Origin: the human T2T-CHM13v2.0 reference genome, Homo sapiens
Strand: one strand, 5' to 3'
Length of the DNA: 64,000 nt
NCBI RefSeq assembly: GCF_009914755.1
Contig: NC_060933.1
The translations under genes and the position numbers were made by a program. Position 1 is the stretch's first letter; each line of letters begins with the position of its first letter. Below, in pieces: positions 1 through 64,000 of this stretch. Below the pieces are notes generated by a model. The model had not been told where the DNA came from. It made no database searches and saw only the letters and a program-made list of their open reading frames with translations.

Positions 1-870
<870 letters not shown>

Positions 871-1119
871 ACAAAGACGAGAGAAGATGAGGAAGGAGAG
901 GAAAAGAACAGAAACAACACTATGTGGATGTCCACGAATGCCCAAATGTTGCTGGATGGGCCCACGCCTACACTCCTACTTGAGAGGTCCCATGGCCGGG
1001 AAGAAGAGCACTGGCCCAAGAGGAGGAGGGCTTGATTTCTTTTCACCCATTCAGCTTTATCCCTCAAATCACAAAAGCTCTCTCAGTTCTGCTGATGTGA
1101 GTTGGGGAGGAATTGGTGA

Positions 1120-1452
<333 letters not shown>

Positions 1453-1453
1453 G

Positions 1454-1670
1454 CTGCTGCTGCTGCTTCTTCTTCTTCTTCTTCTTCTTCTTCCTCTTCC
1501 TCTTCCTCTTCCTCTTCCTCTTCCTCTTCCTCTTCCTCTTCCTCTTCTTCTTCTTCTTCTTCTTCTTCTTCTTCTTCTTCTTCTTCTTCTTCTTCTTCTT
1601 CTCCCTCTCCCTCTCCCTCTCCCTCTCCCTCTCCCTCTCCCTCTTTCTCCTTCTTCTTCTTCTTCTTTTT
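1454..1670 (+). repeat. Compound microsatellite (CTG)4(CTT)9(CCTCTT)9(CTT)18(CTCCCT)7...
   Basis: Units counted directly; ~200 nt uninterrupted pyrimidine tract from 1466. Confidence 0.97.
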
Positions 1671-1918
1671 ATTTTTATTTTTTTTTTGAGGCGGAATCTC
1701 GCTCTGTTCCCCAGGCTGGAGTGCAGTGGCACGATCTCAGCTCACTGCAACCTCCACCTCCCGGGATCAAGCGATTTCTGGCGGAGTTTTGTATTTTTAG
1801 TAGAGAGGAGGTTTCATCATGTTGGCCAGGCTGGTCTTGAACTCCTGATCTCAAGTGATCCACCCACTTCAGCCTCCTAAAGTGCTAGGATTACAGGCGT
1901 GAGCCACTGTGCCCAGCC
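1671..1918 (-). mobile_element. Alu with internal deletion
   Basis: Reverse Alu lacking part of the right arm near 1780. Confidence 0.92.
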
Positions 1919-2466
1919 TGCTTTGCTTCTTAAAATTAATGTTCAGTTTCTGAAAGCTACAAATTCAAAAACTCAATTCATCCTGAATATTTTAAGTTTG
2001 GCTTACAGTTCTTGTTTTTCTATTTATAAGACCTGCAAATCTTAAGAGTCACCTTTTTAGAGCTTTTGGATACCATAAATTTAGTTCTTTAAATAACTTC
2101 AAACATTTAAAATTGCAATAAGAAGTGGAATACACTCAAATTTCTCCTGCGGCATTTCAGCTGTCTAATGAGAAAACCCTCCTTAGCACTAATTAATCTT
2201 TAAAAATCTAATAATTTAACTTAAATCTTAAGAAATCTAATAATTTAACTTAGAAATGCAATGAGCTCAAAGTCTCTTAAATATGCCAATACCGTGTATA
2301 AACGCACTAAGATTTCCATGTAATATTACAAGATGATTTTGATTAGTTAGTTCCACATTTTATATTGGATTTGTGAGATTCTTCATAATAGGCCAAATTA
2401 TTTAAACATTACAAGACTGTGAAAAATCAAACCTGTCCAGATTCCTTAATACAAAAGGCATATTTT

Positions 2467-2796
<330 letters not shown>

Positions 2797-3079
2797 TTAA
2801 TCATATTTATATTTTATATTTATACTAATCATTTCTAGACTTAAAGCTAAGTCTTCCTAGGTTGTAAAAATGCTTACCTACTGAGGGACGAAAGTACTAT
2901 CCCAATAGTGGATTTTGTGATGGACTAGAGATTGTGGCAGGGGCGTAGTAGGGTCTGGTCAGCCCCCAATGGGCTACAAGGACCTCTCCTTACAGGTATT
3001 GAGTCAAGAACACTGGGCATCAGTGGAGGATGTGCCTGTAGCTCATGTTCCTGGATCCAAGCATGTGCAGTTTCTTTAT

Positions 3080-4030
3080 AAGTAGTTTTTAAATTGTGGA
3101 ACATAACATGTACTCAAAAGTGTATAAAGCAAAAGTACAGCTTAATTATTTTCATCACTAGTTAACAAACATCCTTACAATCACCACCTGGGTCAAGAAA
3201 CAGAGCATTGCCAGAACCCCAGAGGCTTGTCCCTGTCCCTTCCCAGTCACCATGTGGTCCCACCCTCAAATACAATCACTTTCTTATTTTTCCTGTATAC
3301 ATTTACCACCTAAATATGCATCCAAAATACCATTGGCTACTTTTGCTTTTGAAAAACTTTATCTACAATGGAATCCATAGCACATACCCTCTTGAACAGG
3401 CTCCTTTTGCTGCCATGTTTGTGAGACTCATGCTCCTTGTGTGTAGGTGTCACTGTGTAATTGTCATGGCTGTATGGCGTTCTACCCAATGGCTATCCTT
3501 GCATTTTTTAACATCCATTCTCTTCCTGATGGGTATGTCGGCTGATTCCAGTTTGGTGCTATGGTGAGTATTTGGCTGTAAAGATTCCTGGCCATGCTCC
3601 CTGGTACACATGACGGCCATATCCAGGCCCTGATGTGGGACTGGCAGGTTAGAGGACTGTGTGTCTTCTTCTCCAACAGTTGATGCCAAGCCATTTTCCA
3701 GGTTGGTTCCATCAATTCGCATTGTTACTAGCAGTGTATGCAAATCTCCCTCCCACAGTCACCTTTGACACTGGTGCTATCCATCTTTCTAACTTCTGAG
3801 GCTCAGATGAGGGTGCCGCAGTGACTCCTTTGGGTGCTGATTTGCATTTCTCTGGTAAGTGAAAAGTGGAGCACTTTTTGATAAATACCTTGCTCCCCTG
3901 CATGTCATCTTCTGTGAAGTGTCTGTTCACATCTCATACCTTTTTTTATTTAACTGAGCTGCTCTAATTCTTTTATTATTTGCAGGAATTCTTTCAGGTA
4001 TAAGCCTGTGATTTATTTATTTTTGTATAA
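3080..4030 (-). mobile_element. Old L1 (L1M-type) 3' region
   Basis: Reverse-strand L1 ORF2 C-terminal remnant (MNRHFTEDDMQ...KKCST) plus L1 3' UTR-like sequence; boundaries approximate. Confidence 0.7.
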
Positions 4031-4034
4031 GGCA

Positions 4035-4547
4035 TGGTAGGCAGAATAATTCCCTGCCCCCACCACTGCCCCGCCAAAAATGTCCTGCCCTAATACACAC
4101 AAAGTCAGAGCCTGCAAATACCTTCCATGGCAAAAGAGACTTTGCTGATGTGGTTAGGGATAGAGACCTGGACATGGGAGAGGATCCCAGATCATCCAGG
4201 TAGGCCTAGTCTAATCCCATGAGTCTCAGGAGTGGAGACCCTGTCCCATGGGGCTTGGGGGGAGAGGGGACAACGGATGAAGGGTCAGAGAGATGTGGTG
4301 CTGCTGGCTTTGGGGTTGGGGGAAGGAGTCCGGGCCAATGAATGCCAGTGACCCCTGGGGCTGGAAAAGGCAAGGAAGCAGGTTCTCCCCTAGAACCCTG
4401 GAAGGAGCCACCACTGCTGAGTCCTGCCTGCTGGCCCAGTAAGGCCCAGGGACTCCAGATCTACTGAGCCAGGAGGTGGCGAGTTCTTGTTGTTTCAAGC
4501 CACTCCATTTGTGGTGACTGGTTGCGGCAATAGTAGAAAACTAAAGA
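4035..4547 (+). mobile_element. MaLR LTR (MLT1D/E-like)
   Basis: tggtaggcagaataat...ggcaaaagagactttgctgatgtg...tgttgtttcaagccact...gaaaactaa. Confidence 0.75.
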
Positions 4548-5475
4548 TTTGTGTGCCGCACGTTGATTCTGCCCCTCTGGCCTTCCTTTGGTTCCCTTAG
4601 TGTCCTTCGGTAAGTGGGAGCTCTTGATTTGAATGGAGTCACACTTGCCACATTCCCTTTGATGCTTCTTAGGTCGTGGTTGAGAAATCTCCCCTGGCCT
4701 GGGAGCTGGAGAAGCCCCTTCTCCATCATCTCCTAGAAGCCTTGTGCAGCTTTTCCCACTGAGGTCCGCGGTCCCCTCTAGCTGAGGTCTGTGTGTGGGA
4801 GGAAGGCCTCTTCGGAATCTTCTCTGTGCAGGTGGCTGACCAGGCGCTCACTTAGTGAGTGCTAAGTGTTTATCTCTTCCCAGCAGCCAGCCAGCCCAAA
4901 GCATGAACTCTGCCGTGGTGGGAAGCAGAAAAGTTCCTACTAAACTTTCCCCCTTTTTAGTAAGTGTTTTCTGGACCCCAAAGTGACCTTTTTCAAGAAG
5001 TGTGAAGTGTTGTGAGTGAGGCATGGGGGGATGGGGGAGGCTTGGGGGTGGAGGTGAGGATCGCCCTGTGTCAATTACTGGAGGTGGAAAATCCTCGCAA
5101 AAGTCACTCAACCTCCCTGAACATCGGTAGTGCCATCTGCTAAATAAGGGTCCTGACTCTTCCCGACTTACCAAATTCCAGGGAAAGACCTGCCGTGCAA
5201 CAGACACAGGAAAGTGATCAAAACCACTGGTGTTCAAGAAACACACATTGAAACTGGTAAAACTTTTCTGTCCCAAAGTAAACATATTTAGAAACATAAT
5301 TCTCCCTCTGGTGAGGTTGTGGGCATGTGGCGGCTTGACTGAGCTGGGGGCAAAGGGGCAGCTGTGGGCGTCATGGGAGTGTGTCTGGCTGGGGAAATGG
5401 GGTGACTTCCACGACGCAGCGCTTGTGGGTGTGGCCTCCCCACTAGCAGGTGCATGTGGAGGGGTCCTGGCCCGT

Positions 5476-5723
5476 CTAGGCGGGCCGCACCTTCATCTCT
5501 GACACCTTGTAGCTATATTTGTACCCCTTCGCCGCACTCCAGTTGATACCATTGGCATAGCTCTCATGGGGTCCCATGAGGTAGAGACCATTGAGGTTTG
5601 AAGCATGACAGTCGGCGTACCACCAGGCTCCTTGGAACTTCTCAGCACAATTCGAAGAACTCACATCATTGTCTTGGTCTTTGGTGGAGAAGAAGTTGTT
5701 GTTGTGGCCCGTTAGAGAATTAC
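5476..5723 (-). CDS. FCN1: Ficolin-1 exon 9 coding part (C-terminal fibrinogen-like domain with Ca2+/acetyl-binding region)
   Basis: tgagcag|GT AAT TCT; [82 protein letters not shown]; 248 nt; exon lengths sum to 981 nt = 326 aa + stop. Confidence 0.98.
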
Positions 5724-6810
5724 CTGCTCACAGAAAATGTGGGGTTTGCAGATGCTGGAAAAAGCCCTGCCACTGTGAGACCCTCACCACATCCTGCCTC
5801 TGAGCAGAGCCAACCTCACTTTAGCGACGCATGAGCCGAGCTACAGGTGCACAAATGACCCACCCAGGCCTTGGAGGAAGGGGAAGCAGGAGGCAACCTC
5901 TGGCAACCTGGTCTGGAAATCTCTCTCCACAACCTGAGGCCCCTGCTCCAGCAACCACCTGTTTCCTCCAGGGCTCCCGCAAACTGTCAGGCCTCCTGCT
6001 CTCTCCTGGAATGACCTCCCTCCTCCAGCCTGCGCCGCTCCTTCCGGTCTCTCCCCACGTCCCCTGGTGGCCCTTGGTAGGTTCAGGACAGCCCTCACCT
6101 GGGGGCTTCTCCTCTATCTCAAGCCCTGAGCCGGAAGCTCATCCCTGGCTCCTATAGCTGAGAAATGTCACCCCCTGAGCCTCGGTTTTACCACCTGCAA
6201 AATGGGGGTGACCTTCCCTGCCCTGCTGCCTTCCTTGGAGGTCATGCGTGAGATCGTGCCTGTGAAAGGACTGCACAGACTCCAAGGCTGTCATTTCCAA
6301 GGCTCCCCTGGGACTGCCTTGCTCCATGGAGCAGTTAGTTACACAGACTTCCAGCTGCAGCAATTCTCAGTGCCTTTCACGAACGATGTGCACTGGGAAT
6401 TCCCTAAGCAGACGCCCTGTAGGAAATGCCTCCCCAGATCGTGTAGCCAGAGACTCCTTTTGGTAAAGAATGTCCCACAAGGCTGGTGTTCCATGGAGCA
6501 CAGTTTGGGAAACAGCTCCAAGGCACCCATGAGAAAAGGACGACGTCTTCCAGGTTTCAGCAGTGATGCTGGTGGGTCGTCTCAGCCCTGCCCAGGCAGC
6601 TCACTGTGCGGCAGACATAGCCTTAGGAATACCAGCCGCTATGTCCTGTGAGCCCCACGCTGTACAGAGACACAAATGCTAGTGTCTGCTTCATAGATGG
6701 AGAAATGGGATTCAGAGAGAGGAGGGCCCAAGGTCACCAGGGGAGACAGAGCCAGGTTCTCTCTGCTTTCCAAGCCCCACTCAGGCCACCAGCCCCAAGC
6801 AGACACTCAC

Positions 6811-6945
6811 CCGCACTGCCCCCGACAAAGGCTCCCAGTACCAGCTTGTACTTCTCTGCCTCGTCAGCCACCTTGAATGATTTGTACTTAGCAAACTGGT
6901 GGTTGCCCTCAAAGTCCACCAGGTCTACACGGAGCTCGCTGCTTC
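6811..6945 (-). CDS. FCN1: Ficolin-1 exon 8 (fibrinogen-like domain)
   Basis: ttccaacag|GA AGC AGC; [45 protein letters not shown]; donor CGG|GTGAGT; 135 nt. Confidence 0.98.
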
Positions 6946-6980
6946 CTGTTGGAAAAAGATTTTAAGGCCCCAGCCTTTAA

Positions 6981-7328
<348 letters not shown>

Positions 7329-8086
7329 TGGGGATGGATATATTCTTAAGGGATGTCTGAACGTGGCATCCAGGAAAAAAATCAACCGGAAATGTCAGAA
7401 AATCCCTTGTTGCTATCAGGCCCTCAGGGATGGCTTTCTGTTTCTAAACACCTTTCCCGTTATTTCAGAGAACTGAACATGCCCCACTGGAGTTCACTGG
7501 GTGGAAGGGAGCATTCTTTCATTTTGAAAGTGTACCTTCTCCTTCTAAGGGTTGGTGAGCCACTAACACAGCAGTGGGCGAAGCTCTAATTGTAGTTTCT
7601 TTTGCAGGAATTTGAGGCACCTGAGTGGATTCCTTCAATCATGCCACAGGGCAGTGGGCAGGGATAATGGACCAGCAATTATACAGACTGCCTCAGGACC
7701 AGCTGTGAAACTCATCCCCTGCCCCAGAGGGTTGGGGGGAGGCCCTCTCACTCAGGTGAGTGCGGCTGTGGGGGGCCTGCTGAGGCGTGGGCTGGAGGAG
7801 GCGAGCGTGGGCTCTCCATGGGACTAAGATGCCAGCTTCAGAGGCAGATCAACAGCTGGAGATGGGGGAAGGCTACCCCAAGCCCCAGTGGTCTCTCTCC
7901 TGCTTCCCACTCTCAGGATCTAAGATGCCAGTAGGACCAAGACCTGAAGAGGCCTTCAGCCCAGGGCTCTAACCGTTTCCCTTCCCGATGTTGCCAGAGC
8001 CTGCGGCAGGGGACGCAGCCCTTAGAGGTCCCAGTGCCACCTGAGTGTGCTCAGGGCCCAATCCCCTGTGGGCCAAGAGGTGCTTA

Positions 8087-8317
<231 letters not shown>

Positions 8318-8693
8318 TTAGGCGGGGCAGGCCGAGGTCCCACAGCACCGGGGACCCGCCCTCCAGAGGAGCAGCATTTGTAGTTGGCAGAGCATCACAG
8401 GCCGGTGCCACACGCACGCCCATCTGGTCTCCTCACAGACTCCACAGGATGAAAGAGGAAATGCGGTCTCAGAGAAGAGAGGCAACAAGCCCCAAGCCAC
8501 ACAGCAGGAGAGCACCGGTCCCCTCCCAGCCTCCCCGATGGCCTGGACTTTTACCCACGGGTCACTTCCCCCATCATCTATGATTGTCCCCATCCAGGGG
8601 AATAGAGAATTCCAGAGTGTGTTCTACAACCAGGTGTGCAGCCTGGCCTCCGGGACTCCCAGGCTGACCGCCTCTGCCCAGCCCCACACTCAC

Positions 8694-8821
8694 GGTCCAG
8701 CCCCCTCCGTCCGTGTCCATGTCACAGAGCACAGTCAGGGGCCGGCAGTCGGGCAGGTAGATGGTGTGCCAGCCGCTCAGGAAATACCCCCGGTCTAGCA
8801 GGTCCTTGCAGTTGCGTGGGC
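8694..8821 (-). CDS. FCN1: Ficolin-1 exon 6 (start of fibrinogen-like domain)
   Basis: ttcccag|GC CCA CGC; [43 protein letters not shown]; donor ACC|GTGAGT; 128 nt. Confidence 0.98.
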
Positions 8822-9258
8822 CTGGGAAGGGAACCCGGGGAATGGCTGCAGGACGGGGGCCCTGGGCAGGACAGGGGCAGTGGGAGGGAGGCCCAGGAGG
8901 GAGGAGGAGGGCCACAGGCTTCTGTGCGGACCGAGCAGGACTCCGAGGCCTGGACAGGGACACGGCCCCCAGGGCCACGCAGCTGTGATGCCCACACCCA
9001 GTCTGCCGACCCTCCCACCTCCCAGTGTCTGCCCCACCTTTGCCTCCTGGGCACCCGGCCTTCTAGGGTAGATAATAGTAGAGCCCAGGTTGTCATGGAA
9101 GGGATTCAGGTGATAGCTGCCCATTACTCGAGTGATTGAGGGGGGGATGATAGGTGCAGACAGGGTTCTGTCCTTAGATTCCGTAGCGTGAACGTGTGCA
9201 GCTGGCCCCAGGGGTGGGGGCAAGGCTTGGGTACCGAGGTCAGGGTGTGATCAGTCAC

Positions 9259-9291
9259 CTGTCGCACACGACTGAGACTGCCCAGCGTCTC
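9259..9291 (-). CDS. FCN1: Ficolin-1 exon 5 (neck/linker)
   Basis: cacacag|GA GAC GCT; GDAGQSQSCAT; donor CAG|GTGACT; 33 nt. Confidence 0.95.
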
Positions 9292-10062
9292 CTGTGTGGG
9301 GAGAGGAGACACTTGTCATAAGCTTGAAATCAGAGCCTTTGTCCTGGTCAGCCCCAGTGGCTCCCTGAGCACAGAATAGAGAATGGGCAAAGGCAGCTCC
9401 TCTGATGTCTCCAGGACACGTGGCACAGGCCTAGGGAAGGATGGCCAGACTCGACTTCCCCAGAGGCACCAGCCACATGGTTGTCCATAGGCCCCTGCTG
9501 TGCAGCTTGAGCTTGGTGGGCTGTGGCAGGCGCTGCGGGTCCTGCTGGACGAACTGGACCCCTAGTGGGGCCTTCGCCACTGATAACAGCGGAATAACTC
9601 TTCAAGCCTGGCAGGGTCACTCCAAGCCTGCCCTGCCTCCGCCCTGGCCTCTGTTTCTTGGGACTCAGGTATCGGCGGACCCTCAGCCCCCGGCTCCGGT
9701 TTTCATTTGTGTTTGTGGGTGGAGCGTGGTACAGTGTATTAGAGTCTTGCACATTTGGCTTTTTTAAACTTTTACAATTTTTGCATAAATGAGCATAAGT
9801 AAGACAGAAATTGAAATATTGAAGTGTCACCATCTATGCACTGATGTGGTCCTGCTGGCCACTGGGAGTGACTGCTGTAGACACCAGGGTTTGAGCCCTC
9901 GTGGATTCTGACAACAAAGCCCGCTGGACTCCTTCCACCCCTCCCTGCCCACAGCCTGGATTGACAGGGACGTGGGCGGTGGGCAGGCGGACTGAGGCCT
10001 CTGAGACCCCTCCCCTGGACAAAGCCTGCAGAGACAACTGCCTGGGCCCACGGGTGGCTCAC

Positions 10063-10098
10063 CTTTCTCTCCACGCATCCCCTTCTCTCCTCGGTCTC
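10063..10098 (-). CDS. FCN1: Ficolin-1 exon 4 (Gly-X-Y)
   Basis: cctccag|GA GAC CGA; GDRGEKGMRGEK; donor AAG|GTGAGC; 36 nt. Confidence 0.97.
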
Positions 10099-10433
10099 CT
10101 GGAGGAAGAGGCAGGATAATGAGCTTTTGACCCCAGATGTGTGGGCCACGGAAAGGCTGGTCCAGAGTGGGCTCCCGGCCTGGACACTGCATCTCCCCAG
10201 CCCTGCAGGCTCACTAAGGCATCACAACGCCCAGGTCTCAATGGTGGGGAGGGGCCCCGAGGCCTGGAATATCCCAGGGTCCCTGTCCGCCTGCCACTGT
10301 CTTTCTCTCTCTGTTGCCGTGTCTCTCTGTGTCTGTGTCTGTGTCTCTGTCTCTGTCTCTCCCTCCCTCATTTCATTACAGACAGCTCCAAGGTCCCTGC
10401 TCAAGGCCTCCTCGCTGTCTGTCCCCTGGTTAC

Positions 10434-10487
10434 CTTTGGGCCCCACTGGTCCTGCCTTTCCAGGGGCTCCAGGGAGACCGCGTTCTC
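10434..10487 (-). CDS. FCN1: Ficolin-1 exon 3 (Gly-X-Y; includes the PGKAGP MASP-binding-type motif)
   Basis: ttttcag|GA GAA CGC; GERGLPGAPGKAGPVGPK; donor AAG|GTAACC; 54 nt. Confidence 0.98.
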
Positions 10488-12025
10488 CTGAAAATTCCAA
10501 AGACATATCACTGAGAAAAATGCAACCTAAACAATTCTCCCTGGAAATCTTTGCCCCAAGTGGTTAAGTCCTGACCCTCCCCCACTCTGCCTTGAACCCC
10601 TTCTGGTTCCAGGAGCTCTCAGAATTGCTAGCCATGGATTTAGCCTGGGGGTGACTGCAGATGGAGGTGAGGGATTGAGGGAGGGGCCTGCACCCCACCT
10701 TGGGCTCAAGGCAAGGTGCACCTTGCTCCTGTTTGTGCCTTGGGAGCAACCTGGGTTTCACACTCTGTTGACCATAAGCCTGGACCCAAGTCACCCACAC
10801 AGAGCTCTACTGCCTAGCAAGGGACCAGGTTCTGGAACAAAGAATGCGTCCTCAGAGAGCCTCATCCTACCACGTCCCCACACGGAGAGGGTGGGCGCCA
10901 CGTGCAGCCGCTGCTGCCAGGGAGGATCCGGTTCCACCGTGCGCCTGAGCTCCTGGGGTGTCACACAGCGCTCCACGTGGTTCTGGCCAGAAAGGTGACC
11001 CTCCCGTCCCCGATGCCAGCCAAGAGGCAGCCCCCAGCCCGCTCGCTGACCCCAGTGGCTGGGGAGAGTGTATGGGGGCTGGTTCTTGCTTTAGGGTATA
11101 TTAGCCAGCCATGCCCACTGGTAGAAGCCTGGTTCAAGGGAAGTCTGAGCCAGACTTGATTCTTCTCCTGCCAGGGAAGGTCTTCCTCCCCAGTGTTCCC
11201 TCAGCAGGGGATCGGGACCGCACTCTCAGGTCCAGCCTGCGGAGTGGGCACAGAGGACCTGGCCCCGGACACCCACACGGAAGCCTAGACACGTCAGTGA
11301 AAGTCCAAGTCATAGGGACATTTGAGCTTGTCCCATCTACACTGGGACATCCCCACCAAGTGCTCCGCAGGCATCATCTTGAATGCGTCCAGGCATGGGG
11401 AGCTCACCCCCTAAGGCAGCGCCCTTTCTGAGTTTTTGTGCACGTCTGCCTTATGCCATGCTTAGGGGGACCCAAAACCACCCAAGGCAGGTGCCTGCTG
11501 TTCATTCTCCCATGTTCCCTGCAAATCCACATGCAGAGCTCAGGGCTCAGGATTCGGGTGCCCTCTGTGCCCTGAAGTAGACCAGTCCAAGTCCCAGCCC
11601 CACTCCTTACTGGTTTGTCAAGTAGGAAAGCCTGTGACCTCTTTGAGTCTCAGTTTTCCCATATGAGGCAGGTGCAGAAGAAAGCGGTCACCTCAATTTT
11701 CAGGTGAGAAGGTGGAGGGACACAGAGCTTAGAAGTCGTGCCAGTAGCTGAGCAAAGCTGGTATTGGATCAAGGACTAGGAGACAGAGCTACAGAAGCAT
11801 GTCCAAATGTGAGCTCATGAAATAGTTAGGAAAGACCCTCCCTCCATTTCAGAACCCTGTTGGGCCCTGGGAGTCAGCTCTGTTCCTGGCTCTAGCAGGG
11901 GCCTGACCCAGGCTCTTGATCTAGGAACCACGGTGGGGGTGTTGCCCAACTCTGCATCCAGTTTCATAAAGAGCAAGAGCCAGTGCCCCTGCCATGCCTG
12001 GCCTCCCCACCCGGCCCGCACCTAC

Positions 12026-12139
12026 CTCTCTCTCCAATGACACCTGCCTCTCCCTTTGGCCCTGGGGCCCCGGGCAGCCCCGGGCAGCCTCGGAGAATGG
12101 TGAGCTTGTCAGAGCCCTCCAGGCCCACCACCTTCACCT
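12026..12139 (-). CDS. FCN1: Ficolin-1 exon 2 (N-terminal region and start of collagen-like domain)
   Basis: tttctctgcag|AG GTG AAG; [38 protein letters not shown]; donor G|GTAGGT; 114 nt. Confidence 0.98.
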
Positions 12140-12929
12140 CTGCAGAGAAACACAGGTGCCCACTCAGTGCCTGGCCCAACAGTGGCTGGGAAGTGAGGTT
12201 TTCTGCTCTGCTGGGGCCTTGGTCTGTCCTCACCCCTCAGGCACTGGTGAGGCGGAGATGTGATGGGGGGCAGAGCTCTGGCTTTGGAGGCCACCCCGAC
12301 CTAGGGGAGCCCCATCTCCTCAGTGCTGTGTGTCCTGCAGCAAGTAACTTAACTCCTCTGAGCTTTGTGCCCTGGGCTGCCAAGCGGGGATAATAACAAG
12401 GTTGCGGCCAGGATTTGGTTAAAGAATGTGCATTTTAAATCTCTTATTGTAATTTATGGCATTTAGAAAGAGCTTAATAAACAGCGGGCACTTTCAATAA
12501 CTAATGACAATCAATATTTCTAAGAAACTTGGGGAATTGGGGCTGACAAAGCATTTTCCCTCCCAGACCTTGGGAATGTGGTTGTAGAATTACTGGGCTG
12601 GAAGGGGCTTTCTAGGTCCTCTGGAGAGGGGCAGTGTGGGGTCCAAGGACACAGAGCCAGGTGTGGCACAGCTGCAGCCAAACCAAAGTTGTTTACTTCT
12701 TTGAAAAAATATTTTTCATTTTGTTCATTACAAAATCTACACGCCCTGCTAAGGGCGCTCTTAGAGACCATGGAACGGAGCAGTGCTCTCACCGGAGACA
12801 TGGCACTGCCATTTTTGGGGTATTTCCTTTCTGTGTTTCCAGTCCTCCTTCCACTAGAGCAGGCTGTAATTTACTATTTATGTTTCCTTCATAAATATGT
12901 TATCAGCCAGGGGCACCAGGCCGTCCTTA

Positions 12930-13110
12930 GGAGCAGTCTCTTGCTGAGCGTCACAGAACCACCTGCTCCTGAATCAGTGAGGGAAACACCTTACCACCGT
13001 TCAAACCCTTGTCCCTATCAACTGATTCCGACTCTCTTGGAGGAGAGCCAGAAATCTGCCTTTTTAACAAACCCCCCAAGTCCGTGTGGCAGCCACCGTA
13101 TTAGAGGGTC
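12930..13110. mobile_element. MER5A-like DNA transposon remnant in FCN1 intron 1
   Basis: agaaatctgcctttttaacaaaccccccaag resembles the MER5A core; boundaries approximate. Confidence 0.5.
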
Positions 13111-13446
13111 TTAGAGTGCCTCCCTGGTAAGCCCGTAAGAAGATAAAGTCAACAGTATTTTCTTCCTTCTCAGTGACAGATTCCAGACCCACCTATGAAG
13201 CTCCAATGGGCAAATCCTGGGCTTTCGAGGCAGACAGACCTGGTGACATCCCTCCCCTATCCCTCCATGACCCTGGGCAATGCCTCAGCTGCCCTGAGCC
13301 TCCATGTCCTTGCCTGAGGATAAAACAGATCTGTTGGGCATCTTCACAGGAAGATGTGCATAAAAGGTTTTGCCTGGGACACCCGAGTGTCAGTGAGTGG
13401 GGTTGTTACCAGCTTTTAGGGACCAGAAAACCCAGGTCTGTCTCAC

Positions 13447-13549
13447 CTGGACATGTGTCCGCAGCCTGGGCAGGCAGGTTCTTGATATGCAGGAACAAGA
13501 CTAGCAGGACAGCGAGCCCCCGGGCCATGGTGGCTCCACTCAGCTCCAT
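13447..13549 (-). CDS. FCN1: Ficolin-1 exon 1 coding part (signal peptide and N-terminal Cys region)
   Basis: Minus strand ATG GAG CTG AGT... translates MELSGATMARGLAVLLVLFLHIKNLPAQAADTCP; ends CCAG|GTGAGA; 103 nt, phase 1. Confidence 0.98.
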
Positions 13550-13720
13550 GCTCTCTGGCCTTTGACTCTGAAGAGTCCCCCAGCTCTAACAGGGCAGAGG
13601 AAACCAGCTCTCGCCTTGTGCCACAGTTTCTCAACTCCCTGGGGGACACCCACTTCCTATGGGCTGCTTAGTTGCACCAACAGGAGGTATGAGGTCATCT
13701 CAAAGGATGTTTCCTTCCAC
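13550..13720 (-). promoter_or_regulatory. FCN1: FCN1 5'UTR and proximal promoter with myeloid-type motifs
   Basis: Immediately upstream of the ATG. ETS/PU.1-like AGGAAGTG (rc of 13651-13658) and GAGGAA (13597-13602); C/EBP-like TTTCTCAA (13627-13634) and TTGCACCA (13672-13679); CRE-like ATGAGGTCAT (13689-13698); no clear TATA box. Confidence 0.6.
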
Positions 13721-16202
13721 TAGGCTCCAGCAAGATGCCCACCCCATTGGGCTCTCTTCCCCCAGCAAAGACACCCTGCTCCCAGTCCAGAGAGCTCCTG
13801 AGACTCCTCTGCTGGAAAGCATCGGCTTTGCTTGTGGCTTAAGGAGAACACAGCCCCCACACCCCCTTTCCATTCCCCAGCTGTCCCCAAGCAATACTCG
13901 GAAACCTTGACCTTAACCTTGGGGGATAAGGAAGGTTTTGCTGAAGACGCTTCCTTGCCTCATCTGTTCCCAGAAAATTCAGGGTTTGTCCGTCATCAGG
14001 CACTTATCATGGATGGAGAGGAAAAAAATGTTGAGCACTTGTTATGTCCCAAATACTATTTCCATCATATCATCTTGCACCAGCCCCATTCGGTGGAGTA
14101 AATTATTTGAAAGTTACAGCTGGAGAAATTGAAGTCACTCCACTAGTAAGAGCCAGGCATTGGACTCAATTCTGTCTAACGCCTTGTAGATCACTGGGAT
14201 TGCTCATTTCACCTGAAGGTGGGGATGCCTCTTGTTCCCCCAAATCCCTGAGGCCATGTTCCTACTCCGCATCTCGTGCTGTGAATCATGCTTAGCCAGG
14301 CCACGCTGTGGACACTTTGTGCGGGATTTTTAGAACGTATAGAAATAGTCACTAACGAGAGTCAGATGGTAGCAGGACTAAGGAGCAGGGAGAGGTGTTG
14401 TTTTGTGGTTTGCAACTTCTCTGAGCCAGCGTGTGTAGACTGGGTTTCCAAACTCAAGGGCTCCCCAGGTGGGAGAGAAGTGGAGGGGCGGCCCAGGGGT
14501 GGGGGATCCAGGAGACACAGGACCTTGTGTCCAGGCTCTCTGGGCACCACAACGACTCTCGACTGTGTGTGTTTGTGTGTGTTGGCTCCAGCCTGTTGAG
14601 AGACAACGGCAGGAGGCTTCATTGCCTCAGACACCGCTTAGTGTCCCTGAGCTACTGGCCCAGGCGGGAGAGGTCTGGGTGTCAGTGGTGCGGCCTCCTT
14701 TCTTGGAGAGGATCCAATTCAGGAGCAGCACTCACCTGGGATTGGGTCAGAACAGGGAGAAAGCCAGCAGGTCTGTGCCCCTCAATTCCATTTGCCAGCT
14801 GCCCCCTGGGTGTGAGGGGACCTCCTCTTCCTTGCAACATCAATAGGTTTATTTCAGGTGAGAAGTCAACACCACCTTCAGATATCAAGTCAATGTTCCC
14901 AAGAGTATGAAAGAATGCAAGATTCTGGCAAGTTAAAATATCTTAACATTGGATCAACAAAAGTCATTTGATTCCTGGCAATGGCAGTTTAGGTATTTGG
15001 GGGCATCCTATTAAGGACAAACAGACAAAACCTTTAAAAAGAGATTTGCTCGAAGGCACCGTCAAGCTAGCTATGTAGTAAAGGATTACTTTGCCAAGCT
15101 CTCAGGAGCCACAGAAATCTTAGAGAAGTGAAACTAGTAGTGGGGACCTCTTTTTGCACAGGGATTTGCCAATCTCCAAAAGAGAGGTGAGAAGTTGGGC
15201 AGTGATTTCACCATCTTGCAGAGCTGAAGGTCAAAGACTGGGGCCTACGGCCTGCCAAAGGTATGGGTTTGGGGTTGGCTTTCAGAAGGGCTGCACCCTA
15301 GCAATAGGATGAGTGAGCAACAACCAACATTCACAAGGGCTGCAAACTGGTTTTGAGACATCTAAGTGTCCCAGGAAAGGAATCTCAACTCCTGGAATTA
15401 TTGCTCATGCCCCCAGGCTCCTTGCTGAAAGAAACAAAAATCTTCTCTGAAGGAGAATGACATCATCCCAGGTCATTATTTCTGCAAAGTGTTTTATTTT
15501 TTTCAAATGAAATGTTAAAACACAATCAACGATAACCAGGCTCATGGGAATAAAAGACAATGTGTATAAGGACCAACAGAAACAACAGAATATAGAAAGA
15601 GGTCTTTGGAAGCTGTGGATACAGAAGTTACAACATAATTAACAGGAAAAATGGAAAACCATCCTCAGAGACTGAGAACAAATAAGGATGCTTGTCATCA
15701 CCACTGTGGTCAACATTGTATTGCATGTCACTGTCCAGTGCAGTAGGCAAGAGAACAAAACCATAAAAAGATTGGAAAGGCAGACACAAAGTTGTTATTT
15801 TCAGAAGACATGATTGAGGATGTAGAAAATTCTAGAGTTTCTACAGATAAACTAGCAGAATAAAAAGTTTAGCAAAAATCAATTGTGCTTCTAAAAACTA
15901 GCCTCAAAGAATTTAAAAATGAAATTTAAAAAATTTGCATCAGCAACACCAAATTCAAATAACTGTGAATAAGTCTAACAACATCCATGCTGGTCTTCTG
16001 TGTACAAAACTATCAAATAGGAACAGAAAGACCTAAAAGAAGATTAAAATAATTAGAAGGATATTCTATATGTGTGGATTAGAATACCAAATATAGGAAA
16101 AACATTCATCTTCTCTTAATTTATCTAAATATCCACTGTATTATCAATTAAACTACCATTTTCTGTGACAATTGACATGGTGAATTTAAAATTTATATAA
16201 AG

Positions 16203-16774
<572 letters not shown>

Positions 16775-17925
16775 TCATTATCAAGCGATAGTGATGGAGA
16801 CAGTGTGGGGCTGGCTTAGGCGTACACAGCAAACCTAGGGAAGTGAGTAGGGAGTGCAGAAGCAAATCCAGGCACATACGGACCCTAGATTTATGACATG
16901 GTGGCTCTAAAGAGCAATAGTGAAAGAATAAACTTTCAATGAGTGGCACAAACTACTGGAGAGTCATATGGAAAAACAAGAAGTTACACTTGACTTTTAT
17001 CAGATGAAAAAAAAATCCACATCAGGAGAAGGGTAGACCCAAATGTGAGAGGGAAAACAGCAGTTTTAGATCATATTATAAGATCTCCAATAGCCTTGCA
17101 GTTATTTTAAATAAGATGGAAAACCACAAACCATAAAGGACAAGTGGAAAAATTGATCATGAAAATAGTATTATTTCTTTTTCAAAATACACCACCGTGG
17201 GAGGGAAAAGACGAGCCAGGGTGAGGGAAGAGAGGTTTCAACACACAGAAGTGACAAAAGGCTTGTATCCAGAATAAAGGGTTTCTGTAAATCAACGATG
17301 TTGTAGAAAGTGGGAAAGTGACTTCAACAAACGCTTATAAAAGATAATATTTAATAGATGATGGAAGTATGAAAACATGCTCAACTTCATAACTAATCCA
17401 AGAAATGAAAACTTAAATCTCATGAGATGACTGCAGACACTAAAATTTTTCTAAACAGCCAACTCTGCAAGGTTTTGGTGAAGAAGTGTCAGAAACCTTG
17501 GTACAAGCACTTCGGAAAACTGGCAGTATTCCCAACAATTCCCTACGACCAGCATATTCCATAACCAGCGATGTTCAGCTCAGTTCTACTCAACAGAGAG
17601 GTGTGCCCAGCTGGAAAGAAGACACGTGTGAAAATGTCCAGCCCCACGCCGGAAACAACCCAAACGTCCATCCGCAGCAGAATGGGGCCGTCAGCTGAGG
17701 TTCGTTCATACTGGAGCATCCTGTAGACCCATAAAATGATCGGATTCCAGCTTCACGCAAAAGCTTTGTTGAAATCCGCAAGCACACGGAGCATCCAGGG
17801 CGCCAGCACTAAGGCATGCGAACTGTTCATTTGCATCTGTACAGAGTTTGAAAGTGGGCAAAACTGAACAGCAGTGTGAAGGAATGCATGCTCGGTGGCA
17901 ACGTGGAGAAAAAGGCCCAGACCAT

Positions 17926-17987
17926 GCCAGTGAGATGACCGCTCCCTTAGCAGGGGCCAGTGAGACGACCGCTCCCTTAGGAGGGGG
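17926..17987 (+). repeat. 30-bp tandem duplication
   Basis: gccagtgagaYgaccgctcccttagSaggg x2. Confidence 0.9.
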
Positions 17988-18810
17988 AGCCCTTAGGCCT
18001 GGAAGGGGCACGGGGGGCTGGAGATGGGTTTTGGCTTCATTGGGTGATGCAGGTTTAGTTTATGCACTCTGGTGAATGGGTGTTAAATTTCACTTAAAAG
18101 AGCAAGCTTAAATAAACTATTTAAGTAAAATAAATAGAACACATAAGGGTCACCATCGTCCTGTATTGCTCCCACCACAAGCTATAGCCCAGCTGTCTCT
18201 GGGAGGTTTGGGGATGTTGAATGCCTGCTGGTTCACTTCCCTGTTGCAGCTCAGGCTTCTGGGAGGTTGAGCAACCCCTAGCCTGGCTGTTGCTTCACGT
18301 GCTGGGTCTGCAGCCTGAGATGAGCCTTGGAAGGATACAGAGGGAGAGGCCAGCCAGTGAGGCTGGTCAGAGTGGGGCTGGTCAGAGTGGACAGAGGGAA
18401 TTCCTTCCCCCTGGACCATGCCCACCCCCGAGGGGTTCTGACCCCATGGGTCAGCAAGGCAGAAACTCTCACACTGTAAAATGCAACAGTTTATTATGAA
18501 GAGAAGAAGTGTGGCTGCAACCAAAAGAAAATATAATCTAGCAAAAAGCCTGGCTGCCCAAGCCCCAGGAAGGGTCCTTCTGGCAGATGACACAGGATCA
18601 GTCACAGGCTGCTGTGCGGATCATTGGGGATATGCCCTCACCGCACCCTGCCCCTCGAGATTACAACCAGGGCAGCCAGAGGGGTCCTGCTCCACTTCCT
18701 CCTGGAGTTAGTCATCCCCAGGACAGCCTCTGCGGCCTCCTCACCCCCAGGGTGTGCCATGTGGTACTTCCTCTCTGCTCTAGTGGACCTGGGGGTCCTT
18801 GCTGTTTCTG

Positions 18811-19110
18811 TTTTGTTTTTTTTTCCTGAGACAGAGTCTTGCTCTGTTGCCCAGGTTGGCGTGCAGTGGCGTGATCTCGGCTCACTGAAGCCTCTACTTC
18901 CCGGGTTCAAGCGATTCTCCTGCCTTAGCCTCCTGAGTAGCTGGGATTATAGGCACCTGCCACCACTCCCAGCTAATTTTTTGCATTTTTAGTAGAGACG
19001 AGGTTTTGCCATGTTGGCCAGGCTGGTCTCAAACTCCTGGCCTCAGGTGATCTGCCTGCCTCAGCCTCCCAAAGTGCTGGGATTACGGGCTTGAGCCACT
19101 GTGCCCGGGT
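18811..19110 (-). mobile_element. Alu
   Basis: Reverse Alu; TSD tccttgctRtttct at 18796-18809 and 19113-19126. Confidence 0.95.
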
Positions 19111-21991
19111 GTTCCTTGCTATTTCTGAAATCAAGAAACATCCTTATAACTGGTTTATGCTTGCCATAGGGGTGCCACACTGTGCTCACCTGTTGAAGCT
19201 CAGGTAATACAGCGACAATGCCACGGAATAAGAAGCCACCTGAGAGAGGGTGGGGCTCGCTGCACACCTGCTCTGGGTCCACACACCCCAGGAGCTGCAT
19301 GCAGATGACTGCACAGAGGAGCCCTCCCAGGCACGTTAGTTCAGGACTCCACGTATGCGGGAGGAATGGCAGAGACTCAAATGACACTCTCCAAATATCC
19401 CCAACAACTGTGGACAGGACAAAGTTGAGTTCCCGGCTCACCACAGTGAGGGACAGTGCCAGCTCAGAGTGCTACAGCAGTGCCTCAGATCAGGAAGGGA
19501 AGGAAAGGGAAGGTCCAGCTTCTTGAGAGCTCCAAGTCTGGTTTAGGGTGGATCTTCCAGAGGGCTGGGTCAGGGGATTTCGATGTAATAGTTTTGGGTG
19601 GGTGCACACAGTACAGCCAGTACCTTGAGATGAAGAGGGTTCAAGAGTCCTGGAGCATACACTCTGGATTCCTGTTGAAGAGTCAACGGGAAGAGTCTCT
19701 TGGTTGCAGAGATTAGTCCCACCATCAAGGACTTGAAAGACATAGGGGTGGTGTTTCCCACCACATCCCTGTTCAACTCTCCCATTTGGCCTGTACAGAA
19801 GACAAATGGATCTTGGAGAATGACAGTGGATGATCGTAAGCTTAACCAAATGGTGACTCCAATTGCAGCTGCTGTACCAGATGTGGTTTCACTGCTTGAA
19901 CAAATTAACACATCTCCTGGTACCTGGTATGCAGCCATTGATTTGGCAAATGCCTTTTTCTGCATTCCTGTCCATAAGGCCTACCAGAAGCAATTTGCCT
20001 TTAGCCTGCAAGGCCAGCAATATACCCTCACTGTCCTATCTCGGGGGTATATCAACTCTTCACCTTCGTGTCATAATCGTGTTTGCAGAGGTCTTCATCG
20101 TTTTTCCCTTCCACAAGGTATCACACTGGTCCATTACGTTGATGAGATTATGCTGATTGGATCCAGTGAGCAAGAAGTAGCAAACGCACTGGACTTATTG
20201 GTGAGACATTTGTGTGCTAGGGGGTAGGAAATAAATCTGAGTAAAATTCAGGGAACTTTTCCCTCGGTAAAATGTTTAGGGGTCCAGTGACGCAGGGCCT
20301 GTCGAAATATTCCTTCTAAGGTGAAGGATAAGTTGCTGCATTTGGCCCCTCGTACAGCGAAGAAAGAGGCACAACGCCTCGTGGGCCTATTTGGATTTCG
20401 GAGGCAACACATTCCTCATTTGGACATGTTACTCCAGCCCATTTATTGAGTGAACAGAAAGGCTGCTAGTTTTGACCTACATCCTGAACAGGATAAGGCT
20501 CTGCAACAGGTCCAGGCTGCTGTGAAAGCTGTTCTGCCACTTGGGCCATATGACCCAGCAGATCCAATGGAGCTTGAGGTGTCAGTGGCAGATAGGGATG
20601 CTGTTTGGAGCCTCTGGCAGGCCCCTATAGGTGAATCACAGTGGAGTTCTCTAGGATTTTTGAGCAAGGCCCTGCCATCTTCTGCAGATAACTACTCTCC
20701 TTGGGAAAGACAGCTCTTGACCTGTTACAGGGCTTTAATGGAAACTGAAAGTTTGACTATGGGTCATCAAGCCACCATGTGACCTGAACTGCATGTCATG
20801 AACTGGGTGCTTTTTGACCCATCTAGCCATAAAGTGGGTCACGTACAGCAGCATTCCATCACCAAATATCTACGTGATTGGGCTTGATCAAGTACTGAAG
20901 GCACATGTCAGTTATATGAGGAAGTGGCTCAAATGCCCATGGTCTCCACTCCTGCCACCCTCCCTTTTCTCCCCCATCCTGCACCGATGGCCTCATGGGG
21001 AGTTCCCTATGATCAGTTGACAGACAAAGAGAAGACCAGGTTCACAGATGGTTCTGCATGATATGCAGGCACCTCCCGAAAGTGGACAGCTGCCGCACTA
21101 CATCCCCTTTCTAGTACATCCCTGAAGGACAGCGGTGAAGGAAAATCTTCCCAGTGGGCAACTTCGAGCAGTGCACCTGGTTGTGCCCTTTGCATGGAAG
21201 GAGTAATGACCAGATGTGTGATTGTATACTGACTCATGGGCTGTAGCCAATGGTTTGGCTGGATGGTCAGGGACTTGGAAGAAGCATGATTGGAAAATTG
21301 GTGACAAAGAAATCTGGGGAAGAGGTATGTGGATGGACCTCTCTGAGTGGTCAAAAACTGTGAAGGTATTTGTATCCCATGTGAGTGCTCACCAATGGGT
21401 GATCTCAGCAGAGGAGGATTTTAATAATCAAGTGGATAGGATGACCTCTTCTGTGGACACCTCTCAGCCTCTTTCCCTAGCCACCCCTGTCATAGCCCAG
21501 TGGGCCCATGAACAAAGTGGCCATTATGGCAGGGATGGAGGTTACACATGGGCTGAGCAACATGAACTTCCACTCACCAAGGCTGATCTGGATATGGCCA
21601 CTGCCGAGTACCCAGTTTGCCAGCAGCAGAGACTAACACTGAACCCTTGATACGGCACCATTTCCCAGGGTGATCAGCTAGCTACTTGATGGCAGATTGA
21701 TTATATTGGACCTCTTCCATCATGGAAAGGGCAACCATTTGTCCTCGCTAGAATAGACACTTCAGATATGGGTTTGCCTATCCTGTACGCAGTGCTCTGC
21801 CAACACTACCATCCATAGACTCACGAAATGCCTTATCCACCATCATGGTATTCCACACAGCATTGCCTCTGACCAAGGCACTCACTTTACAGCTAAAGAA
21901 GTGTGGCAGTGGGCTCCTGCTCATGGAATTCACTGGTCTTACCATGTTCCCCATTGTCCTGAAGTAGTTGGATTGATAGAATGGTGAAATG

Positions 21992-22297
21992 GGCCAGGCG
22001 CGGTGGCTCACGCCTGTAATCTCAGCACTTTGGGAGGCCAAGGTGAGCGGATCGCCTGAGGTCAGGAGTTGGAGACCAGCCTGACCAATATGATGAAACC
22101 CTGTCTCTACTAAGAATACAAAAATTAGCCGGGCATGGTGGCATGCACCTGTAATCCCAGCTACTCAGGAGGCTGAGACAGGAGAATCGCTTGAACCCGG
22201 GAAGTAGAGATTGTGGTTAGCCAAGATTGCACCATTGCACTCCAGTCTGAGCAACAAGAGCAAAACTCCGTCTCAAAAAAAAAAAAAAAAAAAAAAA
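21992..22297 (+). mobile_element. Alu inserted in HERV-L integrase
   Basis: Perfect 14-bp TSD agaatggtgaaatg at 21978-21991 and 22298-22311. Confidence 0.96.
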
Positions 22298-22964
22298 AGA
22301 ATGGTGAAATGGCCTTTCGGAATCACAATTACAACGCCAGCTAGGTGACAATACTTTGCAAGCCTGGGGCAAAGTTCTCCAGGAGGCTGTGTATGCTCTG
22401 AACCTGCATCAAATATATGATACTATTTTCCCCATAGCCAGGATTCATGGCTCCAGGAATCAAGCAGTGGAAGTGGAAGTGGCACCACTCACCATCACCC
22501 CTAGTGACCCACTAGCAAAATGTTTGCTTTCTGTTCCCGCAACATTATGTTCTGCTGGCCTAGAGGTCTTAGTTCCAGAGGGAGGAACGCTGCCACCAGG
22601 AGACACCACAATGATTCCATTAAACTGGAAGTTAAGATTGCCATCTGGACACTTTGGGACAGGACCTCCTCCTGCCTCTAAGTCAACAGCCTAAGAAGGG
22701 AGTTACAGTGTTGGCTGGGGTGATTGACCCAGACCATCGAGATAAAGTCAGTCTACTGCTCCACAGCGGAGGTAAGGAAGAGTATGCATGGAGTACAGAT
22801 TTCTTAGGGTGTCTCCTCTGTGATTAAGGTCAATGGGACCTCCTGCCCTGTAATTAAGGTCAATGGGAAACTACAACAGCCCAGTCCAGGCAGGACTCCA
22901 GTTGGCCCAGACCCTTCAGGAATGAAGGATTGAGTCACTCCACCAGGTAAAAAACCATAACCCA

Positions 22965-23267
<303 letters not shown>

Positions 23268-23705
23268 AAGAACCACAACCCGCTGAGGTGCCTGCTGAAG
23301 GCAAAGGGAATACAGAACAGGTAGTAGAAGAAGGTAGTCATCAGTACCAGCTACAACCACGTGACTAGGTGCAGAAATGAGGACTGTAATTGTCATGAGT
23401 ATTTCCTCCTTATTTTATTAGGAATATGTTTGTGCATGTATACCCTTGTACTAAGAAAATATCTTCACTTTATTTCTTCTTTTTCCTTCTACCATGTGAC
23501 ATAAGATTTATTGACTTCATATCAACATTTAAGTGTTGTTAACTTTATATAATATCATTTAGGTTAAGGATTAGTGTGCTTCCAGTTGTACGAAGGACAG
23601 CTATATTATGTTAGGTGTAATTATGACTTTATTATTGTCTTTATTTGAAAATTACATATGATACCAGGAGAATGTGTATGGGTTCAAGTTGACAGGGGGT
23701 GGACT

Positions 23706-24247
23706 TGTGATGATTAATACTGAGTGTCAACTTGATTAGATTGAAGGATGCAAAGTATTGTTCCTGGGTGTTTCTGTGACGGAGTTGGTAGAGGAGAGTA
23801 ACGTTTGAGTCAGTGGACAGGGAGAGGCAGATTCACCCCCAATCTGGATGGACACCATCTAATCAGCTATGAGCGCGGCTAGAATAAAGCAGGCAGAAGA
23901 AGATGGAAGGACTAGACTTTCTGAGTCTTCCAGCCTTCATCTTTCTCCTGTGCTCGATGCTTCCTGCCCTCGAACATCAGACTCAAGTTCTTCAGTTTTT
24001 GGACTCTTGGACTTACACCAGTGGTTTGCCAGGGGCTCTCAGGCCTTTGGCCACAGACTGAAGGCTGCACTGTCGGCTTCCCTACTTTTGAGGTTTTGGG
24101 ACTCAGACTGGCTTCCTTGCTCCTCAACTTGCAGATGGCCTATGGTGGGACTTCACTTTGTTATCGCGTAAGTCAATTCTCCTAATCAATTCCCCTTCAT
24201 ATATACATCTATTAGTTCTGTCCCTCTAGGGAACCCTGACTAATACA
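23706..24247 (+). mobile_element. HERV-L 3' LTR (MLT2A2-like)
   Basis: TGTGATG...actgagtgtcaacttgatt...gaaccctgactaataCA; TG..CA ends, ~542 bp, directly after the PPT. Confidence 0.92.
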
Positions 24248-25041
24248 GGGTCTTTAGGGAGATTCCTGCAATGAGCAATGAAGTCCTTTGCAAGTTTCAT
24301 CTTCCTGAGCAAGAGTCTCAAGGAACACTAAAGTTCTGCTAATGCAGACCTTGGGGGTAGATGTCCAAGTTATGGCCTCAGCAGGTGAAGCAACATCACC
24401 AAAAGCCCAGCGGAGAGCCGTGGAGTCAGGAACCGACTTAGAGTGACACCTAGAGCCAGGTTCTCCTTAAAATGTGCCACCATTGCTGGTGGAGCTTTCC
24501 AGGACCCACCGGCCCCAGTGGGCACCTGAGAGCAGCAGCTGTGTCCCCTTCACCCACCCAGAGACCTGGCTCCTCCAGGCACCAGAGCTGCCACAGGGCA
24601 GTTGGCTCCCTCCGGAGTGGGGGTTGGAACCAGTGTCGAGCCCAGGCGTATCCCCTGGGCTGGGCTATCCCCGTCCCTCTGTTGGGACACGCCCCCTCAT
24701 TTTCTGCTTATCGTGTCTGGCTGGTGGTGGGAAGATGGACAGCTCGCCTGGCTGGACCCGGTGGGGCCCTCCACACATTACTCTTTAGGGTCCTGTGAGG
24801 AAGCAGAGGGCACCTTTGCTTGGCTGTGAGGACAGACTGTGCCTGCAGCCCTGCCGCTGGGGAGAGGTTCTCTGCCGAGTCAAACCAGAGCCCAGACCCC
24901 AGGAAAGGGACCAAGGGCTGCCTGCTCCACCTCTGTTTGGTTATTTCTTATTGGGGGGAAGAGGAATCCAGGACTTTCCTTGAGCAATGCCAGATGCGTC
25001 CACACCCATGGGCTTCCTCTCCTCAACCTCAGGACACACGG

Positions 25042-25121
25042 CCCTGCTTCCTCCTTGTGGCTAACTAGCCCCACTTCTGCCCCTGCTTCCTCCTTGTGGC
25101 TGACTAGCCCCATTCCTGCCC
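25042..25121 (+). repeat. 39-bp tandem duplication
   Basis: ccctgcttcctccttgtggctRactagcccca... x2. Confidence 0.9.
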
Positions 25122-26367
25122 TAGGTTCCTCATTCTTTTCTCCAGAGAGGCACGCTCTGTCACCATGTGCCGGCTCCAGGACAGGGGTTTTCGGAAGACC
25201 CATGGAATTATTCCATCCCCAACCCCTGGGCAGGGACCCAGCAGCTCACGGAGTTGACCCAGCCTGACCCCTCACTACCTCTTCCTCACCAATATCCCAC
25301 CTCGTCCAGTCCTCAGGACAGCCCAGGCCACCCCTGCCTCCTGACTCAGGCATCAGGCCCCAGCCTGGGAGCATGAGGTTTATTGAGCACCTGTTATCCC
25401 CCTGAGTGGGAGGCCTCCCAGCAGCCCCATGCCTGTGTGAGGAGCAGGGACTGTGGGTCCACACAGACCGGGGCTCTCCCCACCTGGGATGCGGGACCTT
25501 GGACCAGCTCCTGGCAGGCCATGCCAATAAGGGCAGGTGAGAGCTGCAGCCCCTTCTGCTGAGAGGGAGAGACAGCCCTGCTGAGAGTTGGGACAGTCAT
25601 GCCAAGAGCAGGGAGTAGTGGTGCTGAGTTTGGGGGACAGTCATGCTGAGTTGAGGGAGAGTCGTACTGCACAGAGCAGTCTTCTCCCTCCCCTCTCCCC
25701 GTGTCCCTAGGTCCAAGCAATGGTTTCTCTTGGCCTTCCTCCCCTTTGCTCCATCTCCCAGACAAATGGCCATAGTCCTCCCAAGGGTTCTTCCAGCAAA
25801 GGGAGCCACCTGGATGGAATGCCAGTCCTCCTCGGGTCTCCAGGGAAGAGTGGGTAGATTTGCTTTCCCCACCTCCTGGTAGGTGTGCTTGGGGGGAATG
25901 CTGCTGCAGAGAGCAGGGTGCGAGGATGTTCTGGGGCTCTGCAAACACCAGCGGACACCAGAGAAGCCAAAAATCCAACCTCGAAAGGCCTGGGGCCGGG
26001 GTAGGCACCATTATCCACCAGTGCCGCGTCCCCACAGACTCCTTTCTCTCCCTCTCCCTTTATCCCACACTCCTTCTCTTTCCCTGCCTCTCCTCCATGC
26101 CTAAACAACACTTTCTTGTGTTTAGTGCATAGCTTTTTATTTTAACCATGTTCTTTCAAAATGAATCTGTGTGTGTGTATTTTTAACTTAGGTAAATGGC
26201 ATCTGTGGCACCTGGCTCTGAACATTACTTCCTCCACCGAATTTGCATCATGCACGTGTGACTTTTACCATCACCCATCCTGGTGCATCTGCATTCAGCC
26301 CGACGCTTTCCACAGCCGTGCCACACTCCCCGGGCTGCACCTACTGGGTGACCCAGGTGGCCTGTAA

Positions 26368-26863
<496 letters not shown>

Positions 26864-27174
26864 CGGTGCTGGTTTCTACATTTTCCCACCGACTCTTTGC
26901 ACGCTCCTGCTTCCTGAGTGTGCCCGGGATTTGGAACATCTTGCTGGTGCTCATGAGCTTCACAGTGGACAACGTAACTGCTGCCCGAGTAAACTGCTCC
27001 TTCCTAGCTTTCTCTGCGGGAACTGCTGCCTTTCACTGCTCATGCCTTAGCTCTAGACATCGACCTTTGTGGGCTTCAGACATTGCAAATCTCTTCTTCC
27101 TTTCTATCAGCTCTCCGTGGACTTTGCCCCCTACAGTTTTTTGAGCTAGTAATTTTGGCTTCTAAAGTTTTCTT

Positions 27175-27602
<428 letters not shown>

Positions 27603-29359
27603 GTTTTCTTTAAGAAGGCTTTTGCAGCCCTTAAGCCCTAAAGATACTCTGCAGTCTTTTGGCTTTCTGATTTTCTACTTTTCCAATCTGGCCCTTTAAT
27701 CCATGGAGTCCTCCCGTGTCTGTGACCCACAGGTGTAGAAATTCATTGCTGACCTCTATCTGCTAAGCAAACATCAACCAGACCACATGCTCCTTCCCCA
27801 TTGGATTTGCAGTGTTGCCTTTGGGATTTAAGTTCCCACTTGGGTCAATGTTGGCCATGTCTCTGGGCTCTTGGTTCTAGGCCGTTGCTCTTCTTGCCAG
27901 TGCCACGTGGCATTTATTGCTGCGTCTTTGCAGGGCATCTTCCTATCTCACAAGACAAGCCCACGCCCTTTGCCCTTCTTTTCTAATGTTGAGCTAGCCA
28001 TCTGAGGACCTTAACTCCTCCATCACTGCTGAGCTCCACAAGCACTCTTGATTGCGATTGCGTTGAATTTGTGGGTTCGTCTGGAGACACTCGGCATTGT
28101 CCTGACATCAGGCCGCTGCTTCTGAGAGTGTGGAGCGCGCAGAGCCCTGCCCGTCTTCAGACTGTCTTCCACATCTTGTATCAGAGTGGACATTTTTGGT
28201 TGATTCCTAGATACTTAATGAATTCTGTTCCTGTGGTGAATGGCATCTTTTTCAGAATTATATTTTCTAATTGGCATTGCTGGGGAAAAGAAATGGTTTG
28301 GACTTCTGTAGGCCCAATATGTCTAGCAGAAATAGGCCATGTATCTGTCAGTCCTACTGGTGTTTTTCTACATAGATCATTTGATTAGGAAGAAGTCAAT
28401 GACTCACTAAAAACGAAGCCCAGAAAAACTAGTTCTCCATTGTCTAGAGTGGTAAGAACTCATTCTTTACACACGTGCACGAACGCACACATGAGTGCAC
28501 ACACACACACACACACACACAACCTGGTCTGTCTTCTCCCCTGCAGAGCCCCATGGGTCCTGCTTGGTGTTATGTCTCGTGCTCCATTCACAGCACACCA
28601 GGGACACAGGTAGCAGAGCTCAAGCCTGCTTGAACAAACAGGCCAGGTATTCATAGAGTTCTGGTAGCAAGGGAGTAAATTCTGCCCGATTTCTTTCCTC
28701 CAGCCTCAGAGGTGTCTTCTTCCTCTTCCTGGAGTGACTGGGGGGTGGCTACCAAGTTTGAAAGGCAAAAGCCGACCCAGCAGACCCAGTTCCCTGCCCC
28801 TGGTAGCCTCTCCAGAGGGCACCTGATGGCAGGCCCCTCTGGAGGATGGGTGCCTCCTGCCAGATAAACTCCCTGACTCCAGATAGTCCAGGCTGCAGTG
28901 CCCAGTGGCAGCCCAGGCCAGGGAAAGGGTGGGCGAGAAGCCAGGGCTCCAGTACAGCTTTGAGCAAGCTCTGCAACAGGACGGACTCCAACCATTGAGA
29001 CCAGATGACCTTTCAGAGCCTTCTCTGCTGAAGCTGACTCTCCTCTCCACCCCCTGACCCCCCACCCTGCCCCGCTGGCTCCGTCTTCCAATTCCAGGAG
29101 TCACTGTCGCCGTCAGCTGGTGACCCTGCCACTACTCAGGCCTCATGGCCAGGCAAGGGTCCCCCGGCTCTTGTGTCAGGATCTCCTTTGCAGTAAGAGA
29201 TCCTAACATCTGTAGAGAATGGGTTCAGCAAAAGGCACACCTGCCAACAGGGTGGTTTGTTCCAGTGCTCAAGGCAAAGCCGACCAATAACATGCTTAGG
29301 ACGTGGGAATGTGAGATGGGGCAGCTGTGGTAGAAACAGGCTGGCAGCTCCTCCAACAG

Positions 29360-32278
<2,919 letters not shown>

Positions 32279-32308
32279 ATGGGTGAAGACAATGACCAGG
32301 GTGCAGGC

Positions 32309-32402
32309 AGGCTGACCATCCCATCGGTTTGCCTGGAACTGTCCTAGTATTAGCAATGACAGTCCCATGTCCCCAGGGCAAACCAGGGTGGTTGGTCACT
32401 GA
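32309..32402. mobile_element. MER94-like hAT MITE
   Basis: aggctgaccatcc...ggtttgcctgg...ccagggcaaacc...gttggtcac with terminal inverted repeats. Confidence 0.7.
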
Positions 32403-35280
32403 AGTTCAAGTCCCTCTAGACATTTCCAAACCTAATTAACAAGTTGGGGAAGCGAGCTGTAACCCGTTTCTCTAGCGCTTTATTTGTGTGATTTGGCCAG
32501 AAATTGCTTCAAGAGGAGACGTTCAAAAAGGAACAAAAAATCAGAACTGAAACAATGTCGGAGGGCACTTTGGGGTTTCTTCAGCAAAATGCAAATCCCT
32601 CCATTATCTTGTGGTTTAAACCAAAGCTGCCTTTTGGAAACTCCCGCTGATTCTCCAGCCTCATGGAGGGTGGCAGGTTCCTCTTTTAAGTGTTCCAGGC
32701 TAGGAGTTGCGTGGTTAACGCTGGGGTAATACACACTCTGTATTTGCTACCACAGCCCCCCACCCCTAGAAGTCTCCCAAGAGGAAATCGGTGGTGTGGT
32801 CATGCACAGCTCCTGTGCTCCTGATGGAGACTGTTGTGGATCCAGGGCCATCTAGACATCTAGGTATTTTCAGCTTTCTTCCCTTAGGACAAGAGGACCA
32901 AGGCCTGAGCAGCCCTGAATCGCTCCCATGATGGCCCAAACAGGCACGGAGGAGGGTGATTGGTCCCTGAGAATGTGGATGCCTGGAGCAGTTCACGGTA
33001 CTGTCTCTGCCTCGTTCTGAGCCTGCACTGGGGCCTTGGGTCCCTGCAGAGCTGGTGGCCCACAGCTGGTAGCACTGTCCAGGTGCAGGTTTCAATCATC
33101 TTCCAGGTAAAGGACGTGCACGTGGCCTAACAATAGAAGCCGACCTTCAGTAAGAGCCACCTGGGATGGGGCAGGTCACTGGACCACCTTTCTTCACCTG
33201 TGTCCCATCTGCGGTGGGGAGGGGGGACTTCATTCTGCATTTTACATTTGAGGTAACTGAGGCAACCTGGAGGAGGTCACAGAGCTAACCACTAGTGGGA
33301 GAGCATCAGGCACATGAGGACCTGCAGCTTTGCAGGAGGAAGACCCTGATGCCCCCAAGCATCCTCACAGGCGCTCTCGGCTGGAGGTTCATCTTTCAAA
33401 TCAGCCCTGCCTCCTCCAGTCAGCTCTGTCTGGTTTAGCTCAGCTAACAGGATGCGTCAGCTTACCTGAATAAAACACTTTACACCCCCACGTAAGGACC
33501 AATAAGCTTAACCTTTAGGGACAGGTTTGGTTTTTGTTTTGCCTCTTCCTGTCACAGGCTTCAGCTGCCACATGGATGAGGAAGTCAGGGAGGTAACTGA
33601 CCAGACCAGCACACCTTCTCCCTGCCCCTGGCTGGCTAGCTGGGACCTTTCCCCCTCTGCCTCTCCAAACCTGAGGCTGGAAGGGGCCTATGGGGGTGTT
33701 CGGGAATCTGGGAGGTTGCCAAGCCCCATCCACCAAGGGGGGCCGGTTCTGTCCCTAAGTTGGAGCTCAGGACTGGCTTCAGCCAAGGCAGTGCCCAGAG
33801 CCTTTGAGAGACCCCAGGCTGGGGTCGGTGGGGTGGGCCTGGCTCTCTGGGGAAGGCTGCCATCAGGGAGCGTGGGCTGCCGCACACTCTCCTCCCGGTG
33901 TTGACAGTGACGGATGTGGTCAGGGCAGGACCCAGACAGGGAAGAGCTGAGGTTCCTGGTGGGTCAGTTTGGCTCTTCCCTGCTCTGCTCTGTGGCTGCA
34001 AATACAAACCTGGGGCCCAGCAGGGACAGGCATCCCCACCTGTCAAAGGCCTACGGACCCAGGGAGGGGGACGCCGTTCCTCACGGCCCTGGTGTCAGAA
34101 GCATGACCGGCCTGCTTTGTCAAGAGGCGGAGGAGGGCGGGATGCCTGCTGGGCATGTGGACTCTCAGCTTCCAAGCAGGTCCTGTTGCCCTCCTGCCCT
34201 CCAGGTGACAAAGCTGAGGCACTGTTGGGAGTAGCAGTCTGCCCGTCATCCCTGGCAGTGGGTCAACATGCAGCCTGGCTCTGGGACCTGGAATTGGACC
34301 TGGGTTATGCAGCTGGCCTGTGCAGGTGCCAGCCTCGCCTCTCTGGGCCTCCATCTCCTGAGCCACACAATGAGGACGAGGCCGGCTCTGCACTGAGAGC
34401 AAGGCCGACGGCAGAGGCCATGTGCCGCAGACCTGGACTCATCCCCTCACTATGCAGGCAGGCCCCAGCCCCTAGAAGCTCCTGGAACTTGGAACTCTGG
34501 GCAGAAGCCCTCAGAACAGAGCAGCCCAGTTCTGCCTCTTCCAGCTTCCCCAGGAGCCTGCTGCCTCGTCTGCAGTGGCAGGGAAGACCATGACGCCCCC
34601 CACACCCACATCCAGGCTGCCTTGCAATCCACACACCTGTCCATTTCACCTCCATCCACGTCCCTCTCCCCTGCGGCCACCACGCAGGCCCAGCCACCCC
34701 CACCCCTCTGCTGCTGCAGCCTGGAAGGTCGCTGCATGCTTCTCTATCCCGGGCAGTCCCGCACCGCTTGGGGAAGCTGGAAGAGTCCAGGTCTGCTGGC
34801 ACCAGCCGTGAGATGGAGCATAAGGGGCATGTGGCACCCCTGAGCACAGACCCTCCTGGGCTGTCCTGTTACAGAGAGGGGCAGATCACCCTCCTCACAG
34901 CCTCCAGGCCCTCTGGGTCCAGCCGCGTTCCCTGCCCGACTCATTGTGTGAGTGCCAGGCACGTCCCCCTCCTGGGCACTCACCCTGCCACCCCCAGGCC
35001 TCCTAGGGCCAGAGTCTCTGCCCTGGACACTTGTATTTTCCTACTAACTGCCACTCATCCTTCTGTCTTGTCTGCCCCGGACAGTCATGCCCCTGCCATC
35101 TCCCCCTGGCAGGGCACGCTGCACCTTCTGAATCCCACCGTGGCCCTGGGAAAATTTCACTTGTCTCTCGGCACACCAAGGCCAGGCATTCAGGGATTGC
35201 ATCACTTTCCTGAGCTATGTACCTGCAGCATCTGGCTCGGGGCTGGGTGTGTCACTGACCCACAACCACTGCTGAATGAA

Positions 35281-35340
35281 TGATGAGCGGATGAGTGAGT
35301 GATGAGCGGATGAGTGAGTGATGAGCGGATAAGTGAATGA
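35281..35340 (+). repeat. 19-bp minisatellite (~3 copies) on an L2-like tail
   Basis: tgatgagcggatgagtgag x3 after gctgaatgaa. Confidence 0.85.
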
Positions 35341-35814
35341 GCACAGGCGGGTCTCAGGAGGTCCTTCCAGCCCTAGAACTGACTCGGGGGCCTTGGTTAA
35401 TGCCAGTGGGTGATTTTCTGACTCTAAAGGCAGATGTGGGGAGTGGAGACTCAGCCCTGAATGCATGCAGTGACCCAGCACTGAGAGAGGACGGTGGCTC
35501 TGGCGGGGTGGCCGCCTGCGAGATGCTCCCCGGGGCCTGCTGCGGAGATGAGTAAACATCAGAGTTTTGTGATGAGGGCTCTGCCAGGGGAAGCCCACGG
35601 TATCACGGAGAGAAGACAAGGGCATCCACCACAGGAGGATGGACAGGGTGGGCAGGTGTGGGCTTCGTCATCCATCATGGCCAGGGCTGGGAGTCCTCAG
35701 CGCTTCCAGCTCTGGAGACAGGCCCAGAACCCTGGAAAGAGGAGCTCCCATCAGCCCACAGGGGGCTGGGCCGGCCATCCAAGGCAGACATCCAGGGTCC
35801 TTCTATTTGAACCG

Positions 35815-36220
35815 ATGGGTAGATGCTCAGCTGCTCCGGGGGCTGGTCCAGGCTCCATCCCAGTCCTGGCTGTCCATGCAGAACATGGTACCCAGGCCCC
35901 AGGACTAGCAGATAATCCTTCAAGAGGGTCCAGAAACGGTGTGCCGAGCACAGTTCTCCATGAGTCAGAGGCCTCTGGACATGAGCCTAAGGGGCCCACA
36001 TTGAAATAGGACTCTCTAATCACAGCTGGGCACCAATCAGGCACCGGCTTCCATGGCTGAGGCCTGCTGGCTTCTCTCTCTCAGTGAACCGTGCTCCCGT
36101 CAGCCTCCGCGCGACATCCCGCAAGGCTGCAGCCACCTCTCGCTCTGCATCCAGGAGCAGGAGTGTCCGGGGTGGAGGCTCTGCTGCCCCATAGGCTGTG
36201 GGGCTGTCTGTGCCAGGAGG
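35815..36220 (+). pseudogene. Candidate WAP/WFDC four-disulfide-core domain pseudogene (putative exon 35815-35887; WAP exon from 36085)
   Basis: Acceptor cttctctctctcag|36085, then C-x11-C-x5-C-x5-C-x5-CC-x3-C-x3-C (CSRQPPRDIPQGCSHLSLCIQEQECPGWRLCCPIGCGAVC). Confidence 0.55.
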
Positions 36221-37320
36221 AAGGACCCCTACCCGCACCTGCTGTGTGCCTGCTCAGGGGTCGAGGCAGCTGCGCAGCTTACAAAGAGGACAGCACCCCC
36301 GTCTCAGGCTGCCAGGGCCTTCTGTGATCTCCTGTCCTTGGGCTCCTCTGCTGGCACCCTCCTGCTCCTCCTGAGCCGTCCTCGTGCCCTTGCCATCTTT
36401 CCTGGAAAGCCTTGCATCCATTCAGCACAGCTTCACAGCTTCACCCAGCCCGGGCCTCATGTGCCCCAGAAACACAGCCTTGAACACAACAGCGGGTTCC
36501 CTCTCAGGAGCTTCCCCACCTCCCCCTGGGTCAAGGAGAGGGAGACCAGCATTGGCGTGCACTGTGTCAGGTGGAGATCAATTGGAAGAAAAGCAAAGTG
36601 GGGTGGTGGTGGGCAGGGGACCGCAGGGGGTGCTATCTCAGAGGTTTCTGCAGGGCCGTCTGTGCAGAAGCCCATTGCTGTCGCTTGTAGCTCATCGTCC
36701 TTGTGGCAGCCCCATGCCAGTTCTGCAGGCCAAAGAACAAGGTTCAGAGAGGGTGAGCAGCTGGCAAGAGAGCACACAGCAGCTAGTGGCAGGAGCGGAG
36801 CCCAGTCTTCCCTCCAACCGAGCCCTTTCCTTCTCCTTAGCTTTGCCCACCGAAGCCCTTCCCATCTCCTTGCCTAGAGATGGTTAGGCGTGACGACTGT
36901 GTTCAGGATGACCCTGGCCAGGTGCAATAATTACAAGCCTAGGAAAAATGACAGAAAATAAACATTCCAAGATATTAGCAAGCTGGCGTGGCTTTCTCTT
37001 CTGCTTTACATTATTTTTTCCTTACTTTCCAAATTTTATGCGGTGAGAATTTATTACTTTCATTACCAGGTGCAAAAAATAGAAACAAACAAAAAACTCT
37101 GTCTGATCTTTCAGACTAGTTCGAATGTCTTCTTTTCTAGAACTGGGATGACCAGGACATTTGGGCGTGAAAGGGGCCCTACAAGCCTTAACAGATACTA
37201 AAGAACGTCAGACAAGCAGAATGAGGATGGCCCCAGGCAAGGTGGACCCCACCCCAGCTGCAGGGAACAGCAAGGCTGCAGGTCAGTGTTGAGTGGCCCT
37301 TTACAAAGGACTGTGACCCA

Positions 37321-37637
37321 GGCTGGGGGCAGTGGCTCACGCTTGTCATCCCAGCACTTTGGGAGGCTGGATCGCCTGAGGTCAGGAGTTCGAGACCAGC
37401 CTGGCCAACACGGTGAAACCCTGTCTCTACTAAAAATACAAAAATTAGCCGGGTGTGGTGGTGCACACTTGTAATCCCAGCTACTTGGGAGGCTGAGGCA
37501 GGAGACTAGCTTGAACCCAGGAGGCGGAGGTTGCAGTGAGCTGAGATTGCGCCACTGCACTCCAGCCTGGGCAAGAGTGAAACTCTGTCTCAAATAATAA
37601 AAACAAACAAAGAAACAAAAGCAAACACACACAAAAC
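37321..37637 (+). mobile_element. Alu
   Basis: TSD aaaggactgtgaccca / aaagggccgtgaccca. Confidence 0.94.
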
Positions 37638-40600
37638 AAAGGGCCGTGACCCACATGGACCTGGGACAAGGCTTCGGCTAAGCAAGCCCAATGTCCAGTG
37701 GCTATGGCCTCAGGAAGGTCAGCAAGGCAAGTTCCCTATCCCTAAGACCGGGTCTTGAGACAGAAGCAGACAGTAGGCTCAACTCTCTGGAGGGCCCTGG
37801 CCAGGGCAACACAGGTCCACGTCCAGGCAAGGTCATGCTCCCTGCCCCGCTCTGCCCCTTGGAGCAGGCTGTCAGAGGGGCCAAGGACTCCTCTCAGCAG
37901 GCTCGGGAGGAAACAGGATCTCGAGTTCTATTTTTTAAATCACAAAATTAGAGCCATTTCTGTCTCTCCCTGGTCTGTCCCCTCCGAACCTGGGAGGCCC
38001 CTCTCCAGCAGAGGCTGCTTCTGTTCTCTCTCATTCCATAAAAACACTCCCGAGCCTTTCTGTTGCTGCAAAGAGAGCTTTGATTCTTTGCCGAGAATCT
38101 GCACCGCGGGCTCCAAACGGGAGCGTTTCTCCGGAGAGGAGCAGGAGGAGAATCATTTTGTCGACGGCAGGTAATTAAGTTGCCACGCAGAGAGGGAGCA
38201 TGCGTTATACGATGATTAATCCCAGAGACGGCGAGGACATTTTTCATTTTCAAATCTCTCCTTGGTTGTTAATGAATCATCTCAGCTCCTGGGAGAGAAG
38301 TGCTGGTGCTCGCCCTAAGAGCAAGGGAAACTGAGTCGGCTGTGCCCACCGCCCCCGCCACACGGTGCAGAGTGGAAGCAGCCTCGGGAGGGCAAGTGCT
38401 GGGAGACCGTGGGCTTTCTCCCCGGGCATCTCGTCCATGTGGCTTCCTGTCTCCCCAGCCTCATCTGGGCAGGAATTCAGGAATCAATAAAAATGTTATT
38501 TTAAATAAAAAGAAAGCCACCCTGCTCTGCTTGGCACAGGCTGCCATTGACCGCCTTCTGCACCTGCTTTTGTTCTGTTTTTCTCAGGTACCTGCTCATT
38601 TCCAGCTCCCAGCCTCCCTCAGAACACAGACTGCCTTGCCATTTTCTTAGCGAGCGGTTTGCAGCAAAGTGCTATTTTGCTCTCGAACGCCTTCCTTTCC
38701 AATTGGGACAAACGGCTATGAATACGGCACACCCTGTTTTGCATTCAAACTGTTGGGAAAGTTTTGCGGCTGTAAATATCATGCTCTTGGTGCTCAAGAC
38801 AGAATTATTATTACTTTTTCCTTAGTTCTTGGAACCAGTGATAAATTAAACATTTCTTTTGCCCCCCCTTGCAGCCGGCAGGCAATGTGGAGCTGATTGC
38901 TTTGCCTCTGTCCTGACCCATGTGCCCCATCGGGAGAGGAACAAGACGACAGTGACTTGCCAGGGGCACAGGCACATGGATGGGGAGCAGGTCTAAATGG
39001 GGGAGGGGGCACGTGCAGGGGGGGCTTTTCTGAGATAGGGCTTCTCTTTGGTGTTTTCCCTGCACAATCTTCCAGTGATGAATAGAGTTTACCCTCAACG
39101 CTCAGAGGCTGACATTTGACATAGAGGGAAACTGAGGCACAATGGAGGTCTCCAGAAGATTCTGTCCCCACACACTGTTCTCTTTCCATAGTCTGCTCTG
39201 GGTCAGATCCTGGGAAGTGGTGTTTTTCCTCTGGGGCGGGCGCTGGGCGTGTGGAGGTGGGAAAGCCTCACTCCTGGGCTCTGCCAGGTGGAAACGGAGG
39301 GCGCTGTGCCTCTTGGACTAAAAGGGTGAGCCTGGCAGGTGCACTGGCCTGACTCGCGTTCCTGCTTCGAGGTCCTGAGCACCTCCTCGGAGTCTCAGTT
39401 TCCTCACCTGCAAATGATCTTGAAGATGTTCAAATGCCTTCTTCCCTCCCGAGGTCCTGAAAATGGCTGGGGAGGTCCGGGGGGGAGGATTACGTGAGGC
39501 ACACGGGATCCGCCGTGACTCAGGCCACAGGGTCCGCTGGGCACCCCGCCCAGACTGCCCCCCACCAAGAGCTGCCATGCACAGGTGGGTGGTGGAGGCT
39601 CCAGCCCCGCTCAAGCCTGCAGGCACACTTTCTCATCGACGGACCCCAACACATCCCTGTGTGTGGGCAGGGCTGGCAGGGGATTCACGCCCACCTGCCC
39701 CGCAGCACCCCGCCGTTCTGCCTCCACCCTGTCTGCCTCGCTCAAGTGCACGATGGCCAGGTGGATGGATGACCCTCCCAACCTCACCTCCCAGGTTTCC
39801 CTGAGGGAACGCAGCCCCTACTGGATCCTACTGGACCTGGGTTCTGAGATGACCCTTCCACATGAAGAAAGAGAGTCCAGGGCTGGTGGGGGCATCGCAG
39901 CTTCCTGGGGCTCTGCAGGAGACGGAAGAAGCCAGGGTGCTCATCACACAGGCCTCCAGCTTTCTCCAGGGGCTGGACCTGGGGACCAGCCTGGGGTATG
40001 GGTTCCTTCCTCTCCCCATCCCCAGCCTGCCAGCCCCTCCCGGATGGAGGTGGGAGTAAGATGCCCCCCCGCTGGAGAGCCTTTTTCTGTAGCTGTGCAG
40101 GGGTGGGAGTAGGGGAGACAGGGCTTTGTCTAATAAGAGGAATCCATCAAGTTTGCTAAACCACTTTCCCTCTGGAGCCATGCGGCTCCTCTCCAGGGAG
40201 CTTGGCCTGGCCAGGCCTGCAAGCGGTGCCTCCTCCCAGCCCCACCCTGCCTTTTGTCTTTGTCTCTGACATCTGCGTTCCTTCTGAGTGTGCTTTGCTT
40301 CTTTCTGCTGCTCGATGGCTAATAGGATTGAGCGGGAAGGCGCCAGGAGAGCCGGCAGCCCGGCCTGGGAGGGGCTCTCACTCTTCCTCTGCCAGAAGCC
40401 TTATCGAGCGCAGGGTGTTTGACTTCAGAAACACATCCCCACGGCTTTCCTTTCCGCCTTCCTTCTGGGACTGATTTGTTTACTTCTTTCAGAGGTTCGC
40501 CGTCCCTCTTTCTGCAGGGGTTTGCTGGATCACAGGTCCCCAGTGCCCCGGACATAGTGTGTGAGGAATGCGGGTATGAGAGATACTAACATAGGCAAAG

Positions 40601-41343
40601 TCGGCTCATCTCATCCAACCTCACCACCCTGTGCACTGCAACCCCACAGTGCAATGTAAAGATGGGGAAACAGGCCCAGAGACTCAAGAGAAATGAAACG
40701 AGTGGAGATTGAGACTGAACTGGACCGGGATCCGGGCCCCACAGCTGGGCTTGTCCCAAGGCTGTGTGCTGCCCCCGGAGCTCCTTGGATGGAGAAGCGC
40801 TCCCTGCCCCTCCCTGCTCCATGCCTGGCTTAGACACACGGCGGCCCTGCTCATGCCTGAAATTCCACCCTTAGCCACCCTCCCCTGTTTGGCATTGCCC
40901 TCGCACCCCCTCTCGAGGGACACAGAAACCCCGCGTGTGGGTGTCCTCACTGCAGGTCTCCCTACCTGGCAGGCGGGGAATGTTTTGGGGCAGGTGGTGG
41001 GCAATGGAGGAGAAACAGTAAGCAGGGATTTCAGGAAGAAGAAAACGCCAGCAAGGTAAGCAGGTCAACAAAACCTCACCTGTGTCAGCTTGCACACCTT
41101 CTGTCACCAGAAAGCCTGACCTTAACCTTGCACTTGTCAGATCCGATCCTGGTCCTCAAAGAGCATGGAGACCCTCTTTATACAAATGGGAATACTGAGG
41201 TATGCAGTTCGAGAGGATTGACCGAGGCCATTTGGCTGGTTGAAGGTGGGTAAAGTCCTGGGTTCCTAATTTCTGCCAGGAGACCCTTGCTCCATTCTCT
41301 TCCCAGGGCAGAACCACACTTGGTCCTGGGGAAAGCCACCTGG

Positions 41344-41434
41344 AGAGCGGAGGGCAGAGGGTGGAGGGCAGAGGGCGGAGGGCAGAGGGCAGAGGGCAAA
41401 GGGCAGAGGGCAGAGGGTGGCGCGGAGGGTGGGG
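41344..41434 (+). repeat. (GGGCAGA)n heptamer repeat
   Basis: About 11 GGG runs, mostly at 7-nt spacing. Confidence 0.9.
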
Positions 41435-41887
41435 AAGCACCCCTGTCACCTCTGCCCATGCAGCCTACCCCGTCCCCAATTCACGAGACAGTTAACTTGG
41501 TTCTTGCCCTGAGCCAGGCCCTGGCCCGGAGCCTGGGGCCACAGGTGCCCTCAAATGCACATGGGACTCAGGCTCATCAGCAGTGGCCTCATGGCAGGAG
41601 GGTGGTCACTGTGGGCTGGGGGAGGCTGTGAGGCTCCTCTGGCAGCTCCACCTGCGAAAGCCAAGTCGAAGAGTGAGTTGAGTGTGTGCTGGCCCATCTG
41701 CCCCTTTCCCTCTCCGCTCAGGGCCCAGAGCCTCCCAAACAGGCAGCTGTGACTCTGATGAAGCCACCTGGTGCGGGGGGTGTGGGGTGGGGTTGGGGAC
41801 AGCAGGGGAAGCCCACTACTTGGTAGTCCCAAATGTCACAGTCTGTGACCCATGAAGGATGGCTGGGCCACTCCTTGGGACAGGGTT

Positions 41888-42800
41888 ACACCAGACACAC
41901 ACACAGACGTATTCACACCAGACACACACACACAGACACATTCACACCAGACACACAGACACATTAACACCAAAAACACACAGGTACATTCACACCAGAC
42001 ACACACACACAGACACATTCACACCAGACACACACAAAGACCATTCACAGCAGACACACACACAAAGACACATTCAGACCAGACACACACACAGACACAT
42101 TCACACCAAAAACACACAGGCACATTCACACCACACACACACACACAAAGACACATTTACACCAGATACACACAGACCATTCACTTCAGACAGACACACA
42201 CACATTCACACCAGCCACACACAGACACATTCAAACCAGACACAGATACATTCACATCAGGCACACACACACAAAGACACATTCACACCAGACACAGACA
42301 CAAACCATTCACACCAGACACATACACATTCACACCAGACACACACAAAGACCATTCACACCAGACACACACACATTCACACCAGACACACACAGACCAT
42401 TCACACCAGACATACAGACCATTCACACCAGACACACACACATTCACACCAGACACACAGACACATTCACACCAGACACACACAAAGAGACATTTACACC
42501 AGATACACACACACAGACCATTCACTTTAGACAGAGACCATTCACACCAGACACACACACATTCACACCAGACACACACAGACCATTCACACCAGACACA
42601 CACACATTCACACCAGTAACACACACAGACACATTCACACCAGACACACACAAAGATACATTTACACCAGATACACACACAGACCATTCACTTCAGACAG
42701 ACACAGATACATTCACCCCAGACACACACACAAAGACACATTCACACAGACACAGGCAAAGACACATTCACACCAGACACACACACAGACACAGGCACAC
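41888..42800 (+). repeat. CA-rich VNTR, variable ~20-28-bp unit built on ATTCACACCAGACACACACAGACAC
   Basis: More than 30 recurrences of attcacaccag(a) and its variants separated by variable CA tracts. Confidence 0.97.
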
Positions 42801-44291
42801 CCCTGCACACAGCCACTGTGCTCATGCATAGCCGGGTACACCTGCTTGCACACTCACACTCGCTCACCCCCACACCCCCCCCCGCTTCCTCACCCACTTT
42901 CTCTCCTGGTCCTGCAGTGCTTGTTCCCACTAGGTCCCTGGGGGGCCAGGGAGAGCCAGCCAGGCCCGCCACCATTCTCTCCCCGCAGAGCGATGCCGCG
43001 TGTCCAGAGCAGCGGGTGTGGGAGGCAGAGCCTGGAGCTCCCAGAGCCGGCGGCCCACGGCCTCGCCTCCAGCCAGGAGGGTGCGGAATTCTCCCCCACC
43101 CAGCAGAGGCTCTGGCCATCTGTCTCCAAGGATGCGGGGGAGCGGACCGGCTGTGCCGCTCTAGGGCTGCTCCGCCTGACAGACAGCAGTGTCGACCACC
43201 CATGTTTGCTGCACAGACTGTAGCTTCCACACCCCTCCCCACCCCAGCAGCCTGGGGAAGGAAGGCTGGAGGTCCCTGCATGACGGGTGAGGAGAGAGGA
43301 CAGGAGCCCGGTGCTCTGAACACCGCCCCAGCCCAGCTGCACGTCAGGACCCCACACTGGCCTCTTACATTGAGAAGCCAAGACCCACCCAAAACCCAGC
43401 TATCAAAGTCTCTGGGGACAGCACCAGCAGGGCAGAGGGCGTTGGTTCCCTTAGAATGTGCTAGAAGGCTCATCCCTGCAGGAGGTGCCCCTGCAGGCAT
43501 CCTTGCCCCCACACTGCCTGGTGCTGCCCACCTGCTCACTTGCAGGTGACCCTAGTTTCTCAGTGGCTCGGCAGCCTCGCGGGCTGTTGTAACACTGACA
43601 CCACGTCTGTGAGATCATTGGCTTGGAAGATTCAGCTCAGAATTGGATAGAAGGGCCCTGCCCTGCCAGGCACAGCTGCCGGCCCTTGTCACCTGCAGCT
43701 GCATGAGAAACTAAGGCTCAAACCAAATCCTTCTGGACAGAAAAGCAGGTCCCCCTCCACTACCCCTTCGTCTGGGCTCTCGGTCAGCGGGGTCAGGGTG
43801 GCCGGGACAGTCACTCTCATTTCCAGAGGAGGCGAGAGGCAGATGAAGGCCATGGACAGCAAGCCATGGGGCCACAGCACAGCCTCAGGTCGTTGCTGAC
43901 ACACCTGCGCCTCCCACAGCCCTCCCCAGGAAAGCCGCGGCAGAGCTCACCCCACTCCCAGGGTGCTCACCTGGGACCTCCTCACCTCTGCACCTGCCCT
44001 GGGTATCCTCAGCCGTGACCCTGGCCTGGCAGTGCCGGCGGACAGGTTGCAACCAGCCCAGCTCCCCAGGGGTGAGAGGGGCCCATCACCGGCCACCCAC
44101 AGGCATCCCTGGGTCTGCTTTTTGGAGCAGTGTCCGGGGTTCCCTTCATATCCTTTATATCTATGTGAACCTGACCGGCACACTCACTCCAGGCCCAGGT
44201 GTTCTGTAAACACTGAACACCATGCTGTTAACCAAGGTTACGTTAAAAAGTGACTATGTGGCCAGGAAATAGATTTTGTATAGTTATGTGC

Positions 44292-44926
44292 TGTTAGGAT
44301 AGATACGGGTTTTCGTCTGCGGCTCCTGGCTTATAACTCCCATAGCACTTGTTCCCATTTGCGTTAGAATGTTGGGGGTGTTGAGCCTCATGGGCAGCCT
44401 CTGCCTTCTCCTGCCCTCCTTTCACCTGCCCCAAGGCGGCACCCTAACTTTCTCCTGCCTTTCGGATTGTGGGTCTTAAGACCCTCCCATGAGAGGGTCC
44501 CATCCTATGCCATGGGGGAAGGAATGCTGACATCATGAAGCTTCCATAAAATCCCAAGAGGACTCGGTTCAGTGCGGTTCCTGGAGTGTGGCGCGCCCAG
44601 CAAGGATGTGGGAGCTCTGCGTCCCTTCCTCCCACCTCGGTCTACGCATCTCTTCATCTGCAATATTCTTTTTCATTAATCTATAAATGTGTTTGCCTGA
44701 GCTCTGCGAGCTGCTCCAGCAAATTAATAGAATTGGAAAGAGGGGGTCATGGGAATGCCAACCTGAAGGCGGCCAGTCAGAAGTTCCAGGGGCCCAGACT
44801 TGCGGCTGGTGTGTGTAGGGGCAGCCTTGGCGGGGGAGCATCACAGAAGTCTTCTCCTGTGTTGATGATTATTGAGGTGTGAGAGTAGAGGAGAAACACA
44901 GTTCAGGTGAGAGGCTTCCCTGCACA
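44292..44926 (+). mobile_element. Solo LTR (MER21-like)
   Basis: gggtcttaagaccctccc...ggaatgctgacatcatgaagcttccataaaa...ctgctccagcaaattaat...ggtcatgggaa; TG..CA ends. Confidence 0.75.
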
Positions 44927-45532
44927 AGTTACCAACCATATGACCTGGCACAACTTTCCCAACCTGTGCCCCTTCCTCGCCTACTGGGGGGTAATGAGAT
45001 CAATGCCGTAGCCTGAGCAAGAGCCCAGAACGGGGCTGGGTGGGTGGGCAAACCTCGAGAAACGTGAGCTCGTATGTGAGGCATATGACAGGCCGAACAG
45101 TGTGCCATGTCCGTGGTGCCATGCCCCAGCGTGGCTTTGAGCGCAGTGACTCTCTTAGATTTCTGATTGTAAAGGCCCTGTGTGCTGGGTAAAGAGTTTG
45201 GAGAAATGCAGAAAATTTAAAGAACATGAAGAACTGCCCAGAAATAACAACTGTGAACGTTTTGGAGGCCTCTCGTCCTTTCCTGTGTACCTCGTGGCAC
45301 AGCTACACTGTGCCCTGCCTGGGGTCCCAGAACATGACAGCATCCACTGCCACCCTGACTCATGCCTGTCCTCAGCTGGGCTCCTGCTCCAACCACAACC
45401 CCACTCCCCCCTGAATGACAGCCAGTCTGTCAGGATATTCCTCCTCCGCTCAGGGCAGCCCCACTGCCGAGTCCCCAGCATGCATTGACTTGGGTACTCC
45501 CTACCTTGAGTCAACCATTAGGCCCATCACGC

Positions 45533-45980
45533 TGATGCAGAGCAGGGAGCCCCAAAGTGGGGCTGGGCCCCCAAGGATTCTTTACTTCACCCAGGAGAGA
45601 CTTCAAGGGCAAGCCCCTGGTGGGGTGGGGCTTTATTGACGAGGCAGTGTTGCAGCTCCGTGACTGTCCCTACAGAGCAGGACTACCCCACAGGCAGTGC
45701 GCTGAGAGGAGCAGCTCAGAGCAGTTGTGCAGTCACATCTATATCTACTTTTAATTACAAGCAGATTAAGGGGTGGTTTATGCAGAAATTTCTAGATCCT
45801 GGGGTTATTGCCATGGAAAGAGGAGGTAACGCCCAGGTGTTGCCATGGCAGCGGTCAACTCACACTGGTGGGCGTGTCTTATGGAAAGGTGCTTCCACCC
45901 CATCCCTGTTATAGCTGGTCCTCAATTTGGTCCAGCATCTGAGCCCCGCCTCTGGAGTAGAGTGCCACCTCTCCACTGCA
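45533..45980 (-). mobile_element. Solo ERV1-class LTR (MER66-like)
   Basis: Minus-strand end ...ccctgctctgcatCA, AATAAA (rc of 45632-45637), X-box-like gttgccatggcagc, ggaccaaattgaggac; family name uncertain. Confidence 0.7.
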
Positions 45981-48375
45981 ATGTGGGTGGGGACAGATCC
46001 CCTGGGGCACCTAGCTGAAAGTCACATCCTGCCGGAAGAGCTAAGACCACACCTGTCTGTCTGATTTCTGAAGCTGGGCTCTCATCCCTTGGATCTCTGG
46101 CTCCCTTCTTGTCCTAGAGGCGAAGGGGAAGAGCTAAATATTTCGTGACCTTTAGGCCATACTTGTAGAGGGGTGTGCAGGCGGGAGGAACTGAGGCCAG
46201 GTTCCGACTCTGGCTGGAGGCCTACCCAGGCCCCTGAGGTTTCTCCAGGGTCAACCCCATGGCCCACTGGCAGCTGAGTCACACAGAGTGATTGCTGGTC
46301 ATGCCCTTGATTGAGAACGATGCACTCAGAGCGTCCTCCGCTCATAAATAGCAGGAAGCAAAGTACATTACGAGAGCATATGGTACCTCTAGGCCATTTC
46401 TGCCTCTGGCCCCGTCACTGCCACAGTGGCTGAAACTCATCTTCTGTTCTGACAAGTTTCCCTAGAAACCCATCAATTTATAGTGTCTGTAGCTGGCCTT
46501 TTGGAGGCCCCAGACCAAACTGTGTTAGAAAACAACAGCAACAACAAAACTCCTATTTCTCCAAATGGCCCTGGAAGATGCACCGGCTGTGCCCTCAAGA
46601 CGCTGTGTGTGGGGCATCCGCCTCCCTGGGCGCGTGGAGCTGGCTGATGGCCAGGGTGTAAGGGTGCATACTGGGCAAGGACGGGCTGAGGCAGTTGGCA
46701 AGGTCTGCATCACCTCCACCCATCCGTGGTCCCTGGTCATGAAGGATACGCCCATCCATCCACCTTTCTGAAACTGTTGTCAACGCACTCTGAATTCAGG
46801 AATGCTCTCCTCTCTCTTCCTTCTCCCCTTGGCAGACTCAGGGCGGAAATGGTAGCTGACGTTTTCCCCAAGAGCGAGGACAAGGAATGACCAAAAGATC
46901 ATCATCCCAGGGGCTTTGGGAATGTGGGCCCTGCTGCATTTCCTTCAGCAGAAGGGTTTCTTTCCTTCAGTTTCCATCAGCTTTGAGGGAGGACAAAGGT
47001 CCCTTTTGCTAACTGATCTCTGTCTCACCCTCTGCAAACCCATCCTATAGGCTGCAGTCATGGCCCCACTTGGGAGTCCGCCTCCTTTCTCTCACTCCTG
47101 ACTTCCCAAAACTCTGGCTGGTTGTGTGCTCCAGGGAACTTTCTAGGGTGATGGCAATATGCCATAATTTGGAGTTTTAGGGTGGTAGTTACGTGGGTGC
47201 CTACAATTGTTAAAATTTACTAAATTAAGATCTGTGCATCATATTGTGTTAAATTGTATCTCAAACAGAAAAGGACGAGAGTGCACCTTGTGGAGGGCAA
47301 ATCTGTGCCGCACCCCCCAGCCCCGCCGGTGCTCTGGGGTTGGCCTCAGCTCATGCCCTGCAAGTCCTCGCCTGCAGACGCAGCTTGCTTTGCTCAGCAC
47401 GCTCATGCGTGTATGCCACGGGTCAGTTGAGATCTGGACCATGGGTAGGTACAGAATCTTTCTTGGTTATTGTGATGGTTTTAACAGCTTTGTTGAGCTG
47501 TAATCTGCCTACTATCGAATTTCCCCATTTAAAATACACAACTCAATGCTTTTTAGTAACTGTCTCCACGAGCTGTGCAACCATCAGCACAGTCTAATGT
47601 GAGAACATTTTCATTGTCCCTTCCCAAAGAAGGCCTGTATTAATTAGCAGTCATTCCCCGATCCCTCACCTCCTCTAGGTCTTACCTGACCCCAGGCCAG
47701 CACCAATCTCCTGTCTGTCTCTATGAATTTGCTGATTCTGGACATTTTGTATAAATGGAATCAGACAACGGATGCTCTTAGTGACTGGCTTCTCCACTTG
47801 GCAGAATGTGTTCAAGCCTCTTCCATGTTGCAGCACACAATTGTACTTCATCCTTTTTTGTTGCTGCATAATACTCCATGGTTGCTGAATACTATTCCAT
47901 GGTATTACTTGTCAGTTGGTAGACATTTGGGTTGTTTCTACTTTTTGGCTGTTAAGATCTAATGCTGCTATGAAATTCATGTACAAGTTTTTATGTGAAC
48001 ATGTTTCCAGTTTTTGTGAGCATATACCTAGGGGTGCAATTGCTGGGTCATATGGTAACTGAATAATTAATCTTTTGATGAACTGCCAGGCTGTTTTCAA
48101 ATCAACTGCATGATTTTACATCCCACCAGCAGCATATGAAAGTTCCAATTTCTCTACATCCTTGCCAACACTTGTTATTATCTGTCTTCATGACTACAGC
48201 CATGCTAATGGATGTGAAGTGGTATCTTACTGTGATTTTGATTTGCATTTCCCTGATGGCTAATGCAGCTGAGCATCTTTTCATGTGCTTATTGGCCAGT
48301 TGTGTATCTTCTTTGGAGAAATGTCTATTCAAGTCTTTTGCCCCTTTTTAAAAAATTGAGTTCTCTGTCTTTTAA

Positions 48376-48725
<350 letters not shown>

Positions 48726-48990
48726 TGTGAGTTCTTTATTCTAGATACAAGTCACTTATCAGATGGATGATATATAACGATTTTCTCCCATTTTGTCAGT
48801 TGTCTTTTTAATTTATTGTGTCTTGAAGCACAAAAGCTTTTAATTTTAATGAAGTCTAATTCATCTGTCTTTTCTTTTGTTCCTTGAGCTTTTGATTTCA
48901 TATCTAAGAAGCTGTTGAGTAACACAAGGTCACAAAGATTTATGCCTGTTTTTTTCTAAGAGCTTTTATAGTTTTAGCTCTTACATTTAA

Positions 48991-49317
<327 letters not shown>

Positions 49318-52070
49318 TGATTCATTTGAATTAGTTTTTTATATGTGGATAATTTTTGAATATGCATATGGATATTCTGTTATTCCAACGCCATTTGTTG
49401 AAAAGGCTATTTTTCCCTATTGAATGGTCTTGGCACCCTTATCAAAAATCAATAGGCCATAGATGTGAGGGTTTATTGGTTTATTTCTGGACTCTCAGTT
49501 CTATTCCATTGATCCATATGTCTATTCTTATGCCAATAAACACTATCTTTATTGTTGCCTTATAGTGGGTTTTGAAATCAGGAAGTCTGAGTCCTTCAAC
49601 TTTGTTCTATTCAAGAATATTTTGGCTGCTCTGGATCTCTTGAGTTTCTGTACTAATTTTATGATCAGCTTCTTTATTTCTACCAAAAAAGTCAGGCAGA
49701 ATTTCGATAGGGATTACACCAAATCTGTAGGTAAATGTGGGGGCGTACCACCATCTTAACAACAGCAAGTCATGCCCTTCAAGAATGTGGGATATCTTTG
49801 TGTTTATCTAGGTCTTTAAACATTTCTGTTAACAACCTTTTGTAGCTTTCAGTGTGCAAGCCTTGGGCTTCTTTTGTTAAATTTATCCCTAGGTATATAT
49901 GCAATTATAAGTGGAAATTTCTTTAAATTTCATTTTTGGCTTTTTCATCACAAGTGTGTAGAAATAAAATTGATTTTTGTATATTAATCTTGTATCCTGC
50001 CACATTGCCGAACTTGTTTATTTGTTCTAAGAGTATTTTTCATGGATTTCTTAGGAAGATCATTTCATTTGCAAATTGAGATTGTTTTTCCTTTCCTATG
50101 TGGATATCTTTTCTTTTTCCTGACTAGGTTTTGCTAGAACCCTATTGTTGAATAGAAGTGGGGAGAAGGGACATCCTCGTCATGTTTCTGATCAGAGGTA
50201 GAAAGCTTTTTCAGTCCTTCTGAATTAAGTATGAAGTTAGCTGTGGGCATCACGAGCACTCTGAGTATTTTTAGACGGTGCCAAAGCAAAGCCCTCCTCC
50301 GTTCTCAGCAGACCCGTGAACAGCCATGAACCCCAGTGTCCTTTGCTTTCTCTTGTTCCTTCATGCTCGCCTTCCACCCTCCTCTGTGCTGACCCCTCCA
50401 GGCTGCAAATAAAACCCACCAGCTGCTTCCTATGCTACTGTCAATGCATCAGCTAAAGTTGGAATCTCAGCACCAAACCCGAGCCCTTTGTGCCTAAGGC
50501 CCCGTGGCACAATAACCTCCAACACAGTCGTTAGGGTGAGACCTTAGGAGTGAACAACCCCTATGCAAATGCCCAAAAATGTATTCAGATGTCACCTATG
50601 TTTGTACCTGTAGCTGTCACAAATCGTTTAGAAGTGTGCCATTGGGTGGACGGCTGGATGGATGAAGATAGGGGACGATTTCTGATTTAACAACCACCAA
50701 GTGTCAGGAGAGAGAAACACAGTCTGCGAGTAGCACTGACTCTGGCAGAGATTTTATAACAATTCATGCAAAGATTATTTATTCAATAAATATTTATTGA
50801 GCTCCTATTATGCACTTGGCACTGGGGAAAAACAATGAAGAAGACATAGAAATCCTGTCCTCTGGCACCTAAGCCTGGTGGGTTCAGGGAGATGCATTTG
50901 GTTGCCCTGCCAGGGCCTGGGCTTGAGGAGGCCAAGCCATCTCTCCTAGTCATCTGAGCCAGAACTTGGCAAACTTCTCCCCAGCTGAGTGAGTGTGTCC
51001 AGAAGACTTGCATTACCAGGGACCCCACCATGCAGCCATGGCTTAGAGTGCCCTGGAGTCTGAGTTCAGGTCCCGCAGTTCAGAGCAGAGGGAAGGCAGC
51101 TGGCAGAGTAAGGAAGTAAGGAGAATCCATGCTCACCCTTGTCTCCCACTATGTGACCTTGGGCCTGGGGCTGGCATGGCAGGTGCTACAGCCAGACAAT
51201 AGAGGCTCCAAACCCAAGTTTCTGTCACTGTGGGAGCTACCATGTCAGAGGAAGGTGATGATTAATGCACAAATATGTATTTTCTCCATCAGTCTGGTCT
51301 TTAACCAGTCTCTAGATTCATAATACCCTATCCAGGACAGGGTTTTCAGATGGAGCATCAATAATGCAGGTGCACACACAAATTATGAATGAGTTTGATC
51401 CTGGAGCAGTGATAAGTGAGACTTTCTTGGAAGGCAGGGCTCAGCTGACAGCTGTGGGCCCTGCAGTGACTCCTATCTACACTCTGGAGGGCTCCGGAAA
51501 CCTCTAGCTCTGCGCCCCCTCCTCTGATGCAGTCCACATTGCAGAATGGCAGGCTCTCCTGTCCCTCTGGCTCAGCTTGTCCCAGCTTGGCCAGTCAGCC
51601 AGGGGCTACCGGGTGCTTCTGTGCCATGGTAGCATCTCTCCTCCCCTTGGCCTTTGCTGTGGAAGGAGCTACCTGGAGGAGATTGTGGCCTGGGCCAGGG
51701 ACATCTGTGCCATCACCCTGGCAGGAGGTGAGGAGGCAGTAAAAGGGCAGCCCAGACTGGCAAGAGAGGGGCTGCCCACTTCGGGGGCATCACACCTACA
51801 GGAGGCATGTCCTCCAGCACGTGGTCTTCACGCTGCCCCCCGACTTGGACCTCCTTTTAAACTGTACCACACTGGGAAGTCCTTCACCACGGTGGGGCTC
51901 ACCCTCACCACTGGTCCATGGCAAGGTGGAATAATACTTCCTGAGCTCCTTTTCCCCTCCAACAACTTCAGAGAATGAACAAGAAAGAGTCTAGAAGATG
52001 CAGCTGGAGGTGCCATTTTTCCTGGCATGGTGTTAAAAATTTTAAATGGGGCTGCAGTAGCCTTTCCATC

Positions 52071-52966
52071 TGTGTGTGTCTCTAGCTGTGTGTTTATCTG
52101 TTCACGTGTGTTGTGTGTATGTGTGTGTCTCTGTGCACGTGTGTCTCTGGGTTTCTAGGTATGTATGTCCATGTGTATTCACGTGTGTGCATGTGTTTCT
52201 GTGTATTTGTGTGCATATGTATGTGTCGATGTGTGTGTGTATGTGTGTGTCTCTGTGCACGTGTGTCTCTGGGTTTCTAGGTATGTATGTCCATGTGTAT
52301 TCATGTGTGTGCATGTGTTTCTGTGTATTTGTGTGCATATGTATGTGTCGATGTGTGTGTGTATGTGTGTGTCTATGTCCCTGTGTGTGTCTGTGTCTAT
52401 TTCTGTGTATGTGTCTGTGTGTGTATCTGTGTCTGCATCTCTTTGTGTGTGTGTATCTCTCTGTATGTGTCTGTGTATATCTGTGTGTGTATCTCTGTGT
52501 GTATTTCGGTGTCCGTGTGCATGTGTGTCTGTGTGTGTTTCTGTGTGTGTCTGCATGTGTATCTCTGTTTGTATGTGTATTTCTGCGTGTCTATGTGTGT
52601 ATCTCTGTGTGTATTTGTGTGTATTTCTGTGTGTCTGTGTGCATGTGTGTCTGTGTGTCTTTCTGTGTGTGTCTGTGTCATGTTTGTGTGCATTTGTGTC
52701 TGTGTGTATTTCTGTGTGTGTTTGTGTCTGTGTGAATGTGTGTCTGTGTGCATTTGTGTCTGTGTGCATTTGTGTCTGTGTGTATTTCTGTGTGTCTGTG
52801 TGCATTTATGTCTGCGTGTATTACTGTGTGTGTCTGTGTCTATGTCATGTTTGTGTGCATTTGTGTCTGTATTTCTCTGTGTGTTTGTGTCTGTGTCATG
52901 TGTGTGTGCATTTGTGTCTGTGTGTATTTCTGTGTGTGTCTGTGTGTGTTTGTGCATGTGCACACA
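52071..52966 (+). repeat. TG-rich degenerate array with an internal 122-bp tandem duplication
   Basis: (TG)n-derived; ctgtgcacgtgtgtctctgggtttctagg begins at both 52131 and 52253. Confidence 0.96.
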
Positions 52967-53221
52967 TGGGTGCTCCAGCCACCGAGCCCAGCCCTCGGGG
53001 CACAGAACCCTCTGGGCACAGGGGCTTGGTCTCTGCTTCCGAAACGGCACCGCCAATGTCTGTGAGTTTCGTGGGTGTCCCTGTGTGATCCCCTCACTGG
53101 AAAGTCTGGCTGGCTACAGACATTGCTGCTATTCTCCTGGCAACTGCTGCAAACCACAAAGAGCTTCTTTCTTATCCTTTGGGAGCAGGGGAACAAGGCT
53201 TCACTATAAGGGGATTAGGTT

Positions 53222-54930
53222 TGTATTAGGCTTTGATCAGAGAGGCAGAACCACCAGGAAATGTGGCTGAGGGATTTACTGTAGGATTTGCCCATGTTTG
53301 ATAAGTCAAAGAAGGCTCTTGCTTCTGTGCCTGGTGTGGCAGCCTAGGGTCAGAAGAGCAGGTGGTGGGGCAGGAGAGCTGCATGTCAGGTTGGGCAGCA
53401 GGAGCGCCCTGGAAACTGCCGGGTCGGATGTCCTCTGCAAGGCAGTCTCCCTGTTGCTGTCCCCAGCTTTAATTCTGGGATCCCACAGGAGAAGATGGGG
53501 CCCTTCATCAGGTGCTAAATGTCACACCTGTCCTGGGAGTTAAAGAACTCATGGAAGACTATGGCAGGAACAGGGCTGCTGTGGGTCCCCTGCTGCACAC
53601 TGGCAAGGTGCCTGCCCACAGGTGACAGCATGCAGGGCTGCAACAGCTCCAACCTTCTGGGCACAAAAAGAACATGGCCACTGCTTCCCGCCTTCCCAAT
53701 TCTGCACCATGCCTCTTGGGGCCAAACTGACCAGGGGCTATGTAGGAAAGGGCATTCTGGGCAGTACAGTTCTGCTTGGGTGGGCTGATGCAATAGAAAC
53801 CCACCACGGTCTGCCCCTTGTCAACCTGGCACCATATATGACTCACTTAGACACACTTAATGCCTGAATAAAGACAACAGCAAAATCCTTGCTTATGCCT
53901 AGCATGAAGCATGATCCTCTGAACAACTGAAAACACACTCTGCCCAGAAGAGGATACAAAACCCCTTCCTCCACCCCTGGGTGACATCTCTTCCTCCTAC
54001 AGCTAAGTCTCACACCCTTTCTGATATCCTGTGGCCTAAACGCCAAGTATATTTGTTATCTATTGCTCTATAAAAAATCACCCCAAAATCCAGAGGCCTA
54101 AAACAATAAATGTGCATGATCTCACCTCTTCTGTGGACAAGAGTCTGGGCATCGCTAAACTGGCTGCCTGTGGCTCACAGTTCCTCGCTAGGCCTCAGTG
54201 AAGCTTCCAGCCAAGGCAGTGATCTCATCTGAAGACTGGACTGGGATGGTATCATCTTCCACGCTTGCATGCATGGCTGTTGGTTTGTGTCAGCAGCTTT
54301 CTGCCATGCAGGCCACTCTGTGGGGCTACTCATGATGTGGCAGCCTGCTTCTTTCAGAAAAAGAGCTGCAAAAGAGAGAGAAAGCAAGATACTGCATGCA
54401 AGATGGAAGTCATGGTCTTTTTGTGACTTAACCTCTAATCTTGGAAGTGATAACCCTTCGCTTTTGTTGTATTCTGTCCATTCTTTGGATTGAGGTACTA
54501 TGTCCAGCCCACATTCCAGGGGAGGGGATTACACAGGGCCATAGATACAGAGAGGAGGGGTCATGGGCCCATCTTAGAGGCCGCCCAGCCTGCTGAGAGA
54601 GAAGGTCACTACTATCAATGCAACGTATGTTGGATGCAGAGAAATGGAAGAGGGAGGAGAAGTGTGGTTCACATCTACTGACAGATTCACAGCTAAATAC
54701 GGAATAAGAACTTGTGACTGTTACACCTCATGTCTCTACCTGGTCATGCGGCCATAGCTGTCCCATAACTACCCTCCCTCGTGACTGTCCATAGTCCCTG
54801 TGCCCTAGCAAGGCCCTCGGAGGGTCGTGCTTCCTTGTTTGGTGGGGTGACCCAAATCTTCATTCCCAAAGGATCTGAACGTCTGAAACCTGCTACCATT
54901 TTGGGTCATTGTTGACCATTTCAATGTGGT
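53222..54930 (-). mobile_element. Older ERVL-class relic (pol 3' end, 3' internal region, LTR end) interrupted by an MLT1 LTR
   Basis: Minus strand from 54866 reads GMKIWVTPPNKEARPSEGLA, homologous to the HERV-L pol C-terminus; LTR-like end ...ctgatcaaagcctaataCA at 53222. Confidence 0.65.
54050..54590 (-). mobile_element. MaLR LTR (MLT1F/G-like)
   Basis: ttatctattgct...aaatcaccccaaaa...ctcatctgaag...cagcccacattccaggggagggg. Confidence 0.7.
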
Positions 54931-57900
54931 TCATAATCATCCTGGAGAGAAGGCAGGTGCCTCGGGGCCCAGGTAGTGGGACTTCAGGAGCCTGTGTGCT
55001 GCCCTGGGGCCTCTGGGTAGAGTGTGGCCTGGCCTCAGGTGCCCTGGGGGGTCTTGGAGTTGGGTCAGTAGAGGGTCTGAGTCACAGCCACCCCGTCCTT
55101 CTGGCCCATCCTCCCAAGACCATCTCTGGAAGGTTTTCCCCTGGTGGGTGTCAGATGGGACATCCCTGAGGAAGACCTGGCTCCAGGTGGAGGCGCCCCA
55201 CGCCACCTTGGTTGTGGCGGCTGCCAGTCCTGGCCACAGCCCCAACCCCTATGAGGCACCAGCATCCTCTTTGGTATCCACAGAGGTGGCAGGAATCTGT
55301 CCATCCACACCTTCATCCACTCATTAAGCAAATGCGCGCTGGGGCTGACTTCTCAAACTGTGAAAAAGCCACGTGGGGCTCTGCCGTGGTGGGGCTGCCA
55401 CCCCAGGGGACAGGACAACCCACCCTTGAACACATACTATGTGGGTCCATTTCAAATTGCAACCAAGGCCCTGGACAAAACAAAGCGAGGTGGCTCCAGA
55501 GCATCACTGCCAGGAGGGGCCTCCTTCGATGGGGGCAGCAAGGTGCTCTCCAAGGACCCATGGATGGGCCTGAAGGAAGAGGTCTCAGGAATAAGCAAGC
55601 CACAGACACACCCTGCAGGCAGGAGGAGGACGGCATGAAGGCTGCAGGTGCAGGGCTCTGTGCTCAGCTGGATGGGGCTGAGGGAGGAGACCCATTCAGA
55701 TGCTGGGGCCTGCTGGGTCGAAGGCCAGTCAGCTCCTCTTGCTCTCAGCCAGGCCAACCCTTGAGGGTCTCAGACTTCACTGTTCACCACTCCGCTACAC
55801 ACAGGTAGCCTGTGAAAGTCACTTCTCTAGATCCCCAGGGACGTACATCCCGCAACGCTAGCTTGGGCGGGACCTGAGTGCCAGCTGGGTGGCCAGAGGT
55901 GGGCGAATTTAAGGCAGATGGCAAAGCCATTCCCACCCCAGGGCCACTGGTCGGCACAGCTGGGCACAGCCCACCACCTGCCAGACCTTTCAGAGGGAAT
56001 GCATCTCCCTCCAAGCCAGGTCCCAGCTGGGATCTTCCAGCTGAAGAGGTTTCCTTGGGCAGAAGCGAGAAGCGAATTGGAAGAAAGAGGCCCTGACCCT
56101 CCAGGAGGCTCCATTCTGCCTGTGGCCCTGAAAAAAGAGAGCAGGAAGGAGCAACTCTCACTTCTTCACAGCGACTTTGAGAAGTGGAAGACAGGGGCCG
56201 CTCCCCGGCTACAAACAAGAAGCCGATGGAAACCAACACCGTCCCCTCCAGCCTCATCTCCTCGCTCTTCAGAGTTTGCAGGGAGATGCATCACGAAGGC
56301 CCATGAAGCTGTAAAGATTAGTATTCCAACCCGGGCAGCAGGGTTTTAATTAGTCATTAGGCCCTTTCTGCAGAGCCATGCTGAACAGGCAAGGGCAGGG
56401 TGACCTTTCTCCGCCCAGCACTGTGGCAGCCTGTCTGCTTTGCAGGTGCACTTGGGACTCTGTCAAAACCGCTAAGAGGAGAGGACTGAGGCTGGGCCGG
56501 GAAGGAGGCCCTAGCCTCTCTGTTCCTGGGCATGGCCCCCACCACGGGGGCACTGCAGACCTTTGCTCCCATCTGGCTCTAGCTCACAGCTTGCACCCCT
56601 CATCCACAAGGGACACAGACAGTTGCTCACGTGATGGCTCTCCTAGCAAGCCCACGGGCAACGCCAGGAACAAGCCACCCAGGAGTTGAAGCACTTCCCT
56701 GGTGTGTGTGATGGGAGAGGGGAGGGAGCCGGCTTCCTGCAGCCAGTCCCCGCCGGATTCCAGGAAGGCGAGCGAACCCCTGCGGAAGGTCGGTTCTCAG
56801 CCAGGCATCTGGGACCCCCCTGCCAAGTTGCCCCTTCTTGGGCAAATGTCACCACATACCATAAAATCACAGAGAACCTTCCAGCTTGCCTGCCTTAGAA
56901 GCCAACCCTCCCAACCTCCTGGTTTCTCGAGGACAGTGAGGCCAAGAGCAGCTGCAACCAGGGGCGTGCAGAGGCCGGTGGCTGAGCTGGGGCCAGGACC
57001 CTGGACTATGGCTGTCTATTTACAACCCAAAATAAAACGCTAATTGCCACCAGCACCTGCTGACAAAGATTTCAAATCAGTGTCCTCACGAGGACTTCTC
57101 CTGGGGCTTCCTGCCAAGCTCATGATGTGCTTCTATCCAGTGGGTCAGCAGGCCCCGGTGTCTGAGGGCACAGCATTTCTTTCTGCCACTGCTCCGGATT
57201 ATCTGCCCCAGTCTGGCCCCTCGGCTCCTGCCTCACCCACAGTGCCCCCAGGCCTCCCTCCCGTGGGCTGTTCGGCTCCTGTCTCCCACCTTCTCTCCAC
57301 CTTGGCAGCCGTCCATGGCCACAGGCTTGCACCCGGGTCTTGCACTGAACGTCAACTCAGGTGCGAGGCTTTCCTTCCCAGCTTCACTGCAAACACTGCA
57401 GGCAGGCCTTGGGGTCATCTGGCTCAGCACACCACAGGGACCCCACTAGCTCTTATCCGCTGTATGGGGGTCCCATAGCCATGGGCTGGGCACTTCATAG
57501 GAAATGGACGTCTGTGACCTCCAAGGGGTTACAGACACACCCTCCGAGGGGAGGTGACAGAATGGCTGGAAGTCGCCACCACGATCACAGCCCGGAGCCA
57601 CTGTGGGGACCTTGGTGCGTGTGCCCCGTTCGTGTTGTCACCAGTGCAGGTGCCCTGCACCTCCGCCTCTCAGGAGCAGCCACCCAGCTACAGTCTGAGC
57701 AATTGCACATCTGGCTCACTGCAGTTCCTTGTATGACAGCAAGGACAATGTAACAGGTTTCATGCCTTCTTGTCTGTGCTGTTAGTTCCTGATGCCAAGC
57801 CCTTCCCAGGAGGCTGAGGATCAGGCGGACTCTCAGGCCAGCAGCAGCAAGGTAGGAAGTCCTCCTGCCCCAGATGCCTCCAGCCTGCAGACTTCATAAT

Positions 57901-58220
57901 AAATGGGAGGTTGGCTTTCCCAGCCAAAGCCATAAACTTTAATTGGGCTTTTTAAAGACCACAAAAGCAAATATATGCCCTTAAAGAAACCCTTTGGTAA
58001 CTTGCTCAGAACATAAAGGTGACTATTAGCATGTGCTGATTTGAAATACCAAGAAGAAAATATCTCCCACATCAACATATGCTAGTGTAAGGCATGTCCT
58101 GTTTTGCATAGCTCTCACGGTTCCCCACCCTAACACTAGGGCCCGCCTGTCCTAGAGGGCAGCATGCTTGAAATCAGAAGACTGCATTTGGCCTGGCTCC
58201 ACATGCCCCTTAACATTGTT

Positions 58221-58563
58221 CTTTTTTGTTTTCTTTGAGACAGGGCCTGTCGCCCAGGCTGGAGTGCAGTGGTGTAATCTTGGCTCACCACAACCTCCAC
58301 CTCTCAGCAACCTCCGCCCCCCAGCAACCTCCACCTCCCGGCAAACTCCACCTCCTGGGTTCAAGCCATTCTTGTGTCTCAGCCTCCCGAGTAGCTGGGA
58401 TTATAGGCATACGCCACCACACCCGGCTAGTTTTTGCATTTTTAGTAGAGAGAGAGTTTTGCCATGTTGGCCAGGCTGTTCTCGAACCCCTGACCTCAAG
58501 TGAGCCACCCACCTCGGCCTCCCTAAGTGCTGGGATTACAGCCATGAGTCACCGCGCCCGGCC
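58221..58563 (-). mobile_element. Alu containing a 17-bp x4 internal minisatellite
   Basis: TSD ccttaacattgtt at 58208-58220 and 58567-58579; units caacctccacctc... at 58291-58358. Confidence 0.94.
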
Positions 58564-58863
58564 GCTCCTTAACATTGTTGAGCTCCCCTTTCCTCCTCTG
58601 CGTAATTAGTAAGATCTCTTCCACCTGCCTCATGGGCTGACTGAGGGAACAACCCAGACAGGGATGATCATGACGGTGCTGTTGGCTGACTGTGGGGCTC
58701 GACACTGTGCTCATCACTTTATGCATCTGAGATGGAAATGGTCTCAGCCACAGGCACAGATGGGGAACCCAAGGCAAAGAGAGGTTAAGTAACTTACCCT
58801 TGGTCATGCAGACAGTGGCTGAGCCCGAATTCAGCCCCAGTGTCTTTAACTCCAGGTGTGAGG

Positions 58864-58976
58864 GCAGCGGCTCCAGCACGCGAGGCCCCAGGAGCCAGGC
58901 ACTGCTCACAGCACCAGGCGTGACCGCAGCGGCTCCAGCACGCGGGGCCCCGGGAGCCAGGCACTGCTCGCAGCGC
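58864..58976 (+). repeat. 62-bp GC/CpG-rich tandem duplication
   Basis: gcagcggctccagcacgcgRggccccRggagccaggcactgctcRcagc at 58864 and 58926. Confidence 0.92.
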
Positions 58977-59489
58977 GGGTCGCTCACGTGTTCTTTGGAG
59001 GCAAATCCATGCGGCGTTCACACACACGGACCTTGCAGTTGCTTGCGCCTTTTTTTCTCTCCAACTCATCACAGGGCATGACTTCTCTCCAAGCTGCCTG
59101 AAATAAAATGAATAACTTTTTATGTGAAGTTCTTCGTGCTGAAGAGAACTTGTTCCAAATGGGGAATAATTGGCCTTCCAGGGCTCCATACCGGCAATGA
59201 AGTGAAAGATGCTGACGTTTCAGAGGTGTGGAAATAAAAGGACTAAAAATGGGATTCGGAGCAGCTAATGAGGGCAGATCCGCAGGGTTTGAGAGACAAA
59301 ATGGGGATCGCAGGTGGAAGCTGGCACCGCGGCCAGGGGCAGCCCACGCAGCAGCGAGTGGGGCCGAGGTCGTGGGCGGGTGTCCGGGCCCTCATCACAG
59401 GAACTTGCTGGAACCCCCAGAGGCCCCGGCCTCTGCTGGCTTTGAGGCCTCAGACCTCCCTAGTCCAGCCACGAGCCACCGAGCCCCCT

Positions 59490-59862
59490 ATACGAGTCTG
59501 CTCAGCGGCTGTATGAAGCATGTTATGTTTGACGAAGGATTAAACACCAGAAATGTATTGTCCCCGGTTCTGGAGGCTGGAAGTCTGAGATCAAGGGGCT
59601 GGCAGGGCTGGTTCCTTCTGAGACCCCTCTCCCTGGCCTGTGGGTGCCATCTTCTCTCTCTGTGGGTGTCCATGTCTTTACCACCCCTTCTCCTAAGGAC
59701 ACCAGTCCTATTGGATTAAGGTCCACCCTAATGGCCCCATTTTAACTTAGTTACCTCTCTGAAAATCCTACCTCCAAATACGATCACAGACTCCAAGCTG
59801 CTGGGGTGAGGACTTCAACATGTGAATTTGGGGTGAGGGGCAGCTTGGTTCAGCTCCTAACA
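59490..59862 (-). mobile_element. MaLR LTR (MLT1B/C-like)
   Basis: ttctggaggctggaagtctgagatcaagg...taaggacaccagtcctattggattaagg...gaggacttcaacatgtgaattt. Confidence 0.8.
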
Positions 59863-61097
59863 TGCATGTCAGCCACGCTCTCACTCACTCATCCTTGTTT
59901 TGATTCGTTTACATGGTGCATGTCTCCGGTGCCTACTGTGTGCTAAGCTGGGCCAAGACAGAAGCTGCCTGCCAGGAGCCCAGTGCCCAGTGGAAGAGGA
60001 GGGATGGAGCAACAGGGCAGTAGGACGGGGTGTGGCTGTGCCCCAGATGGGGAGGAGTTAGCCCTGGCCCCATGTGCAGTGCAGCCTCAGGGTGCCCACC
60101 GCTCTGGGACTACAGAGTAGCTCCTTGGACAGTCATGTCTTCAGAACTGAGAGCTGAGATGACCCAGTTGGCCCATATTAGGCAGTTTCCAGTCCAGGAA
60201 AGGAGGGGGTGGCATCAAGACCTGAGCTCTGGGGAGCACATTTTGGGGTCCACATTCTTGCTTTGCTTGTGGAATGCCTGCAGGAGCTGGAGGCCACGCC
60301 ACAGAGCCCTTGGGAGGAGAAACGGCCACGTGTGGAGGGCAGTCTGATGGCAGGTATCCACGCTGAAGATACATGTGTCCTTTGAACCAGCCCCCAGTTC
60401 CCTGGGAGAATGTCTCAGATCCCTAGGCAAAGGCACAAAGATCTGGTGTGTTTACTGCTGTAAGAGACAGCCCCAAACCTCGGCAGTTTCTCCCAACATA
60501 GAAACCCACAGAGCGATGCTGTGATCCAGGTCCTGCCTGCTCCATGGTACCACCCTTCTCTGGTTCAGCAGACAGAGAGGGAGAGAGCGTGAGGACCACA
60601 CATGAGGGGTTTTATGGCTGACCAGAAGCAGAACACAGCACTTCCTCTCACCTCCCATTGACCAGACTCCAGTACACACAGGACCGCCTGAGAAACATGT
60701 GCACCGGGGGAAGAGAGCGTGGTTGGAACACCAGCCATCTCTCATGCAATATTTATCTAAATTCTAAAATAATTGAGCATTGAATCCAACTGGAACTCCC
60801 TGTAGGTGAGGGGTTAAAGACATTTAATGGTGTCACCAGGCATTTGTCCATTATTCACTTACTCAAGAAACATTTATTAGGGCATCATGTTATTTGAAAT
60901 ATAATGCCTAAAATATCAAAACTAATGACACATATCCACATTTCCAGATGCAAGACCTTCTCCTTGACATGTTTAAATGAAAAGATCAGGATTCAACATG
61001 GGTTGTATACTATCATCCAATTTATAAAAATTAAATATTTATATCTGCAGGCATAAGCCAGCATAGAGAAATATGGAAAGATTTTCACAGGAATTCT

Positions 61098-61570
61098 AAG
61101 ATATGGCTACCATTTCTTTGGTAATCCTCACTTCAAGAGGTGGAGTTCAACTTATTTCCCCTTGAACGTGGGCTGGACCTGGTGTCCGGATGGGTTACAG
61201 TGTGGCCTCAGAGTTGGTCAAGCCTGGCATTGCAGCCTCTTCCTGCTTTCTCTCGTGCATCACTGGCTCTTGGGGAAGCCAGTTGTCACATTGCAGAGAC
61301 CCAGGAACAGCCCTACCAGGGGCCCACATGGTGTGGACTGAAGCCCTCTGCCCATGGCCAAATGCACCAGCTTGGAAGCAGCTCCTCCCACCCCAGTTGA
61401 GCGTTCTGATGAATACTGCCCTGGCCAACAACTTGACTACAACTTCATGAGAGACCCTGGGGCAGAAGCACCCCAATTCCTGACCCACAGACCCTGAGAT
61501 AAGAGATGTTTCTTGTTGAAACTTCTATGTTTTGGGTTAATTTGCTGCATGGTAGCAGATGACAAACACA
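61098..61570 (+). mobile_element. MaLR LTR (MLT1F-like)
   Basis: ccccttgaacgtgggctggac...aattcctgacccacaga...gagataa...gttttgggttaatttgctgcatggtagcagat. Confidence 0.75.
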
Positions 61571-64000
61571 CCATCTTTGTGAGGTGATGGGCGGTGACGC
61601 TGGCCAGCCACAGCCTTCCCCCATGCTTGCCCTCTGTGTCCACTCAGAGCAGAATCTGAGAAACCCCTGGATCTGGTGCTACCAGGCCTGCCTCCCTGTC
61701 GTGCCCAGCCCTTCAGCCATCCCTTTGCAAGGACACATGCCTTGGTGAGTCATTGTAACTATTGCCTCTCCAAGGCCCAAACCCACGGGGACAGGCATCT
61801 CCAGCATGGGGCACAGCAGAGCCCTTAGCAAATTCTCAGCAAATGCGCCAAGAAGGAAGGCCTGCAGGCTTCTCTTTACTGTGCAGCCTTCCACGATGAA
61901 CACGCATGGCTTTTAAAACTGGGGAAATAAAGTTTCTAAAGTAATCGAGCTGATCCAAGGACTCTCACTGATAACTTGAAAGGCTCCACAATGAGCAGGA
62001 AGACTCATGGTGACCAGTTCCTGACGCAGCCTCTAGGGAGGTAGCTGAGATGCCAGGGTGGAGCCGCCCTTGCCTTTCTCGCCTCCTAACTGTCTGGACG
62101 CAGGGTTGTTTGCCTGGAGTCAAAGAGGGTAAAAATGGGTTTGTTGCTTGGTAAGAAGACCAGGTGCCAATGCACCGAGGGTGAGACAGCAAGCCTAACA
62201 GAGCCAGGTGGGCGTGTCCTCCCCTTTGCTGGAACTCCTGCCTGCTGATATCAAGGTCGTCCTGAAAAGGCCGCTAGGGAGTTGGTCCTGATGCGCCTGT
62301 GGGCCGAGCAGGTGTCTAATAGCCTGAGGCCGCTGCCTATTTAAGAACCACTTTTCCAAGCCCCCATTTCTCCCATGACAAAGGGAACTCACGGGTGATG
62401 CCTGAAGGCCCTGTGTGCCATGGTGGCCAGCACGGTCCAGTCTGTGACCTTGTTCTGGGGGATGGAGAGAGGAGGAGGAGGGGGATCCCAGCCACCTGGA
62501 GCCTGCAGCTCACCCATGCCTGCCCTGCATTTAGCAGCCACAGCCCTGGCGGGGGACAATGGCCTTGCCGGGATTGGTGGGCAGTGGCACCAGAAGTCTG
62601 GGCTGGTTGCTACCCTCTGGTGGCCCTGGGCCCTCCTTTCTTGAATGTTCGGGCCAGTTCCCTCCTCTGTGCTTCAAGGCTGCTGGTGGACTCTGGGCTC
62701 TGCAGATGCCACATGCAGTTCTGGTCTCGGGAACAGCTTTGCAGCTGGGCTTACCTGATGTGAAAGCAATAAATGAGTCCCCCAGTGCCTCCCAGCCCAG
62801 ACTGGGGCAAGAGGGGTTGCCCAAGGGGTTTGCAACTCACGCTGAGAGCAGCCATCCTGAGAAAAGCCTCTAGCTATGCTGCCCAATTACGCAGCCTCCT
62901 TGGGGGCACTGGGCCATCCACATCCCTCAAGTCCCTCAACGGTGACCCAGGGACAAGCCCCATGCCCCCCTCAGAGCCGCTGCACGGATGAAAAGAGGGA
63001 GAATGTCCCACGGCAGCGCCCCGCGTGGGATCGCCGGACAGGGGTGCCTTCGCAGGCCGCTGTAGACATGCAGTTTCACATTCATGCTTCACAATTGATC
63101 TGTGGGCTTCGTGTGTCCTCAGCTTTAGGAGATATGTCCGGGTGCCCCTCAGCAGTGCCTGTGCCACTTGCCCCCCAAGGGGCAGTCGACCTTCCTGTGC
63201 ACCCTCAGCTCGTTCTGGTGGAGAGAATAAGGCTCCCCGAGGTGACCCCCTATCTGCGCTATTACTGCTGCCTTCTCAGACCATGAGAAGGAACCCTGAG
63301 AAAGAACTTCTTCAGTTTAGAGGGAGTGCGTCTGCGTCTGCAGTAGGCAGTAGCAGCAGGCAGTGGCCTGGGCGTGGGCAGTTGCTGTCAGCTCAGAGCA
63401 GGAAACGGGCAGCTGAGGAGGCCAGGCTCCTCGGGCATCTGCGGCTGCGTCTGCCCGCGTGGACGTGGGACTCGCTCACTGCAGCCCCAGAGCGCAGCCT
63501 CAGCAGAACCAGCCTGCTCACAGCAGCCTCCTGTCTGATTAATCTGGGGGAGGAAGGGCTGCCCATAAGCAGACTCATTTTATTCTAATGCTGCTTTCTC
63601 AAGATTTTAATTTTCCATAGTGCTACATTCTAGTCCCCTTTCCTTAAAAAAAAAAAAAAAAGAAGAAGAAGAAGAAGAGATATAATTGGGACAATCCTCT
63701 ATCATATACATGCTATCTTATTCCACCTCGAGGTCTGCTTCCAAAAAGCAATTGTGTGCTACTTAATGGACAAGCACTCAGTGACTATGGGGGTAGAACA
63801 GAGCTCAGATTTCAAGATTTCAGCAGGATGTGGGCGGCCTGACTGTTCCCGTGGCAGGAGGGACCATCCTCCATCCCAGCTCCGGAGCAGCTGCCTGGCC
63901 TTGCGCAGAGCCCTTGGGGCCCTGTCCTGAAGCTGCTTCCCTGGAATTAATTGCTGCAAATTCCGCCCACCCAATGGCGCTGAAAGTGGGCTGAGCACCT

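What the first reader, a model, noticed from the sequence alone, without database searches (positions are those of the whole stretch)
36053..36220. WAP/WFDC four-disulfide-core-like exon ~22 kb upstream of FCN1 (candidate undescribed pseudogene)
Seen: a clean acceptor (cttctctctctcag|, AG at 36083-36084), followed on + by a frame with eight Cys spaced C-x11-C-x5-C-x5-C-x5-CC-x3-C-x3-C (codons at 36092, 36128, 36146, 36164, 36182, 36185, 36197, 36209): EPCSRQPPRDIPQGCSHLSLCIQEQECPGWRLCCPIGCGAVC. The segment keeps 8 CpGs in ~130 bp. Established: WAP domains end in C-x2-[DN]-x2-C-x5-CC-x3-C-x3-C (elafin CLKDTDCPGIKKCCEGSCGMAC), often start KPGxCP, and are typically encoded by one phase-1 exon. 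Inference: the exon start TG AA- CCG TGC TCC CGT CAG is one 1-nt deletion and three substitutions from (V)KPGSCP, so this looks like a decayed exon of a secreted antimicrobial/protease-inhibitor gene, away from the chr20 WFDC cluster and beside an innate-immunity lectin gene. E replaces the usual D/N and I see no good downstream donor, so it is probably non-functional in human. The unspliced 274-aa ORF 36053-36877 still carries all 8 Cys.
Basis: partly seen in the sequence, partly recalled or inferred. Interest (0 to 1): 0.82.

Follow-up and report, generated by a model that had tools for sequence, protein, structure and literature searches.

The report
Lone WAP-like exon relic near FCN1
A short stretch inside a non-coding RNA gene next to FCN1 reads like the cysteine framework of a WAP protease-inhibitor domain, and it is probably a dead remnant of such a gene, though a chance look-alike is not excluded.

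Summary
Window 36086-36214 (+) encodes eight Cys spaced C-x11-C-x5-C-x5-C-x5-CC-x3-C-x3-C, directly after a strong acceptor-like site.

It is WAP-like by every sequence test I could run:
- Pfam WAP scores 22.1 bits against a cut-off of 20.8.
- An HMM I built from 27 human WAP exons scores 20.8 bits; the next best ORF in the window scores 11.5.
- 9 of 13 significant hits among 1.84 billion representative proteins are WAP proteins.

The score is marginal at genome scale: E = 1.29 over the whole assembly. In 1.35 Gb of simulated DNA nothing scored 18 bits or more, which extrapolates to roughly 0.1-1 chance hit per genome.

Several features argue against a live gene:
- The acceptor puts the Cys frame in phase 2; 14 of 18 real human WAP exons with a detectable acceptor are phase 1.
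- S replaces the P that follows Cys1 in 21 of 21 real exons.
- I found no usable donor, no signal-peptide exon and no annotated orthologue.

Verdict: decayed solitary WAP exon about 0.5, chance resemblance about 0.4, live coding exon about 0.05. Cross-species conservation is the decisive test and could not be run here.

The parts
36068..36084 (+). Acceptor-like site: polypyrimidine tract ggcttctctctctc followed by AG (36083-36084).
   Evidence: One search shows the sequence; 14 of 17 upstream bases are pyrimidines, with a run of 11. Only 27 to 115 of the 4875 YAG sites on both strands of the window are as good, depending on the criterion; it lies 7 nt before the Cys1 codon, inside the 5-41 nt range of real WAP exons, but this gives phase 2, not phase 1.
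36086..36214 (+). WAP/four-disulfide-core-like coding segment EPCSRQPPRDIPQGCSHLSLCIQEQECPGWRLCCPIGCGAVCA. It has eight Cys (36092-36211), CPG after Cys4 and GCG around Cys7.
   Evidence: Pfam WAP 22.1 bits; 21.4 bits, genome E 1.29; own HMM 20.8 bits; aligns with 21 human WAP exons.
36020..36877 (+). Stop-to-stop open frame of 285 codons carrying the segment (ATG at 36053, stop at 36875-36877). Apart from the WAP-like part it has no family match and no paralogue.
35991..36194 (+). The frame that a canonical phase-1 use of the acceptor would read (…VNRAPVSLRATSRK…). It has no Cys pattern and ends in a stop codon at 36192-36194.
   Evidence: ORF list. Pfam finds nothing in it (protein 11).
33107..37140 (+). 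Intron 2 of lncRNA LOC105376314 (NR_188683.1), same strand, which contains the segment. The annotated transcript skips it.
   Evidence: Hub annotation table supplied with the finding. Exon 2 encodes no signal peptide (reading).

Best explanation
[quoted passage not shown] It would be the remnant of a small secreted WFDC-type protease-inhibitor or antimicrobial gene that once lay beside the ficolin genes at 9q34.3. It now sits silently in intron 2 of lncRNA LOC105376314.

Shown:
- the eight-Cys WAP skeleton with CPG and GCG;
- an acceptor at a family-typical distance;
- single copy in the genome.

Inferred:
- It is dead. In the canonical phase 1 the acceptor reads a Cys-free frame that stops at 36192-36194.
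- There is no usable donor, no signal-peptide exon and no Pro after Cys1.
- It therefore makes no protein today.
- Any ancestral function (disulfide-locked inhibitor loop) follows only from family knowledge.
For: WAP-likeness by sequence:
- Pfam WAP is over its cut-off on the 55-aa piece (22.1 vs 20.8 bits, E 1.9e-4) and in the genome scan (21.4 bits).
- An HMM built only from 27 human WAP exons gives 20.8 bits, window E 2.3e-5. The next best of 1643 ORFs scores 11.5.
- phmmer over 1.84 billion representatives gives 13 hits at E<=1e-3, and 9 of the 13 carry Pfam WAP.
- Of the 5 PDB hits at E<=10, four are WAP proteins by their molecule names and my recall of anosmin-1 (elafin twice, anosmin-1, nawaprin), but none is significant.
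- In the ESM Atlas all ten best named clusters are WAP. The top score is 0.86 with 183 shared features.
- MAFFT places all the Cys on the family's Cys columns; Cys2 is offset only by the variable loop.

Against a chance origin:
- 1.35 Gb of Markov-simulated DNA gave no hit of 18 bits or more. The maxima were 16.3 and 17.9, and the best chance hits align only 4-6 Cys.
- A Cys1 sits at x11 before Cys2. This lies outside the HMM alignment, so it is extra information.
- An acceptor as strong as this one has a 0.4-2.7% chance of falling in a 21-30 nt slot. Here it lies 7 nt before Cys1, within the 5-41 nt seen in real exons.

Relics of this kind exist: the chr1 hit of the same scan (21.3 bits) is a 70%-identical decayed copy of a chr20 WAP exon.
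Against: - Genome-wide E is 1.29. The simulations extrapolate to about 0.1-1 chance hit per genome.
- On the 285-aa ORF Pfam gives 18.1 bits, below the cut-off.
- The Cys frame is phase 2 at the acceptor, whereas 14 of 18 human WAP exons with a detectable acceptor are phase 1.
- Only 2 of 8 non-Cys consensus positions match, against 3-8 in 21 real exons. P after Cys1 is present in 21 of 21 real exons and is S here.
- No donor was found and no signal-peptide exon.
- No orthologue was found in libraries that do find primate orthologues of the human chr7 WAP pseudogene exon.
- An old relic should have lost some Cys; all eight are kept. That pattern also fits a chance hit, because Cys matches dominate the HMM score.
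- The fold is inconclusive: pLDDT 59.7 alone and 68.8 with a WAP alignment, and the Foldseek hits to WAP structures reach only E 0.17-3.8.
Confidence: 0.5

Rival explanations
1. Chance resemblance. GC-rich, CpG-decaying intronic DNA (rich in TGC/TGT, GGN and CCN codons) happens to spell a WAP-spaced Cys pattern next to a (CT)n-derived polypyrimidine-AG. There has never been a gene here.
For: - Genome-wide E is 1.29, rank 30 of 33.
- Another off-cluster hit at 21.5 bits (chr14) has two internal stops and looks like noise.
- The Markov nulls extrapolate to about 0.1-1 hit per genome.
- Splice phase is wrong. No donor or signal exon was found.
- Only 2 of 8 non-Cys consensus residues match, and the invariant Pro after Cys1 is absent.
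- No orthologue was found.
- CpG content and ORF length are ordinary for this neighbourhood.
- The single-sequence fold finds nothing.
Against: - The joint occurrence of the HMM hit, a correctly spaced Cys1 outside the HMM alignment and a strong acceptor 7 nt upstream multiplies to well under 0.05 per genome. My estimate combines.
- No simulated hit reached 18 bits in 1.35 Gb, and the best aligned 4-6 Cys, not 7-8.
- CPG and GCG also match.
- Real divergent WFDC exons in the chr20 cluster scoring 20-27 bits look the same: all Cys and few other consensus residues (L026 and L028).
Confidence: 0.4
2. Live but unannotated coding exon. A divergent WAP domain would be translated, either spliced in phase 2 from an unknown upstream exon or as the unspliced 274-aa ORF from the ATG at 36053.
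For: - The frame is open for 285 codons and all 8 Cys are intact.
- It lies on the sense strand inside a transcribed lncRNA locus (hub table).
- A public protein record, P0019, is 273/274 identical to the ORF.
Against: - P0019 is a mechanical ORF call on a 1911-base assembled contig, not evidence of expression.
- MAEACWLLSLS is too short for a signal peptide (my reading).
- The 220 residues after the domain match no family and have no paralogue.
- There is no donor, and the phase is non-canonical.
- The curated transcript skips the segment.
- No orthologous protein was found.
Confidence: 0.05

Closest known systems
Human WFDC genes of the chr20q13 cluster, especially the divergent single-WAP members (exons in L022, L026, L028)
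   Same: - Eight-Cys skeleton ending C-x5-CC-x3-C-x3-C, CPG after Cys4 and GCG at Cys7.
- The acceptor lies a few codons before Cys1. The L022 exon even starts (E)PCP, where ours has EPCS.
- The Pfam score is in the same 20-30 bit band as L026, L028 and the 20.5-bit chr20 hit.
   Different: - It lies on chr9, not chr20.
- Splice phase is 2, not 1.
- S, not P, follows Cys1, and E stands where D is usual.
- No donor and no signal exon were found.
- The best pairwise identity to any human WAP exon is only 38-40%.
Human WAP unitary pseudogene on chr7 (exons in L020, L023) and WFDC21P on chr17 (L025); these names are recalled, the places come
   Same: Dead WAP exons outside the chr20 cluster that still score over the Pfam cut-off (28-31 bits).
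   Different: - The chr7 exon finds primate orthologues at 67-85% identity with the same tool that finds none for ours.
- They keep phase 1.
Relic copy of a chr20 WAP exon on chr1 (L032)
   Same: An off-cluster, unlisted WAP remnant with nearly the same Pfam score (21.3 vs 21.4 bits).
   Different: It has a clear parent: 70% identity to L013, E 3e-26. It has lost Cys residues but kept many other residues. Ours has no parent and shows the opposite pattern.
Elafin, SLPI and the waprins (solved WAP structures)
   Same: - Cys3-Cys8 aligns without gaps with elafin residues 30-53.
- In the alignment-guided model the second half superposes on omwaprin at rmsd 0.9 over 25 columns.
   Different: - None of these matches is significant: E 0.34 by sequence and 0.17 by fold.
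- The Cys2-Cys3 loop is x5 here and x8 in elafin, so nothing can be said about inhibitory specificity.

Membership tests
WAP domain (Pfam PF00095) | Profile score at or above the curated gathering cut-off (20.8 bits) | tested here: met
   22.1 bits on the 55-aa piece and 21.4 bits in the genome scan. It is marginal: the 285-aa ORF as a whole scores 18.1 bits, below the cut-off, and the genome-wide E is 1.29.
WAP domain (Pfam PF00095) | Eight Cys with family spacing (C1-x6..13-C2-x3..8-C3-x5-C4-x5-C5C6-x3..5-C7-x3..4-C8) | tested here: met
   The spacing is C-x11-C-x5-C-x5-C-x5-CC-x3-C-x3-C. The Cys fall on the invariant Cys columns of 21 human WAP exons.
WAP domain (Pfam PF00095) | Hallmark non-Cys residues: K-x-G-x-C-P start, D before Cys4, K before CC, C-G, and P after Cys8 | tested here: not met
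   2 of 8 consensus positions match (P after Cys4 and G after Cys7), against 3-8 of 8 in 21 real exons. P after Cys1 is present in 21 of 21 real exons and is S here. Divergent chr20 members left out of that alignment (L026, L028) are similarly poor.
WAP domain (Pfam PF00095) | WAP fold with four disulfides | tested here: inconclusive
   AF2 alone gives pLDDT 59.7 and no Foldseek hit. With a WAP alignment pLDDT is 68.8, and the ten best Foldseek hits are WAP-domain entries by their titles or my recall, at E 0.17-3.8. That model is biased by its alignment.
Mammalian WFDC gene (functional) | WAP domain on one exon flanked by phase-1 introns | tested here: not met
   The acceptor lies 7 nt before the Cys1 codon, which gives phase 2. 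14 of 18 human WAP exons with a detectable acceptor are phase 1. No credible donor follows Cys8.
Mammalian WFDC gene (functional) | Upstream exon with start codon and signal peptide | tested here: not met
   A scan of 28000-36060 (+) for ATG, a hydrophobic core and a near-consensus donor found none. lncRNA exon 2 encodes none. The scan was crude, so a decayed exon could have been missed.
Mammalian WFDC gene (functional) | Orthologues or purifying selection in other species | not testable with these tools
   No vertebrate genomes are on hand. The protein libraries gave no orthologue, although the same word-based tool finds primate orthologues of the chr7 WAP pseudogene exon.
Mammalian WFDC gene (functional) | Expression of a spliced mRNA that includes the exon | not testable with these tools
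   The only annotated transcript, NR_188683.1, skips it (hub table). No paper mentions LOC105376314.

The most novel reading that the evidence does not exclude
An undescribed WFDC-type locus lies at 9q34.3 beside the ficolin genes. On this reading the human copy is a unitary pseudogene whose orthologue is intact in some other mammals or vertebrates, with a phase-1 K-x-G-x-C-P exon. The lncRNA LOC105376314 would be the surviving transcription unit of that dead gene, as recalled for WFDC21P (lnc-DC).
Probability: 0.2. Interest if true: 0.5.

Novelty: new member of a known kind. Interest (0 to 1): 0.3.

Why it matters
If real, it adds a lost innate-immunity or protease-inhibitor gene to the human list, outside the known WFDC loci. 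A 2024 review (passages read) places 14 of 18 WFDC genes on chr20 and names ANOS1, WFIKKN1, WFIKKN2 and WFDC1 as lying outside the cluster; 'chromosome 9' and '9q34' do not occur in its text. It would also point to a possibly live orthologue elsewhere, and it would explain the origin of an uncharacterised lncRNA. If it is chance, it is a useful calibration case: a Pfam hit over the gathering cut-off with all eight Cys can still sit at genome-wide E of about 1.

Tried and rejected
- **Known repeat or segmental copy:** rejected. 35900-36900 matches only itself in the assembly. The 285-aa ORF has no paralogue; the other three matches are at E 2.4-6.9.
- **Retrocopy or recent duplicate of a human WFDC gene:** rejected. 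There is no DNA-level match, and the best pairwise protein identities are 38-40%.
- **lncRNA exon 2 as the signal-peptide exon:** rejected on reading. Its only ATG frame stops early and is not hydrophobic.
- **Signal-peptide exon scan of 28000-36060:** nothing found.
- **Second WAP exon:** 36841-36927 (+) follows a strong acceptor-like site and resembles a first half-domain. It scores only 7.2 bits, Pfam finds nothing, and no second half lies downstream. I treat it as noise.
- **CpG retention as a sign of constraint:** not supported.
- **Long ORF as a sign of coding:** not supported.
- **Other Pfam domains in 11 neighbouring or overlapping ORFs of 33.8-36.9 kb:** none. One YliH row at E 0.35 is noise.
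considered and not adopted. It needs an indel and three substitutions in seven codons beside a perfectly kept Cys skeleton.
- **Literature:** nothing describes a WFDC or WAP element at 9q34 or near FCN1.
  - WFDC / FCN1 / pseudogene: 15 of 296 papers listed, titles and abstract starts seen.
  - LOC105376314: 0 papers.
  - WFDC + 9q34: 6 papers found, 5 listed, titles unrelated.
  - Unitary pseudogenes + WAP domain: 0 papers.
  - Supplementary files were not consulted.

Full report
**What is there.**
- A polypyrimidine tract ends in AG at 36083-36084.
- From 36086 the + strand reads EPCSRQPPRDIPQGCSHLSLCIQEQECPGWRLCCPIGCGAVC, with Cys codons at the eight stated positions.
- The frame is open from 36020 to the stop at 36875-36877, 285 codons, or 274 from the ATG at 36053.
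- The segment lies in intron 2 of the lncRNA LOC105376314, on the same strand, and the curated transcript skips it (hub table).
- It is about 22.5 kb beyond the FCN1 start.

**Is it WAP-like?** Yes, by every sequence method available.
- Pfam WAP (PF00095) is the only family hit on the 55-aa piece: 22.1 bits, E 1.9e-4, cut-off 20.8, covering profile positions 8-39 of 41, that is Cys2 to Cys8.
- An HMM I built from 27 human WAP exon translations, found independently of this query, gives 20.8 bits and E 2.3e-5 among the window's 1643 six-frame ORFs. The runner-up scores 11.5 bits.
- phmmer against 1.84 billion cluster representatives returned 13 proteins at E<=1e-3. Nine of them carry 4-36 Pfam WAP repeats, and four do not. 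Identity is only 35-45%, and the high scores come from summing many repeats.
- Against PDB sequences, four of the five hits at E<=10 are WAP proteins by their molecule names and my recall of anosmin-1. The best E is 0.34.
- The ESM Atlas feature search puts WAP clusters in all ten best named places. The top score is 0.86 with 183 shared features, which is a lead only.
- MAFFT aligns the peptide's Cys to the invariant Cys columns of 21 human WAP exons.

These tests are not independent, because all of them lean on the Cys pattern.

**Is it more than chance?** Within the window it clearly is. Genome-wide the HMM score alone is not.
- The six-frame Pfam scan of the whole assembly ranks it 30th of 33 matches (49 candidates scored), at 21.4 bits and E 1.29.
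- I simulated 749 Mb of DNA from an order-3 Markov model of the GC-rich neighbourhood, leaving the candidate out. I also simulated 599 Mb from an order-4 model of the window. The best scores with my HMM were 16.3 and 17.9 bits, and none reached 18. The real segment scores 20.4-20.5 in the same tile format.
- Extrapolating the tails at a halving per bit gives roughly 0.1-1 chance hit per genome. This agrees with HMMER's own E-value.
- The best simulated hits align only 4-6 Cys.

Two features outside the HMM alignment add weight.
- A Cys sits 11 residues before Cys2, within the family's range.
- A strong acceptor-like site lies 7 nt before that Cys. Sites as good are 27-115 of the 4875 YAG sites on both strands of the window. 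The chance of one falling in a 21-30 nt slot is therefore 0.4-2.7%.
- Real human WAP exons have the acceptor 5-41 nt before Cys1.

The same genome scan also shows that off-cluster relics exist. The chr1 hit at 21.3 bits is a 70%-identical decayed copy of a chr20 WAP exon. The chr14 hit at 21.5 bits has two internal stops and looks like noise.

**What speaks against a real, and certainly against a live, WAP exon.**
- *Phase.* The Cys frame is phase 2 relative to the acceptor. Of 18 human WAP exons where my crude finder located an acceptor, 14 are phase 1. The four exceptions look like mis-detections of Cys1 or of the site.
- *Phase-1 reading.* In phase 1 the exon reads a Cys-free frame that stops at 36192-36194.
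- *No donor.* After Cys8 there are only CTGT|gtgcct and GGG|gtcgag.
- *Consensus residues.* Only 2 of 8 non-Cys consensus positions match, against 3-8 in 21 real exons. The Pro after Cys1 is present in 21 of 21 real exons and is Ser here. Divergent chr20 members such as L026 and L028, which I left out of that alignment, are about as poor, so at this score level the pattern does not discriminate.
- *No signal-peptide exon* was found upstream.
- *No orthologue.* The word-based search of 5.8 billion proteins found nothing in the 41-132 aa range. Among longer proteins it found only P0019, which is 273/274 identical to the ORF itself and is a mechanical ORF call. As a positive control, the same tool run with the human chr7 WAP pseudogene exon found four primate WAP proteins at 67-85% identity. 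The phmmer scan found no single-domain relative above about 45% identity. This excludes annotated close orthologues. It does not exclude unannotated or more distant ones.
- *Composition and ORF length.* CpG o/e of 0.51 is matched or exceeded by 11% of GC-rich tiles. ORFs of 229-261 aa lie next door.

**Fold.** AF2 without an alignment gave pLDDT 59.7 and no Foldseek match. With the 21 human WAP exons as alignment it gave pLDDT 68.8, about 78 for the second half and about 55 for the first. The ten best Foldseek rows are WAP-domain entries by their titles or my recall (omwaprin, elafin, SLPI, nawaprin), at a non-significant E of 0.17-3.8. This model is biased by its alignment. It shows compatibility and nothing more.

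**Weighing.**
- Among off-cluster, unlisted hits of the scan, real relics (chr1, probably chr12) and noise (chr14) are about equally common. I therefore start near even odds.
- The extra Cys1 and the acceptor favour a real exon. I estimate likelihood ratios of about 3 and about 2-10; the latter is reduced because the phase is wrong.
- The missing orthologue and the perfectly kept Cys skeleton beside a garbled N-terminus favour chance.
- I end at about 0.5 for a decayed solitary WAP exon, about 0.4 for a chance look-alike and about 0.05 for a live coding exon. The remainder is left open.

**Comparison and novelty.**
- The nearest things are the divergent single-WAP genes of the chr20 cluster and the known dead WAP exons on chr7 and chr17 (names recalled, places).
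- It differs in location (9q34.3), phase and the lack of any parent or orthologue.
- No paper in the library mentions a WFDC element at 9q34 or LOC105376314.
- A 2024 review (passages read) lists no WFDC gene on chromosome 9.
- If real, it is a new member of a known kind. It would be a pseudogene fragment of modest interest, unless a live orthologue turns up elsewhere.

**What is left open.** Cross-species conservation of the Cys codons, frame and acceptor is the decisive test, and it needs vertebrate genome alignments that these tools do not hold. RNA-seq junction evidence is equally out of reach here.

Noticed in passing
window 36841-36927 (+): LCPPKPFPSPCLEMVRRDDCVQDDPGQVQ* begins right after a strong acceptor-like site (ccctttccttctccttag, AG at 36839-36840), 620 nt downstream of the main segment on the same strand. 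It resembles the first half of a WAP domain. It scores only 7.2 bits, Pfam finds nothing, its Cys frame is phase 0, and no second half lies downstream.
   Followed up: partly
G000:C12:10649730-10649831 (+), locus L024 1501-1602: A WAP-like open frame on chr12 (YCSGIPCINDYDCRDLRKCCGTFRCGLRCIHP) scores 28.5 bits in Pfam, genome-wide E 0.0075, inside a 109-aa open frame. It lies outside the chr20 cluster. Its best identity to chr20 WAP exons is 42-46%. It may be another unlisted WAP relic.
   Followed up: partly
G000:C1:57963283-57963402 (+), locus L032 950-1174: A decayed copy of the chr20 WAP exon held in L013: 70% identity over 57 residues, E 3e-26, with two Cys lost.
   Followed up: yes
window 35280-35340 (+): Three tandem copies of a roughly 19-nt unit (tgatgagcggatgagtgag), seen on reading.
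   Followed up: no
window 41850-43550 and 52060-53270: The longest open frames of the window (up to 329 aa) are translations of simple repeats (HTQTHSHQTH... and VCVCVYVC...). The first block overlaps exon 3 of the predicted lncRNA LOC105376313 (hub table).
   Followed up: no
protein P0019 (matches window 36053-36874): A 274-aa record in the public protein collection is 273/274 identical to the ATG-to-stop ORF. It is a cluster of 10 member sequences from a 1911-base contig.
   Followed up: yes
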